Source of the DNA: Armatimonadota bacterium
Lineage (GTDB): Bacteria; Armatimonadota; Fimbriimonadia; Fimbriimonadales; GBS-DC
NCBI GenBank assembly: GCA_037445735.1
Contig: JBBIJY010000014.1
Coordinates: 5,175-69,174, forward strand
Reading direction: 5' to 3'
Length of the DNA stretch: 64,000 bases
Every line of letters starts with the position of its first letter. The first letter of the stretch is position 1. Under the pieces are notes generated by a model. It was given only the letters and a program-made list of their open reading frames with translations, was not told the DNA's origin and made no database searches. The position numbers and the translations under genes are program-made. Shown piece by piece: positions 1-64,000 of the stretch.

Positions 1-839
1 TTCTCGCCCGCCTTCCACAGGCTCTGGTGCGTGTGCATGCCGGAGCCGTTATCCTGAAACACGGGCTTGGGCATGAAGGTCACGGTGTAGCCGTTGCGCG
101 CGGCGACATTTTTGACCACATATTTGTAGAGCATCACCTTGTCCGCCATGCGGGTGAGCGTGTCGTAGCGGATGTCGATCTCGGCTTGACCTGCGGCACC
201 GACCTCGTGATGCTGCACTTCGACCTCCACGCCGCACTCGATCAGGGTGAGCATCATCTCGGTGCGCAGGTCCTGCAGGGTGTCGGCGGGCGGCACGGGG
301 AAGTAGCCCCCTTTGAGGCGCATCTTGTGCCCCAGGTTCGGCTTCTCCTCGCGACCCGTGTTCCACTCGGCTTCGTCCGAATCGAGGTAGTAGTAGCCGT
401 AGTTGGGACCCTGCCCGTAGCGCACATCGTTGAAGATGTAGAACTCCACTTCGGGACCGAAGTAGGCGGTGTCGGCGATGCCCGACGCGCGCAGGTACGC
501 CTCCGCCTTGTACGCCACATAGCGCGGGTCGCGCGTGTACCGCTCGCGCGTGATGGGATCGACCACATCGCAGATGAAGCTCACGGTGGGCACCTCGGTG
601 AACGGATCCATAAACACCGTTTCGGGATCGGGCATCAGCAGCATGTCGGAGAGGTTGATAGTCTGAAAGCCGCGGATGGAGGAGCCATCGAAACCGATGC
701 CCTCCTCGAACAGTTCCTCGGTGAGCGCCTCGATGGGCATCGAGAAGTGATGCCACATGCCGAACAGGTCGGTGAACTTGACATCGACGACACGCGCGTC
801 ATGCTCTCGCGCGAACTGAATCGCTTCCCTTGGACTCAT
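1..839 (-). CDS. glnA: Glutamine synthetase type I, N-terminal part (runs off window start)
   Basis: Manual minus-strand translation MSPREAIQFAREHDARVVDVKFTDLFGMWHHFS...GIGFDGSSIRGF...DMLLMPD...EVQHHEV. AGGAGG RBS upstream. Absent from the ORF track because it is truncated. Confidence 0.96.
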   Translation of the reverse strand, partial: MSPREAIQFAREHDARVVDVKFTDLFGMWHHFSMPIEALTEELFEEGIGFDGSSIRGFQTINLSDMLLMPDPETVFMDPFTEVPTVSFICDVVDPITRERYTRDPRYVAYKAEAYLRASGIADTAYFGPEVEFYIFNDVRYGQGPNYGYYYLDSDEAEWNTGREEKPNLGHKMRLKGGYFPVPPADTLQDLRTEMMLTLIECGVEVEVQHHEVGAAGQAEIDIRYDTLTRMADKVMLYKYVVKNVAARNGYTVTFMPKPVFQDNGSGMHTHQSLWKAGE

Positions 840-922
840 AGTGACCTCCTGTTTTTGTTAGTGCTGGCACGCGATAGGCGTGCGAACAGGCACTCTGCCG
901 TCGTGCAGAGCGACCATCGAGG

Positions 923-991
923 CGGCACCGTTGCCGACATAGGGGCGACGGAACAGGGCTAACAGCGGTCTGCATGCGCCGTTGCCATGCA
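923..991 (-). promoter_or_regulatory. Pair of ANTAR-type hexaloop hairpins in the glnA 5' leader
   Basis: Minus strand GCAT(G)GC-AACGGC-GCATGC (971-991) and CGGC-AACGGT-GCCG (923-936). Both loops have A1 and G4. Confidence 0.55.
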
Positions 992-1020
992 GTGAGGAGC
1001 CACTGCTCGCGTCCAATCCT

Positions 1021-1052
1021 ATTATACCCACCCCGCTGACAAAAAAGTCAAG
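1021..1052 (-). promoter_or_regulatory. Putative glnA promoter (TATAAT, TTGACT) overlapping a TGAC-N6-GTCA palindrome
   Basis: TATAAT at 1021-1026 and TTGACT at 1046-1051 (19-bp spacer, longer than canonical). Confidence 0.5.
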
Positions 1053-1059
1053 TCGCCGA

Positions 1060-1228
1060 GAGGGTGTTCGAGAATTCGGGGCGTAATATCGACCTGAGTG
1101 AAGCCCCCTCACCCGTACCCTCTCCCCCGCGTGCGGGGGAGAGGGGCTTGGTTTCTCCCTCTCCCCGCTGGGGAGAGGGTCGGGGTGAGGGGCATCCTTG
1201 CCTCTGGTTGGATTTTTCGAACAGCCTC
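1060..1228. mobile_element. MITE-like element: IS-type terminal inverted repeats enclosing two inverted REP-like hairpins
   Basis: Ends GAGGGTGTTCGAGAATTC and GATTTTTCGAACAGCCTC match the TIRs of the IS at 24909-25596. Internal CCCCTCACCCGTACCCTCTCCCCC...GGGGGAGAGGG plus an inverted copy. Confidence 0.7.
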
Positions 1229-1301
1229 AGTCGCTGAGAGACTGTTCAGGAATTCGCTACCTGAACAAGACAGCCTCAGAGGTGGGTTATAATACTCTCT
1301 G

Positions 1302-3011
1302 GTGGAGCCGATTATTGAGCGGTATGCGCCGCGCTTTGTGGTGTTGAGCGGTGTGTCGGTGCTGATCGTGCTGATGGCGTGGCTGGGCATCGGGCTGCGG
1401 CTGGTGGAGCGACGCCAGCATCCCAACCCGCTCAGCCAGACCACCGAAGGCTATTTGCGCGCGTGCCAGTACCAGCTGGTGGCGTGGCGGTCGTGGAGCG
1501 CGGCGACTCTCAGGGAGGCGGCACAGCTCAATCGCCCTGTCGCCGTCGATATGGGCGCGTTCTGGTCCGGGCAGTGCGCCCGACTGGGGCAGGAGCTGTA
1601 TCAGGATTCGGGCATTGCCGATATTCTGAAGCGCGAGTTTGTGCCTGTGAAGCTCGATTCGGACGCCTCGCCCAAACGCGCCCGCACGCTGCGTATGGTC
1701 GCCGAGGTTCTCAATCTCCCCTATCGGCAGCCGTTGCTGGTGCTTTTCACGCCCGACGGCAAGCCGTTCGCGGCGGCGACTCCAGAGACCCGCGCCGAGC
1801 TGACACGCCTGCTGGAGCAGGTGAGCCTCGCCTATCGGAACGCGCCGAACGAGGTGCAGGCAACTGCGCAACGGCTGGAGCAGGCGTTGCTCGCCCGCTA
1901 TGTGCGCGCGGCGACGCCCGCGCCGCTCACTCTCCAGACCGCGCATGCGCTGAACGCCCAGCTGCTTGATACCCTGCTGAAAAACGAGCCAGCCGACTGG
2001 AGCCAGCCGCAACCTTACTGGCTGAATCAGACCGAGTGGCTGTTGAGCCTGGCGGAGGGGGGCGACCCGCATGCGCGCGCGATGCTGCTCAAGCGCCTGC
2101 GCTCGCTCCAGCAAAGCCCGCTCTGGGACGGGCAGCGGGGTGGCTTTCACACGCTGCTGGAGGGGCTGAACGCGGAGGGTCAGCCGCTGGGCGGCAAGCG
2201 CCTGACGGAGAACGCACGCCTGTTGAGCCTGTACGCGCGTGCCAGCCGATTCGCGCCCGATTTGCGCCTGACGGCAGATCGGTTGCTCGATTTTCTGCGC
2301 CATCAGCTCTATCAGGAGCGTCCGCCGGGCTTCCGCGCCAGTGTGGCGCCGTCCCGGCGCGCTTCACCGGTTGGTCAATCGCTGCCCGTCCCCGAAGTCG
2401 ACACCACACTCTATGCGGACGGCAACGCGCTGACGGTTCTCGCCCTGCTGGACTATTCGAGCGTCGCGCCGCCCGATTCGGAGCCGTCGGGCTGGGCACA
2501 AGCGACTGCCCCGCGCGTGCTGGAGACTCTGCGCGGGTTGCGCACGGTTCAGGGCGACCTCTATCACTCCTCGCGCCGTCAGGTCTCCGACTGGTTGCCC
2601 GATCTGGCGCTGGTGGCGCGGGCGGCGAGCCGATTGTATCAGGCACAGCGTTCCGAGCGTGCCCTGCAGTTTGCCCGCCAGCTGCTCACGCTCATCGAAA
2701 CCCGCTATCATGACCCGACAGGTGGCTACTATGATATTTCGGAGGGCAAGCGCTGGGCGAGCTGGACGCTGATACCGACGCGCGTCTCGGAAGATGGTGA
2801 GCTGCCCGCCGATAACGTGCTGGTCGCGCTGGCGCAGGTTGAGTTTGCGCGTGCGCTTCAGCAGCGCGGGCTGCCCGGTGACGATGCTGATGCCCGCCTC
2901 TATCTTCAGCGTGCCCGTCAAACGGTGCAGGTGATGCTGGGCGATCGCGCCAGCATCCCCGAACGCTTCACGGGCTGCGCCATCGCCATCAGCGCGCTTC
3001 AGGTATTCTAA
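1302..3011 (+). CDS. Thioredoxin-domain protein, YyaL/SSP411 (DUF255)-like, with N-terminal TM helix
   Basis: NPLSQTTEGYL..QLVAWRSW..EAAQLNRPV; FVPVKLD; LWDGQRGGF; KRLTENARL; D...GGYYD. Confidence 0.75.
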   Translation: MEPIIERYAPRFVVLSGVSVLIVLMAWLGIGLRLVERRQHPNPLSQTTEGYLRACQYQLVAWRSWSAATLREAAQLNRPVAVDMGAFWSGQCARLGQELYQDSGIADILKREFVPVKLDSDASPKRARTLRMVAEVLNLPYRQPLLVLFTPDGKPFAAATPETRAELTRLLEQVSLAYRNAPNEVQATAQRLEQALLARYVRAATPAPLTLQTAHALNAQLLDTLLKNEPADWSQPQPYWLNQTEWLLSLAEGGDPHARAMLLKRLRSLQQSPLWDGQRGGFHTLLEGLNAEGQPLGGKRLTENARLLSLYARASRFAPDLRLTADRLLDFLRHQLYQERPPGFRASVAPSRRASPVGQSLPVPEVDTTLYADGNALTVLALLDYSSVAPPDSEPSGWAQATAPRVLETLRGLRTVQGDLYHSSRRQVSDWLPDLALVARAASRLYQAQRSERALQFARQLLTLIETRYHDPTGGYYDISEGKRWASWTLIPTRVSEDGELPADNVLVALAQVEFARALQQRGLPGDDADARLYLQRARQTVQVMLGDRASIPERFTGCAIAISALQVF

Positions 3012-3038
3012 GGGTCATCTGAGTTTTGAGGAGAAGCG

Positions 3039-3863
3039 ATGGAGATTGTGATACTTGGCACGGCAGCAGCGGAGGGGATACCTGCGCTCGGCTGCGACTG
3101 CAGGGTGTGCCACACGGCACGCGAGCGCGGCGGCAAAAACATCCGCTCACGCTCCGGCGCACTCATCGACCATACGCTCAAAATCGACTTCGGTCCCGAC
3201 ACGCTCTATCACATTCATCGTGAACGGCTGAACCCGACCGACTGGCGATGGCTGGTCTTCACTCACTCGCACCATGACCACTGCGCAGGTGAGGAGCTGC
3301 AATATCTTTTGCCGGGCTTCGCGCCGCCCGAAACGGCTCGCAACCTGAACATCTTCGGCAACGCGGCGGTCAAAGCGAAGGTGGAAGGCGTCGTCAGTTA
3401 TACGGGGCTGCGCCTCGAGTGCAACCTCATTCGTGCCTTCGAAACCTGTGCGCTGGGTGAATATACGCTCACTCCTATTCGCGCCACGCACTTCACGGAG
3501 GTGCCTGACGAGGAGGTGCTGAATCTGGTTATCGAGCGCAACGGGCGGCGTCTGCTCTACGCCTGCGATACGGGCTGGTACCCGCCTGAAACATGGGATT
3601 TCCTGACGGGCGTCGCGCTCGATCTGGCGATTCTGGAGTGCAGTTTCGGCTTCCTGCCCAGCGACTATAGCGGGCATCTCGATATTGAGAAGTGCGTCCA
3701 GATGGTGAACGAGTTGCGCAAGCAGGGCACGCTCCGAGCCGATTCGCGCGTGGTGCTGACCCACTTCTCCCATAACGGTGGCGCGCTGCACGAGGAGCTG
3801 GAGGCGCGCGCCACGCCATACGGCATCGAGATCGGCTGGGATGGCATGCGTATCGACCTGTAG
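3039..3863 (+). CDS. MBL-fold metallohydrolase (PhnP-like)
   Basis: LGTAAAEGIP.GCDCRVC; THSHHDH; DTG; THFSH. Confidence 0.85.
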   Translation: MEIVILGTAAAEGIPALGCDCRVCHTARERGGKNIRSRSGALIDHTLKIDFGPDTLYHIHRERLNPTDWRWLVFTHSHHDHCAGEELQYLLPGFAPPETARNLNIFGNAAVKAKVEGVVSYTGLRLECNLIRAFETCALGEYTLTPIRATHFTEVPDEEVLNLVIERNGRRLLYACDTGWYPPETWDFLTGVALDLAILECSFGFLPSDYSGHLDIEKCVQMVNELRKQGTLRADSRVVLTHFSHNGGALHEELEARATPYGIEIGWDGMRIDL

Positions 3864-3922
3864 CGTGGCGGTACATGTGCGCGGCTCTACCGTCTAATGA
3901 AGATGGAGGCGATAATCGATCG

Positions 3923-4831
3923 ATGATGAAGCCAATCTGTACCGAATGGGAAGAGCGATTGAGTTTGTATGTGGACGGTCTGCTGAACCCGTTTGACGAG
4001 AACGCGGTGGAGGCACATCTATCGCGTTGTGAGGCGTGTCGTCAGGCGGTGGCGTTGTGGCGTGAAGTGGGTCAGACGGTTCGTCGCCTGCCGCGCGTGC
4101 TGCCGCCGCCCGATTTGCGGGCGCGCATCCTTGTCAGTACCACGCGCAAGCCCGGTCTTCTCCAGCGTCTGCGGCTGGGCTGGTGGTCGCTCGCGCCTGC
4201 GGTCGCGGCAGGGCTGATGCTGGCGTGGTGGACACTGCCCCGCACGCCCGTGCAGCCGGTGCCCGCCTCACATTCGTCGTGGGAAGTGCCCTCAGGGGGT
4301 CCTGCAGAGGCGATGAATGAGTCTCCCTCGGAGCCGCCCGCGCACATGGAGGTCGCGCGTCGCCCCGCTGATAGGGACACACCCATCGTGATTGTGGTGC
4401 AGCCGGCGTCGGCGCCGCGCTGGCAGGCAGCCCAACCGCGCTGGGTCGCTGCCCCGCGCGCGCCTGCCCCGCAATCGAACTCACCCGCTAACGGCGAACC
4501 TATCGCGCTCGCGACCCCGCGGGACACCACGCCCGTTAACAGCAACGCGCCCGCGCTCGTCACCGCGATTGCTGATCTGCCAGTGGAGACGCCTGCGCCC
4601 AGCGAGCCTGACACAGCGGGTTCCCAGGAACCCACCACGCCCGGCTCAGAGAAGACCCCGCACACTGCTCAGCCGGCTGTCGGCGCCACACCGGGCGCCC
4701 TCAGCCAGTGGTCGGAACAGTTCAATCGCCAGCTGCAGCGCGAAAACCGCCTTCTGCGTCAGCAGGCTCTATCGCGCCGACAGCGCGACTCGCGCTTCTT
4801 TGTGCCCATTCTTTCGTGGAATATTAAGTAG
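3923..4831 (+). CDS. zf-HC2 anti-sigma-factor-like membrane protein
   Basis: LSLYVDGLL...VEAHLSRCEAC (HxxxCxxC), one TM segment, Pro-rich tail. Start chosen at the ATG after GGAGG. Confidence 0.75.
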   Translation: MMKPICTEWEERLSLYVDGLLNPFDENAVEAHLSRCEACRQAVALWREVGQTVRRLPRVLPPPDLRARILVSTTRKPGLLQRLRLGWWSLAPAVAAGLMLAWWTLPRTPVQPVPASHSSWEVPSGGPAEAMNESPSEPPAHMEVARRPADRDTPIVIVVQPASAPRWQAAQPRWVAAPRAPAPQSNSPANGEPIALATPRDTTPVNSNAPALVTAIADLPVETPAPSEPDTAGSQEPTTPGSEKTPHTAQPAVGATPGALSQWSEQFNRQLQRENRLLRQQALSRRQRDSRFFVPILSWNIK

Positions 4832-4914
4832 TCGCTTTTTACAGGTTGCACCCGCCCCCAGAGGCGGATGAAGGTCGCAACATCACCCTGCGTTATCAAA
4901 GGAAGTGATGCCGA

Positions 4915-7900
4915 TTGGCTAAACGGTGGTGGTTCGGCGCTGTTCTGATTGGAACGGTGCCGCTGGTGTGGGCGCAAGCACCGCTCCCGCTCAGCGGTGC
5001 GGGTGGTGCAGCTCGCGCTGTGTTCGCGCCGAAGCCCTCCAACCCTGGCCAAGCCGCTGCCGATCTACTGCCTGGCAACGGCACGCGCGGTGGGTATCTG
5101 CTGCGCTATGCGCCCGTTGTGCCCGATTCCGAGAGCGTCTATGTGGACGGCAAACGCCTCACACGCGATGTGGACTACTGGATCGATTACAGCAGCGGCA
5201 ATCTGGCGTTTGCGCAGCCTGTGCGACGCCTCTCCTCCATTCAGGTGTACTATCGCTATGAACCGAACGGTCGGCGCGAAGGCTCGATTGGCGCTCTGCC
5301 CATCTTCACGCTCTCGCTGGGCGCGCAGGGCAGCCTGAGCGTGTTGCTTGCGCCCGATCGCGCTGAAACGGCTCCCGATGGCGCGTCCTATCGGCTCAGC
5401 GCGTACGGCTTGCAGAACGCCCTGCGTCTCGGTCCCACCACCACGCTCAGTGGCTACTTTTTCATCGGCGCCCGCCAGCAACTGCACAACCGCGACCTGC
5501 AAGCCGGCACGGGAATCACGCCCACCCCCGCATCCAACCAGACGCCCACCGAACGCAGTCAGCTCATCTTTCAAACGCTCCAGATGCAGGCGGGCAGCCT
5601 GCGCCTGCAGGCGAGCTATCAGGATGTCGGCAAGACCTTCAGCGCCCAGCAGATGCTCGGCGCGCCGTCGGGACTCGACGCGAACCTGCTGCAACTCTGG
5701 GAGAAACAGCGCGGACTGAAACGCCTCGACTACACGCTCGGACTGTCCCTTTTCAGGGGCAACACCGTCGAGTTCAGCCGTCTCAACATTCAGGATGATA
5801 ATGGCAGCGTCGAGCGCCAGTCCCTCAAATTCCAGAGCCAGCGGCTGAACCTGAGCTGGCAACGCACCGAGCCAGAGCGGAACTTCCAGCGATACAAGGA
5901 CCTTGTGGATTCGGAGGCGCCGAACTGGCAGCGCGAGCGCGGCATCCAGCGCGAGATGCTGGAAGGCAGCCTGACGCTCGCACCCAACCGCACGCTCAAT
6001 CTGTCCCGATTGACCCTCACCGAAGGCACAGGACGCATCGAACGCGCTCGCTACGGACTTGATCTGCTCTGGCTCAAGCTGGATCGGCTGGAGCAGCGCA
6101 TCAGCCCGGAGTTCCAGCGGTTCGGCGATCTCGGTGATGGCGAGAAGGGCGATTGGGCGCGCGAAGTGGGGCTGCGACGCGCGATGACCGCCGTCCAGCT
6201 GACACCGAAAGGGCTGAACGCGACGGCGAGCGACCTGCGCATCGAATCGCCCACAGGCGCACTGGAGTGGCAGCGCATCGCGGTGAAAACCGATGCCCTC
6301 ACCGTCGAGCAGAGCCATCGCGCGGTTGACCCGCAGTTCGGTCGTCTGCAGAGCCTCGCCCCGCAGGAGCTTCAGGCGATGGCGCAGGAGACGCGCCAGT
6401 TCCACGACCCCGCAAACAGCCAGCCGCTCAAACCTGAAGAGGTTCAGCAGTCGCTGCAGGAGGCAGGGCTGGAGCGCACCTTCCAGAAAGCCGAACTGCA
6501 GCCCCACAAAGACCTGCAGCTGCAGGTGAAGCACTTCGAGATTGCCGATCGGGGTGGTGAGGGCAATGTGGAAGGCGTGCAGTATCAGCTCAAGACGCCC
6601 TCGTTGCAGGTGCGCCTTGCAGAGCGCACGATTGCACCCCAGTTCACTCGCCTGCGCGATCTGGCGCCGATTGAGCAGATGCTGTTCCGTAATGAGCAGG
6701 GCATTCGCCGCTCCGACTGGGACGCCGCGCTCATCACCCCACGGCTGGGGCTTGCCACCGCTCACACCCAGATCCGTGCCATCGGCGCAGGACTGCAACG
6801 CCAGAGCTATCGCCTCATTCATCCGCAGCTGGAGCTGAGCTACAATCGTCGTCAGGTGGATGCCGACTTCGCCCGCGCCCACGACTTAGCCGACCCGGAA
6901 CGCGACCTGTTCGCCCAGCTGCGCGGCTTCGAGCAGTATGACTGGAACCTGCGCCTGAAACCCGCACGCACCCTGCAGATTGAGACCCTGCTGTTCAACG
7001 CCGAGAACCCCGCTGAGCGCATCGGCAATCGTCGCCAGCGGTGGCGCGTCATGTGGCAGCCCTCACGCAACCTCACGCTCGGACGCCAGCAGGAGAAGTA
7101 TCGCTCCCAGCAACAGGTGAGCGACCTCTATCACGACGAGTATGAGCGCAGCGACCTGCAGTACACGCTCCGATTCGGCACGCTGAACGCCTATCAGGAG
7201 CGGCGGCAGATTGGCGGCACGCTCGCGAACCCGCTCTATCAATACACCGACTACTATCGGTTCCAGAGCCGCGAGCTGAAGCGTTTAAACTTCGGGGTTG
7301 AGGAGCGCCGCACACGCGCGGTGGGCGCCGTCAGCGAGCGGTTCCAGCTCTATCAGGCAGACTACACGCTTAACTCGCGCCTGAAACTCACCTTCGCGCA
7401 CGCGCAAGCCGAGCGCGAGGGCGCACCCGACGAGAGTGGACAGCAGCTCGGACTGGAGTACCAGCTGCGTCCGGGCACCACGCTCACCTTCGCCGAATCG
7501 CGCACCGCGAAAGAGGGCGCCAACGGCACGCGAACCCTCTCCGCAGGGCTGACCCAGGCGGCATGGGGCGTGCTGACCGTCGGCGGCACCTACCAGGAAT
7601 GGCGTATCGACCGCACGCAGACCAAAGCCCAGAGCCAGGTCATCATCCAGAGCGCACGCCCCTTCAACTGGCTGTTCCTCAAGGGGCTGCAGTTCGACTT
7701 CCGCTACGGCGCGTTAGCCGACCGCGGACTGTGGCAGCAGGAGAATAAGCACTTCACCATGCAGGCGACTGCGTTCGGGCACACGCTCAAGGGCGGCTAT
7801 GTCGGTCTCTATGTGCCCGCGCAGGGACGCGCCATCGACCGCTACTACCAGATCGAATCACCTGCGCAGGGCGCCCTGCGCTACAACCTGCTCTATAAAG

Positions 7901-8406
7901 TGCGCACCTATCAGGATGGGCGCCTGTTTCTTATCCGCCAGTATCATCTGGAATATAAGCTCCATCAGAAACTGAGCCTTGTTCACGATTTTCAGACCCA
8001 TCCTGAACAGGGCAACCCGAATGTGGTGCTGGGGTCGATTCTGCAGCCGACGGGCTTTTCGGCGTGGGCGCTGGAGTGGACGCTCAAGCCGCGCGTTTCG
8101 CTCAAGGGCGACTATCGCATCGAATGGAACGAGCAGCAGGGTCGGCGCATCCGCCGCGGCGGGCTGACCCTCACAGGCAATCAGACCGACGGCGTGAGCT
8201 ACGCCGTCGGCTACCGAATCGATTCGGAGCTGTTCAACAACCGCAAGACCACCGCCCACACCTTCTACCTCTCCACCGAGCACAAGATCGACGCCGACCG
8301 CTACCTGATGCTGGGGATTCAGTGGACGCACTACGAGCATCGCGCCGACCGCACTGTTCGGCGCGACCAGCCGCGCCTCGTGCTGGAACTCAAGCAGGTG
8401 TTTTGA
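4915..8406 (+). CDS. Large secreted / outer-membrane beta-rich protein
   Basis: Signal peptide; SESVYVDGKRLTRDVDYWIDYSSG motif (SprA-like); alternating beta-strand pattern; C-terminal Phe. Confidence 0.65.
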   Translation: MAKRWWFGAVLIGTVPLVWAQAPLPLSGAGGAARAVFAPKPSNPGQAAADLLPGNGTRGGYLLRYAPVVPDSESVYVDGKRLTRDVDYWIDYSSGNLAFAQPVRRLSSIQVYYRYEPNGRREGSIGALPIFTLSLGAQGSLSVLLAPDRAETAPDGASYRLSAYGLQNALRLGPTTTLSGYFFIGARQQLHNRDLQAGTGITPTPASNQTPTERSQLIFQTLQMQAGSLRLQASYQDVGKTFSAQQMLGAPSGLDANLLQLWEKQRGLKRLDYTLGLSLFRGNTVEFSRLNIQDDNGSVERQSLKFQSQRLNLSWQRTEPERNFQRYKDLVDSEAPNWQRERGIQREMLEGSLTLAPNRTLNLSRLTLTEGTGRIERARYGLDLLWLKLDRLEQRISPEFQRFGDLGDGEKGDWAREVGLRRAMTAVQLTPKGLNATASDLRIESPTGALEWQRIAVKTDALTVEQSHRAVDPQFGRLQSLAPQELQAMAQETRQFHDPANSQPLKPEEVQQSLQEAGLERTFQKAELQPHKDLQLQVKHFEIADRGGEGNVEGVQYQLKTPSLQVRLAERTIAPQFTRLRDLAPIEQMLFRNEQGIRRSDWDAALITPRLGLATAHTQIRAIGAGLQRQSYRLIHPQLELSYNRRQVDADFARAHDLADPERDLFAQLRGFEQYDWNLRLKPARTLQIETLLFNAENPAERIGNRRQRWRVMWQPSRNLTLGRQQEKYRSQQQVSDLYHDEYERSDLQYTLRFGTLNAYQERRQIGGTLANPLYQYTDYYRFQSRELKRLNFGVEERRTRAVGAVSERFQLYQADYTLNSRLKLTFAHAQAEREGAPDESGQQLGLEYQLRPGTTLTFAESRTAKEGANGTRTLSAGLTQAAWGVLTVGGTYQEWRIDRTQTKAQSQVIIQSARPFNWLFLKGLQFDFRYGALADRGLWQQENKHFTMQATAFGHTLKGGYVGLYVPAQGRAIDRYYQIESPAQGALRYNLLYKVRTYQDGRLFLIRQYHLEYKLHQKLSLVHDFQTHPEQGNPNVVLGSILQPTGFSAWALEWTLKPRVSLKGDYRIEWNEQQGRRIRRGGLTLTGNQTDGVSYAVGYRIDSELFNNRKTTAHTFYLSTEHKIDADRYLMLGIQWTHYEHRADRTVRRDQPRLVLELKQVF

Positions 8407-8429
8407 GAGAAGGGGTACTCTTTAGAGGG

Positions 8430-9530
8430 ATGGCGAAGGTCGCACTCTTTCTGTCCCATCTCCAGGGTGGGGGCGCGGAGCGCGTGCTGGTCACGCTCGC
8501 CAACCAGTTTGCCGCTTGCGGGCACGCGGTGGACTTCATTCTGGCGCAGCGTCAGGGGGTCTACCTGAAGGAGCTGTCGCCGCAGGTGAACCTGGTTGAT
8601 CTGGGCGCACGGCGCATGGCGCTCGCCCTGATGCCCCTGACGCGCTACCTCCGTCAACAGCATCCCGCTGGCATCCTGTCGAGCCTGCCCTATCCGAACA
8701 TGGTGAGCATCCTCGCGGCGCGACTGGCACGGTTCGAAGGCAGCGTGGTTGTGCGCGAGGCGAATACGCCCTCCTATCGCACGCGCGAAGCCAGCCTGCT
8801 CAAAGACCGCCTGCTGGAACCGCTGATTGTGCGGTACGGCTACCGCTACGCCGATTGGGTGGTGGCGGTCTCGCGGGGCGTGCTGCACGACTTACAGCAT
8901 CGCGCCCGCCTGCCAGCCGGGCGACTGGCGCTGATTTACAACCCCGCCTATACGCGGCGCGTGCTGGAGTTGCGCGAGCAACCCGTCGAGCATCCCTGGT
9001 TCGCGCCCGATCAGCCCCCCGTGGTGTTGAGCGTCGGGCGACTGGACCCCCAGAAAGATTTTGAGACGCTATTGAAGGCATTTGCGCAGGTGCGCTCCCA
9101 GCGAGCGGTGCGCCTGATGGTGCTCGGTGAGGGTCCCCTGCGCCCGCAGCTGGAATCGCTTGCCCAACAGCTGGGCATCGCCGATTCGGTGAGCCTGCCG
9201 GGCTTCGTGGAGAACCCGTTCGCCTATATGCGGCGGGCGGCGCTATTCGTGCTATCGTCCCGCTTCGAGGGCTTCCCGAATGTGCTGGTGCAGGCGCTGG
9301 CGTGTGGCTGCCCCGTGGTCAGCACCGATTGCCTTAGCGGACCTGCCGAGATTCTGGATGGTGGTCGCTACGGGCATCTGGTGCCCGTGGGCGATGCGGA
9401 CGCGCTGGCGCGGGCGATGCTGCGCGTGCTGGACGGCGACGCTCCCCGCGCTCCCGAAGAGTGGCTCATGCAGTTTGACGAAGAGCGCGTCGCCCAGCAG
9501 TACCTGAAACTGCTATTGAACCAACCATGA
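8430..9530 (+). CDS. Glycosyltransferase family 4
   Basis: GGGAERV; VGRLDPQKD; SSRFEGFPNVL.ALACG.PVV. Confidence 0.92.
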   Translation: MAKVALFLSHLQGGGAERVLVTLANQFAACGHAVDFILAQRQGVYLKELSPQVNLVDLGARRMALALMPLTRYLRQQHPAGILSSLPYPNMVSILAARLARFEGSVVVREANTPSYRTREASLLKDRLLEPLIVRYGYRYADWVVAVSRGVLHDLQHRARLPAGRLALIYNPAYTRRVLELREQPVEHPWFAPDQPPVVLSVGRLDPQKDFETLLKAFAQVRSQRAVRLMVLGEGPLRPQLESLAQQLGIADSVSLPGFVENPFAYMRRAALFVLSSRFEGFPNVLVQALACGCPVVSTDCLSGPAEILDGGRYGHLVPVGDADALARAMLRVLDGDAPRAPEEWLMQFDEERVAQQYLKLLLNQP

Positions 9531-9593
9531 ATGGAGGAGGGCAACATCACGGCTGAGCCGACCGAAGTGCCGCACAGCAGGTATAATCGTGCC

Positions 9594-10688
9594 ATGCTGA
9601 AAGCGCCTGTGCGAACGGAGACCGTCCGCTTCGAGTCAATCGCCGAGAAGGTGCTGAACGGCGAGCGATTGAGCTTCGAAGAGGGCGTCGCGCTGTTTCA
9701 TCATCCGAGCCTGCCCGAACTCAGCGCCCTCGCCCACCATGTGCGCATGCGCAAAAATCCCCATCCCTATGTGACCTATGTGATCGGGCGCATCATCAAC
9801 TACACGAATGTGTGCTGGGTGCGCTGCAAGTTCTGCTCCTTCTATCGCCCGCCCAGACACAGCGAGGGCTACCTGCTGACCGACGAACAGATTCTGCAAA
9901 AAATCGACGAGCTGGTTCAGCAGGGCGGCGTGGAGGTACTGATACAGGGCGGGCTGAACCCCAAACTGAAGATCGACTATTTTGAGCGGCTGTTTCGGCT
10001 CATCAAACAGCACTATCCGCAGGTGATTATTCACGGGCTATCGCCCGCCGAAATCCTCTATATCGCCCATATCTCGCGCCTGAGCGTGCGCGACTGCCTG
10101 ATCCGCCTCAAGGAAGCGGGAATGAACTCGGTGCCAGGCGCGGGCGGCGAGATTCTGGTCGACCGCGTGCGTCAGGCGATTGCTCCCTACAAAGACAGCA
10201 CGCAGGAATGGCTCGATTTCATGCGCGAGGTGCATCAGCTGGGCATGCGCAGCTCCGCCAGCATGATGTTCGGACATGTGGAGACGCTGGCAGAGCGCGT
10301 GGAGCATCTGGTTCGCCTGCGCGAGCTGCAGGACGAAACGGGTGGCTTCACCGCCTTCATCTGCTGGAACTTCCAGCCTGAAGGCACCGAGCTGAGCCAC
10401 ATCCCCAAAGCAACCGCTTATGATTATCTGCGCACCGTCGCCGTCGCCCGCCTGATGCTGGACAACTTCGACCACCTGCAAGCCAGCATCCTCACGCAGG
10501 GCCCCAAAATCGCCCAGATTGCCCTGCGCTACGGCGTCGACGATATGGGTTCCACCATGATCGAGGAGAATGTGGTCTCCGCGCAGGGCACCAAGTTCAT
10601 CCTGAACGCGCAGGAGATCGAACGGCTGATTATCGACGCGGGCTTTATTCCCAAAAAGCGCAACACGCGCTACGAGATTCTGGATTGA
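9594..10688 (+). CDS. mqnC: Cyclic dehypoxanthine futalosine synthase (radical SAM, menaquinone futalosine pathway)
   Basis: INYTNVCWVRCKFCSFYR; PGAGGEILVDRVR; QDETGGFTAFI; DMGSTMIEENVV. Confidence 0.88.
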   Translation: MLKAPVRTETVRFESIAEKVLNGERLSFEEGVALFHHPSLPELSALAHHVRMRKNPHPYVTYVIGRIINYTNVCWVRCKFCSFYRPPRHSEGYLLTDEQILQKIDELVQQGGVEVLIQGGLNPKLKIDYFERLFRLIKQHYPQVIIHGLSPAEILYIAHISRLSVRDCLIRLKEAGMNSVPGAGGEILVDRVRQAIAPYKDSTQEWLDFMREVHQLGMRSSASMMFGHVETLAERVEHLVRLRELQDETGGFTAFICWNFQPEGTELSHIPKATAYDYLRTVAVARLMLDNFDHLQASILTQGPKIAQIALRYGVDDMGSTMIEENVVSAQGTKFILNAQEIERLIIDAGFIPKKRNTRYEILD

Positions 10689-10701
10689 GAGGTGAAACGC
10701 G

Positions 10702-11949
10702 ATGCGAGCGCAGTGGGCACTGATCGGGCTTCTGGGCTTTGTGATTGGCTGGGCGAACCAGCAGCCGTTGCTCAATCACCAGCGGATGACGGAGCTGTTC
10801 ATCCAGCTGGTGCAGATTGACAGTGGTTCCGAGAACGAGGCGGAGATTTGCGCCTTTGTGGCGGAGCGCCTGCGCCAGCTGGGCGCCGAGAGCGTGACGA
10901 TTGACGAGGCGAGCAAGCAGATAGGTGGTACGGGCGGCAATGTGTTCGCGCGATTCAAAGGCACGCTGAACGCGCCCCCGCTGCTGCTGAACGCCCATCT
11001 GGATACCGTGTCGCCCACGAAAGGCATCAAAATCGTGCGCACCGCCACCGACATCAAAACCGACGGCAGCACCATTCTGGGCGCGGATGATAAGGCGGGT
11101 GTCGCAATTATTCTGGAAGTGCTGCAGACGCTTAAAGAGCGCAACCTGCCCCATCCGCCGCTGGAGGTGGTCTTCACCATTCGCGAGGAGAAGGGCTTGT
11201 TAGGCGCCAAAGCCTTCGACACGAGCCTGCTCAACGCGAAATATGGGCTGGTGGTGGACGGGCGTGAAGTGCCCACCGACCTGTTTATTCAATCGCCCAC
11301 GCACTGGCAGTTCGAAGTGATTTTTCATGGCAGGGCAGCGCACGCGGGCGCGGAACCCGAAAAGGGGCGCAACGCCATTCAGATGGCTGCCAGAGCGATT
11401 GCCCAGATGCAGTGGGGACGGCTCGATGCCGAGACCACCGCGAATGTGGGCGTGATCGAGGGCGGTCAGGCGATGAATATTGTGCCCGATAAGGCGCGGC
11501 TGGTGGGCGAGTTCCGTAGTTTCGACCCGAAGCGCGTCGAAGCGCTGGCGAACCGCTGGCGCGAAATCTGCGAGCGTGTCGCCAGCGAGCATGAGGGGCG
11601 TGTGGAGGTCAAACTCACCAGGACCTTCGACGCCGTACGGATTGACCCCAACTCACCCGTGGTCAAAGCCGCCGTCGCCGCGCTGAAGGAGCTGGGCATT
11701 CAGGCGAACCTCACGCGCACAGGCGGCGGCTCCGACGCCAATGTGTTCGCGGGCAGGGGCATCCAGTGCATCCTGTTCCCCACTGGCGGCGAAGCGATTC
11801 ACACCCCGCAGGAGCGACTGATTCTCGCCCACTTTTACACCTGCGGTGAAGCGGTGCTGCGCACGGTGCTGAACTGGGCGAAGAGCCACGCCACCACCCT
11901 CCCCGCCAAAAAGGCGGTCGCCCAGCCCGCCACAGGCGTGTCAGATTGA
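10702..11949 (+). CDS. M20 family peptidase (peptidase T-like) with hydrophobic N-terminus
   Basis: AHLDTV; LGADDKAG; EEKGL; HAG.EPEKG; GGGSDAN; IHT. Confidence 0.88.
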   Translation: MRAQWALIGLLGFVIGWANQQPLLNHQRMTELFIQLVQIDSGSENEAEICAFVAERLRQLGAESVTIDEASKQIGGTGGNVFARFKGTLNAPPLLLNAHLDTVSPTKGIKIVRTATDIKTDGSTILGADDKAGVAIILEVLQTLKERNLPHPPLEVVFTIREEKGLLGAKAFDTSLLNAKYGLVVDGREVPTDLFIQSPTHWQFEVIFHGRAAHAGAEPEKGRNAIQMAARAIAQMQWGRLDAETTANVGVIEGGQAMNIVPDKARLVGEFRSFDPKRVEALANRWREICERVASEHEGRVEVKLTRTFDAVRIDPNSPVVKAAVAALKELGIQANLTRTGGGSDANVFAGRGIQCILFPTGGEAIHTPQERLILAHFYTCGEAVLRTVLNWAKSHATTLPAKKAVAQPATGVSD

Positions 11950-11980
11950 GGGCATAGTTAGGACATGGCTCCGGGCGATT

Positions 11981-13066
11981 TCATTGCACAAAGACCACGC
12001 GCAGTTCGTTCAGGAACCCATGCTGGCGGTTTGCTTCCAGCAAACGCTCGGCGTCTTCGTTCGTAATCACAGGGTCGGTTAGCGCAGCACCTGCAACCCC
12101 TGTTGCTCGAATCACCAGTGGATTATTGCCGATGCGTTCCACAATCTCTGGCGATCCGAGAAGGTCTGGCTGACGGCTGTCCACATACACAACGATGCCA
12201 TGCTGGATTACGAAGTCGGGATCCACCTGCACCGTGCCCCACACTTCGCTGCCATCGGCACGCCGTATTTTGGGCGCCATACTGCGCCGCAGGTTTAGCC
12301 CGCGACAATCCACCACCAGTCCCGTGTAAGGCTTGCCGCTGATATTGTAGCGTAGCGACACCACTTCAAATGCAGCCATTCGCACGGCTTTAACCAGTTG
12401 CCCGACATTGTTCGGGTCTACGGTGAACAATGCGAACACAATCTGGGCTGACGGATTGGCCTGGGGTGTCATGGGGTTGGCGGGCACAGTCAACGCTGTG
12501 TTCCTGTACAGGCGAGGGGTGGCAAAGACACAGCCACTGAGAACCTCGTTCACAAAGTCGCCCCCAACCTGCTGAAAGGACAGCGTTTGCTTTCCTCTCA
12601 GCGAAATGGCAACCCACTCTGGCTTGTCCCCATAGCGGACCGTCTTCTGCCAGACCTGCTCGCCGTCGACCTCGATAGATACGGTTGCAGTCCTGCAGTC
12701 CGTCCACGCATCGGGGATGCCTACCCAGACTTCGAGGCGATCCCAACCGCGCACATCAAAAACCACAAAGTTGCTCTTATGGTATAACCGACCAAAGCCG
12801 TCGAATGCCTGACCCCGAATGCTGATGGTGTCGGAATCGTAGAGCCAGCCACCTGCAAGAACCCTGACCTCCTCGCGTCGCAGTATCGCCATGCCAGATT
12901 CAAGGGTGGATGGTTGGGTCTGCAAGCCGTTCACGCTTGCCAGATACGATGAACCTGTTGCCATCCAAGGCAGAGCCGTCACAATCACTGATCCAGAAGC
13001 AGCTATCGCTACTCCGGAATGGCTGAGAACCGCCATCACAATCGCCAGTGTTCCTTTGTAACGCAT
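11981..13066 (-). CDS. Secreted protein with NPCBM/NEW2-like domain and conserved C-terminal YTGLVVD domain
   Basis: GGAGG RBS, signal peptide; VGI.D...VDGEQVW...ISLRGKQTL...VFATPRL; YTGLVVDCRGL..MAPKI. Confidence 0.55.
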   Translation of the reverse strand: MRYKGTLAIVMAVLSHSGVAIAASGSVIVTALPWMATGSSYLASVNGLQTQPSTLESGMAILRREEVRVLAGGWLYDSDTISIRGQAFDGFGRLYHKSNFVVFDVRGWDRLEVWVGIPDAWTDCRTATVSIEVDGEQVWQKTVRYGDKPEWVAISLRGKQTLSFQQVGGDFVNEVLSGCVFATPRLYRNTALTVPANPMTPQANPSAQIVFALFTVDPNNVGQLVKAVRMAAFEVVSLRYNISGKPYTGLVVDCRGLNLRRSMAPKIRRADGSEVWGTVQVDPDFVIQHGIVVYVDSRQPDLLGSPEIVERIGNNPLVIRATGVAGAALTDPVITNEDAERLLEANRQHGFLNELRVVFVQ

Positions 13067-13300
13067 TGCGTTCACCTCCTCTAACTGCAACCTGTACGGC
13101 ACAGTTTCTGCCTTCATGATAGTCCAGAGTAATCCCTCCTGTGAAGGGTTTTTCTTCTGACGGGGAATGTACGACTGTAAAGATTTCTGGACAGGCTTGC
13201 GCTTATAGGGCGACAAAACGCTCACTCCCCATAGGAGAGAGGAAAACCGCTTCCTGTCGGGTATAATCACGGTAGACAATTCTCTACTATGGAGGCAGGA

Positions 13301-14335
13301 ATGACCGATAAGCAGAAGGCGTTAGAGGCAGTCATTGCGCAGGTGGAGCGGCAGTTTGGCAAGGGCAGCGTGATGCGACTGGGCGAAGCCGCACGCCTGC
13401 AGGTGGAGGCGATCCCCACGGGCAGCGCCACCCTCGATATGGCGCTGGGCGTGGGCGGTATCCCGCGCGGACGCATCACCGAAATCTACGGCACCGAATC
13501 GTCGGGCAAAACCACACTCGCCCTGCACATTATCGCCGAAGCGCAAAAGCGGGGTGGGAACGCGCTGTTCGTGGACGCCGAACACGCGCTGGACCCCGAC
13601 TACGCCCGTGCCATCGGCGTCGATGTGGATCGGCTCTATATTTCGCAGCCGTCCACTGGCGACGAAGCGCTGGAGATTATGGACACGCTGATTCGAAGTG
13701 GCGCGTTCGATGTGGCGGTTCTCGACTCGGTCGCCGCACTGATGCCCCGTCAGGAGCTGGAGGGCGATATTGGCGATGTCACGGTGGGCGCGCAGGCGCG
13801 GCTGATGTCGCAGGCGCTGCGCAAGCTGGGCGGCTCCGCTGCCAAGACCAACACCGCCGTCGTGTTCGTGAACCAGATTCGCGAAAAGGTCGGTGTGATG
13901 TACGGCAACCCCGAAACGACGCCGGGCGGGCGCGCACTCAAGTTCTGGGCGTCGGTGCGACTGGAGGTGCGCCGCGTGGACAACATCAAGCAGGGCAACG
14001 AGGTGATTGGCGTGCGCACGCGCGTGAAGGTGGTCAAGAACAAGGTCGCGCCGCCGTTCCGTCAGGCAGAGTTCGACATCATCTTCGGCAAGGGTATCTC
14101 GCGCGTGGGCGACCTGCTCGATCTCGCGCTCAATCTCGGCATCGTCCAGAAGTCGGGCACATGGTTCAACTTCGGCGAGACCCGGCTGGGTCAGGGGCGC
14201 GAGAACGCGCGTGCCTTTCTGGAAGAGAACCCCGATGTGCTGAACGCGATTGAGCAGCAGGTGCGCACGGCGATGGGTCAGCCAGCGCCCGGCGTCGCGC
14301 TCGTCACCGCCGAAGAGGTGGAGGTGGTCGAATAG
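13301..14335 (+). CDS. recA: Recombinase RecA
   Basis: GKGSVMRLG; [12 protein letters not shown]; [12 protein letters not shown]; KNKVAPPF. Confidence 0.99.
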
Positions 14336-14491
14336 GGGTTCGATAACCCTTGAACTGGCTCTGGTGCTGGCTCTGACAGGGGGTGCCCCGGCTCTTGATG
14401 AGCAACCGCTTCCCACCAGATGCTCTGGCGATTGTAGCCGAAACTTTTTCGGTGCGATTTCGTCAGGTAAACTACAGAGGGGCGATTCGTT

Positions 14492-15598
14492 ATGTCGGAG
14501 CGGCGACCGTCGGTACAGCGGGAGTACCAGCAGCAGATTCTGCTGCGCTGGATCACCACCGTCACTTACCGCATGATCTCGGTGGGCGCGATCCTGTTCG
14601 TGATTGGGCTTGCTTACCTGTTTTACGCGCTCTTTGCGCTGGGGAATCAGAGCGGCTATAGCGCCAGCGATGTCGCCCGCATTCAGGGCAACCTGACGCT
14701 GTTCGGGCGGCTGGCGCTGATCGGCGCTGGCATGGTCGTGATTGGGCTTGCCTGGAACTATCTGGAGGAGGAGGTCGTCGGCTTCATTCTGGTGCTGCTC
14801 GCGCTCTTCTTCTACTGGGGGCTGCCCTTCCTGCTGGGGCAGATTGGCACCCTGCCGACACCCAACTCGTTGCAGGGGTTCGCGCTGAACCAGCTTCGCA
14901 ACCTGATGTGGGTGCTGTTCCCGCCTGGCATTATTCTGGTGGTGTTTGTGGGGATTGCGCAGGGCATTCGTCGCCTGCGCTATGGCGCCGCGCTGGATCA
15001 GACGCTCAAGCTCGGTTCGGGCGTGAGCAGGCAGGAGGTCCAGCAACGCTTTCTGGGCAAATGCTGGCAGTTGCCGTTCTGCCGGGACTATGTGCGCCAG
15101 CGCTGCCCGATTTACCATGCGCGGCGCACCTGCTGGCGCGAGGGCGTCGGCTGTATGTGCGAGGAGAAGACCATCGTGATGGCGCTCCAGAATGTGCGCC
15201 TGAGCGATGACCCCGCCAAAAACGCCCGATATATCCCGCATAACAAGACGCTGACAAAAGCGGAGCTGCGCGCCCGCTGCGCCGAGTGCGTCATCTATAA
15301 CGAGCATCAGCGCCAGAAGTATCAGCTGTTCGCGCCGCTCACGGTCGGCACGATTATCGGCATCGCCTACTTCTTCCGGGCGCCGCTGCAGGAGAAGGTG
15401 TTCAACCTGCTGTCGCTGCTGGATCAGCTGCTGGCGCGTTTCACGCTGATGCCCTCAGAGGCGCAGAAAGGCGTGCTGGAGGCGGCTGCCCGCGCGAATG
15501 AGACCGCCGCACTGATTCTCTACATCTCCCTGACCATCGTGGTGCTGAGCTACGCGCTGCGAATTGTGGAGACGGTGATTTTCAAATGGAAGCTCTGA
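14492..15598 (+). CDS. Multi-pass membrane protein with Cys-rich soluble domain
   Basis: About 6 TM segments; CWQLPFC..CPIY..CWREGVGCMC..CAEC. Confidence 0.7.
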   Translation: MSERRPSVQREYQQQILLRWITTVTYRMISVGAILFVIGLAYLFYALFALGNQSGYSASDVARIQGNLTLFGRLALIGAGMVVIGLAWNYLEEEVVGFILVLLALFFYWGLPFLLGQIGTLPTPNSLQGFALNQLRNLMWVLFPPGIILVVFVGIAQGIRRLRYGAALDQTLKLGSGVSRQEVQQRFLGKCWQLPFCRDYVRQRCPIYHARRTCWREGVGCMCEEKTIVMALQNVRLSDDPAKNARYIPHNKTLTKAELRARCAECVIYNEHQRQKYQLFAPLTVGTIIGIAYFFRAPLQEKVFNLLSLLDQLLARFTLMPSEAQKGVLEAAARANETAALILYISLTIVVLSYALRIVETVIFKWKL

Positions 15599-16059
15599 CG
15601 GAGTGGCTGGAGCAGCTGGAGCGCCTGGCACAGCTGATGAGCCAGCGGGGCCTATCGAGGCTGGAGGTGCGCGTGGACGGGGCGCAGGTGCGCCTGAGCC
15701 GTGCCCAATCGACGACCGTGTCCTATCATGAGGAGCCGATGCCACCCCTCTTCCTGGCAGGCTATACGGAACCGACACCCGCCGAACCTGACGAGCCGTC
15801 CAGCAGCTGGCAACCGCCAGTGCCCATCGAGGTTCGCTCGCCAATGGTCGGCTACTGCACGCTGATGTCGATAGAGCCGGGTGCGCGCGTGGAGCGGGGT
15901 CAGCCCCTCGCCACGGTGGAGGTGCTGGGCATCCCGAACGAAGTGCCCGCGCCCGTCACCGGCACTCTGCTGAGCTGGCAAATCGAAAATGGTGCCCCCG
16001 TCGAATACGGGCAGCCGATAGCGCTCATCCAGCCCCTGACCGAAGAGAACCCTGAATAA
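15586..16059 (+). CDS. BCCP/AccB-like protein lacking the biotinyl Lys
   Basis: VRSPMVG; VERGQPL..VEVLGIPNEV (normally EAMKMxNE); VEYGQP. Confidence 0.75.
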   Translation: MEALTEWLEQLERLAQLMSQRGLSRLEVRVDGAQVRLSRAQSTTVSYHEEPMPPLFLAGYTEPTPAEPDEPSSSWQPPVPIEVRSPMVGYCTLMSIEPGARVERGQPLATVEVLGIPNEVPAPVTGTLLSWQIENGAPVEYGQPIALIQPLTEENPE

Positions 16060-16116
16060 ACAACCGCTGGCAGCATGAGCTACCAGCGGTTGGACTGTAG
16101 GGAAGTGCGCCAGCTC

Positions 16117-16959
<843 letters not shown>

Positions 16960-17217
16960 ACCTCCTCCGATTGTGTTGTGATGCCCCCGAATCGAACAGG
17001 CAGCCCCCCATGGGGAGGCTACCTTCTCGGGAGCTTGACTCTATTATACCCAACCCGGAGAGCATTCTGCAGCAGCTCCAGCCTGGAGCCGCGACCCTGG
17101 CAATCAGCCCGCATGGGAGTTCATCAGCAACGTGGGTCGCATCGCAGGTCCCGCGCGCCATGTTCGGCAGAGGAAGGTATACTGTTATTATCAGCGGTTC
17201 AGGAGGTTGCGAACGCG

Positions 17218-17802
17218 ATGGACACAACGGGATTGATATTCGGGCTGGTGTGCATCGGTGGCGGCGCGCTGCTCCTGCTGATTCTTTTCATGGCGATGTA
17301 CAACTCGCTGATTGCTAAAAAGAATCAGGTGGACTACGCCTACAGCGGCATCGATGTTCAGCTCAAAAAGCGTCACGATTTGATTCCCAATCTGGTCGCG
17401 ACGGTGCGCCAGTATATGGAGCATGAGCGCGAGCTGCTGGAGCGCATCACGGCGCTGCGGGCGCGGGCGGTTTCACCCGATTTGCCCGAAGGCGAGCGCA
17501 TGCAGGTCGAAGCCGCGCTGTCGGGCGCCCTGCGCAGCCTGATGGTCGCCGTCGAGAACTATCCGAACCTGAAAGCGAACGAGAACTTCCTGCATCTGCA
17601 GGCGTCGCTGAACGAGATAGAGGAGCAGCTCGCCGCTGCCCGCCGTGCCTATAACGCCGCCGTCACCGACTACAATAACGCCATCGAGATGTTCCCGACG
17701 AACTTCGTGGCGTCGATAATGGGGCTGTCGCGACGAGCCGTGTTCGAAGCGGAAGCTGCCGAGCGCGCGACACCCGATGTCGCCCAGCTGTTCCAGCAAT
17801 GA
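17218..17802 (+). CDS. lemA: LemA family protein
   Basis: YNSL..IDVQLKKRHDLIPNLV; ENYPNLKANENF; ARRAYN; FPTN. Confidence 0.95.
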   Translation: MDTTGLIFGLVCIGGGALLLLILFMAMYNSLIAKKNQVDYAYSGIDVQLKKRHDLIPNLVATVRQYMEHERELLERITALRARAVSPDLPEGERMQVEAALSGALRSLMVAVENYPNLKANENFLHLQASLNEIEEQLAAARRAYNAAVTDYNNAIEMFPTNFVASIMGLSRRAVFEAEAAERATPDVAQLFQQ

Positions 17803-18800
17803 GCGCACCCGCAGGCGATTGGGATCAGCACTATCGCGAGCTGGAGCCGATACTGCGCGCGCTGGAGGAGGAGCGCCAGCAGCGCACGGCACGCTTCGGG
17901 CAGATCACGCTCTGGAGCGTTCTCATCGGCGGGCTGCTGAGCCTGGCGCTGGCGGCGTTCGCCAGCCCGGAGCTGGGCATCTTCGCCTTTGCCCCGCTCG
18001 GTGTCGCCCTCGTTGTGATCCTCGCCAGCTACGCCGCCATCACAAGCGACTGGTCGAAACTGTTCAAGTGGCGCGTGATTAGCCAGCTGGTGAAGTTCAT
18101 CAGCCCCGACCTCGAATACCTGCCAGAACAATTCATCAGCGAAGCCGAGTTCAATCAAAGCATGCTGTTCCAGCGGGAGCCAGACCGCTATCGGGGCGAA
18201 GACCTGATCCAGGGCAAAGTCGGTCAGACCGCCATCCGCCTGTCGGAGGTGCATGCCGAATATAAGGTGGAACATTACGACTCAAAGGGCAACCGCTACA
18301 CGACCTGGCACACGCTGTTTCGCGGGCTGTTCATTATCGCCGATTTCAACAAGCACTTCAACGGCATCACGCTGGTGCTGCCCGATACTGAAGAGGGGCT
18401 GCTGGGCTGGCTGGGTCAAACGCTCCAGAGCTGGAGCGCCAGGCTCGGCATGCAACCGGGCGAGCTGGTCAAACTGGAAGACCCGGAGTTCGAGCGGGCG
18501 TTCAAGGTCTATTCCACCGACCAGATAGAGGCGCGTTATATCCTGACGCCGAGCCTGATGGCGCGCATCCTGCGCTTTCGGGAGTTGACCCGCAGCGAGA
18601 TACGGCTCGCCTTCATCGCCTCGCAGCTGTATCTTGCGATCCCGACCACCCATGATTACTTTGAGGCGCCGTCGGTGTTCGCGCCGACAGGCATTTTGCT
18701 CAAGCCGGAAACGATTGGCAGGTACCTGCACGAGCTGCAGTTCGCGCTGGCAGTGGTGGACGAGCTGAACCTGAACACGCGCATCTGGACGAAGCGATAG
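17799..18800 (+). CDS. DUF3137-like membrane protein
   Basis: Two TMs; FRGLF..DFNKHF; LEDPEFERAF.VYSTDQIEARYILTP; coupled to lemA. Confidence 0.8.
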   Translation: MSAPAGDWDQHYRELEPILRALEEERQQRTARFGQITLWSVLIGGLLSLALAAFASPELGIFAFAPLGVALVVILASYAAITSDWSKLFKWRVISQLVKFISPDLEYLPEQFISEAEFNQSMLFQREPDRYRGEDLIQGKVGQTAIRLSEVHAEYKVEHYDSKGNRYTTWHTLFRGLFIIADFNKHFNGITLVLPDTEEGLLGWLGQTLQSWSARLGMQPGELVKLEDPEFERAFKVYSTDQIEARYILTPSLMARILRFRELTRSEIRLAFIASQLYLAIPTTHDYFEAPSVFAPTGILLKPETIGRYLHELQFALAVVDELNLNTRIWTKR

Positions 18801-18806
18801 GCGGGT

Positions 18807-19325
18807 TCAGCCCAGTCGCTCCAGCAGGGCGCGACTGCGCCCATCCAGCGCGTTCAGGTCACGAATCTCGTAGCGGCTGCCATCCACCGCCACAATCAGG
18901 TAGCGCACGGGCGATAGCTCGTGGATATTATCGCGCCAGTTGCGCACATAGAACAGGCGTCGCCCGCGGTCGGTCTCCACATCCCAGCGCAGTTGCCCGT
19001 ACTCTTCGTTGAGCGCATAGACCTTCTGGATGATGGGAATAAAGTAGCGGCGTTCCAGCTCCTCCTGCAGGATGGCGAGCGATTCGGGCGCCATCCCCTC
19101 CAGCGAGCGGAACATGCCAATCTCTCTGCCCTCGCGTGTGAGGATGCTGATGTAGTGGTCAGGGTCGGAGAAGGGGAAGGCGCGGGCGAACTGCACATCT
19201 TCATGCACCTCGCCGTCGGGCAGGCGCACGCGCACCTGCCGACCGTTCGGCACGCGCTCAATCAGCACGCTGGATGGCTCCAGCCACCGAATCTCCAGCT
19301 GGCTCATCTCTTGAGGATACCCCAT
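18807..19325 (-). CDS. DUF1854-like protein
   Basis: RAFPFSDP..YISI; EELERRYFIP.I; WDVETDRG. Confidence 0.8.
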   Translation of the reverse strand: MGYPQEMSQLEIRWLEPSSVLIERVPNGRQVRVRLPDGEVHEDVQFARAFPFSDPDHYISILTREGREIGMFRSLEGMAPESLAILQEELERRYFIPIIQKVYALNEEYGQLRWDVETDRGRRLFYVRNWRDNIHELSPVRYLIVAVDGSRYEIRDLNALDGRSRALLERLG

Positions 19326-19344
19326 CGTTTGCCACCGGGATTTC

Positions 19345-21198
19345 TCAGTTGCCCGTTTCAAAGAAGGTGCGGAGCCATTCAGCGGCGATCGGTACGGCAA
19401 CCTCGCTGCCATGCCCCGCTTCTTCCGCCATCACGCAGACCACCACGCGCGGGTTCTCAGCCGGCGCGAAGGCGATAAACCATGAATGCGTTTTGCCGCC
19501 CTTGCGAAACTCGGCGGAACCCGTTTTGCCTGCCACATGGATGCCCGCGATTCTCGCCCGCCGCGCCGTGCCCCGCTCCACCACGCGCACCATGCTCTCA
19601 ATAATCGCGTCCCAGTTCTGGGGCGATGCCGGAATGCGATGGATCACTTCGGGCTTCGCGGTGTAGAGCACGGAGCCGTCGGGCGCGATAATCTGGCGCA
19701 CCAGATGCGGGCGATAGATGACGCCGCGATTGGCAAGCCCCATCGTGGCGACCGCCATCTGCAGGGGTGTGGTGAGCAGATAGCCCTGCCCGATTCCGTA
19801 GTTGAGCGTCTCGCCGCCGAACCATGGCTGATGGAGTGTGGCGCGTTTCCAGTTGGGATCGGGCACCAGCCCACCGCGCTCGTGCGGCAGGTCGATGCCT
19901 GTCGGCTCGCCCAGCCCGAACAGCCGTGACCAGTGTGCCAGCCGCTCTGGGCCCAGCTTCTGCGCCGTGATGTAATAAAAAGTGTCGCACGATTGCGCGA
20001 TGGAGTTATAGAAATCCACGAAGCCGTGTCGTCGCCAGCAGCGGAAGAATCGGCGCCCCAGCGGATAGCCGCCCGGGCAGACGACATGGGAGCGTGTGGT
20101 CAGCACGCCTGTCTCCAGCCCTGCCAGCGCGACAAAGGGCTTGAAAGTGGAGCCAGGCGCATACGCCGCCTGCACCACGCGATTATGGAGCGGGGCGCGC
20201 GGGTCGTTGAGCAGCGCCCGCCAGATGTTCGAGGGGATACGCGGCACAAACAGGTTGGGGTCAAACGCGGGCTGGCTCACACATGCCAGCAGCTCGCCCG
20301 TGCGCGGGTCCAGAGCCACCAGCGCGCCCACATGACCCTGAAGCAGCTCATGGGCTCGCTGCTGAAGTGTCGCGTCAATACTCAACACCAGTCGTGCGCC
20401 GGGCACAGGCTCCAGCTGCTGCAGGGTGCGCACGCGCCGTCCCAGCGGCGTTACCTCCACCTGCTCGCCGCCCGGCAGACCGTGCAGGTAGCGTTCATAC
20501 TGGCGTTCCAGCCCGCTTTTGCCCACGAAGTCAGTGCCGTCATAGATGGCTCGGCGTGCGATGGGCGCTGTTTCATCCGTGTCTGCAAACCCATTGCCAG
20601 CCGTCGCCTGCTGCTGGTAGCGAATGAGTTCCTCTTCGGAAATCTGTCCCACATAGCCAATCAGGTGGGCAAACACCTTGCCGTGGGGATACCAGCGCAT
20701 CGCCTGCAGGGTGACCTCCACTTCTGGCAGGTTGTACTGGCTCTCCAGCAGGTCAACAGCCTGCTCGTAGTCGACGCCCTTGCGTACAATCAGGGGCACA
20801 TAGGGGTTGATGCGTGGGTTCATAACCAGCGCGCGCAGCTCGTCAGGCGCCATATTCAGGCGGCTGGCGACAAGCGGGATGCGCTGCGGGTTCTTGCGCA
20901 ACAGGTCGGGCAGCACGCTGACCACGATCTGGGCGCGGTTGGTGGCGAGCGTGCGTCCCAGACGGTCGACAATCAGCCCGCGCGGGGGCGCGATTCGTAT
21001 CAGGCGCGTGCGCACCAGCTCCGCCCGCGTCGCCAGCTCCTCCCCATGCAGCACCTGCAGATACCAGAGTCGCGCCGTTAGCACCATCACCACCAGCCCG
21101 ATGAGCATCAGCAGTGCGTACTCCCGCGGCTGGATGGGGCGCCGGTCTTCGGAACGGATGCCCAGATAGCGTTTCGGTCGCGCCTGCATGGTTCTCAT
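19345..21198 (-). CDS. mrdA: Penicillin-binding protein 2
   Basis: PPRGLIVDR; PGSTFK (SxxK); SCDTFYY; KTG; HSWF. Confidence 0.95.
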   Translation of the reverse strand: MRTMQARPKRYLGIRSEDRRPIQPREYALLMLIGLVVMVLTARLWYLQVLHGEELATRAELVRTRLIRIAPPRGLIVDRLGRTLATNRAQIVVSVLPDLLRKNPQRIPLVASRLNMAPDELRALVMNPRINPYVPLIVRKGVDYEQAVDLLESQYNLPEVEVTLQAMRWYPHGKVFAHLIGYVGQISEEELIRYQQQATAGNGFADTDETAPIARRAIYDGTDFVGKSGLERQYERYLHGLPGGEQVEVTPLGRRVRTLQQLEPVPGARLVLSIDATLQQRAHELLQGHVGALVALDPRTGELLACVSQPAFDPNLFVPRIPSNIWRALLNDPRAPLHNRVVQAAYAPGSTFKPFVALAGLETGVLTTRSHVVCPGGYPLGRRFFRCWRRHGFVDFYNSIAQSCDTFYYITAQKLGPERLAHWSRLFGLGEPTGIDLPHERGGLVPDPNWKRATLHQPWFGGETLNYGIGQGYLLTTPLQMAVATMGLANRGVIYRPHLVRQIIAPDGSVLYTAKPEVIHRIPASPQNWDAIIESMVRVVERGTARRARIAGIHVAGKTGSAEFRKGGKTHSWFIAFAPAENPRVVVCVMAEEAGHGSEVAVPIAAEWLRTFFETGN

Positions 21199-21241
21199 CC
21201 CTTTCTATCGGGTTCCCCACCTGTACTGCGTGCCTGGATGG

Positions 21242-23536
21242 CTATCGCAGCCCGTGTTTGCGGCAGTGGCGTTTGGGTTCGGTGCCCCTGATAAAGGTGC
21301 GTCGCACCACCTCCGGGCAATAGTCGGTGGCGAGCAGTCCCGTGTCGGCACAGATCAGCACCGACACCGTTTCAGGCGGTTTGGGCGGTCGTGGTGGCGG
21401 TGAGGGTGGGGGTGGTGGGGTGGCGCGGGGTGCGCCCGTGGGTATCGGCTGCGCGGTCTGGTCAGCAGGGGCGGGTTCAGGCTGGCTTGCAGGCGGCGGC
21501 GCAGCTGGCTGGGCAAGTGTCGCCCCTGTCTCCTGTTCATCTGCACCCCTCACCCCAACCCTCTCCCCAGAGGGGAGAGGAGGTTCAACTGTATCTCTCT
21601 CCCCAGCGGGGAGAGTCTCCCCCGCAGGGAGAGAGGGCGCGGGTGAGGGGGATGGCTCTTTGGGCAACTGGGCATCGATTTTCAGCACCTGCTCCATCAA
21701 ATCTGCCCAGATACGGGTGCAGACGGTGCCGCCGAAGATGCGTTGCATCGGCTTGTATTCCCAGCGGTGCGTGCGCTCATCATAGTGGGCGCTGGCGACC
21801 CAGACCACCGCCAGATAGCGGTCGGTGTAGCCGATGAACCATGCGTCGCGGTAGTCGCTGGTGGTGCCCGTTTTGCCGCGCGCGTTCGGGATACGGCTGG
21901 CGGCGCGCCCTGTGCCACGCACAACCGCCTCGCGCAGAATCTCATCAATCCAGCGCGCACTCCGCTCCGACAGCACACCCTCGAACACCTCCGCTTTCTG
22001 ATCCAGCAGCACCACGCCGTCGCGATCGACCACGCGCCGAATGAGGATCGGCTTGATGCGGTTGCCGTGGGTGGCGAACACGGTGAAGGCTTCCGCCATC
22101 TCGATGGGTTTGACAGCCGACGCGCCCAGCGCGATGGGCAGCACTGGCTCCAGCGGCGATTCGAAGCCGAACCGCTCGCGGGCGAACCGCACAATTGTGT
22201 CGGCGCCGACCATCATCCCCGCGCGAACTGCAGGGAGGTTCACCGAGAACGCCAGCGCGCGCGTGACGGTAATGACGCCGCGGTAGCGCCCATCGGCGTT
22301 CTGGGGTCGCCAGGGTCGCCCGGGCACGCCCGACGGCAGGCTGATGGGCGCGTCCAGAATGCGGCTGGTGGGCGTCAGTTTGCCCAGCTCGAACGCGGTG
22401 GCGTACACAATCGGCTTGAATGCCGAACCGGGCTGGCGCCGCCCCTGCGTGATGGCGTTATATTGCGACTGGCTGAAGTTGCGCCCACCGACCAGTGCAC
22501 GGATGCCGCCTGTGCGAAGATCGATCAGCACAATCGCGCCCTGATTGACCCCGCGCGATTCGAATTCGCGGATACCCCGCTCCAGTGCCTGCTCGGCAGC
22601 TGCCTGCATCTGGGAATGGAGCGTGGTGTACACCTTCAGGTTGCCCTGCAGCAGCAGCTCGCGTCCATAGAGGTCTTCCAGCTGGCGCAGCGCGTCCATC
22701 ACCGCGTAGGGCGCACGGAACTGCATGCGCGGGCGACGCTTCGTCAGGCGCAGCGGCTCCTTTTTGGCGGCGTCGCGCTGGGCAGGCGTGATGTAGCCCT
22801 CCTGCGCCATCAGATCCAGCACCAGATTGCGCTGGCGAATCGCCTCGTCGGGATTACCAAACGGCTCATACGCTGACGGGCGTTGCGGCAGAGCCGCTAA
22901 CAGGGCGCACTCTGCCAGCGTGAGCTGATCCAGCGGCTTGTTAAAATAGACCCGCGCTGCTGCCCTGACCCCATACGCACCGTTGCCGTAATAGACCTGA
23001 TTGAGGTACAGCTCCAGGATACGCTCTTTGCTCAGGCGACGCTCCAGCTCCTGCGCCAGAATAATCTCCTGCAGCTTGCGGCTGACCGTGCGCCGCTGGG
23101 TGAGGAAGGCGTTGCGGGCTAACTGCTGAGTCAGCGTGCTACCACCCTGCTGAATCTCGCCCTGCGTGAGGTTGACCCATGCGGCGCGGGCGACCCCACG
23201 CCAGTCGACCCCGTGATGGCGCCAGAACCGCCGATCCTCTTTGGCGATCGTGGCATTGATAAGATGTTTTGGGATCTCACTGAGCGCGGCGGGTTCGCGA
23301 TACTCTTCGGCAATACGCGCCAGCAACACGCCATCGGCAGAGTAGATATAGCTCGCCTCGCGCGGCTTGTAGTTTTCGAGCACCTCGACGGAGGGCATCA
23401 TCTGCGCCACCTGATAGTACAGCACGCCGACAAAGGTCATGGCACCCAGCATCAGGCTCAAAAAGAGCAGCGCCAGATACGCCAGGAAACGCTTCCAGCG
23501 GCGACGCCTGCGACGCGCTCTCATCACGCTACTCAC
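21242..23536 (-). CDS. Class A PBP (PBP1A), transglycosylase/transpeptidase
   Basis: EDRRF..H.GVD; GGSTLTQQL; RKLQE; GSAFKP; SVN; GKTGT. Confidence 0.95.
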   Translation of the reverse strand: MSSVMRARRRRRRWKRFLAYLALLFLSLMLGAMTFVGVLYYQVAQMMPSVEVLENYKPREASYIYSADGVLLARIAEEYREPAALSEIPKHLINATIAKEDRRFWRHHGVDWRGVARAAWVNLTQGEIQQGGSTLTQQLARNAFLTQRRTVSRKLQEIILAQELERRLSKERILELYLNQVYYGNGAYGVRAAARVYFNKPLDQLTLAECALLAALPQRPSAYEPFGNPDEAIRQRNLVLDLMAQEGYITPAQRDAAKKEPLRLTKRRPRMQFRAPYAVMDALRQLEDLYGRELLLQGNLKVYTTLHSQMQAAAEQALERGIREFESRGVNQGAIVLIDLRTGGIRALVGGRNFSQSQYNAITQGRRQPGSAFKPIVYATAFELGKLTPTSRILDAPISLPSGVPGRPWRPQNADGRYRGVITVTRALAFSVNLPAVRAGMMVGADTIVRFARERFGFESPLEPVLPIALGASAVKPIEMAEAFTVFATHGNRIKPILIRRVVDRDGVVLLDQKAEVFEGVLSERSARWIDEILREAVVRGTGRAASRIPNARGKTGTTSDYRDAWFIGYTDRYLAVVWVASAHYDERTHRWEYKPMQRIFGGTVCTRIWADLMEQVLKIDAQLPKEPSPSPAPSLPAGETLPAGERDTVEPPLPSGERVGVRGADEQETGATLAQPAAPPPASQPEPAPADQTAQPIPTGAPRATPPPPPSPPPRPPKPPETVSVLICADTGLLATDYCPEVVRRTFIRGTEPKRHCRKHGLR
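21546..21652. repeat. REP-like palindromes in-frame within the PBP1A C-terminal linker
   Basis: CCCCTCACCCCAACCCTCTCCCCAGAGGGGAGAGG ... GGGAGAGAGGGCGCGGGTGAGGGGG; encodes PSPSPAPSLPAGE..PLPSGERVGVRG. Confidence 0.8.
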
Positions 23537-24728
23537 CTCTGCGAACCTCCCTCAAGCGCACAATCGCGTCGATGAGCCGGTGTGCCGCGACGCGCTTGGG
23601 CAACAGCGGCAACGGCTCGATGCGCCCGTCCGCGTAGAGCAAAGTGAGCCGATTGGTGTCCACCTCGAAACCGCTCTCTGGCTCCAGCACATCGTTGACG
23701 GCGATCAGGTCAAGCCCCTTCTGAAGCAGCTTCTGATGGGCGTGTTCAAGCGCCTTATCGGTCTCGGCGGCGAAGCCTATTAGCAGCCGATGCCCTTTGC
23801 GCGGGGCGACCGTGCCCAGAATGTCGGGGTTCGGTACAAGGCGCAGATGCCAGACGCGGTTGTCCCGCCTGCGCTTACGCGGATAGACCCGTTCCGGACG
23901 ATAGTCAGCGACCGCCGCGACGCTGATGAATAGATCGCAGCGCTCAAACTGTTCCAGCACCGCCTGCAACATCTGCTCGGCGGTCTGCACGCGGATCAGC
24001 TTCACGCCAGCGGGCGGCTGGAGCGCGGTCGGACCTGAGATCAGCACCACATCGGCGCCGCGCTCGGCAGCCGCTTGCGCCACCGCGTAGCCCATCTTGC
24101 CGCTGGAGCGGTTGCCAATAAAGCGCACGGGATCAATCGGCTCATAAGTTGGACCGGCGGTCACCAGCACGCGAACGCCGTTGAGTTCACCGGTGCGGTG
24201 CAGGCGTTGTTCAACCGCCTCGATGATGGTCGGCGTGTCGGCGATTTTGCCCCAGCCTTCGTCGCCACACGCCATAATGCCGTAGGTGGGATCGATGAAC
24301 TCCACACCGCGCGCCTGCAGGGTCTGCACATGGAGCTGGGTGGCGGGATGCGTCCACATAGCGGGGTTCATCGCGGGCGCAATCAGGATCGGTGCGCGGG
24401 TCGCCAGCGCGATGGTGGTCAGCATATCGTCCGCCAGCCCCAGCGCGAGGCGGGCAATCGTGTGCGCGGTGGCAGGCGCGATCAGCATCAGATTGGCATC
24501 CTGCGCCAGACGGATATGCGCGATCTGACCGGGCCAGGGTTCATCGAAGGTGTCGACTGTAACAGGGTTGCCGGTGAGCGCGGCGAAGGTGGCAGGAGCA
24601 ATCAGGCGGGTGGCATGGGGGGTCATCACCGCATGCACGGTATGTCCGCGATGCATCAGCTCCCGCGCCACATCGCACGCCCGATATGCCGCCACACTGC
24701 CACAGACACCCAGCAGAATCTGCGCCAC
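23529..24728 (-). CDS. coaBC: Phosphopantothenoylcysteine decarboxylase/synthetase
   Basis: GSVAAY; APATA; PAMN; TAGPT.EPIDPVRFIGNRSSGKMG; GFAAET. Confidence 0.97.
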   Translation of the reverse strand: MAQILLGVCGSVAAYRACDVARELMHRGHTVHAVMTPHATRLIAPATFAALTGNPVTVDTFDEPWPGQIAHIRLAQDANLMLIAPATAHTIARLALGLADDMLTTIALATRAPILIAPAMNPAMWTHPATQLHVQTLQARGVEFIDPTYGIMACGDEGWGKIADTPTIIEAVEQRLHRTGELNGVRVLVTAGPTYEPIDPVRFIGNRSSGKMGYAVAQAAAERGADVVLISGPTALQPPAGVKLIRVQTAEQMLQAVLEQFERCDLFISVAAVADYRPERVYPRKRRRDNRVWHLRLVPNPDILGTVAPRKGHRLLIGFAAETDKALEHAHQKLLQKGLDLIAVNDVLEPESGFEVDTNRLTLLYADGRIEPLPLLPKRVAAHRLIDAIVRLREVRRGE

Positions 24729-24790
24729 ACAGAGATTGTACCCTCTATCGTCAAACCGAAGGCTTCCGGGATTGGTTTGCGCCCCAACCC

Positions 24791-24903
24791 CTGAGGCTGT
24801 TCGAAAAAAAAATCGCTGGCATCATATCTGCCTGTGTGAAGCCCCCTCACCCGTACCCTCTCCCCCGCCTGCGGGGGAGAGGGGTTTAGCTGCTCCCTCT
24901 CCC
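24791..24903. mobile_element. Truncated MITE-like copy (one TIR plus REP hairpin) abutting the IS
   Basis: CTGAGGCTGTTCGAAAAA end; GTGAAGCCCCCTCACCCGTACCCTCTCCCCCGC identical to 1098-1130. Confidence 0.65.
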
Positions 24904-24908
24904 AACCC

Positions 24909-25596
24909 CTGAGGCTGTTCGAAAAATCGCTGATGTCTGCCACACCCAAAGCCATACCCAAAAACCACCCCCGCCCACATTCACCAACTTCACCCTGTTC
25001 CACAACACCCACATCCCCACACCCAACGACGCGCCTGCACCCCCGAACGACACTCCACATAACTCCCATACGCCCCCTTGAGATTCCCAAACACCGGCTC
25101 AATCCGATATCGCGCTCGCAACGCCCACCCATACCGCCCCAAACGCCCTAACGCCCGCACCCGCGCACCCGCACGCCCCTGCTGACGCCCACTCGGCTCG
25201 CCCCGCACCACAGGCGCCCATCCCACCCGCCCTACCTGCTCCAGCAACCGCGCCCGATACCCGTACAACTTATCCCCTACCAACAACGCCCCCACCCCCA
25301 CCACACCCGCCCCCTATGCCCGTAGCCACGCCCCCAACCAACGCCCCTCATCCGCATACGCGCCTCCCAGCGACGCCCCCACGACCCACACCACGCCCCC
25401 TTGCCCGTACCCCAAGCGGGGGGCGTCCGCGTCAGGGTGGCATGGGATGTTCTTGGGTGAACTGCTGGGCGAGGCGGAGCATGTGTTGGACGCTGAGGGT
25501 GGCAAGGGTTGCCAGCAGGGTGCGTGTGTTGGATTGGGTTTTGGCGTGCATAGGGGAGAGGATACCCTACTCAGAGGATTTTTCGAACACCCTCAG
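24909..25596 (-). mobile_element. Decayed insertion sequence (DDE transposase, IS5/IS4-like)
   Basis: TIRs CTGAGGCTGTTCGAAAAATC and CTGAGGGTGTTCGAAAAATC (1 mismatch in 20). Confidence 0.8.
24990..25551 (-). pseudogene. Transposase pseudogene (internal deletion, in-frame stops)
   Basis: N-term MHAKTQSN..PMPP*RGRP; C-term LLVGDKLYG...RYRIEPVFGNLK. Far too short for an intact DDE transposase. Confidence 0.78.
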
Positions 25597-25796
25597 GGGG
25601 TATTCTAAATGCGCCAACAGATCGATACCACCCCCCACTCCTCCACAGCCTCTACCCCTCCTTGCAAAAAGGGGGCGCACCTCCTGTAGAATCGCTCTAC
25701 CAAACCGCACTCCAGGAGGCACACCCAGAAGGGATGTTTTGTGCTCCCAGGCTTTGTTCATCGGCAGGTTCTGTTTTAATCGCTGGAGCGATGATT

Positions 25797-26462
25797 CTAA
25801 TCCCCGCAACGAATAGTAAGATGGAGCAGGGGTTCATCGGGGAATACTCTGTGAGCTGGAGCACGCGATTCCAGAAACAGGTCGCAATAGGCGGTTTTGA
25901 GCGTGTTGAAGTCGCGCTCGGTGATTTGCAGTGGGATGCCCGAAGTGAAGGTGGGGTACATCATATCGGCAGGGTTGTCGCTGTGCCCGCCGATGCCCAG
26001 CGCGTGCCCGAACTCGTGCGCCGCCACGCTCCGTATATCCACCGCGCTGTTGCCCTTAACGCCAATCGAAACCTCCGCCCGCACCAGCAAGCCGTTGGAA
26101 CGATAGGTGTATCGGGTCAAGCCGTCGCGCGTGCCGGGATTAAAGCGTACCACCACCTGCGCATTTTCAGTGCTCTCCACCACCACATAGCGGATTCTCA
26201 GCCCGCTATACTCCACCCACTGGTCGAACCCCTCCTGTGCGATCGCCTGACGGACAGGCGTGTAGCTCTCATCTTTGACGAAGGCGACGCTGATGGGAAA
26301 GCCGTTCCAGTGCAGTAACCGCTCCAGTTTCGGCACATAGTTCGGCGTGAAAGTCTCGGCGGTGCAGACCGCCTGTTGACCTGTCTGCACCCCACCACAC
26401 GCGCCAAGACCAAGTGCCAGCGCGACCAGCAGCCCATAAAGCCATCGCTTCTGCATCGGCAT
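25797..26462 (-). CDS. Matrixin/M10-like zinc metalloprotease lipoprotein
   Basis: Lipobox LGAC; [13 protein letters not shown]; Met-turn DMMYP. Confidence 0.88.
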
Positions 26463-26522
26463 CTCACCTCTCATTTTGGGCATCAGGACAGGTATAATGT
26501 ACCCTACAGGGAGGCGAAAGCG

Positions 26523-26737
26523 ATGAAATCGGGCATCCATCCGAAGTATGTGATGGCGACGGTTCACTGCGCGTGTGGCAACACCTTCCAGACGCTATCG
26601 ACGAAAGAGGAGATACGGCTGGAGGTGTGTGCGGCGTGCCATCCCGTGTTTACGGGCGAGGGCACGCGCCGCGTGGTGGACACCGAAGGGCGCGTGGAGC
26701 GCTTCATGCGCAAATATCAAAACTACGGGAAGCAGGG

Positions 26738-26741
<4 letters not shown>
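26523..26741 (+). CDS. rpmE: 50S ribosomal protein L31 (Zn-binding form)
   Basis: [32 protein letters not shown]. Confidence 0.98.
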
Positions 26742-27724
<983 letters not shown>

Positions 27725-28476
27725 GGCGCTGTTCCGCGTCGGGTTCCGAGAAGATGTGGTCGGCGTCGGGGATAGGACGGAACTCGAACGGGCGCGCCTG
27801 CCCGAAGGCGCTCTCATAGGCGCGACCCTCCTGGGGGCTGACGGCGGTATCCGCCGTGCCGTGCAGCACCAGCACCGCGCCCCTGTATGTCCGCACCGCC
27901 TCCAGCGGCTTCAGTTCGGGCAACTCCTTATAGAACGCGACGCCCACACGATTGCCCCCGATATTGACGGTCTTATCGGGCACGCCCGCTGGCGGCATCC
28001 AGCGCATCGGGTTCGACACGGGCGCCCACAGCACAACGGCTTTAATGTCGCCCGCGCGGGGCAGGCAGAGCGCCGCCACGCACCCACCCAGTGAGAAGCC
28101 CAGCAGCCCGATTCGGGCGGTGTCCACGCGCCGCTGCGCCCGCAGGAACGCCAGCGCGTTCAGCGCGTCCTCCACCTCGCCCCGAATCGTCATCTGCTCG
28201 AACTCGCCCTCGCTATCGCCCGAACCGAGAAAATCGAAGCGCAAGGCGATGAAACCCGCTGTCGTGAGGCGCCGCGCCGTCTGCACAAACAGCCGATGGG
28301 TCTCCGCTTTGTTCCCTGTGAAGCCGTGTAGCATCAACACCGCAGGCGCGCGTCGGCGTCCATCGGGCAGATGGAGCACGCTTGCCATCCGCTGACCCCG
28401 ACTGGCTATCCACAGCAACCGCTCGTCCATCCCATGCAGGATACCTTCCCGCACCCTCTCAATCAACCCGTTTCCT

Positions 28477-28641
28477 TCCGGGGTAAGAGCGTTCGTTCAG
28501 CCCGCTCCCCGCGCTTCAGGTCGTGCAGCGGGCACCTCCTCACGAGGACACTCGCGTGTGTCCACTCATGTGGTAGCCGCACCCCCGCCCTTAGACCGCC
28601 TGTTTTACCTGCAGGAGAAGCTGTACCCTCCGCGAATCGGA
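28477..28641 (-). ncRNA. Candidate structured RNA (long irregular hairpin, 6S-like)
   Basis: Nested helices on the minus strand with G-U pairs around the apical GGACAC-ACGCGA-GTGTCC; intergenic location. Confidence 0.3.
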
Positions 28642-28647
28642 CCTTTG

Positions 28648-31600
28648 ATGAATTCACAGCGTGCAGGCAGCAACCTTCGGCAGCATGCGCGGTTCACATG
28701 GCAATGGGGTATGGGTTTGTTGATAGGGGCTATCGCTCAGGTTCAGCCGCCTCCGCCCGCCGACTGGCAGCCCGGCGAGGGGCAGACCTTCACCCGACAC
28801 GAGGTGTTCATCGAGACCCGCTCCAGCGAGCTGCCCAATCAGCCGCCGATGCTGACCCGTTTTGACCGAATCGTGCTGGGCGTGAAGGGCACGGGCAACG
28901 ATATGAGCTGGTGGCGCAACACGCGCCTGAAGCTTCAGCCGAACCGCGCCTATGCCGTCGAGTTCTGGCTGAAGGGCAGCGGCAACGGCGTCTGCGCCAT
29001 CACAGGCACCAGCACGGTCAATCGCGACATGACGCCGCCTGCCGACTGGGAGCGACGCCAGTTCATCTTCCGCACGCCCGCCGACACGCGCGACACCTTC
29101 CTGCGCTTCGGGCAGTGGCACTGGAACGGCGAGGTTCTGTTCGACCGCATCGTGCTGATGCCTGTGGAGATTGTGCATGCGGCGCTGGGCGAGGGCGAAA
29201 CGGTGCGCGACGGGCGCTATCGCTTCGTCTCCCGCTATGACCAGCGGCTGTCCAACGCGCAGGCGCCCCTGCAACGCTTCACCGCCTTCTTCAACACCAA
29301 CCGCTGGGTGTTCAGCCCGAATCAGGAGGTGGTCTACCGCCATCAGGCAGCCCGATACACCATGCGGAGCGCGACGCTCTGGCTGAATGTGCCGTTTGAG
29401 CAGGGCGGTCGGCTGAGCGTTCAGGCGGGGCGCGAGGACGGCAACTGGCGCATCGTGGGCACGATCAGCGGGCGTGGCGAGCATCGAATCGAGCTGCCCG
29501 CCGAACTGTTTCCGACGCCCCTGCTGTTTGTTCGCCTGCTAACGCAGGAGGGCGGCACAATCCAGGTAGACCGCTATGTGCTGGAGGCGGAGCTGGAGGG
29601 CGCGGGACGCGCCACGCTCACGGGCAAAAGCCTCGTGCTGTTCCCCACGGTTCAGAACCGCCTGCTGACCGTCACTGACCTCCGGCTGGAACGCGATGGC
29701 AGCGGGCAGTGGTGGCTGACGGGTACTGCCACCAGCGCAGGGACGCAACCCCTGCGTGTGGAGCCGTATGTCGGCACGGAACGCGCCGCCATGCTCACGC
29801 TCCCACCGAACAAGCCCATGCCCATTCGCTTCCGGCTGCCGCCAGCGCGGCTGGAAACGATCCAGCTGGAGCTGGGCTTGCGGCGCGAGCGTGGTAGACC
29901 GCTCTGGCAGGTGAAGCTTGAGCTGGAGCCGAGCATTCTGGGCGCGGCGCACTACGGCTATCGGCTGGCGGGCACGCCTGCCGAGCTGGGCGTCTGGTGG
30001 TGCGAGTGGGGCTGGAAGGTGGGACGCGAGCGTCCCCTGCCCGATGCGACCGCCCGCGCCGTGCGCCTGAGCGCCGCACGCGGCGAGTATGAACCCGTGC
30101 AGATCGTTCTGCGCCCCCGCAGGGATACAACCCTCCAGCGCGTGGAGATCGGCGATCTCACGCGCGGCAAGAATCGGCTCCCTGCGAAGCAGCTCACCCT
30201 GCGCGAGGTTGCCTATGTGCGCGTGGAGCATCCGACCGACGGGCTGGGCGAGCCAGGCGACTATCCGGACCCGCTGCCACCGCTCAAAACACCCCTGCGC
30301 CTGACGGCGGAGCGCAATCAGCCGCTCTGGTTCACCGTCTATGTGCCCTACGGCACGCCTGCAGGCGACTACAGGGGCACGCTCCGCCTCATCACCGACA
30401 GGGGCACAGCAACCATCCCTCTGCAGCTGACCGTTTATGACTTTGACCTGCCGCGCACGCCTACCCTGCGCAGCGGGTTCGGCATCGATGCCCGACGCAT
30501 CGAGCAGTATCACAAGCCGCGCACTGAAGCCGAGAAGCGCGAGCTGTGGGATCGCTATATGCGCTGTTTTCGGGAGCATCGGCTCGTGCCCTACAGCTTC
30601 TATGCCTATGACCCGTACGAGGTGCGCTTCGAGGGCGAGGGCGACGGGCGGCGCGTGGTGCTGGACTTCACGCGCTTCGACCGCGCCGCCCGGCGCTACC
30701 TGGACGAGTTCGGCTTCAACGCCTTCGTGCTGCCCATTCACGGCTTGCCTGGCGGACGCCACCCGAACTATTCGCCGGGCGAGTTCGGTGGCTTTCGGGA
30801 GGGCACGCCCGACTATGAGCGACTCTGGAGCGACTACCTGCGCCAGCTGGAGGCACACCTGCGCGAGCGCGGCTGGCTCAAAAAAGCCTATCTCTACTGG
30901 TTCGACGAACCCGAAACCGCCGACTATGCTTTCGTGCGGCGCGTGAACGAGAAGATCAAGCGTGTCGCGCCCGGTCTCACGCGCATGCTGACGGAACAGC
31001 CCGAAGAGGCACTGATGGGCGCGGTCGATCTGTGGTGCCCGCTGACCGCCTTCGTGCATCCCGAATCGATTCGGGAGCGGCGTCGGGCGGGCGAGGAGAT
31101 CTGGTGGTATGTCTGCACGGGTCCACGCGCGCCCTACGCCACGCTCTTTATCGACCATCCGGGCACCGAGATGCGCGTCTGGCTCTGGCAGACATGGCAA
31201 TATGGCGTGCAGGGGGTTCTCATCTGGCAGACCACATGGTGGCATAACGAGTTCGCCTATCCCGACAGGTTACAGGACCCGTGGCAGGACCCGATGAGCT
31301 ATGTGTGGGACGCGAGCCTGAAGCCGGGCACGCGCCTGTTCTGGGGCAACGGTGACGGGCGACTGCTCTATCCGCCGCGCCGCGACCCCAACCGCGCGAG
31401 CGAACCCGCGATTGAAGACCCCATCCCCTCCATCCGCTGGGAGTGCCTGCGCGACGGCGCGGAGGATTATGAATATTTTGCTCTGCTGGAGCGGCTCTGC
31501 GACGCGCTGGAGCGCCGGGGCGCACCCGCGGAGCTGGTTCAGGAGGCGCGGTCGCTCTTACAGGTTCCGCCCGATGTGTCGCGCAGCCTGACCGAGTTCA

Positions 31601-31680
31601 CCTGCGACCCGCGCCCGCTTCTTCGCCACCGCGACCGCCTCGCCCGAATGATTGAACGGTTGCAGGCGATTGTGAGCTAA
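28648..31680 (+). CDS. Secreted glycoside hydrolase-like protein (DUF4091/GH123-like) with N-terminal CBM-like domains
   Basis: ARGEYEPVQ; FDEP; WWYVC; GNGDGRLLYP; SIRWECLRDG.EDYEY. Start uncertain. Confidence 0.8.
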   Translation: MNSQRAGSNLRQHARFTWQWGMGLLIGAIAQVQPPPPADWQPGEGQTFTRHEVFIETRSSELPNQPPMLTRFDRIVLGVKGTGNDMSWWRNTRLKLQPNRAYAVEFWLKGSGNGVCAITGTSTVNRDMTPPADWERRQFIFRTPADTRDTFLRFGQWHWNGEVLFDRIVLMPVEIVHAALGEGETVRDGRYRFVSRYDQRLSNAQAPLQRFTAFFNTNRWVFSPNQEVVYRHQAARYTMRSATLWLNVPFEQGGRLSVQAGREDGNWRIVGTISGRGEHRIELPAELFPTPLLFVRLLTQEGGTIQVDRYVLEAELEGAGRATLTGKSLVLFPTVQNRLLTVTDLRLERDGSGQWWLTGTATSAGTQPLRVEPYVGTERAAMLTLPPNKPMPIRFRLPPARLETIQLELGLRRERGRPLWQVKLELEPSILGAAHYGYRLAGTPAELGVWWCEWGWKVGRERPLPDATARAVRLSAARGEYEPVQIVLRPRRDTTLQRVEIGDLTRGKNRLPAKQLTLREVAYVRVEHPTDGLGEPGDYPDPLPPLKTPLRLTAERNQPLWFTVYVPYGTPAGDYRGTLRLITDRGTATIPLQLTVYDFDLPRTPTLRSGFGIDARRIEQYHKPRTEAEKRELWDRYMRCFREHRLVPYSFYAYDPYEVRFEGEGDGRRVVLDFTRFDRAARRYLDEFGFNAFVLPIHGLPGGRHPNYSPGEFGGFREGTPDYERLWSDYLRQLEAHLRERGWLKKAYLYWFDEPETADYAFVRRVNEKIKRVAPGLTRMLTEQPEEALMGAVDLWCPLTAFVHPESIRERRRAGEEIWWYVCTGPRAPYATLFIDHPGTEMRVWLWQTWQYGVQGVLIWQTTWWHNEFAYPDRLQDPWQDPMSYVWDASLKPGTRLFWGNGDGRLLYPPRRDPNRASEPAIEDPIPSIRWECLRDGAEDYEYFALLERLCDALERRGAPAELVQEARSLLQVPPDVSRSLTEFTCDPRPLLRHRDRLARMIERLQAIVS

Positions 31681-31689
31681 GCGTTTTAC

Positions 31690-33156
31690 TCACTCACCCA
31701 GTCGTTTCAGGTTGGCGCGAGCCTCTTCGAAGCGGGCGTCGAGGGCGAGCGCCTGGCGATACATCGTTCTGGCTTTCGCGATGTCGCCTTTGCGTTCATA
31801 GGCGGCGCCGAGGTTATTGAGCGCGACGGGCGATTTCGGGTTCAGGCTCACTGCCTTCTCCAGCGCCCGGATTGCCTCGTTCACACGATTGGTGCGCAAC
31901 AGCACCAGTCCCAGGTTGTTCCAGGCGACATCGGAGCGGTCGTTGATTTGAATCGCGGCGCGATACTGGGCTTCGGCGCCTTTGAGGTCGCCCGATTCCA
32001 TCAGCAGGTCGCCCAGCGCGAGTCGGGCTTCGAACTGCTGGGGGTTCGCCGCCAGCACCTGCCGATAGAGGCGCATCGCCTCCTCTTTCTGACCCTTGAG
32101 CCGTCGGGCAGTTGCCAGATTGAGGCGGGCATCGTTCAGCTTCGGGTTGCGCTCTAAAGCGGTCTCCAGCGTGGCGATGGCGTCGTCGAGCCGTCGCTGG
32201 CGCAGGTAGACGAAGCCGAGCTGCGCCAGCGCGTCGGTGTCGTCGGGGCGCAGGTTCAGCGTGTTCTGCAGGGCGCTCGCCGCGGCGCTCAGGTCGCCCC
32301 GCTGAAGGTACAGCACGCCCAGATTATAGTGCAGATCGGGCTGGCTGGGATTGAGCGATATCGCCTTCTGCAGGGTCTGGATTGCCTTCGGCACCTGGTT
32401 GGTGCGCGTGTAGCACTCGGCGAGTTTGAGCCAGCCCGCCGAATCGCTGGGCAGTTTCGGCATCACACGCTCCAGCTCCGTCGCCGCCTCCTTGAAGCGC
32501 CGGAGTTCCGCCAGTGCCAGCGCGTAGTTATAACGGAAAGTGTGATTGCCCGGCTCCAGCTCAACTGCCTTGCGGTACATCTCCAGCGCACGGCTGGGCA
32601 ACCGCTGCATCTGATACACATAGCCCAGATTGTTATAGGCGTTCGCATCGCGCGGCTGGAGCTTAATCGCCTGCTGATAATGCTGAATCGCCAGCTGGTA
32701 CTGCTTCGTTTTGGTGTACAGGTTGGCAATATTGTAGTGCGCATCGGCGGAGTTCGGCTTGAGTTCCAGCGTCTTTTTATAGGCGTTAATGGCTTTCTCG
32801 ATTTGACCTGTGTGCAGGTAGGCATTCCCGAGGTTGTTCCAGGCTTCCGCGCTGTTAGGAGTCAGTTGCACCGCCTTCTCCAGCACGGGCACCGCTTCGG
32901 CAGGCTTGCCCGCTTTCAAATAGAGGTAACCGAGCCAGTTGGCGACCGTCTTGTTCTGCGGCGCCCGCTGATAGAGCGCTTCAAACGCCTCAATCGCCTC
33001 CTGAATCTTGCCCTGATTGGCTAACTTGATCGCTTCGCCGACGCTGATCTGGTTCTCACGGGTGGCAGACTCCTGCGCGGAACCTGCGAGCGAGAGCGTG
33101 AAGCCACCCATAAGCAATAGAACTGCAACACTCCAACCCCAGACACTGGCTCGCAT
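31690..33156 (-). CDS. Secreted tetratricopeptide repeat protein
   Basis: Signal peptide plus many AWNNLG..A..L.P TPR units. Confidence 0.9.
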   Translation of the reverse strand: MRASVWGWSVAVLLLMGGFTLSLAGSAQESATRENQISVGEAIKLANQGKIQEAIEAFEALYQRAPQNKTVANWLGYLYLKAGKPAEAVPVLEKAVQLTPNSAEAWNNLGNAYLHTGQIEKAINAYKKTLELKPNSADAHYNIANLYTKTKQYQLAIQHYQQAIKLQPRDANAYNNLGYVYQMQRLPSRALEMYRKAVELEPGNHTFRYNYALALAELRRFKEAATELERVMPKLPSDSAGWLKLAECYTRTNQVPKAIQTLQKAISLNPSQPDLHYNLGVLYLQRGDLSAAASALQNTLNLRPDDTDALAQLGFVYLRQRRLDDAIATLETALERNPKLNDARLNLATARRLKGQKEEAMRLYRQVLAANPQQFEARLALGDLLMESGDLKGAEAQYRAAIQINDRSDVAWNNLGLVLLRTNRVNEAIRALEKAVSLNPKSPVALNNLGAAYERKGDIAKARTMYRQALALDARFEEARANLKRLGE

Positions 33157-33217
33157 CTGAAAATCCTCCTGATCCTGTGGTGTTTGGACGGATTGAATTA
33201 TACCCCTGTTCCGAGCG

Positions 33218-34135
33218 TCAGGGATAGACGACGATTTCCTCGCTGGTGTGGCTTCGGGCGCGGGCGAGGTAGCCTGTGCCGTCGGGCGTGCGCTCCCTGT
33301 GCGCCACGATGGACGACACACCTTCGGCGGACACATCGAACAGTTGCCCCACACCCATCGGGTTGACGCCTATCAGTTGAGGATGTCGCTGTGCGGCGGC
33401 GAGCAACCCATTCTCCCACGATTCGCGCTGTTCTCGGGTCCATGGCAGCGGGTTAAAGGAGGGTTGAGTAATGATGGGCACGCCCCGCTTGACCAGTGCG
33501 TCCACCAGCTCGTGGAAGAAGGCGTCGTAGCAGATCAGCACGCCGACTTTGCCAGCGGGGGTCTCAAACGGTTCGAGCTGGTCGCGTGGCGCAGGGCACA
33601 GGTTCAGACCCGCCTCCTGCTCCAGCGGCACAAGGTTCACCTTGCGCTGGATGAGAATCCGTTCGCCCGATGGGTTATACACATAGCAGGTGTTGAACAC
33701 GCAGTCGCCGCTGGCGATGGGCGCACTGCCCGCCACCAGGTAGCAGTGATAGGCGCGCGCCGCTTCCGAAAAGGTTTCGTGATAGACCCGCTCCACAAAG
33801 GGGCTGAGATGCGCCAGCAGTTTACGCACGGCGGTCGCGAAGGCGTTCGGCTGCCGTCCCAGCTCGCGGTCGCTGTAAGGGCTGATGCGGTACTTTTCCA
33901 TCAGGCGGGCGCCCGCCTCCACCATCGTCTTGCTGGTACGCACCCGCTCAAAATCCTGAGTAAACAGCAGTCCCAGCCCCACATCTTCGGGGAAGACCAC
34001 CAGCAACAGCTTCTGCGGCACGCGCTGGCGAGCCGCGCTGGTCAGCTCCAGCACGCGCTTGCGAAATGCCTCCCGACTGCTGTAATCGTCCAGCTTATAC
34101 GCCATCTGAATCGCGGCAAACCCTGTATCGTTCAT
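33218..34135 (-). CDS. Carbon-nitrogen hydrolase (nitrilase family)
   Basis: VFPE, RK, ICYD catalytic triad. Confidence 0.85.
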   Translation of the reverse strand: MNDTGFAAIQMAYKLDDYSSREAFRKRVLELTSAARQRVPQKLLLVVFPEDVGLGLLFTQDFERVRTSKTMVEAGARLMEKYRISPYSDRELGRQPNAFATAVRKLLAHLSPFVERVYHETFSEAARAYHCYLVAGSAPIASGDCVFNTCYVYNPSGERILIQRKVNLVPLEQEAGLNLCPAPRDQLEPFETPAGKVGVLICYDAFFHELVDALVKRGVPIITQPSFNPLPWTREQRESWENGLLAAAQRHPQLIGVNPMGVGQLFDVSAEGVSSIVAHRERTPDGTGYLARARSHTSEEIVVYP

Positions 34136-34154
34136 CCATCGCCTCACTAACATG

Positions 34155-35402
34155 TTATTCTACCTCTGTTGCAGTTGTTTTGCGTTCGCTGGGCGTGCGT
34201 TGCAGGAAACAGAGGATAAAGCGCGTGCCCTTGCCTGGCTCCGTTTCCACATGGATGTGCCCGCCCATCTGCTGGACGATGCCGTGCACGGCAGCCAGCC
34301 CCAGCCCTGTGCCCTGCCCGAACGGCTTGGTGGTGAAAAACGGCTCAAAGATATGGGGCAGCACTTCAGGCGGAATGCCGCTGCCAGTGTCCACCACTTC
34401 CAGAATCACCCGTGCCTGACCGCTGCCGTTGCTGGTGCTGTCGCTTTCGCAGTAGCAGCGCTGACGGCGGTAGAGGCGGATGGTCAGCACGCCGCCTCTG
34501 GGCATCGCATCCCGCGCGTTGGTCACCAGATTGAGCAGCACCTGCGTCATCTGGTCAGGGTCGGCATAGAGCGTGCCCACTTTCGGTTCGATATCGAACA
34601 TCAAGCGGATATTATCGGGCAGCAGTCGCTGGAGCATATCGCTGATTTCGGTCAGCCAGCGGGCGATATCGAGGGGCACCGGCTGCGCGATCTGGCGGCG
34701 GGCATAAGCCAGCAGCTGGCGCACCAGCCCGGCAGCGCGCTCGCTCGCTTTCATCACCCCTTCCAGATAGCGGCGCACGCGCTCGTCGCTCGTGTGCTCC
34801 AGCGCCAGCTCCGCATAGCCCATAATCGCCGTGAGCAGATTATTGAAATCGTGCGCCACACCGCCCGCCAGCCGCCCGATGCTCTCCAGCCGCTGAACCG
34901 CTGCCAGCTCCTCCTGAAGGCGTCGCAGCTCGGTGATGTCCGTCTGCACGCCCCACGCCCGCACGAGATACCCGTTTTCGACCACGCCCACCGCGCTATT
35001 CAGAAACCGTCGCTCCCTGCCGTCCCGATCCCGCTCCACGGTCTCCACATTCTCCAGGCGATAACCGTTCTGCACGAACTGGCGTAGCATCGCCTCATTC
35101 AGCGGATGCCCTGCCACCAGGCGGTCGCTCAGGCGCGTGCCGATAATCGGGGCTGGATCATCATAGCCATACATGCGGGCATAGGCGGGATTACATTCTG
35201 CCAGATAGCCGTAGCGCCAGATCCACTCTATCTGTTCCTCCACTGGCAGGTCAATCGGGATGGGGCGTTCGGTTTCATAGCACCAGATGCCCTCATTTGC
35301 CAGCAGCAGGAAGGTGCGGTATCGCGCCACCTGCTGCTCCAGCTCCGCAATGCGGGCAAGCAGTTGTTGCCGCTCCACTTGCTGCTTCCGCTGAGAGCGC
35401 AT
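34155..35402 (-). CDS. PAS-domain sensor histidine kinase
   Basis: GRLAGGVAHDFNNLL; NLVTNARDA; DTGSG; FFTTK; GTGLGL. Confidence 0.92.
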   Translation of the reverse strand: MRSQRKQQVERQQLLARIAELEQQVARYRTFLLLANEGIWCYETERPIPIDLPVEEQIEWIWRYGYLAECNPAYARMYGYDDPAPIIGTRLSDRLVAGHPLNEAMLRQFVQNGYRLENVETVERDRDGRERRFLNSAVGVVENGYLVRAWGVQTDITELRRLQEELAAVQRLESIGRLAGGVAHDFNNLLTAIMGYAELALEHTSDERVRRYLEGVMKASERAAGLVRQLLAYARRQIAQPVPLDIARWLTEISDMLQRLLPDNIRLMFDIEPKVGTLYADPDQMTQVLLNLVTNARDAMPRGGVLTIRLYRRQRCYCESDSTSNGSGQARVILEVVDTGSGIPPEVLPHIFEPFFTTKPFGQGTGLGLAAVHGIVQQMGGHIHVETEPGKGTRFILCFLQRTPSERKTTATEVE

Positions 35403-35460
35403 GGCTGTGCCTGAAGAGTTAGATTCGCGTTTTCGCCTGAAGTTCCTGCCCTGACGCGGA

Positions 35461-37404
35461 CTATCGCCAGCCATACACGAACGCAGCAATCAGCAGCAGG
35501 CACGCACCCAGCATCATCACGAGCGCATACATGCGCACGGAACCACTCTGCAACCGCCGCACCATGCCGCCCATCGCGCGTGTCAGCCCCCCGGCTAAAT
35601 TGACCAGCCCATCAATCAGCCCCTCGACAAGGGTGCTGATAACCCATGCCCATGCGCCACCGAACTGGACGCCCAGCCAGCGCATCGCGCCGTCATAGCC
35701 CCACTGCCGATACAGCACGCCCCACAGCCCCTGCAACTGCGCCTCCTTTGCGGGCATGCCCGACCGATAGCGCGCGATGCCCAGCGCCAGCCCCAGGAAT
35801 GCCGCCAGCAGCGCAGATGCCAGCACCAGCGTCTTGCCGCTCTCACCCGCATCCTGCGCGAAGGCACTGGTCGGCTCCGCCGACGGCTTCAAAAACTCAT
35901 GAATCGCATGCTCGCCTGGCAGCAGCCAGCCGAACAGCAACGAACCTGCCGCCAGCACAATCAGCACGCCCAGCACCACCCGGTATCGCTCCCGCTCCGG
36001 CGGATGGTGCTGAATCTTAGCGGTCGGTGGCGCAAAAAAGACCAGCCACACCAGCCGCGTCATGTAGAGCGCGGTCAGAAACGCCGTACCGATGCCGATC
36101 CAGAACAGCGCAGGCGCGCCGCCCCGATACGCGCTCAACAGAATCGCCTCTTTCGACCAGTAGCCCGAAAAGGGCGGAAAGCCGCTGATTGCCAGCAAGC
36201 CGACCACCATCGTTGCAGCCGTCAGGGGCAGGTAGCGGCGCAGACCGCCCATCTCCCGAATATCGCCCCGATGATGGAGCGCGATCAGCACCGACCCTGC
36301 GCCCAGAAAGAGCAGCGCCTTGAAAAACGCATGCGTCGCCACATGGAACATCCCGACCCAGAACGCGCCCATCCCACACGCCAGAAACATATAGCCCAGC
36401 TGGCTGACGGTGGAGAACGCCAGCACGCGCTTGATGTCGGTCTGACCCAGCGCGACGCTGGCAGCAAAAATCGCCGTGAACGCGCCCACCAATGCGACCA
36501 TTAGCATCGCAGCGGGCGCAAGCACAAACAGCGGATGCACCCGCGTGAGCAGATAGACGCCCGCCGTGACCATCGTCGCCGCGTGAATCAGCGCGGAGAC
36601 GGGCGTCGGACCCGCCATCGCGTCAGGGAGCCAGAAATAGAGCGGCAACTGCGCCGATTTGCCCGTCGCCGCCAGAAACAGCAGCAGCGCCACCGTCGTC
36701 GCCAGCCCCGTGCCCACGCCCAGCACCGCCTCCGCCCGCGCGTTCACCTGCTCAAACGACAGCGTGCCAAACTGCACCGCAATCATAAACATCGCCAGCA
36801 GAAAGCCCAGATCACCAATACGGTTCACAATAAACGCCTTGTTCGCCGAATCGGTGTTGTATTTCCAGTCCGCGTTCCGATAAAAGTAGCCAATCAGCAG
36901 GTAGCTGCACAGCCCCACGCCCTCCCAGCCGATGAACATCACCAGAAAGTTGCCCGCCAGCACCAGCACCAGCATAAAGAAGATGAACAGGTTGAAATAG
37001 GTGAAAAAGCGCGGATAATCTTCGTCCTCTGCCATGTAGCCCGTCGCGTAAAGGTGGATCAGCCCGCCGATGCCGGACACAATCAGGCACATCAGCACCG
37101 AAAGCGGGTCAATAACGAACTCGAACGGAACCCTGAGCTGTCCGACGGTGAGCCAGTCGGCAAGGGTGTGGATGGCTTTGCGCGATTCTTCGGGCAGCTT
37201 CAGGAGCGCCTGCAGAAGTTGCAGGCTGAACCCGAAGGCGGCGAACACCACGCCCGTGCCGACTGCGCCCACCAGCCATTTGCCGGCGCGGGCGCCCAGC
37301 CAGCGGATGAGCGCCCCGCCGAACAGTGCGTGGAACAGAAAGCCTGCAAATGGCAGACCCAGAATCAGCAGAACCTTCTCCGTCGGTAGTAGATGGGTCT
37401 CCAT
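35461..37404 (-). CDS. nuoL: NADH-quinone oxidoreductase subunit L
   Basis: GWEGVGLCSYLLIG; KAFIVNRIGD; GKSAQLPL.WLPDAMAGPTPVSALIHAATMV. Confidence 0.95.
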   Translation of the reverse strand: METHLLPTEKVLLILGLPFAGFLFHALFGGALIRWLGARAGKWLVGAVGTGVVFAAFGFSLQLLQALLKLPEESRKAIHTLADWLTVGQLRVPFEFVIDPLSVLMCLIVSGIGGLIHLYATGYMAEDEDYPRFFTYFNLFIFFMLVLVLAGNFLVMFIGWEGVGLCSYLLIGYFYRNADWKYNTDSANKAFIVNRIGDLGFLLAMFMIAVQFGTLSFEQVNARAEAVLGVGTGLATTVALLLFLAATGKSAQLPLYFWLPDAMAGPTPVSALIHAATMVTAGVYLLTRVHPLFVLAPAAMLMVALVGAFTAIFAASVALGQTDIKRVLAFSTVSQLGYMFLACGMGAFWVGMFHVATHAFFKALLFLGAGSVLIALHHRGDIREMGGLRRYLPLTAATMVVGLLAISGFPPFSGYWSKEAILLSAYRGGAPALFWIGIGTAFLTALYMTRLVWLVFFAPPTAKIQHHPPERERYRVVLGVLIVLAAGSLLFGWLLPGEHAIHEFLKPSAEPTSAFAQDAGESGKTLVLASALLAAFLGLALGIARYRSGMPAKEAQLQGLWGVLYRQWGYDGAMRWLGVQFGGAWAWVISTLVEGLIDGLVNLAGGLTRAMGGMVRRLQSGSVRMYALVMMLGACLLLIAAFVYGWR

Positions 37405-37424
37405 CGCTCACGCCTCAGCTCGAC

Positions 37425-38525
37425 TCACGGCTTCTGTTGCGCCCGGCGGAACCTGGCGAGTCGTTCCTCGATCTCGCGCTTGAGTTCATCGGGTATACCG
37501 CTCTGCTCCTTCAGCAGGGCGACCGCCTTCTCCTGATAGCGAATCGCCTCCTCCACTTTGCCCTGCTTGAACAGCGCGTAGGCGAGCGTGTCCAGAATGA
37601 ACGGGTCCTTCTCGTTCGTCAGTTGCACGGCGCGTCGGGCGATTTCGACGGCGAGCGCGTAGTCGGGCGACTTGAGCGGTCGCTCGGTGTTGTCCTCCAC
37701 GATGCTCCACGCCAGCATGTTGAGCGCGCCGGGATTGTTTTTGAACTCGCTGTTTGCCAGCTGACGCGCCAGCGCATAGGCTTTCGGCTCATCCACATAG
37801 AGCAGAATCTCGTAGCGTGTCAGCATGAATGTTGTTTTGTAGGCGGGGTAGCGCTTTTCAGCTTGCTGGAGCGTCTTCAGCGCGTCGGCGTACTTCTTCT
37901 GCTGGCGCAGGGTTTGCACGCGCCGCATGAGTTGACCCACCGCGGCTTCATCGCGCTCGCGTGCCTGGCGCTCCTTCGCAACCTGTTGCCAGTTGAACCT
38001 GCCTGCGAGCACCTGCTCCAGTACCTGCTCCAGCTCCGCCATCGGGTGCCCAATCCACACGATGCGCCCGCGCTGGTCGATGACAAATGCGGTGGGGATG
38101 CCGTTCTGACCGGCGGCGGTCATCCACGCCTTTGCCACCGTGCCCTGAGGGTCATCCACCGCGACGGTGTAGTCCATCTTCTCGCCCATCTCGCGCACGA
38201 ACTGCTCCACGCGCGGGATGTAATCATCGCTGGTGCTGCCCCGTGGGTTCTCCCAGATGCTGACGCCCACAAAGGTTACCTTGCCCGCGAACTTTCTGGC
38301 GAGTTCCGTCAGGTGCGGGATCGACTGCCGACAGGGACCGCACCAGGTCGCCCAGAACTCGACCACATAGACCCTGCCAGGTTCGAATTGCTGTACCGGG
38401 TCGCCCTTGATCCAGCGGGCAACTTTGAGCGGGGGCGCCTTATCGCCCTCTTTGAGCGTTGCCTGCGCCCACAGCGCGGGCATCAGGCACAGCAGCAGAC
38501 CGAGACTCCACCCGAGATGTCGCAT
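37425..38525 (-). CDS. TlpA/redoxin thiol-disulfide oxidoreductase with TPR-like tail
   Basis: Signal peptide; FWATWCGPC; GIPT; LDTLAYAL. Confidence 0.88.
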
Positions 38526-38546
38526 CGGTTCACCTCCACGCTTTCA

Positions 38547-39443
38547 CTATACCCGACGATGCCGCTCCAGAAACGCCTGCAGGGCGGTGATGTCGCCCTG
38601 CTGAAGCCATTCGTGGATTTGTTGCAGGTGTGTTTGCAGGCGTTGCAGGAGGGGCGACAGCGCGTCGCGATTGAGCATCAGTAGTTCCGCCCAGAGCGCG
38701 GGGTCACTGCCAGCCACGCGCGTGGCGTCGCGCCAGCTGCTACCGCCCGACAGCTGAGAGGGATTCTCGTTTTGCAACGCCATCAGGCTGAACGCGATGC
38801 AATGGGGCAGGAAGCTGAGCAACGCGAACTCGCGATCGTGCTGTTGGGCGTCCATCCGCATGGGGTTTGCCCTCAGCTGGCGCACGAACGCTTCCACCTG
38901 CTGGAGGGCGTCGGCGTCGGTGCGCGGGATGGGCGTCAGCACCCATATGGCGTCTTTGAACAGGTCAGCTCGCGCGGCGTGCAACCCGCTCCGCTCCGTG
39001 CCTGCAATCGGATGCCCGCCCACAAATCGTTCTGGATAAGGCAGGCTCGCCTGCGCCCACGCCAGCACGGGCGCTTTCACGCTCGCCACATCGGTCAGCA
39101 CAGTGGCGGGTTTCAGATGGGGCGCCAGCGCCTGAAAGCAATCGGGCATCGCGCCAGGCGGGGTCGCCAGCACAATCAGGTCGGCATCGGCGCACGCCTG
39201 AAGCGCGTTGCAGGGACGGTCAATCACGCCCTGCGCCTGCGCGGCGGCGAGCGTGTCGGGGTCGATATCGTAGCCGCTTACTTCTAACCCCTCATCGGAA
39301 CCGTTGCCTTCCCTCTCACCCGTACCCTCTCCCCCAAAGGGGGAGAGGGCTTTCTGAACCCTCTCACCCCAGAGGGGGTTGGCTTTTGCAGCCAGTCCGA
39401 TGGAGGCGCCGATGCTGCCCAGCCCGATAATGCACAGGCGCAT
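38547..39443 (-). CDS. tyrA: Prephenate/arogenate dehydrogenase (with REP-derived insertion)
   Basis: GLGSIG; DVASVK; GGHPIAGTE; HD..S.LPH; RDATRVA. Confidence 0.9.
   Translation of the reverse strand: MRLCIIGLGSIGASIGLAAKANPLWGERVQKALSPFGGEGTGEREGNGSDEGLEVSGYDIDPDTLAAAQAQGVIDRPCNALQACADADLIVLATPPGAMPDCFQALAPHLKPATVLTDVASVKAPVLAWAQASLPYPERFVGGHPIAGTERSGLHAARADLFKDAIWVLTPIPRTDADALQQVEAFVRQLRANPMRMDAQQHDREFALLSFLPHCIAFSLMALQNENPSQLSGGSSWRDATRVAGSDPALWAELLMLNRDALSPLLQRLQTHLQQIHEWLQQGDITALQAFLERHRRV
39290..39380. repeat. REP-like palindrome in-frame within tyrA
   Basis: CTCACCCGTACCCTCTCCCCCAAAGGGGGAGAGGG plus a degenerate second hairpin. Confidence 0.8.
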
Positions 39444-39446
39444 TTT

Positions 39447-40403
39447 TCAGCGGATGTTCTGGTACACACCCATCTGGCGGAATCGCTGGTAGCGTTGCTC
39501 GCGCAGGGCATCGGGCGAGAGCGCGCTCAATTCGTCCAGCTGCTGGAGCACGGCGGTGCGAACGCTGAGCGCGGTGGTCTGCGGGTCGCGATGGGCGGCG
39601 CCGAGCGGTTCGGGAATAATCAGATCGATCAATCCCATCTGCAGGGCGTCTTCGGCGGTCAGGCGCAGCGCTTCGGCTGCCTGCGCCGCGCGGTTCGGGT
39701 CGCGCCACAGGATGGCTGCGCAGCCTTCGGGCGGAATCACCGAGTAGATGGCGTGTTCCAGCATCAGCACGCGATTGGTCGCCGCCAGCGCGATTGCGCC
39801 GCCGCTGCCCCCCTCGCCCAGAATGACCGACACGGTGGGCACGGTGAGATCGAACAGCGTCAGCATCGAGCGGGCAATCGCCTCGCTGATGCCCCGCGCC
39901 TCCGATTCGACGCCCGGATCGGCAGCGGGCGTATCGACCAGCGTCAGCACGGGCAGGCGGAACTTCTCGGCGAGCTGGAACATCCGCATCGCCTTGCGGT
40001 AGCCTTCGGGCTTTGCCATGCCGAAGTTGCGCCGCTGGCGCTCCTTCAGGTCGCGCCCCTTCTGCTGACCCACCACAACCAGCCGATAGCGTCCCAGCCG
40101 CGCCAGCCCCGCCACAATCGCAGGGTCATCAAAGCCCAGACGGTCGCCATGCAGCTCCAGAAATTGCTCACACATCAATCGGATATAGTCCATCGCATAC
40201 GGTCGTTTGGGATGGCGGGCCAGCAGCACCTTGTCCCACGGCTTCAGGTGCGCGAAAATCTGGCGCAGGAGCCGTTCACGCTGGCTTTCCAGCTCGGCAA
40301 TCTCTTTCGAGCGGTCCAGCCCCTTCTCGGCTGCCAGCCGCCGCAGCTCCTCGATGGCGTTCTCCAGCTCGGTGATGGGCTTCTCAAAATCGAAGATGGT
40401 CAT
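39447..40403 (-). CDS. accA: Acetyl-CoA carboxylase carboxyltransferase alpha
   Basis: DFEKPI.EL; ARHPKRP; RNFGMAKPEGYRKA; GEGGSGGA; PEGCAAILW. Confidence 0.97.
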   Translation of the reverse strand: MTIFDFEKPITELENAIEELRRLAAEKGLDRSKEIAELESQRERLLRQIFAHLKPWDKVLLARHPKRPYAMDYIRLMCEQFLELHGDRLGFDDPAIVAGLARLGRYRLVVVGQQKGRDLKERQRRNFGMAKPEGYRKAMRMFQLAEKFRLPVLTLVDTPAADPGVESEARGISEAIARSMLTLFDLTVPTVSVILGEGGSGGAIALAATNRVLMLEHAIYSVIPPEGCAAILWRDPNRAAQAAEALRLTAEDALQMGLIDLIIPEPLGAAHRDPQTTALSVRTAVLQQLDELSALSPDALREQRYQRFRQMGVYQNIR

Positions 40404-41218
40404 GGTCGCCCTCCCGCGTCGCTCTGGAGCATTTCCAGCAGGTAGATGAGCGTGGGGCGCACCTGACGGCGCGGCACGATGAGGTCGATCATGCCATGTT
40501 CGTGCTGGAACTCGGCGGTCTGGAAGTTCGCGGGCGTTTTGCCGACGCTGGCTTGCGCGGCGACCCGCTGACCGGCGAAGCCGACCAGTGCGCCCGGCTC
40601 GGCGAGAATCACATCGGCAAGCGAGGCGAAGCTGGCTAACACGCCCGCCATCGTCGGATCGGTGAACACCGCCAGGTAGGGCAGTCCTGCACGATGGTGG
40701 CGGGCGACGGCAGCGGTGGTTTTCGCCATCTGCATCAATGAAATCAGCCCTTCCTGCATGCGCGCCCCGCCCGATGCGCAGAACATCAGCACGGGGCACC
40801 GCTCATCAACCGCGCGTTCGAAGCAGCGCACCACCTTCTCGCCCACCACTGACCCCATGCTGCCACCCATGAAGGCGAAATCCATCACGCCCAGCACGAC
40901 GGGCAGGCCGCCAATCTGCGCTGTGCCCGTGACGATAGCCTCCTGCTCGCCCGTCGCCTGCCGCCCTTTTGCTAACTTGTCGGGATAGTCGGGAAAGGCG
41001 AGCGGGTCGTTGGAAATGAGTTCGGCATCCATCTCCACGAAGCTGTCGGGGTCCACCGTGATGGCGATTCGCTCGCGGGCGCGCAGGCGGTGATGATGCC
41101 CGCAGTGGCTGCAGACCCGCAGCGCGCGCTCAAAGTCGTTTTTAAAAAGAATCTTTTTGCATCTGGCGCACTGCACCCACTGCTCCGCGTTGATCTGCAC
41201 AGCCGCTCGCCGTTGCAT
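40400..41218 (-). CDS. accD: Acetyl-CoA carboxylase carboxyltransferase beta
   Basis: CARC..CSHC zinc ribbon; FMGGSMGSVVGEK; SGGARMQEG; FQTAEF. Confidence 0.97.
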   Translation of the reverse strand: MQRRAAVQINAEQWVQCARCKKILFKNDFERALRVCSHCGHHHRLRARERIAITVDPDSFVEMDAELISNDPLAFPDYPDKLAKGRQATGEQEAIVTGTAQIGGLPVVLGVMDFAFMGGSMGSVVGEKVVRCFERAVDERCPVLMFCASGGARMQEGLISLMQMAKTTAAVARHHRAGLPYLAVFTDPTMAGVLASFASLADVILAEPGALVGFAGQRVAAQASVGKTPANFQTAEFQHEHGMIDLIVPRRQVRPTLIYLLEMLQSDAGGRP

Positions 41219-41228
41219 GGCGGTGATT

Positions 41229-41660
41229 TTACCTGACAGGTCGCTTGGGCGGGATGGGCTGTCCGTGCGGGCAGGTCTCAGGCTCGTTCATCAGGCGGGC
41301 GATGCGGTCTTCGAACTCTTCGGAGATGTGATGCTCCAGTCGTTCGGCTTCAGCATGAGCCGCTTCGGGGCTGAAGCCGAGATGCTCGCACAGGTAGCGC
41401 TCCAGCAGGCGGTGATGGCGCACGATCTCTTCGGCGTAGGCGCGTCCCTGCTCGGTCAGGCGCACGCCCCGATACGGCTGATGGCGCACCAGCCCCTGCT
41501 GTGCCAGCGATTTGCACATCTGCGATACTGCCGCAGGCGTGCAAGCCAGATGCTGTGCCAGCGCGGTCGTGCTGACAGGTTCCCCACCCTCGGACAGGCG
41601 CAGGATCGCCTTCAGATAGTCCTCCACCGAGACATTCCCACCAATTTTGCGATTCACCAA
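41229..41660 (-). CDS. DtxR/MntR metal-dependent repressor
   Basis: EDYLKAI; HHRLLE; AHAEAERLEH; CPHG.PIP. Confidence 0.92.
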   Translation of the reverse strand: MVNRKIGGNVSVEDYLKAILRLSEGGEPVSTTALAQHLACTPAAVSQMCKSLAQQGLVRHQPYRGVRLTEQGRAYAEEIVRHHRLLERYLCEHLGFSPEAAHAEAERLEHHISEEFEDRIARLMNEPETCPHGQPIPPKRPVR

Positions 41661-41710
41661 CAGGAATTATACCCGACCTGTAGTATAACCCCATTTGTGG
41701 GAGGCGAACG

Positions 41711-42520
41711 ATGCGCCAGAGAGCCTTTACCTTGATTGAGTTGCTGGTTGTGATAGCAATCATCGCCATTTTAGCGGCGATGCTGTTCCCGGTGTTCGCG
41801 CAATCGCGCGAATCGGCGCGTCAGGTGGTCTGCATGAGCAACCTGAAGCAGATTGGCAGCGCGATGCGGCTCTATCTCACCGATTACGACGAGATGTGGT
41901 TCCCCGCCTTCACCAGCGAGCGATTGCCTGGCTATCCGAACCCTTACAAGCCGTGGCTGGGGTTCGACACCACCAACGCGGCACCGATCGGCTGTTTCTA
42001 TGGCGACACCACCCAGCCCGCGCGCCGACCGCCCCGAACAGGCATTATTGACCCCTATCTGAAAGATGAGGGGGTCAAACGCTGTCCCAGCATGCCCTCG
42101 ATGTGGCAGACCGCGTATGTCATCAACTGGTTCCACTCAAACTATAACTCGCCCTACTATGCGCGCAACCCCAACGCGCGGGGCAACGAATACAGCCCCG
42201 CGGTCAAGCAATTTAACTCGTTCAACTGCACCTGTCTGCCCGCGCCCGACGCGGAGGTGGAGGAGCCGTCTCGCACGCTGATGATGTGGGAGCATGGCTA
42301 TCGCACGCCGCTGTGCAACTGGCTTCAGCAGGCGGACTGGCCGCTGCGCGGGCTGGAGTGGCAGCAGGGTCCGCCGCGCATTCCCGCCTATATGGACCAC
42401 TTCCATTTCCTGCATCGTGCGGGCGCCAGCACGCTCTGGGCGGATGGACACGCGCGACGGATGCTCTATGACCAGCTGCGCCGCCCGATGTTCTCCGCTA
42501 AAAAGAGCATCTATCAATAA
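41711..42520 (+). CDS. DUF1559 / prepilin-type protein (H-X9-DG)
   Basis: [14 protein letters not shown]; [14 protein letters not shown]. Confidence 0.92.
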
Positions 42521-42522
42521 GC

Positions 42523-42558
42523 AAAAGCCCCCGCCTCGCTGCTAAGGGAGACGGGGGC
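42523..42558 (-). terminator. Rho-independent terminator of the PEP-CTERM gene
   Basis: GCCCCCGTCTC...GAGGCGGGGGC-TTTT on the minus strand, between convergent genes. Confidence 0.75.
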
Positions 42559-42580
42559 ACAAGCGCGGCTCGCAACCCGC

Positions 42581-43243
42581 TTATGATTTACGCCGACGCA
42601 GGCGCAGGAAGCCTGCCAGACCCGCGCCTAACGCCAGCAGGCTCGCCGGCTCCGGCACCGCGTAGCGGAACAGAATCATGTCATATGGCTGTTGCAGGCG
42701 TGAGCCGGGAATATTTTGCCAGATTGGGGTTAGAGCAGGCATGCCGCCATAATTGGTGGGCAAGCCGAATCCGGCGAGGGCGGTGCCTGCAACCGCTGGC
42801 GACCACGCATTGCTGCTGTTGGCAGCAGCAATCCAGCTGCTCACGGTCGACTGGTTCGGCATATAGTAGTCGTTTGGCGGCGGATAGTTGCCAATCCACA
42901 CCGCTTCCCAGCCGCTGCCAGGAGTGATGGGCACATAGGGACCGCTTCCTATCTTCACATAGCCGCCCAGTCCCCAAACGGCTGCCCCGATGTCCCGGGC
43001 GACTACATACAGGTAGTCGGTCGTGCCGGCGCTGAAGGTGTAGTTGGCGGCGGTACCCCAGCCCAGAACTCCGCCGATGTAGGTCAGCGACGCACCTGAA
43101 GCATCACCCACATACAGGTCGTACTGGTCGTCAGCCGACATCCATACATTCAGACCCACGGCGTGCAGAGCCGAGAGGCTCAGCGTTAGCGCAATCAACA
43201 ATCCCGCAACTTTGAGCCGCACACCTGTGTTGGTTCGGTTCAT
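42581..43243 (-). CDS. PEP-CTERM sorting-domain surface protein
   Basis: Signal peptide; C-terminal VPEPASLLALGAGLAGFLRLRRRK. Confidence 0.93.
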   Translation of the reverse strand: MNRTNTGVRLKVAGLLIALTLSLSALHAVGLNVWMSADDQYDLYVGDASGASLTYIGGVLGWGTAANYTFSAGTTDYLYVVARDIGAAVWGLGGYVKIGSGPYVPITPGSGWEAVWIGNYPPPNDYYMPNQSTVSSWIAAANSSNAWSPAVAGTALAGFGLPTNYGGMPALTPIWQNIPGSRLQQPYDMILFRYAVPEPASLLALGAGLAGFLRLRRRKS

Positions 43244-43343
43244 CTCATAGACCTCCTCTTTGTTATACCACATGGCTGACAAAAAAATGGCTGACAAAAA
43301 AGTCAAGGCCCCCGTTCGGTTCATCTCATAGACCTCCTCTTTG
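43233..43343. repeat. 30-bp direct repeat (RBS plus start codon) flanking a 2x15-bp tandem
   Basis: GTTCGGTTCATCTCATAGACCTCCTCTTTG at 43233 and 43314; ATGGCTGACAAAAAA at 43272 and 43287. Confidence 0.9.
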
Positions 43344-43487
43344 GTGATAGGACCCACCCCATGTGCTTGCAGGTGCGTCCGATATACAGCCTGTAAAGCA
43401 ACTTTCATGCCAGAGCCGACAGGCACGAGCGCCTACTCTTTAAATGACTCGAAAAACCCCCAGAAGCGGACATCGAAGAGGTCGAAA

Positions 43488-44810
43488 TCAGGCGTGTCGC
43501 CTGCGCTGAATAACGCCCAAAATTAGGGCGAGCGCGCACAGCCAGGGCAGATAGTCGCCCAGCAGGGTATAGAGCGTGCCGCTGGGCGCGATACGCACCG
43601 TCGCCGTCAGCACAGTCGGCTCCATCTCTGGCGATTCCGCGACCACACGACCTACCCGATTGACAATCAACGAAACAGCCCTGCTTTCTGACCGCACAAT
43701 CGGCACTCGATGCTCTGCGGCACGAATGGTATGGATGGCGCCATGCAGATGATGAAACGCCAGATTGCCAGCAGTCGGATCATAAGTGGGCACGCCAATC
43801 AGCACCACACGCTTCTGGCACAGCTGGCGCACCGTGTCGGTAAACATCGTATCGTAGCAGATGGCGGCGCCCACAGGTCCGAATGGCGTCAGCAAAGGCT
43901 CCGCTTGCGTGCCCGGAATAGAGTTCTCACCAATGTAAGGGTGCATCTTGTGATAGGGTTGAGTCATTCTACCACCGGGGAAAGCGACCGCGGCGCAGTT
44001 GTAGTCGCCACTCCCAAACGCAACCATCACCGGGATACCCATCTGTTGCGTCAGCGGCACTGCCTCCCATTCAGCAATCGATAGCTCTGGTATCACGGCG
44101 AACTGCGCTCCCGATTGACGAACCTGCTGAATCAGCACGGGATCGGTGGGTTCACCCTGCACAGCAGCGACGCGCAGGGCTGTCCCGCGCGATTCGCTCC
44201 ACCATGCTGCGATCGCGCCCAGCAGGTGAATCGCTGCCACTATCAGCAGCATGGCTGTGAGGGCGGGCGTCCACCGCCGCATCGCGAGTGCGTAGCCCAG
44301 CGCGCCCCAGCCACCCCAGAGCAAAAGCGACAACCCCCAGGCGCCCGTCACCATCGCCAGCTGCAGAAAGGGCACATCGCGCCAGACCGCCAGCGCCACA
44401 TGGAACGGGATAAACACGCTGCCAACCAGATATTCCAGCAGTGTGCCCGCCGCGCCTATGAGCAGGACGGCTCGCAGCCGCGATAGATCACCCACATCAC
44501 GCGCAATCAGCCCCACCACGCCCACCGCCAGACCATAAATCAGGAAGGGTAGAGCCTCCACCAGCCGTTGAAACTCCAGCACGAACCCCATCACTGTCAG
44601 CCCTGCAAGCCAGCCGTGCAGCAGCCCCATCAAGAGCACCATCAGACGCGGCATTACCCAGAGGGCAGCAAAGAAAGGGGCGAGCGCAACGAAGGCAAGG
44701 GGCAGGTCATGAGGTGGCAGAGACACCCCCATCAAGAATCCACTCAGCACCACTTCCAGCGTCGCTGTTAGCCAATCGACCGCTTGCTTGCGCGTTACAA
44801 TCGTCGCCAT
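43488..44810 (-). CDS. lnt: Apolipoprotein N-acyltransferase-like protein
   Basis: About 7 TMs; IPE, YHK, AICYD triad; RAAEHR; TLYT..GD. Confidence 0.8.
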   Translation of the reverse strand: MATIVTRKQAVDWLTATLEVVLSGFLMGVSLPPHDLPLAFVALAPFFAALWVMPRLMVLLMGLLHGWLAGLTVMGFVLEFQRLVEALPFLIYGLAVGVVGLIARDVGDLSRLRAVLLIGAAGTLLEYLVGSVFIPFHVALAVWRDVPFLQLAMVTGAWGLSLLLWGGWGALGYALAMRRWTPALTAMLLIVAAIHLLGAIAAWWSESRGTALRVAAVQGEPTDPVLIQQVRQSGAQFAVIPELSIAEWEAVPLTQQMGIPVMVAFGSGDYNCAAVAFPGGRMTQPYHKMHPYIGENSIPGTQAEPLLTPFGPVGAAICYDTMFTDTVRQLCQKRVVLIGVPTYDPTAGNLAFHHLHGAIHTIRAAEHRVPIVRSESRAVSLIVNRVGRVVAESPEMEPTVLTATVRIAPSGTLYTLLGDYLPWLCALALILGVIQRRRHA

Positions 44811-44854
44811 CATGGAAAGTATACGCTCCTTTCTCCCAATCGCCTGCAACAACC

Positions 44855-45128
44855 GCTGCGGCTGGCAGCTTATTTGCGACAGGCAGGTGTAGAGGTGCTC
44901 CATACCACCGAGATGCCTCTGGGCAACCGCACGCCTGACGAAGCCATCAAACAGGTATCGGTCCTACAGGAGTATGTGGTGGTGACCAAAGATAGCGATT
45001 TCGTGGACAATCTGCTACTGCATGGCAATGTTTACAAGTTGCTTTTAGTCAGCAGGCGATTCTTGAGGCTTTATCGGGGGCGCAGTTTGTGGAACTGACG
45101 CGCACGGGTTTGATGATTCACTGGTAGG
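44855..45128 (+). pseudogene. Fragment of DUF5615 PIN-like toxin
   Basis: LAAYLRQAG..VLHT..P.GNRTPD..VVVTKDSDF..KLLLVS. N-terminus missing; C-terminal FVELTRTGLMIHW is in another frame. Confidence 0.7.
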
Positions 45129-45188
45129 ATGGCTCTTTGGGGGCCGGGTACACTGCGCGGCGATGATGTACGCACCGCTAATCAAACC

Positions 45189-46778
45189 TCAGTGACCCTT
45201 CCGCAGGATTCTGCCAGCGCGGTTGCCAGTGAACTGCCCGTCGCGCAGCACCCAGCGCCCGTTGAGGATGAGATGCACCACGCCTTCGGACAGCTGATGC
45301 GGCTCGCGGAAGGTGGCACGGTCGGCGATGCGGGCATCATCGAACACCACTATGTCGGCATATGCGCCTGGATGCAGGGTGCCGCGATCCGTGAGTCCCA
45401 GTCGGGCAGCGGGCAAACCTGTCATTTTGAAGATGGCTTCTTGCAGGGTCAGCAGTCGCTCTTCGCGCACATAGCGTCGGATCACGCGCGGGAAAGTGCC
45501 ATAACTGCGCGGGTGAGGGCGTTCCGCGCTCATCTTCTGCGGGTCATAGCCGACACCATCGGAGCCAATCATCGTGAGCGGGTAGCGCAGCACCGTGCGC
45601 AGGTCATCCTCACTCAGATTGAAGCAGGCGACGCCCACATAGAGACCATGCTCCAGCAGCAGGTCAATCACGAACTCTTCGGGCGATTGATTGGCAGCGG
45701 CGGCGGCTTCCGCAACGGTCAGCCCCTGCAGGGATCGATTGCCTGCCACTGAGCCAATCATGATGCTGTTCCAGTCGTCGTGCCGCTCGCGCATCTCCTG
45801 CACGATGCGTTCGCGGGTTGCGGGGTCGCGCAGGCGCTCGTACACTGCCTGTGGCTCGCCGTTCAGTACCCAGCTTGGCAGGCAGGCGACGCCCATCGAA
45901 GTCTGGTACGCCGTGTAGGGGTAGACATCGAGCATCACATCCAGCCCCTGCTTGACCGAATCGGAGACCCTCTGCAGCGTTTGCTTGACCTTGCCCCAGT
46001 TGGCGCGTCCTTCGGCTTTGTGGTGCGATAGCTGCAGGGGCAGTTCGGCGCGTTCGGCAATCTCGATGGCTTCCGCCACGCTCTCAATCAGGTGGTCGCC
46101 CTCGCTGCGCAGGTGGGTGGCGTAGAACCCGCCGTACTGCGCCGCGACCGTCGCCAGCTCAATCAGCTCCTGCGTGTCGGCGTAGCAGCCGGGCACATAC
46201 TCCAGCCCGGTGGAGAGTCCCCACGCGCCCGCCTCCATGCAGGTCGCCACCTCACGCTTCATCGCTTCGAGTTCGGCAGGCGTGGGACGACGCTGGTCGA
46301 AGCCCATCACTTTCTTGCGCAGTGTGCCATGCGCACACAGGAAAATCACATTGGTGCCGACGCCGCGCTCTTCCAGCTGGCGCAGATGCTCGTCGAAACT
46401 GTTCCAGTTGACCTCCGCACCGTAGGGCTTGAGCCAGCGCTGCTCCTGCTGGAAGATGGGGGTGGTGTCGGTTTGAGCGACACCCAGCCCGCAGTTGCCG
46501 ACCACCTGCGTGCCCACCCCCTGATACAGCACGCTCAGCTGTTCAGGATGGTGCGGCAGGGAGAAGTCGGAATGCGTGTGGATGTCGATGAAGGCGGGCG
46601 CCACGCATAGACCCGCCACATCCACCACCATGCCCGCCTCCCAGTCGTCCAGCGCGCCCATCGCGACGATTCGGTCGTCCCGAATGGCAATATCTCCCCG
46701 CTGAGCGGGCGCGCCTGTGCCGTCATAGAGCGTGCCACCGCGCAGCAGGAGGTCGCAACGCCGATGAACCAGTTGCAT
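45189..46778 (-). CDS. N-acyl-D-amino acid deacylase (amidohydrolase)
   Basis: PAFIDIHTHSD; GNCG; STGLEY.PG; SHHK; IGSDG; HPRSYGTFPR. Confidence 0.93.
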   Translation of the reverse strand: MQLVHRRCDLLLRGGTLYDGTGAPAQRGDIAIRDDRIVAMGALDDWEAGMVVDVAGLCVAPAFIDIHTHSDFSLPHHPEQLSVLYQGVGTQVVGNCGLGVAQTDTTPIFQQEQRWLKPYGAEVNWNSFDEHLRQLEERGVGTNVIFLCAHGTLRKKVMGFDQRRPTPAELEAMKREVATCMEAGAWGLSTGLEYVPGCYADTQELIELATVAAQYGGFYATHLRSEGDHLIESVAEAIEIAERAELPLQLSHHKAEGRANWGKVKQTLQRVSDSVKQGLDVMLDVYPYTAYQTSMGVACLPSWVLNGEPQAVYERLRDPATRERIVQEMRERHDDWNSIMIGSVAGNRSLQGLTVAEAAAAANQSPEEFVIDLLLEHGLYVGVACFNLSEDDLRTVLRYPLTMIGSDGVGYDPQKMSAERPHPRSYGTFPRVIRRYVREERLLTLQEAIFKMTGLPAARLGLTDRGTLHPGAYADIVVFDDARIADRATFREPHQLSEGVVHLILNGRWVLRDGQFTGNRAGRILRKGH

Positions 46779-46811
46779 AGAGAGCAGGATACCCCACCTG
46801 TGAAGCGGGAA

Positions 46812-47228
46812 TCAACCCTGCACACAGCGCAGGTGAACCCAGCCGCGGTTGGCATCGCGGGTGATGGGTTCGCCGACGGCAATCGTCTGGCGGCAGATGC
46901 GGCAGAAGCCCTCATAGCGGGCGGGGATACTGTGCTGAACGGGAGCGTTCATGCAGTCCACATGCACCCAGCGCCCACTTCGAGCGTGGCGCGTGATCAG
47001 CGCACCCTGTTGAATCGGTTGCAGGCAGGCGGGGCAGGTGCCCTCATAGCGAGCAAAGAGCAGCGGTGCACCCGCTTCCAGCAACTGCTCGTGTTGCTCC
47101 GTCAACAGGGCGAGCAGCTCACTGGCAAGGAGATCGATCTCTATAACCGACTCGTTCGATACGCGCGGAGGCGACTGATCTGGTTTGCCCTGCTCGACCC
47201 AGCGGCGATTTTCCGGGATTGGCTTCAT
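46812..47228 (-). CDS. Tandem CxxC-x20-HxxC zinc-finger protein
   Basis: ARYEGTCPAC..I..G..I..WVHVDC and ARYEGFCRIC..I..GEPI..WVHLRC; ATGA overlap with the upstream gene. Confidence 0.75.
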   Translation of the reverse strand: MKPIPENRRWVEQGKPDQSPPRVSNESVIEIDLLASELLALLTEQHEQLLEAGAPLLFARYEGTCPACLQPIQQGALITRHARSGRWVHVDCMNAPVQHSIPARYEGFCRICRQTIAVGEPITRDANRGWVHLRCVQG

Positions 47229-48712
47229 GCGGGACTCTCCTCCGTGTCGGGGGATGGCGCTTCGCTTCGGGGTCGTGGTGCGGGCGGCGCCTTCTGGCGG
47301 GGCGGCTTCAGGTAGCCACTGATGCCGTCCAGCCCGGTTGCCAGCAGGCTACCCGCCTCGCAGGAGCAGAGGAAGCAGCTCGGATTGCGTTCGGCTTCGG
47401 CGGGGAACGCCTGCTGCGCCACCAGGTCGTAATAGACATACGGCTGCGCGGGCAGGCAGCCCGTGGTCAGCTTCACGAACTCCCACACCAGCAGGTTCGC
47501 CACGACGCCGTTCAGGAACACCACCTGCGGGTTGGGTATCCGCTCGCCCTGAATGTAGCCGTGCTGGATCGACATGGCACGCTGTTCGGGCGTGAGCTGC
47601 TCTTCCACGCTCTGGCGCACCAGATGCCCGACACAGCTGAGGCAGGCGGTCTCGCCCGGCAGGATGAGCTGCACCTGTCCGCCGCCCTGCGCGATGCGTC
47701 CCGCCTCCGCGCGTATGCCGACGCCCGCGTCCAGATAGGGGATCAGCGCGCACACCGCCACCAGGTTCAAATACTGGCGCACGGTCGCGCTGTCCACCGC
47801 GCCGATCAGCACATCGCTTTCGAGCAGGGTGGTCAGCAGTTCGGGCGAGCGCGCATCGGCGGGCAGGGGCATGATGGTGCGCCATTCGGGGCTGCGAGCA
47901 CGATTGAACCAGAGTGCGAGCGCCTTCACCTTGCGCCAGCGCCGAATCGCGCGATACCAGGTGGCGCCCACGATACGGTTCAGATTGCTCAGCTCCAGTC
48001 GGTCGGGGTCGATCAGCGTCAGATGCCCGACGCCGAGCAGGGTGAGCGCCTGCGCAATCTGGGAGCCAAGCCCGCCCGCGCCCACAATCGCCACGCGCAG
48101 GTGGCTCAACAGCGCCTGACCCTCCACACCGAGCGCGCGCACCTGACGGTCGTACAGCTCCCGCTGGGCTTTGTCCAGCTCCGGCGGTGCAAGGTCAGTC
48201 GCATAGCGCATCTCGCAGGGCAGCCCCACGATGCGGATATGCTCAATCGGCACCACCTGCTGATTCACATAGTCCCACATGTGCCCGTCGAAGCCCATGT
48301 CGGAGCCGAACACCAGCGTGCCATGCCGAAACGGGGGCGACAGCACCTCGGTGACGCGGAACTTCTGATAGTCGCTCTGGTGATCAATCGAGGAGAAGCG
48401 CGGTTGAGGCGTCCACGGATGGGAGTGGGCTTCCAGCAGCGACCAGCCCTCCGCTTCACAGCGCGTCAGCAGGGCATGCACGAACTCCGGGCGGGTGATG
48501 ACGCGACTGGCGGAGCGCTCCTCGTAGGCGTCCGGCGGCACCTCCACCAGCTCGCGCACAAGGAACACCGCTCGCCCTGGCAGCTCCAGCGTGCGACACA
48601 GCATGAAGCACTTCGTCTCGACACAGCGGTCAGCGAGAAGCGCTTCGGTGAGGCGCGTCCAGAGCGTGCGCGTGATGCGTACCTCGCCACACAGAGCTTG
48701 CAACGGCTCCAC
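47225..48712 (-). CDS. JAB (JAMM) peptidase - ThiF/E1 adenylyltransferase fusion
   Basis: N-term E..HSHP..FSSID; C-term YDRQ..G..GQ..L, VGAGGLGS, DPDRLELSNLNR, AVDS, CLSC and CFLC. Confidence 0.9.
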   Translation of the reverse strand: MEPLQALCGEVRITRTLWTRLTEALLADRCVETKCFMLCRTLELPGRAVFLVRELVEVPPDAYEERSASRVITRPEFVHALLTRCEAEGWSLLEAHSHPWTPQPRFSSIDHQSDYQKFRVTEVLSPPFRHGTLVFGSDMGFDGHMWDYVNQQVVPIEHIRIVGLPCEMRYATDLAPPELDKAQRELYDRQVRALGVEGQALLSHLRVAIVGAGGLGSQIAQALTLLGVGHLTLIDPDRLELSNLNRIVGATWYRAIRRWRKVKALALWFNRARSPEWRTIMPLPADARSPELLTTLLESDVLIGAVDSATVRQYLNLVAVCALIPYLDAGVGIRAEAGRIAQGGGQVQLILPGETACLSCVGHLVRQSVEEQLTPEQRAMSIQHGYIQGERIPNPQVVFLNGVVANLLVWEFVKLTTGCLPAQPYVYYDLVAQQAFPAEAERNPSCFLCSCEAGSLLATGLDGISGYLKPPRQKAPPAPRPRSEAPSPDTEESPA

Positions 48713-48715
48713 TCC

Positions 48716-49165
48716 CTATCCGCGTCGCCAGCGTTCAAACGCCTTCTTAATGAGTTCGCAAACGCTCAGCAGGGAATGCCCTGCCAGCGGGTTCGCTGCA
48801 GGGTGCCACTCGTGGATATGCAGGCAGCAGGCGGTCCAGCCCTTCAGTGCCGGCGGCGCCTCACGGAACTGACCCCGATTGGGGTCATAGGAGGTGTCGC
48901 CGTAGAACACATGGGGCGGACGCTGCCCGTTCGCTAAGCGCAGGTTGTAATCCACATAGAACCAGTCGGGTGGGGTCTGGGGGTAGTGACGCGGCAGCAG
49001 GATCAGCACATCAGTGGTGGTGTAGTTGTAGCCACGGGGGAGCGGGAAGTCGTGAATGATGACCCACTCCCCGTCCTCGTCGTCATAGGAGGCTTGCTTC
49101 GTCTGCGAGTAGTGCGTCGCAGCGAGCGCCGCCTCGTAGGCGATCCGCTGCAGGCGTGTGTTCAT
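48716..49165 (-). CDS. Prokaryotic E2/UBC-fold protein (Prok-E2 family E-like)
   Basis: WVIIHDFPLPRGYN..TDVLILLP..YP..PPDWFY; W..CCLH..EWHP. Confidence 0.82.
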   Translation of the reverse strand: MNTRLQRIAYEAALAATHYSQTKQASYDDEDGEWVIIHDFPLPRGYNYTTTDVLILLPRHYPQTPPDWFYVDYNLRLANGQRPPHVFYGDTSYDPNRGQFREAPPALKGWTACCLHIHEWHPAANPLAGHSLLSVCELIKKAFERWRRG

Positions 49166-49195
49166 GGTGTCATCCCCGTGACAGCGATCCAGGGC

Positions 49196-49396
49196 TTAGC
49201 CGATACCGTCCTCCCAGCGCGGCAGCTCGGTGACGGCGGGTGCGCGGCGCACCACTTCCTGCGGCGTGGTCGGCTGAGATGGAGTGATCGGCGTGTTCAG
49301 CGTGGTCGGGTCGTTCGTGGTCGCAGGCGTCAGCGTAATCTCATAGTCGATGCCGTTCAGGCGAACCTTTTCCTTAACCGCGTTACCTGTTGGCAT
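49196..49396 (-). CDS. 66-aa putative modifier / Ubl-like peptide ending ...ELPRWEDGIG
   Basis: GAGGTG RBS, TATAAT upstream (49415-49420), first gene of the E2/E1-JAB operon, C-terminal Gly. Confidence 0.7.
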   Translation of the reverse strand: MPTGNAVKEKVRLNGIDYEITLTPATTNDPTTLNTPITPSQPTTPQEVVRRAPAVTELPRWEDGIG

Positions 49397-49542
49397 ATGG
49401 AACACCTCACCCCTATTATACCCCAAACCTCTGTCAAGAGTTCCCTGCAAAGGGGAGAAAAAATCCCGTTTCGCCTCCCAGAGGCATCGATAAAGCAGGA
49501 AAAGGGTGGCTGGCTGACGAATCATCCACACTGTGAGGTGAG

Positions 49543-51510
49543 ATGATGGAGACGATGCAGACCACAACGGCGATTGAGGCGTTGTTGCAGGAGCAGCGGG
49601 TCTTCCCGCCTTCGGACGAGTTTGTGCGACAGGCGAATATCAGCGATGCGGCTATTTATGAAGAGGCGGCGCGCGACTATGAGGCGTTCTGGGCGAAGTG
49701 CGCCGAGATTCTCGACTGGTATCAGAGATGGCACACGGTGCTGGAGTGGAACCCGCCCTATGCGAAGTGGTTTATCGGCGGCAAGCTGAACGCCTGCTAC
49801 AACTGCGTGGATCGGCATGTGAAGACATGGCGGCGCAACAAAGCCGCGCTCATCTGGGAGGGCGAGCCAGGCGAGGAGCGCGTGCTGACCTACAACGACC
49901 TCTATCGCGAGGTGCAGAAGTTCGCCAATGTGCTGAAGGCGCTGGGCGTGCGCAAAGGCGACCGTGTCTGCATCTATATGCCGCTCATCCCCGAAGTGGT
50001 GATTGCGATGCTGGCGTGCGCGCGAATCGGTGCGCCCCATTCGGTGGTGTTCGGCGGGTTCAGCGCGGAGAGCCTCTCGGATCGAATCAACGACGCGCAG
50101 GCGAAGGTGCTGATCACCGCCGATGGCGGCTGGCGCCGCGGCTCGATTGTGCCGCTCAAGCGCAACGCCGATGATGCCCTGCGCAACACGCCCTCCATCG
50201 AGAAAGTGGTTGTCTATCAACGCATTGGCGGCGACTACACCGTGCCGATGCAGCAGGGGCGCGACCTCTGGTGGCACGAGCTGATGGCGAACGCACCGCT
50301 CACCTGCGCGCCAGAACCGATGGACAGCGAAGACCTGCTCTATCTGCTCTACACCTCCGGCTCCACAGGCAAGCCGAAAGGCATCATGCACACCACCGGC
50401 GGCTACCTTGTGGGCGTTGCCCTCACCACCCGATGGGTTTTCGACCTCAAGGATGAAGACATCTACTGGTGTACCGCCGATGTGGGCTGGGTCACAGGGC
50501 ACAGCTATATCGTGTACGGTCCGCTGGCGAACGGGGCGACCTGCGTGATTTACGAGGGCGCACCCGACTATCCCGACCGCGACCGATTCTGGGCGATAGT
50601 GGAGAAATATCGGGTGAACATCCTGTACACCGCGCCGACCGCCATCCGCGCCTTCATGAAGTGGGGCGAGGAGTACCCGCGCCGCCACGATCTGAGCAGC
50701 CTGCGCCTGCTGGGCACCGTCGGCGAACCTATCAACCCCGAAGCGTGGATGTGGTACCACGAGCATATCGGCGGCGGACGCTGCCCGATTGTCGACACAT
50801 GGTGGCAGACCGAGACGGGCATGATTATGATCACGCCGCTACCCGGCATCGTGGCGACCAAGCCCGGCTCCGCCACCAAGCCGTTTCCAGGGGTGTTCCC
50901 GGACATCTTCGACGAGCAGGGCAACCCGGTGCCGCCGAACAGGGGTGGCTATCTGGTGCTGACACGCCCCTGGCCGGCGATGACGCGCGGGCTGTACGGT
51001 GACCCCGAACGCTTCCAGCAAATCTACTGGAGCCGATACCCCGGCATCTATTTCACGGGCGACGGCGCCAAGCGCGATGAGGACGGCTACTTCTGGCTGC
51101 TGGGGCGCGTGGACGATGTGATCAATGTGTCAGGGCATCGCCTCAGCACGATGGAAATCGAAAGCGCGCTGGTGGATCACCCGGCAGTCGCCGAAGCCGC
51201 CGTCATCGGTAAATCGCACGAGATCAAGGGTCAGGCGGTGGCTGCCTTCGTGATTATCAAAGAGGGCTACACCGCCGATGAGCGATTACGCGAGGAACTC
51301 AAGCAGCATGTGGTGGCGAAAATCGGCGCGCTTGCCCGACCCGATGATATTATCTTCACCGCCGACCTGCCCAAAACGCGCAGTGGCAAGATTATGCGTC
51401 GCCTGCTGCGCGATGTGGCGGAAGGGCGCGCACTGGGCGACACCACCACTCTCGCAGACCCCGCCGTCGTGCAGGCGCTCAAAGAGAAATACGAGGGTCA
51501 GGAAGAGTAG
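49543..51510 (+). CDS. acsA: Acetyl-CoA synthetase
   Basis: [11 protein letters not shown]; DTWWQTETG; YFTGDG; [11 protein letters not shown]. Confidence 0.98.
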
Positions 51511-51573
51511 CCCTTCCCTCACCGCTCCCCCGGCGTGCTGGCTGAAGCCATCCCGATGAAGCCCCTCTCCTGC

Positions 51574-51621
51574 ACGCGGCAACTGCTTCCAGAGAGGCAA
51601 GCACGGAGGCAGTTGCCGCGT
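51574..51621. other. 17-bp stem-loop downstream of acs
   Basis: ACGCGGCAACTGCTTCC / GGAGGCAGTTGCCGCGT; no U-tract. Confidence 0.55.
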
Positions 51622-51680
51622 CGCGCTATCCACCGCTCAAAATCCCCCGCCATGTGGAATAACCTCTTCTGGCGATTACC

Positions 51681-53141
51681 ATGCTCGAACTGTGGAAGCA
51701 CGGGCTGCTGTGGATCAGCACCGCGCTATATGGCTACCTGATCGTGCATCACACGATTCAGGCGCTTCTGTCGGAGCAGCGGGGGGCGAACCTGCGGCTG
51801 GTCATGCTGCTCGTGTGCTGCCTGGTGTTCGCCGTGATTGATAGCATGCTGCTCAGTGCGGAGCCGCGCCCCCATCCTGCTGTGCGCCTGCTCACCACGA
51901 TTCAGTACATCGTGTCGGTTCTGTGTGCCGTGCTGTTCATCGCGCAGCTGAACGATTCGCTGGATTTGTGCCTTGCCCGCTGGCTGAAGGGCTTGTGGGT
52001 CCTCACAGCGTTGCTGATTATCACCAGCCTGATGGGGCTGACAATTAGCTCGAAAATCGAGACGCTGGCACTCCCGCTCCTGCATGGCTATTATCTGCAT
52101 AGCAGCAGCACGCCGCTGGGCTACGCTTTCTCCGCGCTGACACTGACCGCCTTTCTGGCGACTTTTGTCGTGGCGTACCGCTCCTGGCGCCGCCAGAGCT
52201 GCGCCAATCGCCTGTTGCTGCTCATCCTGAGCCTGATTATCCCGCTGGTGTTAATTGACATGGCAACCTATTACAATCTCATCACGGGTGTACCGACATG
52301 GAATCTCTGCTATGCGATTATCTCGATGGGCTTATCGGCTCACCTGAACGCGCAGCTGCATGAGCTGACCCACAATTTGAAGCAGGCGCATCTGGAGCTG
52401 CAGGCGGCTTATCGCCAGATGATTGAACAGGAGCGGCTCAGCACGATAGGGCAGATTGTGCGCGGGATTGTGCATGACCTGAAAAACTTTTTCAACACGG
52501 TTCAGTCACTGGCGGATGTGGGCGTAATGCGTTTGAAACGCGATCCGGCATTTGACCCCGCCGAATACTTTACCAGCATCGGCAACGCCACGCGTCAGGC
52601 GCACCAGTACCTGCTGGAGCTGCTGGAGATGACCCATGAGCAGGGCGAGCTGCAGATAGGGGAAGTATCGCCCGCCGAGATTGTGAACGAGGTTGCCCGC
52701 CTGTCGGGCGCCCGCTTCCTGGAGCCGCCCGTGCAGCTCATCAACAACATCCCGATCGGGCTGCGCATGGAGGCAGACCGCCGCTATCTGGCACAGCTGT
52801 TTTTGAATCTAACCCTGAATGCGCTGCAGGCGATGCGGGAGTGGCACGGCGAACGACGCATCGAGTTCGACTGGATCGAGCAGCCCGATTGCGTGGTGCT
52901 CACCATGCACGACACCGGACCCGGCTTGCCCGAAGAGGTAAGCGCTCATCTGTTTGAGCGTGAGGTCACCACCCGTCAGGGCGGCACAGGGCTGGGACTG
53001 ATGCTGGCACGCCGCGCGCTGGAAAAGCACAACGCCACCGTAGAGGTGCATTCCGCGCCAGGCAAAGGCACACGGTTCATCTTCCGATTTCCCACACCAC
53101 CCCGATTCATGCAGCAGCCCGAATATGTCGCGGTGGCGTGA
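51681..53141 (+). CDS. 7TM membrane sensor histidine kinase
   Basis: Multiple TMs; IVHDLKN; NLTLNA; DTGPG; GTGLGL. Confidence 0.9.
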   Translation: MLELWKHGLLWISTALYGYLIVHHTIQALLSEQRGANLRLVMLLVCCLVFAVIDSMLLSAEPRPHPAVRLLTTIQYIVSVLCAVLFIAQLNDSLDLCLARWLKGLWVLTALLIITSLMGLTISSKIETLALPLLHGYYLHSSSTPLGYAFSALTLTAFLATFVVAYRSWRRQSCANRLLLLILSLIIPLVLIDMATYYNLITGVPTWNLCYAIISMGLSAHLNAQLHELTHNLKQAHLELQAAYRQMIEQERLSTIGQIVRGIVHDLKNFFNTVQSLADVGVMRLKRDPAFDPAEYFTSIGNATRQAHQYLLELLEMTHEQGELQIGEVSPAEIVNEVARLSGARFLEPPVQLINNIPIGLRMEADRRYLAQLFLNLTLNALQAMREWHGERRIEFDWIEQPDCVVLTMHDTGPGLPEEVSAHLFEREVTTRQGGTGLGLMLARRALEKHNATVEVHSAPGKGTRFIFRFPTPPRFMQQPEYVAVA

Positions 53142-53201
53142 ACATTAAAGCAGGAATCGCGTGGTGGGCAGTCGAACCCTTTCCACAGGGAGGCGATAAG
53201 C

Positions 53202-53936
53202 GTGGAAGAGCCAGTTAAGCGCTCTGACGCTGTGGAAAAAGAGTACACACAAGCTGTCATCTATGGTCTGCTGGGACTGGTGATGCTGCTGCTAACATGG
53301 CTGTTCTGGCGCTATGGGGGCATGTTCTACTCCTTCTCGTGGGGTTTCGGGCTGGTGTGGCTCGGCTCGTGGGTATATGCGGGCTGGTCGCTCTATAAAA
53401 CGCGCAACATACCTGCCTATCCCGTGAGCTGCCCCTACTGCCAGAAGGAGAATGTGTTCGTGGCGCCGCCGCAAAGCGATTTCACCTGCGAACACTGTCG
53501 GCGGCTCGTGCCGGTGGAGAACGGGCATGTGCTGGAGGTGGTGACGGTGCGTTGCCCCCACTGCCGCGCCACCGAGCAGGTCTCGCCCCGCGCCCGAACC
53601 GCCATCTGCGAGCATTGCCAGCGCGAGTTCAGCGTGGTCGCCCCCACACAGACGCAGGTCTCGATGCCCCTGCCGCAGGACGACCCCACACCCTACGAAC
53701 TGGTGCTGCTCGGCGTGGAACGCCTGAAGGAAGAAGAAGCCATTGCCCATCTGGAGTCGTTCCTCACCCTCACCCGACCCGATGTGAAGAAACTGCTCCA
53801 GAGTGCGCCCGTGGTCATTCTGACCAATCTGCCACGCCGAAAAGCCGAAATGCTGGTCAAAGACCTGCAGCAGTGGGGCATCAAAACGGAGATACGGGCG
53901 ATCGAGGATCCGAGCCGCGTGCCCACACCATGGTGA
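53202..53936 (+). CDS. Membrane protein with four CxxC pairs and an L7/L12-C-terminal-like domain
   Basis: 2 TMs; CPYC, CEHC, CPHC, CEHC; tail VKKLL..APVVILTNLPRRKAE. Confidence 0.65.
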   Translation: MEEPVKRSDAVEKEYTQAVIYGLLGLVMLLLTWLFWRYGGMFYSFSWGFGLVWLGSWVYAGWSLYKTRNIPAYPVSCPYCQKENVFVAPPQSDFTCEHCRRLVPVENGHVLEVVTVRCPHCRATEQVSPRARTAICEHCQREFSVVAPTQTQVSMPLPQDDPTPYELVLLGVERLKEEEAIAHLESFLTLTRPDVKKLLQSAPVVILTNLPRRKAEMLVKDLQQWGIKTEIRAIEDPSRVPTPW

Positions 53937-53963
53937 GATAGCGGGCGGGTACAATCGAACCCG

Positions 53964-54710
53964 ATGAACCTGCCCGGAGCCTATTTTCAACGGCTGCGTC
54001 AGCAGCTACAGGAGCTGGAGCGCCGCTCGCTGAGCGCGATTGAGCAGGCAGCCGAGCGGTGCGCTCAGTGCCTGCTGCGCGGCGGTGCGATCCATGTGTA
54101 CGACACGGGGCATCTTGTCTCGCGTGAACTTATCAATCGCGCGGGTGGGCTGGCAGCGTTCACCCCGTTCAGCTTCGACCTGCAGGTGCAGAACCCGCAC
54201 CCCTATCGCGAGGCGCATGGGATCAGCGCTGGGTCCACGCCCGATACTGTTCGCGCGATTGTGCGTGCCGCACTGGATCGCAGTCGCATCGTGCCAGGCG
54301 ATGTGCTGATTATCGGCAGCGTGTCGGGCAAGACGCCGATCCCTGTGGAGCTGGCGTTGCAGGCACGGCAGCGCGGCGTGTTCACTGTTGCGCTCACCGC
54401 CCTTGACTACTCGTCCCGCCTCGAATCGGAACATGAGTCGGGCAAGCGGCTCTTTGAGGTGGCGGATCTGGTCATCGATAACGCTGCGCCCTATGGCGAC
54501 GCGATGATGAGCCTTGAAGGGCTGGAGACGCCGTTCTGTCCTGCTTCGGGCATCGGCGGCGCCGCCGCGCTGTGGGCGCTGGTGGCGGGTATCGTTGAAA
54601 TAATGGCAGCGGCAGGCAAGCCGCCCACCATCTTCGCCAGCATCAATCGTCCCGACGGGCAGCAACGCTACCAGCAGAGCATCGAACAGTTCAGACAGCG
54701 AGGCTATTGA
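53964..54710 (+). CDS. SIS-domain sugar isomerase-like protein
   Basis: RAGGL; GDVLII.SVSG; HESGKRLFEVADLVIDN..PYGDA. Confidence 0.85.
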   Translation: MNLPGAYFQRLRQQLQELERRSLSAIEQAAERCAQCLLRGGAIHVYDTGHLVSRELINRAGGLAAFTPFSFDLQVQNPHPYREAHGISAGSTPDTVRAIVRAALDRSRIVPGDVLIIGSVSGKTPIPVELALQARQRGVFTVALTALDYSSRLESEHESGKRLFEVADLVIDNAAPYGDAMMSLEGLETPFCPASGIGGAAALWALVAGIVEIMAAAGKPPTIFASINRPDGQQRYQQSIEQFRQRGY

Positions 54711-54711
54711 G

Positions 54712-55128
54712 ATGAAAACGATACTGTTTGTGTGTGTGGGCAACTCATGTCGGAGCCAGATGGCGGAGGGGTTCGCTAACGCGCTCGGTCAGGGCAAGGT
54801 GGTCGCCTTCAGCGCAGGCACAATGCCCGCTGCACGGGTGCATCCGCTCGCCGTCGAAGCGATGCGCGAGATCGGCATCGATATCTCCCGCCAGTATCCC
54901 AAATCGGTGGAGGAGTTCGATATGGGCAGTTTCGACGCGGTGGTCAGCCTGTGCGATGCGTCCACCGACACGCTGTGCCCCGCGAACTTCGGGGGCGTGC
55001 GCGAGCAGTGGAACATCCCCGATCCCGTCGGGCTGCCGATGGAGGAGTTCCGCCGTATTCGCGACACGATTGGCGAGCGGGTCAAAGCGCTGGTTAACCG
55101 ATTGCTGATGGAGGGCGATGGCTGCTGA
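54712..55128 (+). CDS. arsC: Arsenate reductase / LMW phosphotyrosine phosphatase
   Basis: CVGNSCRSQMAEG; W.IPDP. Confidence 0.88.
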   Translation: MKTILFVCVGNSCRSQMAEGFANALGQGKVVAFSAGTMPAARVHPLAVEAMREIGIDISRQYPKSVEEFDMGSFDAVVSLCDASTDTLCPANFGGVREQWNIPDPVGLPMEEFRRIRDTIGERVKALVNRLLMEGDGC

Positions 55129-55786
55129 GCGACTGCGTGTGGTGATTGCGAGCCACAATCGCGCCAAGTCGCGCGAAATTGTTGCACTGCTGACCGAAGG
55201 GCTGCGCGATTTGCCAGTGGAGATTCCGCTGTTGTGCGACTATCCGAACGCGCCTGTGCCGGACGAGACCGAATCGACCTATGCGGGCAACGCCGCGCTG
55301 AAGGCATGCGCCTGCGCACGGTTCACCGGCGAGGTCGCACTGGCGGACGACGCGGGGCTGGAGATCGACGCGCTCAATGGTCAACCTGGCTTGCACTCGC
55401 GCCGATTCGCGGGTGAGCAGACGCCCTTCACCGTCAAGATGGGGCTGATACTGGAGCGATTGCAGGCGGTGCCTGATGAGCGGCGCACGGCTCGCTTCCG
55501 CTGCGCCGTCGCGATTGCCACGCCCGAAGGCGACCTGTACCTTTTTGAAGACACGCTGGAGGGGCGTATCGCGCAGGCGCCACGCGGACAGTACGGCTTC
55601 GGCTATGACCCCATCTTCTACCTGCCTGCGTTCGGCTGCACGCTCGCCGAGCTGCACCCCGCCTTCAAGAACCGTATCAGCCATCGCGCGAAGGTGCTGC
55701 GGCAGGCAATCCCGAAACTGCGCACGATTTTGCAGGCACGCCTGCAGGCACAGAGCGTCGAACTGGACGAGGCAGAAAGCGTCTAA
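55118..55786 (+). CDS. rdgB: Non-canonical purine NTP pyrophosphatase
   Basis: SHN..K; NA..KA; ADD.GL.IDAL; GFGYDPIF; KNRISHR. Confidence 0.94.
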   Translation: MAAERLRVVIASHNRAKSREIVALLTEGLRDLPVEIPLLCDYPNAPVPDETESTYAGNAALKACACARFTGEVALADDAGLEIDALNGQPGLHSRRFAGEQTPFTVKMGLILERLQAVPDERRTARFRCAVAIATPEGDLYLFEDTLEGRIAQAPRGQYGFGYDPIFYLPAFGCTLAELHPAFKNRISHRAKVLRQAIPKLRTILQARLQAQSVELDEAESV

Positions 55787-55803
55787 ACCTGTGGAGGCAA
55801 ACG

Positions 55804-57021
55804 ATGAACATCCTCGAGAGCTTTCTATCGGCGATAGAGAGCCTGCGGGCAAACAAAATGCGCACACTGCTGACCATGCTGGGCGTGATTATCGGCGTGG
55901 GCGCAGTGATCGCAATGATCGGGATAGCGCAGGGCGCCCGCGCCTACACGCTGGAGCAGGTGCAGAAGCTGGGCGCGAATGTGCTGACCGTGCGCGCGGG
56001 TCAGGCACGGCGCGGCGGCGCGTTCCTGGGATTCGGCAGCGTGCAGACGATGAAGCCATCAGACGCCGACGCCATCCTCAAAAGCTGCGGCGGGCTGGTC
56101 GCTCGCGTCTCACCCGAAACCTCCTCATCATTCCAGGTGAAATATTTCAATCGCAATACGCGCACCAGCGTTACTGGCGCCTGGCCCGAATATGCCGAGA
56201 TTCGCAATCTGGTGCTGGCGGAAGGGCGCTACTACAACGAGTCGGAAGAGCGCGCGATGGCACGAGTCGCCGTCATCGGGCACACCGTATGGGAAGAGCT
56301 GTTCCAGAACGGCGCATGCATCGGCAAGACCATCCGCATTAATGGTCAACCATTTCGGGTCATCGGGCGATTACAGTACAAGGGCGACACGGGCTTCCGC
56401 AGCTTCGATGACCGCATCTATGTGCCGCTGTCGACCGCGATGCGTCGCCTGATGGGCGTGGAGCATGTGGAGGGGCTTTCCGTCCAGGCAAGCTCAGGCG
56501 AGGTGATGGAAGCCACCCAGCAATGTGTGGAAGAGACGCTCATGCGCGTGCATCGCATTCCGCCCTGGGAAGAACCCGATTTCCGCGTGTTCAATCAGGG
56601 CGAGTTCGTGGAGACGGTCGAGCAGACGGCGCGCACCTTCACCTTCCTGCTGGCGGGCGTCGCGCTGGTCTCGCTCATCGTGGGCGGTATCGGCATTATG
56701 AACATCATGCTGGTGTCGGTGACGGAGCGCACGCGCGAGATCGGGCTGCGCAAGGCGATTGGTGCCACCCGTCAGAACATCCTCGCGCAGTTCCTGATCG
56801 AGTCGGTGGTCATCAGCGTCGCGGGCGGGCTGATTGGCATCGCAGTGGGCTATGCGGCGGCAACCTACATCAGCCTGCAGGCGAACTGGAAGGTGCTGAT
56901 TCCTGTGGAGGGCGTGCTGCTGGCATTCGGTTTCGCTGCGCTGGTGGGCATCTTTTTCGGGCTGTATCCCGCGTGGCGGGCTGCCCAGCTGCAACCGATA
57001 GAGGCTCTGCGGTATGAATAA
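55804..57021 (+). CDS. MacB/FtsX-type ABC permease
   Basis: LTMLGVIIG; GGIGIMNIMLVSVTERTREIG; YPA.RAA.L.PIEALRYE. Confidence 0.93.
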   Translation: MNILESFLSAIESLRANKMRTLLTMLGVIIGVGAVIAMIGIAQGARAYTLEQVQKLGANVLTVRAGQARRGGAFLGFGSVQTMKPSDADAILKSCGGLVARVSPETSSSFQVKYFNRNTRTSVTGAWPEYAEIRNLVLAEGRYYNESEERAMARVAVIGHTVWEELFQNGACIGKTIRINGQPFRVIGRLQYKGDTGFRSFDDRIYVPLSTAMRRLMGVEHVEGLSVQASSGEVMEATQQCVEETLMRVHRIPPWEEPDFRVFNQGEFVETVEQTARTFTFLLAGVALVSLIVGGIGIMNIMLVSVTERTREIGLRKAIGATRQNILAQFLIESVVISVAGGLIGIAVGYAAATYISLQANWKVLIPVEGVLLAFGFAALVGIFFGLYPAWRAAQLQPIEALRYE

Positions 57022-57077
57022 CTCCCTCACCTCAGAGGAGAGAGCAAGTTAGCCATCCCTCCAGGGGGCGAGGGTAT

Positions 57078-57236
57078 TATCTATATCCCTCTCCCCCTCT
57101 GGGGGAGAGGGTGCGGGTGAGGGGGCAGGGTATCTATATCCCTCTCCCCCTCTGGGGGAGAGGGTACGGGTGAGGGGGCAGGGTATCTATATCCCTCTCC
57201 CCCTCTGGGGGAGAGGGTACGGGTGAGGGGGCAGGG
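57078..57236. repeat. Three tandem 53-bp REP-like units
   Basis: TATCTATATCCCTCTCCCCCTCTGGGGGAGAGGGT(G/A)CGGGTGAGGGGGCAGGG at 57078, 57131 and 57184. Confidence 0.92.
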
Positions 57237-57271
57237 ACCGATGGACACATTCAGACGAGGTTCATACAACA

Positions 57272-57787
57272 ATGTCCGAAACAGGTCGGCAGGAGTTTCT
57301 CTATCGGGATGGGCCGATCGGGTTGCAGGTGCTGCCCGAACAGGGTGGCTGGCGCGTGGTGCTGCCCGACGGCACGGAGCATCGCGTGCTGGAGTGGCAG
57401 ATTCGTGACGAGGGCGTCTTGCGCCTGCGCACGCCCGCGGGCGTATGGCAGCTGGGCTTCCAGCTCAGCGGCGACGAAATCACGCTGTGCTATCAGGGGC
57501 GCGTCTATCGGTTTCGAAGGGGCAGAGAAAAGCGAGCGTCGGGCAGCCACTCCAGCGCGGAAGGCATGCTCGCTGCCCCCATGCCGGGCTTAATTCGCAA
57601 AGTGCTGGTGCAGAGAGGCGACACGGTGCAGGCGGGTCAACCGCTGATTGTGCTGGAGGCGATGAAGACGGAGCAAACCCTGCGGTCGCCCTACGCCGGT
57701 GTGGTGCAGTCGCTCAACTGCCGCGAGGGCGAGATTGTGCAGGAGGGCGCCCTTCTGGTGGAAGTTCGCCCCATGCAGGCGGAGTGA
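57272..57787 (+). CDS. Biotin carboxyl carrier domain protein
   Basis: APMPG; LEAMKTE with intact biotinyl Lys. Confidence 0.9.
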   Translation: MSETGRQEFLYRDGPIGLQVLPEQGGWRVVLPDGTEHRVLEWQIRDEGVLRLRTPAGVWQLGFQLSGDEITLCYQGRVYRFRRGREKRASGSHSSAEGMLAAPMPGLIRKVLVQRGDTVQAGQPLIVLEAMKTEQTLRSPYAGVVQSLNCREGEIVQEGALLVEVRPMQAE

Positions 57788-57790
57788 GGC

Positions 57791-59425
57791 TCAGAGGCTG
57801 CGCACCCGATTGCGCCAGGCGACCAGATCGCTCACACTGCCGAAGGTGAGCCACGGGGTCAGCACGCGCCGCCATGCATCCAGCGCCTGATACACATACA
57901 CCGCTACCGACGGCCACTCGTAGCTCAGTTCGTAGTTGTGATGATAGATGATCCCGCCCCCGCGCAGCCACTTATTCAGCCCGTCCCTGATGAGGCGTGC
58001 GCCCAGCATGCGTGTGAACATCAGATCGACGCTTTCGCCCGATGTGCCGTAGCCTTCGGCGAGCGCGAGCGTGGCACGGTCCGCCGGTTGCGTGGCATAG
58101 TTCACATTATTGCTGTAAAGCGGGTCATAGGCGTCCACCAGCTCGATGCCGTAGCGTCGCTCCAGCGGGTTGCGCAGGTAGGGCGTGTGCGCCATCAGCC
58201 GTGCGCCAGGCGCAACAACACAGGAGCTGACCCAAGCCCGCACCACGCGCACGGGCGTCTCCTCCCGCAAAAAGCGCAGATAGCGATCGGTGAACTGGTT
58301 ATTGGCGAAGTTCAGATAGCGATGGCGATTGCACCAGCTGGTGGCGAAGCCCATCTGCCGCATCTCGTCCAGCGTGCCTTTCCAGTGGGCGCGGAACGCC
58401 GCCGGCGAACTCATCTCGCGAAACGAGCCGTAAGGGTTCGTCCACGCCCGCGCATTCCCGAACCCCAGCGTGCTTTCAATCTGCCAGTAATGGTCGTGCC
58501 AGCAGCAGGGGAAACAACCATCCTGCTCCTGCAATAGAATCTGGTGAATCTGCGCCAGCTGCGCATTGTAGTTGCGCGCGTTGCGATGCAGGTAAGGGTT
58601 CGTCGGACTCAGATTGCTGAGCGCGCTGGTGGTGCAACCGCACTGCACGACCAGCCCCGTGGTCTGACAGAAGGCACGAATCCACTGCACCGACTGCAGA
58701 TAGATGTCGTAGCTCCAGCCGGGCGCGTTCGGTGCGCCCCAGGTGCAGATGTGGTCGATATCCATGCTCAGCGGGCGGCTCCAGGCGGGATCCGCCTCCT
58801 CGTTCACCATCATCCACGGGATCAACCAGGGCGAGGTTGCCAGCGAGCCGAGCGTCGGCACAAAATAGCGATTATACCAGCGCGCGATATACACATGGCT
58901 CGCCTGCGGGTGCAACTCGGCATCCGGACGCAGCAACACCTGCAGGTTCGGATTCGTTTCATCGACGCTCAGCGCATGATAGATGTTATTCACCCGCGCA
59001 GTGAACGATTCCACGATTACGCGCGTGCCCGTCTGGGTCCAGACAGCGCGGCGCCCGATCATTTTAATGTCGGTTGGCGAGCCATCGAGCGGTGTGATGC
59101 CCCGCACGCCTGTGGCGGGCGTGCCGCCTGTGCCCTGCGGTGTTCGGTAGCCGACCAGATAGAGCGGTTTATCGCCTGGCGCGTAGTTCACCCAGCTGAA
59201 GATTTCCAGCCCCGATGTGTAGTCGGACAGGTAGGGCACGATGCCCATATCGTACTGGGCGTTGAACTGGCTCTTGCTCACATCACCCGCCACAATAATA
59301 TCGGCAGGCTGACCCCAGAGCCACAGCACGCTCTTCCACATGCGCGCAATGCGATCATTCTGAATGAACGCTGCATGCGCCCGATTGCGGGTCGGTATAA
59401 TCAGAGCCACACGCTTGGTCGCCAT
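57791..59425 (-). CDS. Hypothetical protein, possibly with a C-terminal polysaccharide-deacetylase-like domain
   Basis: 544-aa ORF from MATKRVAL; SMDIDH, CWHDH, YHH motifs. Confidence 0.55.
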   Translation of the reverse strand: MATKRVALIIPTRNRAHAAFIQNDRIARMWKSVLWLWGQPADIIVAGDVSKSQFNAQYDMGIVPYLSDYTSGLEIFSWVNYAPGDKPLYLVGYRTPQGTGGTPATGVRGITPLDGSPTDIKMIGRRAVWTQTGTRVIVESFTARVNNIYHALSVDETNPNLQVLLRPDAELHPQASHVYIARWYNRYFVPTLGSLATSPWLIPWMMVNEEADPAWSRPLSMDIDHICTWGAPNAPGWSYDIYLQSVQWIRAFCQTTGLVVQCGCTTSALSNLSPTNPYLHRNARNYNAQLAQIHQILLQEQDGCFPCCWHDHYWQIESTLGFGNARAWTNPYGSFREMSSPAAFRAHWKGTLDEMRQMGFATSWCNRHRYLNFANNQFTDRYLRFLREETPVRVVRAWVSSCVVAPGARLMAHTPYLRNPLERRYGIELVDAYDPLYSNNVNYATQPADRATLALAEGYGTSGESVDLMFTRMLGARLIRDGLNKWLRGGGIIYHHNYELSYEWPSVAVYVYQALDAWRRVLTPWLTFGSVSDLVAWRNRVRSL

Positions 59426-59491
59426 CCCGATTGCTATTATAGCACAGGGATGGGGGCAGGAGCACCAAGGCACGGCGCGAAACTGGCACTT

Positions 59492-60658
59492 ATGCGGTGG
59501 CTGTTGTGTGTGAGCGGGAGCCTCCTGCTTGGCTGGCTCTGGTCGAACCCGCCCGAACTGCAGGCACGAAGCGCGATTCTGATCGAAGCCAGCACGGGAC
59601 AGGTGCTGTTCGAAAAGAATCCCGACATGCCTCTGCCGCCTGCCAGCCTGACCAAGATGATGACCGCGCTGATTGTGCTGGAGCGGTGCGGTCTGGATGA
59701 GGTGGTGACGGCATCGGCGCGCGCGGCGCGCGCCCGCGCCAGCTCGCTCCACCTCAAAGCGGGTGAGCGGGTCACGGTGCGCGACCTGCTCTATGCGCTG
59801 CTGTTGCGCTCGGCGAACGACGCCGCTGTCGCGCTGGCGGAACATACCGCTGGCTCGGTGGAAGGCTTCGTGCAGCTTATGAACGCGAAGGCGCGAGCGC
59901 TGGGCGCCACGCACACCCATTTCGAGAACCCGCATGGACTTCATCACCCGCGCCATCTCTCCACCGCGCGCGACCTCGCGCTGATTGCCCGCGCCGCGAT
60001 GGAGAACCCCCAGTTCCGCGCGATTGTGTGCCAGCGCAGGGTGCAGATTGCGCGCTCGATAGACCAGCAGGACCGCTGGGTGGTCACGAAGGCGAAGTTT
60101 CTGGAGATGTACCCGTGGGCGGAGGGCATTAAGACGGGCTTCACGCGCCAGGCGGGGCTTTGCTTCGCAGGCGCCGCCAGCAAAGCGGGGCGACGGCTTA
60201 TCAGCGTCGTGTTGAACAGCCCCCAGCGCGAGCAGGACACCATCGCGCTGATGGAGTACGGCTTCAACGACTGGGTGCCTGTGGCGCTGGGTCAGGCAGG
60301 TCAGAGGGTGGGGCGCGCGCCTGTGAAGAACGGCGCTCAATCGGAAGTGCCCGTTCAGCTGGAGCAGGCGGCGATCTGGGTTGTGCCGCGAGCGGAGCAG
60401 CATCGCTATCGCTGGGTGCTGCTGCCCGTCGAGCTGCAGGCGCCTGTCGCGTCGAACACCCCCGCTGGCTGGGCGGTGCTGCAACGCGACGGTCAGCCTC
60501 TGCTCAAAATCCCGCTGCGAACCGCTCAGAGCGTGTCCGCGCGTCCCGCCTCCTACACAGGCATCCTGCTCGGTGGCAGTTTGAGCCTGATCGCCTATTC
60601 ACTCTTCCGCGTTCGCAGGACAAAACGCCCGCGCCCCGAACTGATACCGCGGAGGTGA
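59492..60658 (+). CDS. D-alanyl-D-alanine carboxypeptidase (S11)
   Basis: PASLTK; SAN; NPHGL; KTG. Confidence 0.94.
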   Translation: MRWLLCVSGSLLLGWLWSNPPELQARSAILIEASTGQVLFEKNPDMPLPPASLTKMMTALIVLERCGLDEVVTASARAARARASSLHLKAGERVTVRDLLYALLLRSANDAAVALAEHTAGSVEGFVQLMNAKARALGATHTHFENPHGLHHPRHLSTARDLALIARAAMENPQFRAIVCQRRVQIARSIDQQDRWVVTKAKFLEMYPWAEGIKTGFTRQAGLCFAGAASKAGRRLISVVLNSPQREQDTIALMEYGFNDWVPVALGQAGQRVGRAPVKNGAQSEVPVQLEQAAIWVVPRAEQHRYRWVLLPVELQAPVASNTPAGWAVLQRDGQPLLKIPLRTAQSVSARPASYTGILLGGSLSLIAYSLFRVRRTKRPRPELIPRR

Positions 60659-60662
60659 TTGC

Positions 60663-61283
60663 ATGCAACGCAGAGTCGCAGGGCGCGTGTGGGCGCTGGT
60701 GTTCGCCCTCGTGCTGATTGCCATCGTGGGCGTGCTGGGATGGTACTTCCTCATCTACACCCGCTCGCCTGGCTACGCCCTGAACCAGTTCTTTGACGCC
60801 GCGAAATCGAACGACAGCGAGCGGCTCGAACGCTATACCGACCGATCCGGCATGCTGATGATGCTTCTGCAGCAAATGGGCGATCCCGTGCAGCTGCTCT
60901 ATCCGGGCTATCAGCGTCAGGACATTGGCAAAGTAGAAAAGGTGGAGGTGGGCGCCATCACGGTGGAGGGCGAAACGGCGAAGGCGACTGTGACGATGGA
61001 GGTTGCCTCCCCACAGGGTCAGCGCCGCACCATGCGCCCAACCTATGTGCTGCGCAAAGTGGAGGGTCACTGGAAGGTCAATGTGCAGGATACGCTATGT
61101 GGCTCCTTCAACGAGTTTGTGCCTGCAGCTGCCCGCCAGATGGCAATTCGTCAGCTGCGTTCGATGGTCGCTCAGAATCCTGCTATGCTGCCAATGGCAC
61201 GGATGCAACTGCAGAGTCTGCGTGCGGAGATCGATAAATATCCGCAGTTTCGCGACTTTCTGCGCAGCCTGGGTCTCTATTGA
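60663..61283 (+). CDS. Hypothetical membrane-anchored protein (NTF2-like)
   Basis: N-terminal TM; SPGYAL; LRKVEGHWKV. Confidence 0.6.
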   Translation: MQRRVAGRVWALVFALVLIAIVGVLGWYFLIYTRSPGYALNQFFDAAKSNDSERLERYTDRSGMLMMLLQQMGDPVQLLYPGYQRQDIGKVEKVEVGAITVEGETAKATVTMEVASPQGQRRTMRPTYVLRKVEGHWKVNVQDTLCGSFNEFVPAAARQMAIRQLRSMVAQNPAMLPMARMQLQSLRAEIDKYPQFRDFLRSLGLY

Positions 61284-62570
61284 ATGGCGTTGCATAACGG
61301 TTCGAAAAGGCTCCGCTGGTACAGCGGGCTGACCGGCTATCACTGGCTGGTGCTGTCGGTCGCCGCCGCGGGCTGGATGTTCGACACGATGGATCAGTGG
61401 CTCTATGTGCTGGCGCGTCAGCCCGCGGTGGCGGATTTGCTGAACACCAGCCCTTCGGACCCGCGTGTGGCGCACTATTCGGGCATCGTGCAGGCGTGGT
61501 TCGTAATCGGGTGGGCGACGGGTGGCTTCCTGTTCGGGATAATCGGCGATCGGTTAGGGCGCACGCGCACGATGGCGCTCACCATCCTGATGTATGCGGG
61601 CTTCACGGGTCTGAGCGCGCTGGCGCAGAGCTGGCAGCAGCTGGCGCTGTTGCGTTTTCTGACGGGGCTGGGGATTGGCGGCGAGTTCGCGGCGGGCGCC
61701 GCGCTGGTCGCCGAGACCTTCCCTGCGCACGCGCGCCCCACCGCGCTCGGCATCATGCAGGCATGCTCGGCGATTGGCAACCTGATGGCAGCGATCCTCT
61801 ATCGGCTGGTTGGACCCGAGTACGGCTGGCGGTGGGTGTTCGCGATCGGCTTTTTGCCCGCGCTGCTGGTGTTTGTGATTCGGCTGTTTGTGCGGGAGCC
61901 GCAGCGCTGGGAGCAGGCGCGGGCGTCGGGTCAGCCGCTGGGCGCCCTCAGCGAGCTGTTCGGCGATCGGCTCTGGCGTCGCCATGTGCTGATTGGCATC
62001 GGGCTGGGCGCGGTGGGTGTGGTTGGCTTCTGGGGCATCGGCACATGGTCGCCCGATTTGCTGGCTCGCGCCCTGAACCCTGCAGGTGACCCTGCGCTGC
62101 GCCCGCTGGTCGAGGAGCAGAAGTCGTATGCGGTGATGGTTCAGCAGGTGGGCGCATTCTTCGGGATGCTGGGCTGGGCGATGCTGGCGCAGCGCATCGG
62201 GCGGCGCCCCACCTTCGCGCTCACCTTCTTCATGTGCCTGCTGATTGTGCCTGCCACCTTTTTCCTGACCACCTCCTTCGCGCGGGCGATGCTGCTCTAT
62301 CCGCTGCTGGGCTTTTTCACCACCGCGCTGTTTGCGGGCTACGCCGTCTATTTCCCGGAGCTGTTCCCCACGCGCCTGCGGGCGACGGGCGTCGGGTTCT
62401 GTTATAATGTGGCGCGCTATCTGGCAGCCGCCGCGCCCTACACCTTCGGGCTGTTGACCGCCCACTTCAGCATCCAGTGGGCAGCGACTCTGCTTTCAGG
62501 CGTGTTCCTGCTGGGGCTGATGATACTGCTGCTCGCGCCCGAAACGAAAGACCAGCCCCTGCCAGCATGA
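61284..62570 (+). CDS. MFS transporter
   Basis: GDRLGR; RFLTGLGIGGEF; ELFPTRLRATG; PET. Confidence 0.94.
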   Translation: MALHNGSKRLRWYSGLTGYHWLVLSVAAAGWMFDTMDQWLYVLARQPAVADLLNTSPSDPRVAHYSGIVQAWFVIGWATGGFLFGIIGDRLGRTRTMALTILMYAGFTGLSALAQSWQQLALLRFLTGLGIGGEFAAGAALVAETFPAHARPTALGIMQACSAIGNLMAAILYRLVGPEYGWRWVFAIGFLPALLVFVIRLFVREPQRWEQARASGQPLGALSELFGDRLWRRHVLIGIGLGAVGVVGFWGIGTWSPDLLARALNPAGDPALRPLVEEQKSYAVMVQQVGAFFGMLGWAMLAQRIGRRPTFALTFFMCLLIVPATFFLTTSFARAMLLYPLLGFFTTALFAGYAVYFPELFPTRLRATGVGFCYNVARYLAAAAPYTFGLLTAHFSIQWAATLLSGVFLLGLMILLLAPETKDQPLPA

Positions 62571-62580
62571 GCACCCGTAC

Positions 62581-63333
62581 CTAATTTCGATCCCAGCCCC
62601 ACGGCGCCCAGGGACCTATCGGCTCATCATCCCCGCCAGGGCAGTAGGGCGGGTTCGTCCAGTTCGAAGCCGTGTGCCAGTCGCCCCGCAACGAGGGGCG
62701 CAACCATTGGGCGTGCCCATCCAGATACAGAATGTCTGTGCCGCCGTTGTGCTGAAACCAGATCTCGTTGGTCTGGGCGCAGTCGATGTCGGTGTCGGCG
62801 GTTCCGTTCGGCAGCCCATCTCGCCCCTGAACCTCCAGCAGGAACAGAGACTCAGCGGGGTAGCGCCACTGCCCAGCAAACGGATAATCCAGCACATGCT
62901 CGGAGACCGCATAGCTCATCCAGAACTCATAGGTGCGGCGCGAGGTCATTCGCAATCCCCATTCGGGCAGCGGCGGCGTGCGAAAGTTGGGCGACATCAC
63001 AACCGGGTTGCTGGGGCAGCTGAAAAAGTTGCCGCGTGGAGTCTGAATATCGCCCGGCTTCATCTTTGTGTAGGGGATGAGCAGGAATGGCCACCAGTCT
63101 TCCATCCAGAAGCGGTTGGGTACATTCGGTCCCGCCTTGCCAAACAGCCAGTCGTCATAGTCGGTCATGTACATCTGGCTGGCAAGCCCCAATTGCTTCA
63201 GGTTCGACAGGCATTGTGCTTGACGCCCTTTCTCGCGCGCCTGTGCGAACACGGGGAACAGAATCGCCGCCAGAAGGGCGATAATCGCGATGACCACCAG
63301 CAGCTCAATCAGCGTAAAACCGTCTCGTCGCAT
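62581..63333 (-). CDS. DUF1559 / prepilin-type protein (H-X9-DG)
   Basis: [14 protein letters not shown]; [14 protein letters not shown]. Confidence 0.92.
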
Positions 63334-63448
63334 GATGTGTCCTCCACCAGCAGAAGCATAGTCGACTCTTCTTTAAGATTTTGTTAAAAATGGCGTTTTT
63401 AATCCATTCTTAATAATGACAGAGGTAGAGTAGGCTGGAGGTTGAACG

Positions 63449-64000
63449 ATGAGAGCAACGAGGAGAGTAGCGAGCATGTTGACCCTGATTGCAGGGCTGG
63501 CGATAGCCGCCCCGGCTCAGGTCTGGATTAGCGAAGCGCTGATAAACCCGCCTGGCTCGCCTGATGCGGGACGCGAGTTTATCGAACTGCGCAGTTGCCA
63601 GCCGAACTGGTCGCTGCAGGGCGTCTGGATTATTGGCATCGATGGCGAATCGTTGTTTAACCCGGGCAACATCCACTGGGCGATTGACCTCAGTGCCTAC
63701 AGCACGGGTTCGAACGGGCTGATTTTGATCCGCGACGCCTCGCGCGTTCTGCTCCCAGAGCCTGACCCTGCCACGACCGTTGTGGTGATCACGGAGGCGT
63801 TCACGCCTGCTGGCATGCAGAACGACAGCTATACAGTGGCAGTGGTGCGCAACTTCCGCGGCCAGCCGAACGATGATATCGATCAGGACAACGACGGCGT
63901 CATCGATAATGTGCTGTGGGATGAAGCGTACGACGCTATCGGCTGGCTGGACGGTGAAACGGCGTCTGGTGAAGTGGATCAGGTCTACAGTGTGGCGCTG
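63449..64000 (+). CDS. Secreted lamin-tail-domain-like protein (runs off window end)
   Basis: Manual translation MRATRRVASMLTLIAGLAIAAPAQVWISEALINPPGSPDAGREFIELR...DIDQDNDGVID; GGAGG RBS. Confidence 0.7.
   Translation, partial: MRATRRVASMLTLIAGLAIAAPAQVWISEALINPPGSPDAGREFIELRSCQPNWSLQGVWIIGIDGESLFNPGNIHWAIDLSAYSTGSNGLILIRDASRVLLPEPDPATTVVVITEAFTPAGMQNDSYTVAVVRNFRGQPNDDIDQDNDGVIDNVLWDEAYDAIGWLDGETASGEVDQVYSVAL

Follow-up and report, generated by a model that had tools for sequence, protein, structure and literature searches.

The window, by which we mean the whole stretch of 64,000 nucleotides that was analysed, carries a four-gene cassette on its reverse strand. The first gene, a candidate mini ubiquitin-like (Ubl) precursor gene of 66 amino acids (called the tag below), occupies 49196-49396 (-), stop codon included, and starts at the ATG at 49394-49396. 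Translation of this interval gave a 66-residue peptide that ends in WEDGIG followed by the stop, identical to the peptide proposed earlier from the sequence alone. As that sequence-only reading had pointed out, the gene is hidden in a 123-aa ORF, and the ORF listing shows only the TTG-started frame at 49196-49567. We rejected this 123-aa ORF as a gene, since the part of it that precedes the tag is unconserved and is located 5' of a promoter-like element. The results showed that a gaggtg Shine-Dalgarno sequence lies 5 nt 5' of the tag ATG, that the equivalent ATG behind a GGGGG or GGAGG site is the tag start in all 20 of 20 related loci, and that the frame upstream of this ATG is interrupted by stops in relatives, indicating that the true start is the ATG at 49394-49396. 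The upstream signals lie at 49400-49437 (-) and comprise the Shine-Dalgarno sequence ggtgaggtg (49400-49409) and the conserved promoter-like element (TATAAT, 49415-49420; TTGACA, 49432-49437). Of 15 loci, 11 had the ggTATAAT motif 18-35 nt 5' of the ATG and two more had a tattat or tatcat variant. A sigma-70 scan did not call this element upstream of the tag, because its spacer is 11 nt.

The second gene, at 48716-49165 (-), encodes a 149-aa E2-like protein of the Prok-E2_E/BubB family, with Asp67, Cys114 (adjacent to Cys113) and His116 as candidate catalytic residues. The protein matched Pfam PF14462 (6.9e-14) and the PDB entry of BubB, 9eae_C (2e-6, and 1.4e-9 in a profile search), and its Asp67 was aligned with D299 of BubB; no family in NCBIfam or PADLOC matched it. 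The alignment with BubB covers residues 31-86 only, and comparison of the E2 family profile with the PDB gave no extension. Since this alignment stops short of the catalytic region, Cys114 is placed by motif and spacing only, through a CCxH motif that presents [C/S]-x-H at the expected spacing. All Fimbriimonadales-type E2s with a readable motif had Cys114 at the nucleophile position, in 49 of the 50 loci L001-L050, a set that includes duplicates and one locus unmatched by the regular expression. At the same position, Ser was found in L051-L054 and in P0039, P0041, P0042 and P0043. The presence of Ser in distant relatives and Cys here fits a nucleophile site.

The third gene, at 47225-48712 (-), encodes a 495-aa protein in which a JAB/JAMM peptidase is joined to an E1 adenylation domain. 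There is a 4-nt overlap between the start of this gene and the E2 stop, and the operon genes are translationally coupled. The top PDB match of this protein by phmmer was Citrobacter BubCD (9ea4_A, 3.5e-24, residues 12-425), its ThiF domain was found at 8.4e-36, and in the family libraries it matched only generic E1-E2, ThiF and MoeB models, with scores below the curated NCBIfam cut-offs. Residues E28, H91, H93, D104, R227 and Y370 of BubCD aligned with E32, H96, H98, D110, R246 and Y386, all of them invariant in 13 of 13 E1s. Tyr386 lies in the motif GYIQGE and matches Y370 of BubCD; the crossover loop opens with an invariant Cys357-x2-Cys360 that is absent from BubCD. Two CxxC pairs are invariant in the E1, and Cys357/Cys360 and Cys446/Cys449 probably form a structural zinc site, although one of Cys357/Cys360 could instead be catalytic.

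The fourth gene, at 46812-47228 (-), has an ATG that overlaps the E1 stop (ATGA) and encodes a 138-aa two-zinc-finger protein; it is located 3' of the E1 gene in most E1-bearing loci. Its alignment (A6, n=15) showed an invariant N-terminal M(A)KPIPxNRRW, a helix, and two ARYxGxCxxC...HxxC fingers, and the AlphaFold2 model had a pLDDT of 85.5. One of the 15 members reached 24.4 bits for zf-ANAPC11 against a cut-off of 25, seven of the 15 matched DUF2175, and no family in NCBIfam or PADLOC was matched. A RING-type E3 would have the cross-braced binuclear treble-clef fold. When the model was searched with Foldseek, the best rows were RING domains and PARP zinc fingers, none at E<=0.001, and the best Z in VIA-align was 3.3, with no clear fold match. 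A 96-aa membrane protein also carries a PIPxNRRW head, and with this query a clear homolog was found in just 1 of 28 other family genomes. These two PIPxNRRW-headed proteins, the one with zinc fingers and the small membrane protein, would be the best candidates for adaptors or targets.

The operon opens with a small peptide gene and encodes a ThiF-like enzyme, so the peptide could also be a RiPP-type precursor whose C-terminus this enzyme activates, much as MccB acts on MccA and PaaA acts in pantocin synthesis, with JAB as the maturation protease. MccB and PaaA were indeed among the weak PDB matches of the E1 domain (about 2e-5). However, BubCD and ubiquitin-type E1s were by far the best matches, and the peptide gene is inherited along with a UBC-fold E2 whose nucleophile motif is conserved. 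The four-gene cassette itself showed no transporter or immunity gene, and its flanking genes vary between genera. We consider a RiPP-type precursor very improbable.

In 20 of 20 related loci, and in 31 of 31 loci of a second set (L021-L051), the tag gene was immediately 5' of the E2 gene; the two counts overlap since the sets share genomes. Across 14 loci (82 of 91 pairs usable), the median dN/dS of the tag was 0.14, compared with 0.12 for the neighbouring E2. The tag gene is under purifying selection; it is real and far beyond a chance ORF. The E2 partner is kept in 24 of 28 family genomes, and the short form of the tag is also present in an outlier of 53% identity. An exhaustive profile search with the tag against 1.84 billion representatives yielded just 9 clusters; their proteins are 55-85 aa long, and none is fused to another domain or longer. 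A word-indexed search returned one protein, 95% identical. No family in Pfam, NCBIfam or PADLOC matched the tag, and the ESM Atlas gave no usable match.

Some distant relatives, in records of Omnitrophota and Planctomycetales, have an E2 that is 32-46% identical, and in these relatives the position of the tag is occupied by a full Multi_ubiq beta-grasp Ubl. The sequence-only reading had held that a full Ubl in relatives would make the short form a deletion allele. The full Ubl was found, in distant loci, but the deletion-allele part did not hold, because purifying selection acts across the whole family and the short form extends to the 53%-identity outlier. The full Ubl of distant relatives could also be taken to mean that the tag gene is what is left of a Ubl gene in decay and has lost any function, or that it is a relic of a sulfur carrier, and three database entries of the tag (P0007, P0009 and P0010) appear frameshifted. 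This is extremely unlikely in our judgement: the dN/dS of 0.14, the conservation of start codon, Shine-Dalgarno sequence and promoter-like element, and the retention of the E2 partner argue against a remnant, while a sulfur-carrier relic is opposed by the missing GG terminus and by the E1, on which Pfam detected no rhodanese domain. A ThiS/MoaD sulfur carrier, which is a beta-grasp protein with a Gly-Gly end that pairs with an E1-like enzyme and no E2, was also considered and rejected; the trimmed tag would end in Asp-Gly, an E2 is co-encoded, and Pfam gave no ThiS match.

AlphaFold2 predicted one confidently ordered element in the tag, a beta-hairpin formed by residues 7-22, VKEKVRLNGIDYEITL (49331-49378, -). 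Its strands span residues 7-13 and 16-22, the pLDDT of the block was 89, and E9, V11, N14, E19, I20 and L22 are invariant in the 19-sequence alignment. For residues 23-57 (49226-49330, -), a Pro/Thr-rich linker with a short PQEVVRRAPAVTE segment, no ordered structure was predicted (pLDDT 58-69). The tag contains 12 Thr and 9 Pro in its 66 residues. In all of 16 family members, 5-10 Pro are spread over the 35-44 residues that follow the hairpin, so that no more than 7-11 residues in a row are free of Pro; this proline spacing argues against a helix and three more strands, making a beta-grasp unlikely. The mature tag would be 59-68 residues long in Fimbriimonadales-type members, including 6-12 N-terminal residues before the hairpin, and 77 residues long in L051, which has a long N-terminal extension. 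The earlier impression that the peptide is too short and Pro-rich for a ubiquitin fold was thus upheld by a model that orders the hairpin only and by the prolines that follow it. The model, built on an alignment of 19 fairly similar sequences and with a pTM of 0.25, predicts a hairpin with a non-globular tail and no foldable beta-grasp, though the tag may fold on binding or have a compact fold that the model missed.

If the tag were a compact, very divergent beta-grasp, or one formed on binding, it would be an ordinary single-domain Bub Ubl on which AlphaFold2 failed owing to a shallow alignment. The low pTM and the 19 sequences behind it are consistent with this, and the hairpin follows the pattern h-x-h-x-G-x-x-[FY]-x-h-x-h of the first Multi_ubiq hairpin, in a register picked by hhalign at E=0.16. 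The comparison of the tag profile with Multi_ubiq Ubls (hhalign, A3 vs A4) was not significant (E=0.16, probability 0.38%), and the hairpin is no more than a candidate half of a beta-grasp. None of the 19 members matched a Pfam Ubl at E<=10, nor did Multi_ubiq PF14452 match the window tag at E<=1. The absence of a Pfam Ubl match in any member, the proline spacing after the hairpin and the short mature length all speak against a divergent beta-grasp, which we regard as unlikely.

Residues 58-64 (49205-49225, -) form the tail LPRWEDG, which ends in the proposed conjugating residue Gly64 (codon 49205-49207). L58, P59, R60, W61, E62, D63 and G64 were invariant in 19 of 19 sequences (alignment A1), more distant tags had LPLWEDG, LPIWEDG or LPNWQDG, and W-[EQ]-D-G was retained in all 31 loci of L021-L051, so that conservation of the C-terminal tail among homologs, on which the earlier proposal depended, was confirmed. 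Residues 65-66 (Ile-Gly; 49199-49204, -) form a variable extension, the piece proposed to be removed by JAB. The residues found after Gly64 in relatives were IG, GLR, GAH, AF, AN, AY, ATE, ATKR, TC and GC, and further AC, AR, APA, ASF, AH, GY, GANA, GGDA, LQA and C; these 1-4 residues differ in length and identity across the 31 loci. Two candidate terminal glycines had been named, and the invariant Gly64 was retained while Gly66, unconserved in relatives, was rejected as the conjugating residue. A fixed Gly64 followed by a variable end of 1-4 residues is the mark of a JAB-cut ubiquitin-like precursor. The locus thus has a conserved Gly, a variable end and an operon-encoded JAB with an intact motif, and this sequence pattern suggests that JAB removes the residues after Gly64.

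The same tail could serve a tag that is never conjugated but regulates the E2 or JAB-E1 as a partner or pseudo-substrate, perhaps as an inhibitor or chaperone with its tail in an active-site groove; the real substrate would then be elsewhere, for example the tails or heads of PIPxNRRW proteins. Seven invariant tail residues exceed the needs of a bare adenylation substrate. The N-terminus of the zinc-finger protein bears a loose [IL]-P-...-R-W-x-E likeness, and the C-terminal tails of E1s contain KPIPxPRG. Some genomes also hold tag-E2 pairs apart from any E1, so action in trans must be assumed there. However, an invariant Gly with a free extension of 1-4 residues is typical of processed Ubl precursors and odd for a binder, and the tag gene occupies the exact place of the Ubl in relatives' operons. 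We therefore give an unconjugated partner only a small chance.

Taken together, the 66-aa protein is probably the precursor of a reduced ubiquitin-like modifier in a Bub-like (6E-type) conjugation operon. In the 99.2%-complete genome, PF14452 and the Multi_ubiq Ubl profile A4 found no other Bub-type Ubl. We infer the chemical steps, the order of transfer and the targets as follows. The E1 fusion would use its N-terminal JAB/JAMM domain to strip Ile65-Gly66 and expose Gly64. The E1 adenylation domain would bind chiefly the invariant tail and adenylate Gly64. The tag would then be moved to the crossover-loop Tyr386, as in BubCD, and from there to Cys114, the nucleophile of the E2, which has His116 and Asp67 on either side, and the E2 would hand it to an amino group of the target. 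The tag stop ranges from a 4-nt overlap with the E2 start to 32 nt before it (30 nt in the window), which suggests fission and reduction of a BubAB-type Ubl-E2 fusion as the likely origin of the tag. Much more tentatively, and with more doubt than confidence, the protein may be the first of its kind, a free-standing and mostly non-globular tag that depends on a JAB peptidase for maturation and on true E1/E2 enzymes for conjugation: a beta-grasp Ubl pared down by fission and reduction to a hairpin and a recognition tail, passed along a relay of Tyr-oxyester (E1) and Cys-thioester (E2), in a vertically inherited, housekeeping-type pathway of thermophilic Armatimonadota in which the PIPxNRRW zinc-finger and membrane proteins would be adaptors or targets.

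To our knowledge, the free-standing modifiers that E1 enzymes are known to activate all have the beta-grasp. Pup and UBact, which are disordered tags of bacteria, rely on unrelated ligases. The present locus suggests that bacteria could run ubiquitin-type chemistry on a tag without the full ubiquitin fold. If this is true, a hairpin and a seven-residue tail would be the minimum for recognition by an E1/E2 cascade, and they would provide a very small, thermostable conjugation handle. The change from Ser to Cys in the E2, with the Tyr of the E1 kept, would offer a natural experiment on oxyester versus thioester relay, and the PIPxNRRW proteins would be concrete candidates for targets of Bub-type systems. 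Family-wide inheritance and the lack of a BubE match (below) point to a cellular role different from sporadic phage defence. Among the titles and abstracts listed on bacterial ubiquitination, Bub and Prok-E2, the relevant ones were two Bub preprints from the Corbett lab and the Bil preprint, and none mentioned a comparable reduced Ubl.

Among known systems, Pup and UBact resemble the tag in size. They are about 60-70 aa long, mostly non-globular when free, and conjugated through the C-terminal residue, which glutamine-synthetase-like ligases attach via the side chain of a terminal Glu/Gln. The tag is of comparable size and predicted to be largely non-globular, but its context is E1/E2/JAB, its terminus would be a single Gly, and it has no sequence similarity to either. 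The proposal of a Pup-like tag hence survives as an analogy in size and partial disorder, and fails for chemistry and descent. The Pup terminus GG[EQ] and the UBact terminus R[ST]G[EQ] are absent, as had been noted, the tag tail being LPRWEDG-IG.

Type II CBASS, as outlined in work on Bub, has Cap2/Cap3, in which an E1/E2 enzyme conjugates a cGAS-like signalling enzyme and a JAB peptidase is present (PMC11601596). It offers a precedent for a bacterial E1/E2 that conjugates a protein other than a free-standing Ubl; in this outline, however, what becomes conjugated is a large enzyme and no small free-standing tag, and a single fusion protein supplies both E2 and E1. For Bil, BilA is described as having a universally conserved Gly followed by non-conserved residues, and the DUB of the pathway pre-processes the Ubl (10.1101/2023.09.26.559546). 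The cassette resembles Bil, as described there, in a Ubl precursor with a conserved Gly and a variable end and in an E1-to-E2 cascade without a dedicated E3. It differs in that the Bil E1s of that description are multidomain (IAD-AAD-CYS) with a catalytic Cys and BilA is a beta-grasp, whereas the enzymes here are much nearer to those of Bub.

The operons L052-L054 of the Omnitrophota and Planctomycetales records (single-domain PF14452 Ubl, Prok-E2_E, JAB and E1) share with the cassette the gene order Ubl, E2, JAB, E1, and the first hairpin of their Ubl has the residue pattern of the tag hairpin. Unlike the tag, a Ubl of this type is a full beta-grasp of about 80 aa, and in 18 of 20 sequences its last residue is the Gly itself. 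Unlike the operon here, L052-L054 carry JAB and E1 on separate genes, and the E2 nucleophile is Ser.

The account of Type I Bub (6E.1/DUF6527) operons in PMC11601596 describes a composition of BubAB, BubCD and BubE. In BubAB, a Ubl of 1-3 beta-grasp domains is fused ahead of the E2, and the JAB domain of BubCD cleaves BubAB immediately after a conserved Gly (PMC11601596). The Type I E2 has an invariant catalytic Ser, with a His two residues on and an Asp upstream, and the Type I E1 has an invariant crossover-loop tyrosine in a crossover loop without cysteine (PMC11601596). In all, 544 Bub operons have been published. The operons are described as tending toward mobile elements or defence loci (PMC11601596). 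BubE/DUF6527 (PF20137) had no match at E<=1 on the operon proteins or in the 99.2%-complete genome, and in the position of BubE the cassette has the PIPxNRRW-headed zinc-finger protein. In contrast to the tendency described for Bub operons, the cassette is family-wide (24 of 28 genomes). The tag here is a separate gene, not part of a BubAB fusion, and is predicted to be a hairpin and a Pro-rich tail in place of 1-3 beta-grasp domains. The E2 has Cys114, as placed by motif and spacing, where Type I Bub has the invariant Ser, and the E1, unlike BubCD, keeps two CxxC pairs. On the side of likeness, JAB-E1 is homologous to BubCD over its full length and keeps the peptidase, adenylation and crossover-Tyr residues, the E2 belongs to the Pfam family of BubB with its Asp and His kept, and the tag gene lies just 5' of the E2 gene, the Gly that should mark the cleavage point being conserved. 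Judged from these sequences, the operon is Bub-like (6E-type), a variant with a reduced, separate tag.

Translation of positions 49196–49396 on the reverse strand gave a 66-aa peptide followed by a stop, MPTGNAVKEKVRLNGIDYEITLTPATTNDPTTLNTPITPSQPTTPQEVVRRAPAVTELPRWEDGIG, containing 12 Thr and 9 Pro. Its ATG (49394–49396, reverse strand) lies 5 nt downstream of the Shine-Dalgarno sequence gaggtg. The sequence-only reading placed this tag gene within a longer ORF, and the mechanical list indeed gives just a TTG-started frame of 123 aa there (49196–49567). We surveyed 61 related genomes for the tag/E2 gene using the downstream E2 protein as query. The results showed a tag-type ORF of 61–69 aa directly upstream of E2 in all 20 fetched loci, each with an ATG behind GGGGG/GGAGG, and the same small ORF in 31/31 loci of a second set from named genome records (L021–L051), which overlaps in part with the first. 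Median dN/dS was 0.14 for the tag ORF and 0.12 for E2 (Nei-Gojobori; 14 loci, 82 of 91 pairs usable). A promoter-like ggaac...ggTATAAT element, 18–35 nt upstream of the tag ATG, matched exactly at 11 of 15 loci and closely at two others. In the window it spans 49415–49437 (reverse strand), just upstream of the Shine-Dalgarno sequence, with perfect TTGACA and TATAAT (49415–49420) boxes; their spacing is only 11 nt, and a standard sigma-70 scan makes no call there. The 123-aa frame was rejected as a gene: its upstream part is broken by stops in relatives, and its TTG start lies upstream of TATAAT. Linkage, an own ATG and Shine-Dalgarno sequence, dN/dS, the conserved promoter-like element and the stops in the longer frame indicate that the 66-aa frame is the true gene.

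An alignment of 19 tags (A1) revealed invariant E9, V11, N14, E19, I20, L22, P24, T26, N28, P30, P45, E47 and P53, and an invariant terminal block, L58-P59-R60-W61-E62-D63-G64. Past Gly64 there are 1–4 residues, variable in both length and identity (IG, GLR, AF, AN, AY, ATE, ATKR, TC, GC, AR, APA, GANA, GGDA, C). Two candidate terminal glycines had been proposed: Gly64 is invariant in A1, whereas Gly66 is not conserved. The C-terminal Gly tail itself is kept by homologs, LPRWEDG being invariant in A1, and more divergent members keep or alter it. The divergent database proteins P0006 and P0008 retain it; the 78-aa tag of locus L051, whose E2 is just 53% identical, has it as LPLWEDG; within the family, LPIWEDG and LPNWQDG, both from second-copy loci, are the only tail variants observed. 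When 1.84 billion representative proteins were searched exhaustively with a profile, only 9 tag clusters came back, all of 55–85 aa, three of them apparently frameshifted and no fused or longer form among them. Judged from these sequences, the tag family is narrow and strongly constrained. In three database proteins (P0007, P0009 and P0010), the tag runs into unrelated sequence after residues 32–44; these are probably assembly-error frameshifts, or pseudogenes.

The tag was modelled with AlphaFold2 using A1 (mean pLDDT 68.5, pTM 0.25). The model showed strands at residues 7–13 and 16–22 (block pLDDT 89) and coil elsewhere (pLDDT 58–69). From the hairpin to the terminal Gly there are 35–44 residues with 5–10 prolines, and the longest Pro-free run is 7–11 residues in 16/16 tag members; because of this proline spacing, a helix and three more beta-grasp strands have no room. 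None of the 19 tag members matched Pfam Ubl families, even at E<=10. The view that the tag is too short and Pro-rich for a full ubiquitin fold is supported: only the hairpin is ordered in the model, and the proline spacing, which does not depend on the model, agrees. We also compared profiles of the short tag family (A3) and full Multi_ubiq Ubls (A4). The hairpin alone aligned, KVRLNGIDYEITLT with YINIEGKEYPWEKD, but the score was not significant (E=0.16, probability 0.38%). The "half beta-grasp" of the sequence-only reading is therefore plausible, but it does not amount to a finding.

At the tag position of L052–L054 (labelled Omnitrophota and Planctomycetales; E2 32–46% identical), we found 81–99 aa proteins matching Multi_ubiq at 5e-5 to 4e-4, just below the cut-off; JAB and E1 are separate genes there. 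This type of Ubl had 105 relatives, and 18 of 20 aligned stop exactly at Gly. In L055 (labelled Hydrogenedentota), Ubl and E2 are fused as in BubAB, and the fusion has a Cys-x-His motif. These full Ubls and the Ubl-E2 fusion at the same position in distant relatives indicate that the short tag is the derived form and a full beta-grasp the ancestral one. The window's own genome (99.2% complete) yielded no Multi_ubiq-type Ubl with PF14452 or the A4 profile at E<=1. The L055 Ubl-E2 fusion (1427–2131) and a long E1-containing ORF (2299–4380) have similar N-termini, …NTAMQNNA… followed by a Ubl-like hairpin, which points to duplication of a Ubl head onto both enzymes.

The 495-aa JAB-E1 fusion (47225–48712, reverse strand) combines an N-terminal JAB domain with a ThiF-family E1 (8.4e-36); among solved structures, Citrobacter BubCD matches it best (3.5e-24, residues 12–425 of 495). 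Ye et al. mutated or named BubCD E28, H91, H93, D104, R227 and Y370 (PMC11601596). After correction for a +2 chain-numbering offset, these align with E32, H96, H98, D110, R246 and Y386, all six invariant in 13/13 E1s (A5). The CxxC pairs C357/C360 and C446/C449, invariant in these E1s and absent from BubCD, probably correspond to the zinc site that has a structural role in enzymes of the ThiF/MoeB type. The last 15 residues of the A5 E1s include, in one genus, a KPIPxPRG[GS] tail (e.g. L025, L028, L029, L031) resembling the PIPxNRRW head of the protein encoded immediately downstream. In UBA5, a C-terminal peptide binds E2; by analogy, this tail may be a docking peptide.

The E2 gene (48716–49165, reverse strand; Pfam Prok-E2_E 6.9e-14) has only Citrobacter BubB chains as solved relatives (2e-6 by sequence, 1.4e-9 by family profile). 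The catalytic set of BubB is Ser333 with His335 and Asp299 (PMC11601596). Window Asp67 aligns with D299, and Asp67 and His116 are invariant in the E2 alignment (A2). The presumed nucleophile, Cys114 (codon 48824–48826, reverse strand), two residues before His116 in A2, was placed by motif and spacing alone, as the HMM alignments to BubB end at residue 86. Asp-to-Ser spacing is 35 residues in L053 and 34 in BubB; in the window E2, the corresponding stretch is lengthened by a 12-residue insertion. Position 114 is Cys in all Fimbriimonadales-type E2s and in P0040 and L055, and Ser in the more distant P0039, P0041, P0042, P0043 and L051–L054, a natural Ser/Cys switch at the single presumed-nucleophile position of Prok-E2_E/BubB-type E2s. 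Provided that the placement holds, the E2s of this clade carry a Cys in place of the Ser known from characterised Bub E2s, with the Bub tyrosine still present in the E1. An acidic C-terminal extension that finishes with DPF plus one residue occurs in many E2s of one genus (L006, L007, L009, L010, L014–L017, L018 and L020); the window E2 is without it, and a 96-aa membrane protein of the same genome ends EPDEPFD.

Translationally coupled to E1, conserved after it and in BubE's place is a 138-aa zinc-finger protein (46812–47228, reverse strand); no DUF6527/BubE was found in the own genome (99.2% complete). In its 15-sequence alignment (A6), an invariant M(A)KPIPxNRRW stands at the N-terminus; a linker of variable and often acidic composition follows, and then two ARYxGxCxxC...HxxC fingers. 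The AlphaFold2 model is confident (pLDDT 85.5), but no fold search was decisive and the resemblance to RING and PARP-type fingers is only weak: the top Foldseek rows were RING domains (RNF165, ZNRF1, RNF12) and PARP zinc fingers at weak E of 0.01–0.4, the best VIA-align Z was 3.3, and sub-threshold Pfam matches were zf-ANAPC11 (24.4 bits, cut-off 25) and DUF2175 (7/15 members). The back-translated PIPxNRRW DNA pattern gave 26 matches, spread over 20 of 29 family genomes, against 0 for its reversed control; we regard the head motif as specific. Small membrane proteins, otherwise unrelated to the zinc-finger protein, carry the same head: the fifth operon gene of L022 (6455–6976), the gene after E1 in the L051 operon (5895–6596) and, outside the window, the 96-aa protein (G000:C22:35767–36057; L058 768–1055). 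The PIPxNRRW-headed proteins may be adaptors or targets of the system.

The cassette is tightly packed on one strand, with a tag-E2 gap of 30 nt and E2/E1 and E1/zinc-finger overlaps of 4 nt each. Its four-gene order is kept, and the flanks (acs, amidohydrolase) are common only to the closest relative. E2 was present in 24/28 other genomes of the same family and in 0/32 genomes of four other families of the order. Second tag-E2 pairs without E1 occur in L018, L020, L036, L038, L040, L041, L047, L048 and L050, some with a one- or two-finger protein, and in two genomes E1 adjoins no E2. JAB-E1 was encoded elsewhere in 5/5 second-pair genomes checked, so the parts can evidently act in trans. Wide presence within the family and the apparent absence, judged by eye only, of defence-linked regulators such as those described for Bub leave the impression that this is not a sporadic defence island.

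Taken together, the tag is probably a reduced ubiquitin-like precursor in a Bub-like operon. The BubCD JAB domain cleaves BubAB directly after a conserved Gly, and E1 then adenylates the Ubl, with a relay from Tyr370 to E2 Ser333 (PMC11601596). In BilA precursors, the residues that come after a conserved Gly are not themselves conserved, and this Gly is exposed when the DUB of the pathway pre-processes the Ubl (10.1101/2023.09.26.559546). By analogy with Bub and Bil, JAB would cut Ile65-Gly66 off the tag, E1 would adenylate Gly64, and the tag would move from Tyr386 to Cys114 to a target amine. The seven invariant tail residues suggest that the tail is the main recognition element and the hairpin a further contact.

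In the literature searched, we found no account of a Ubl reduced in this way. The window enzymes are clear homologs of those of Type I Bub, and the mode of working appears alike; however, four of seven defining features tested are absent here, namely the fused Ubl-E2, the beta-grasp Ubl, the Ser nucleophile and BubE. The system would have precursor trimming in common with Bil, conjugation of a protein other than a free-standing Ubl with Type II CBASS, and a small disordered tag with Pup.
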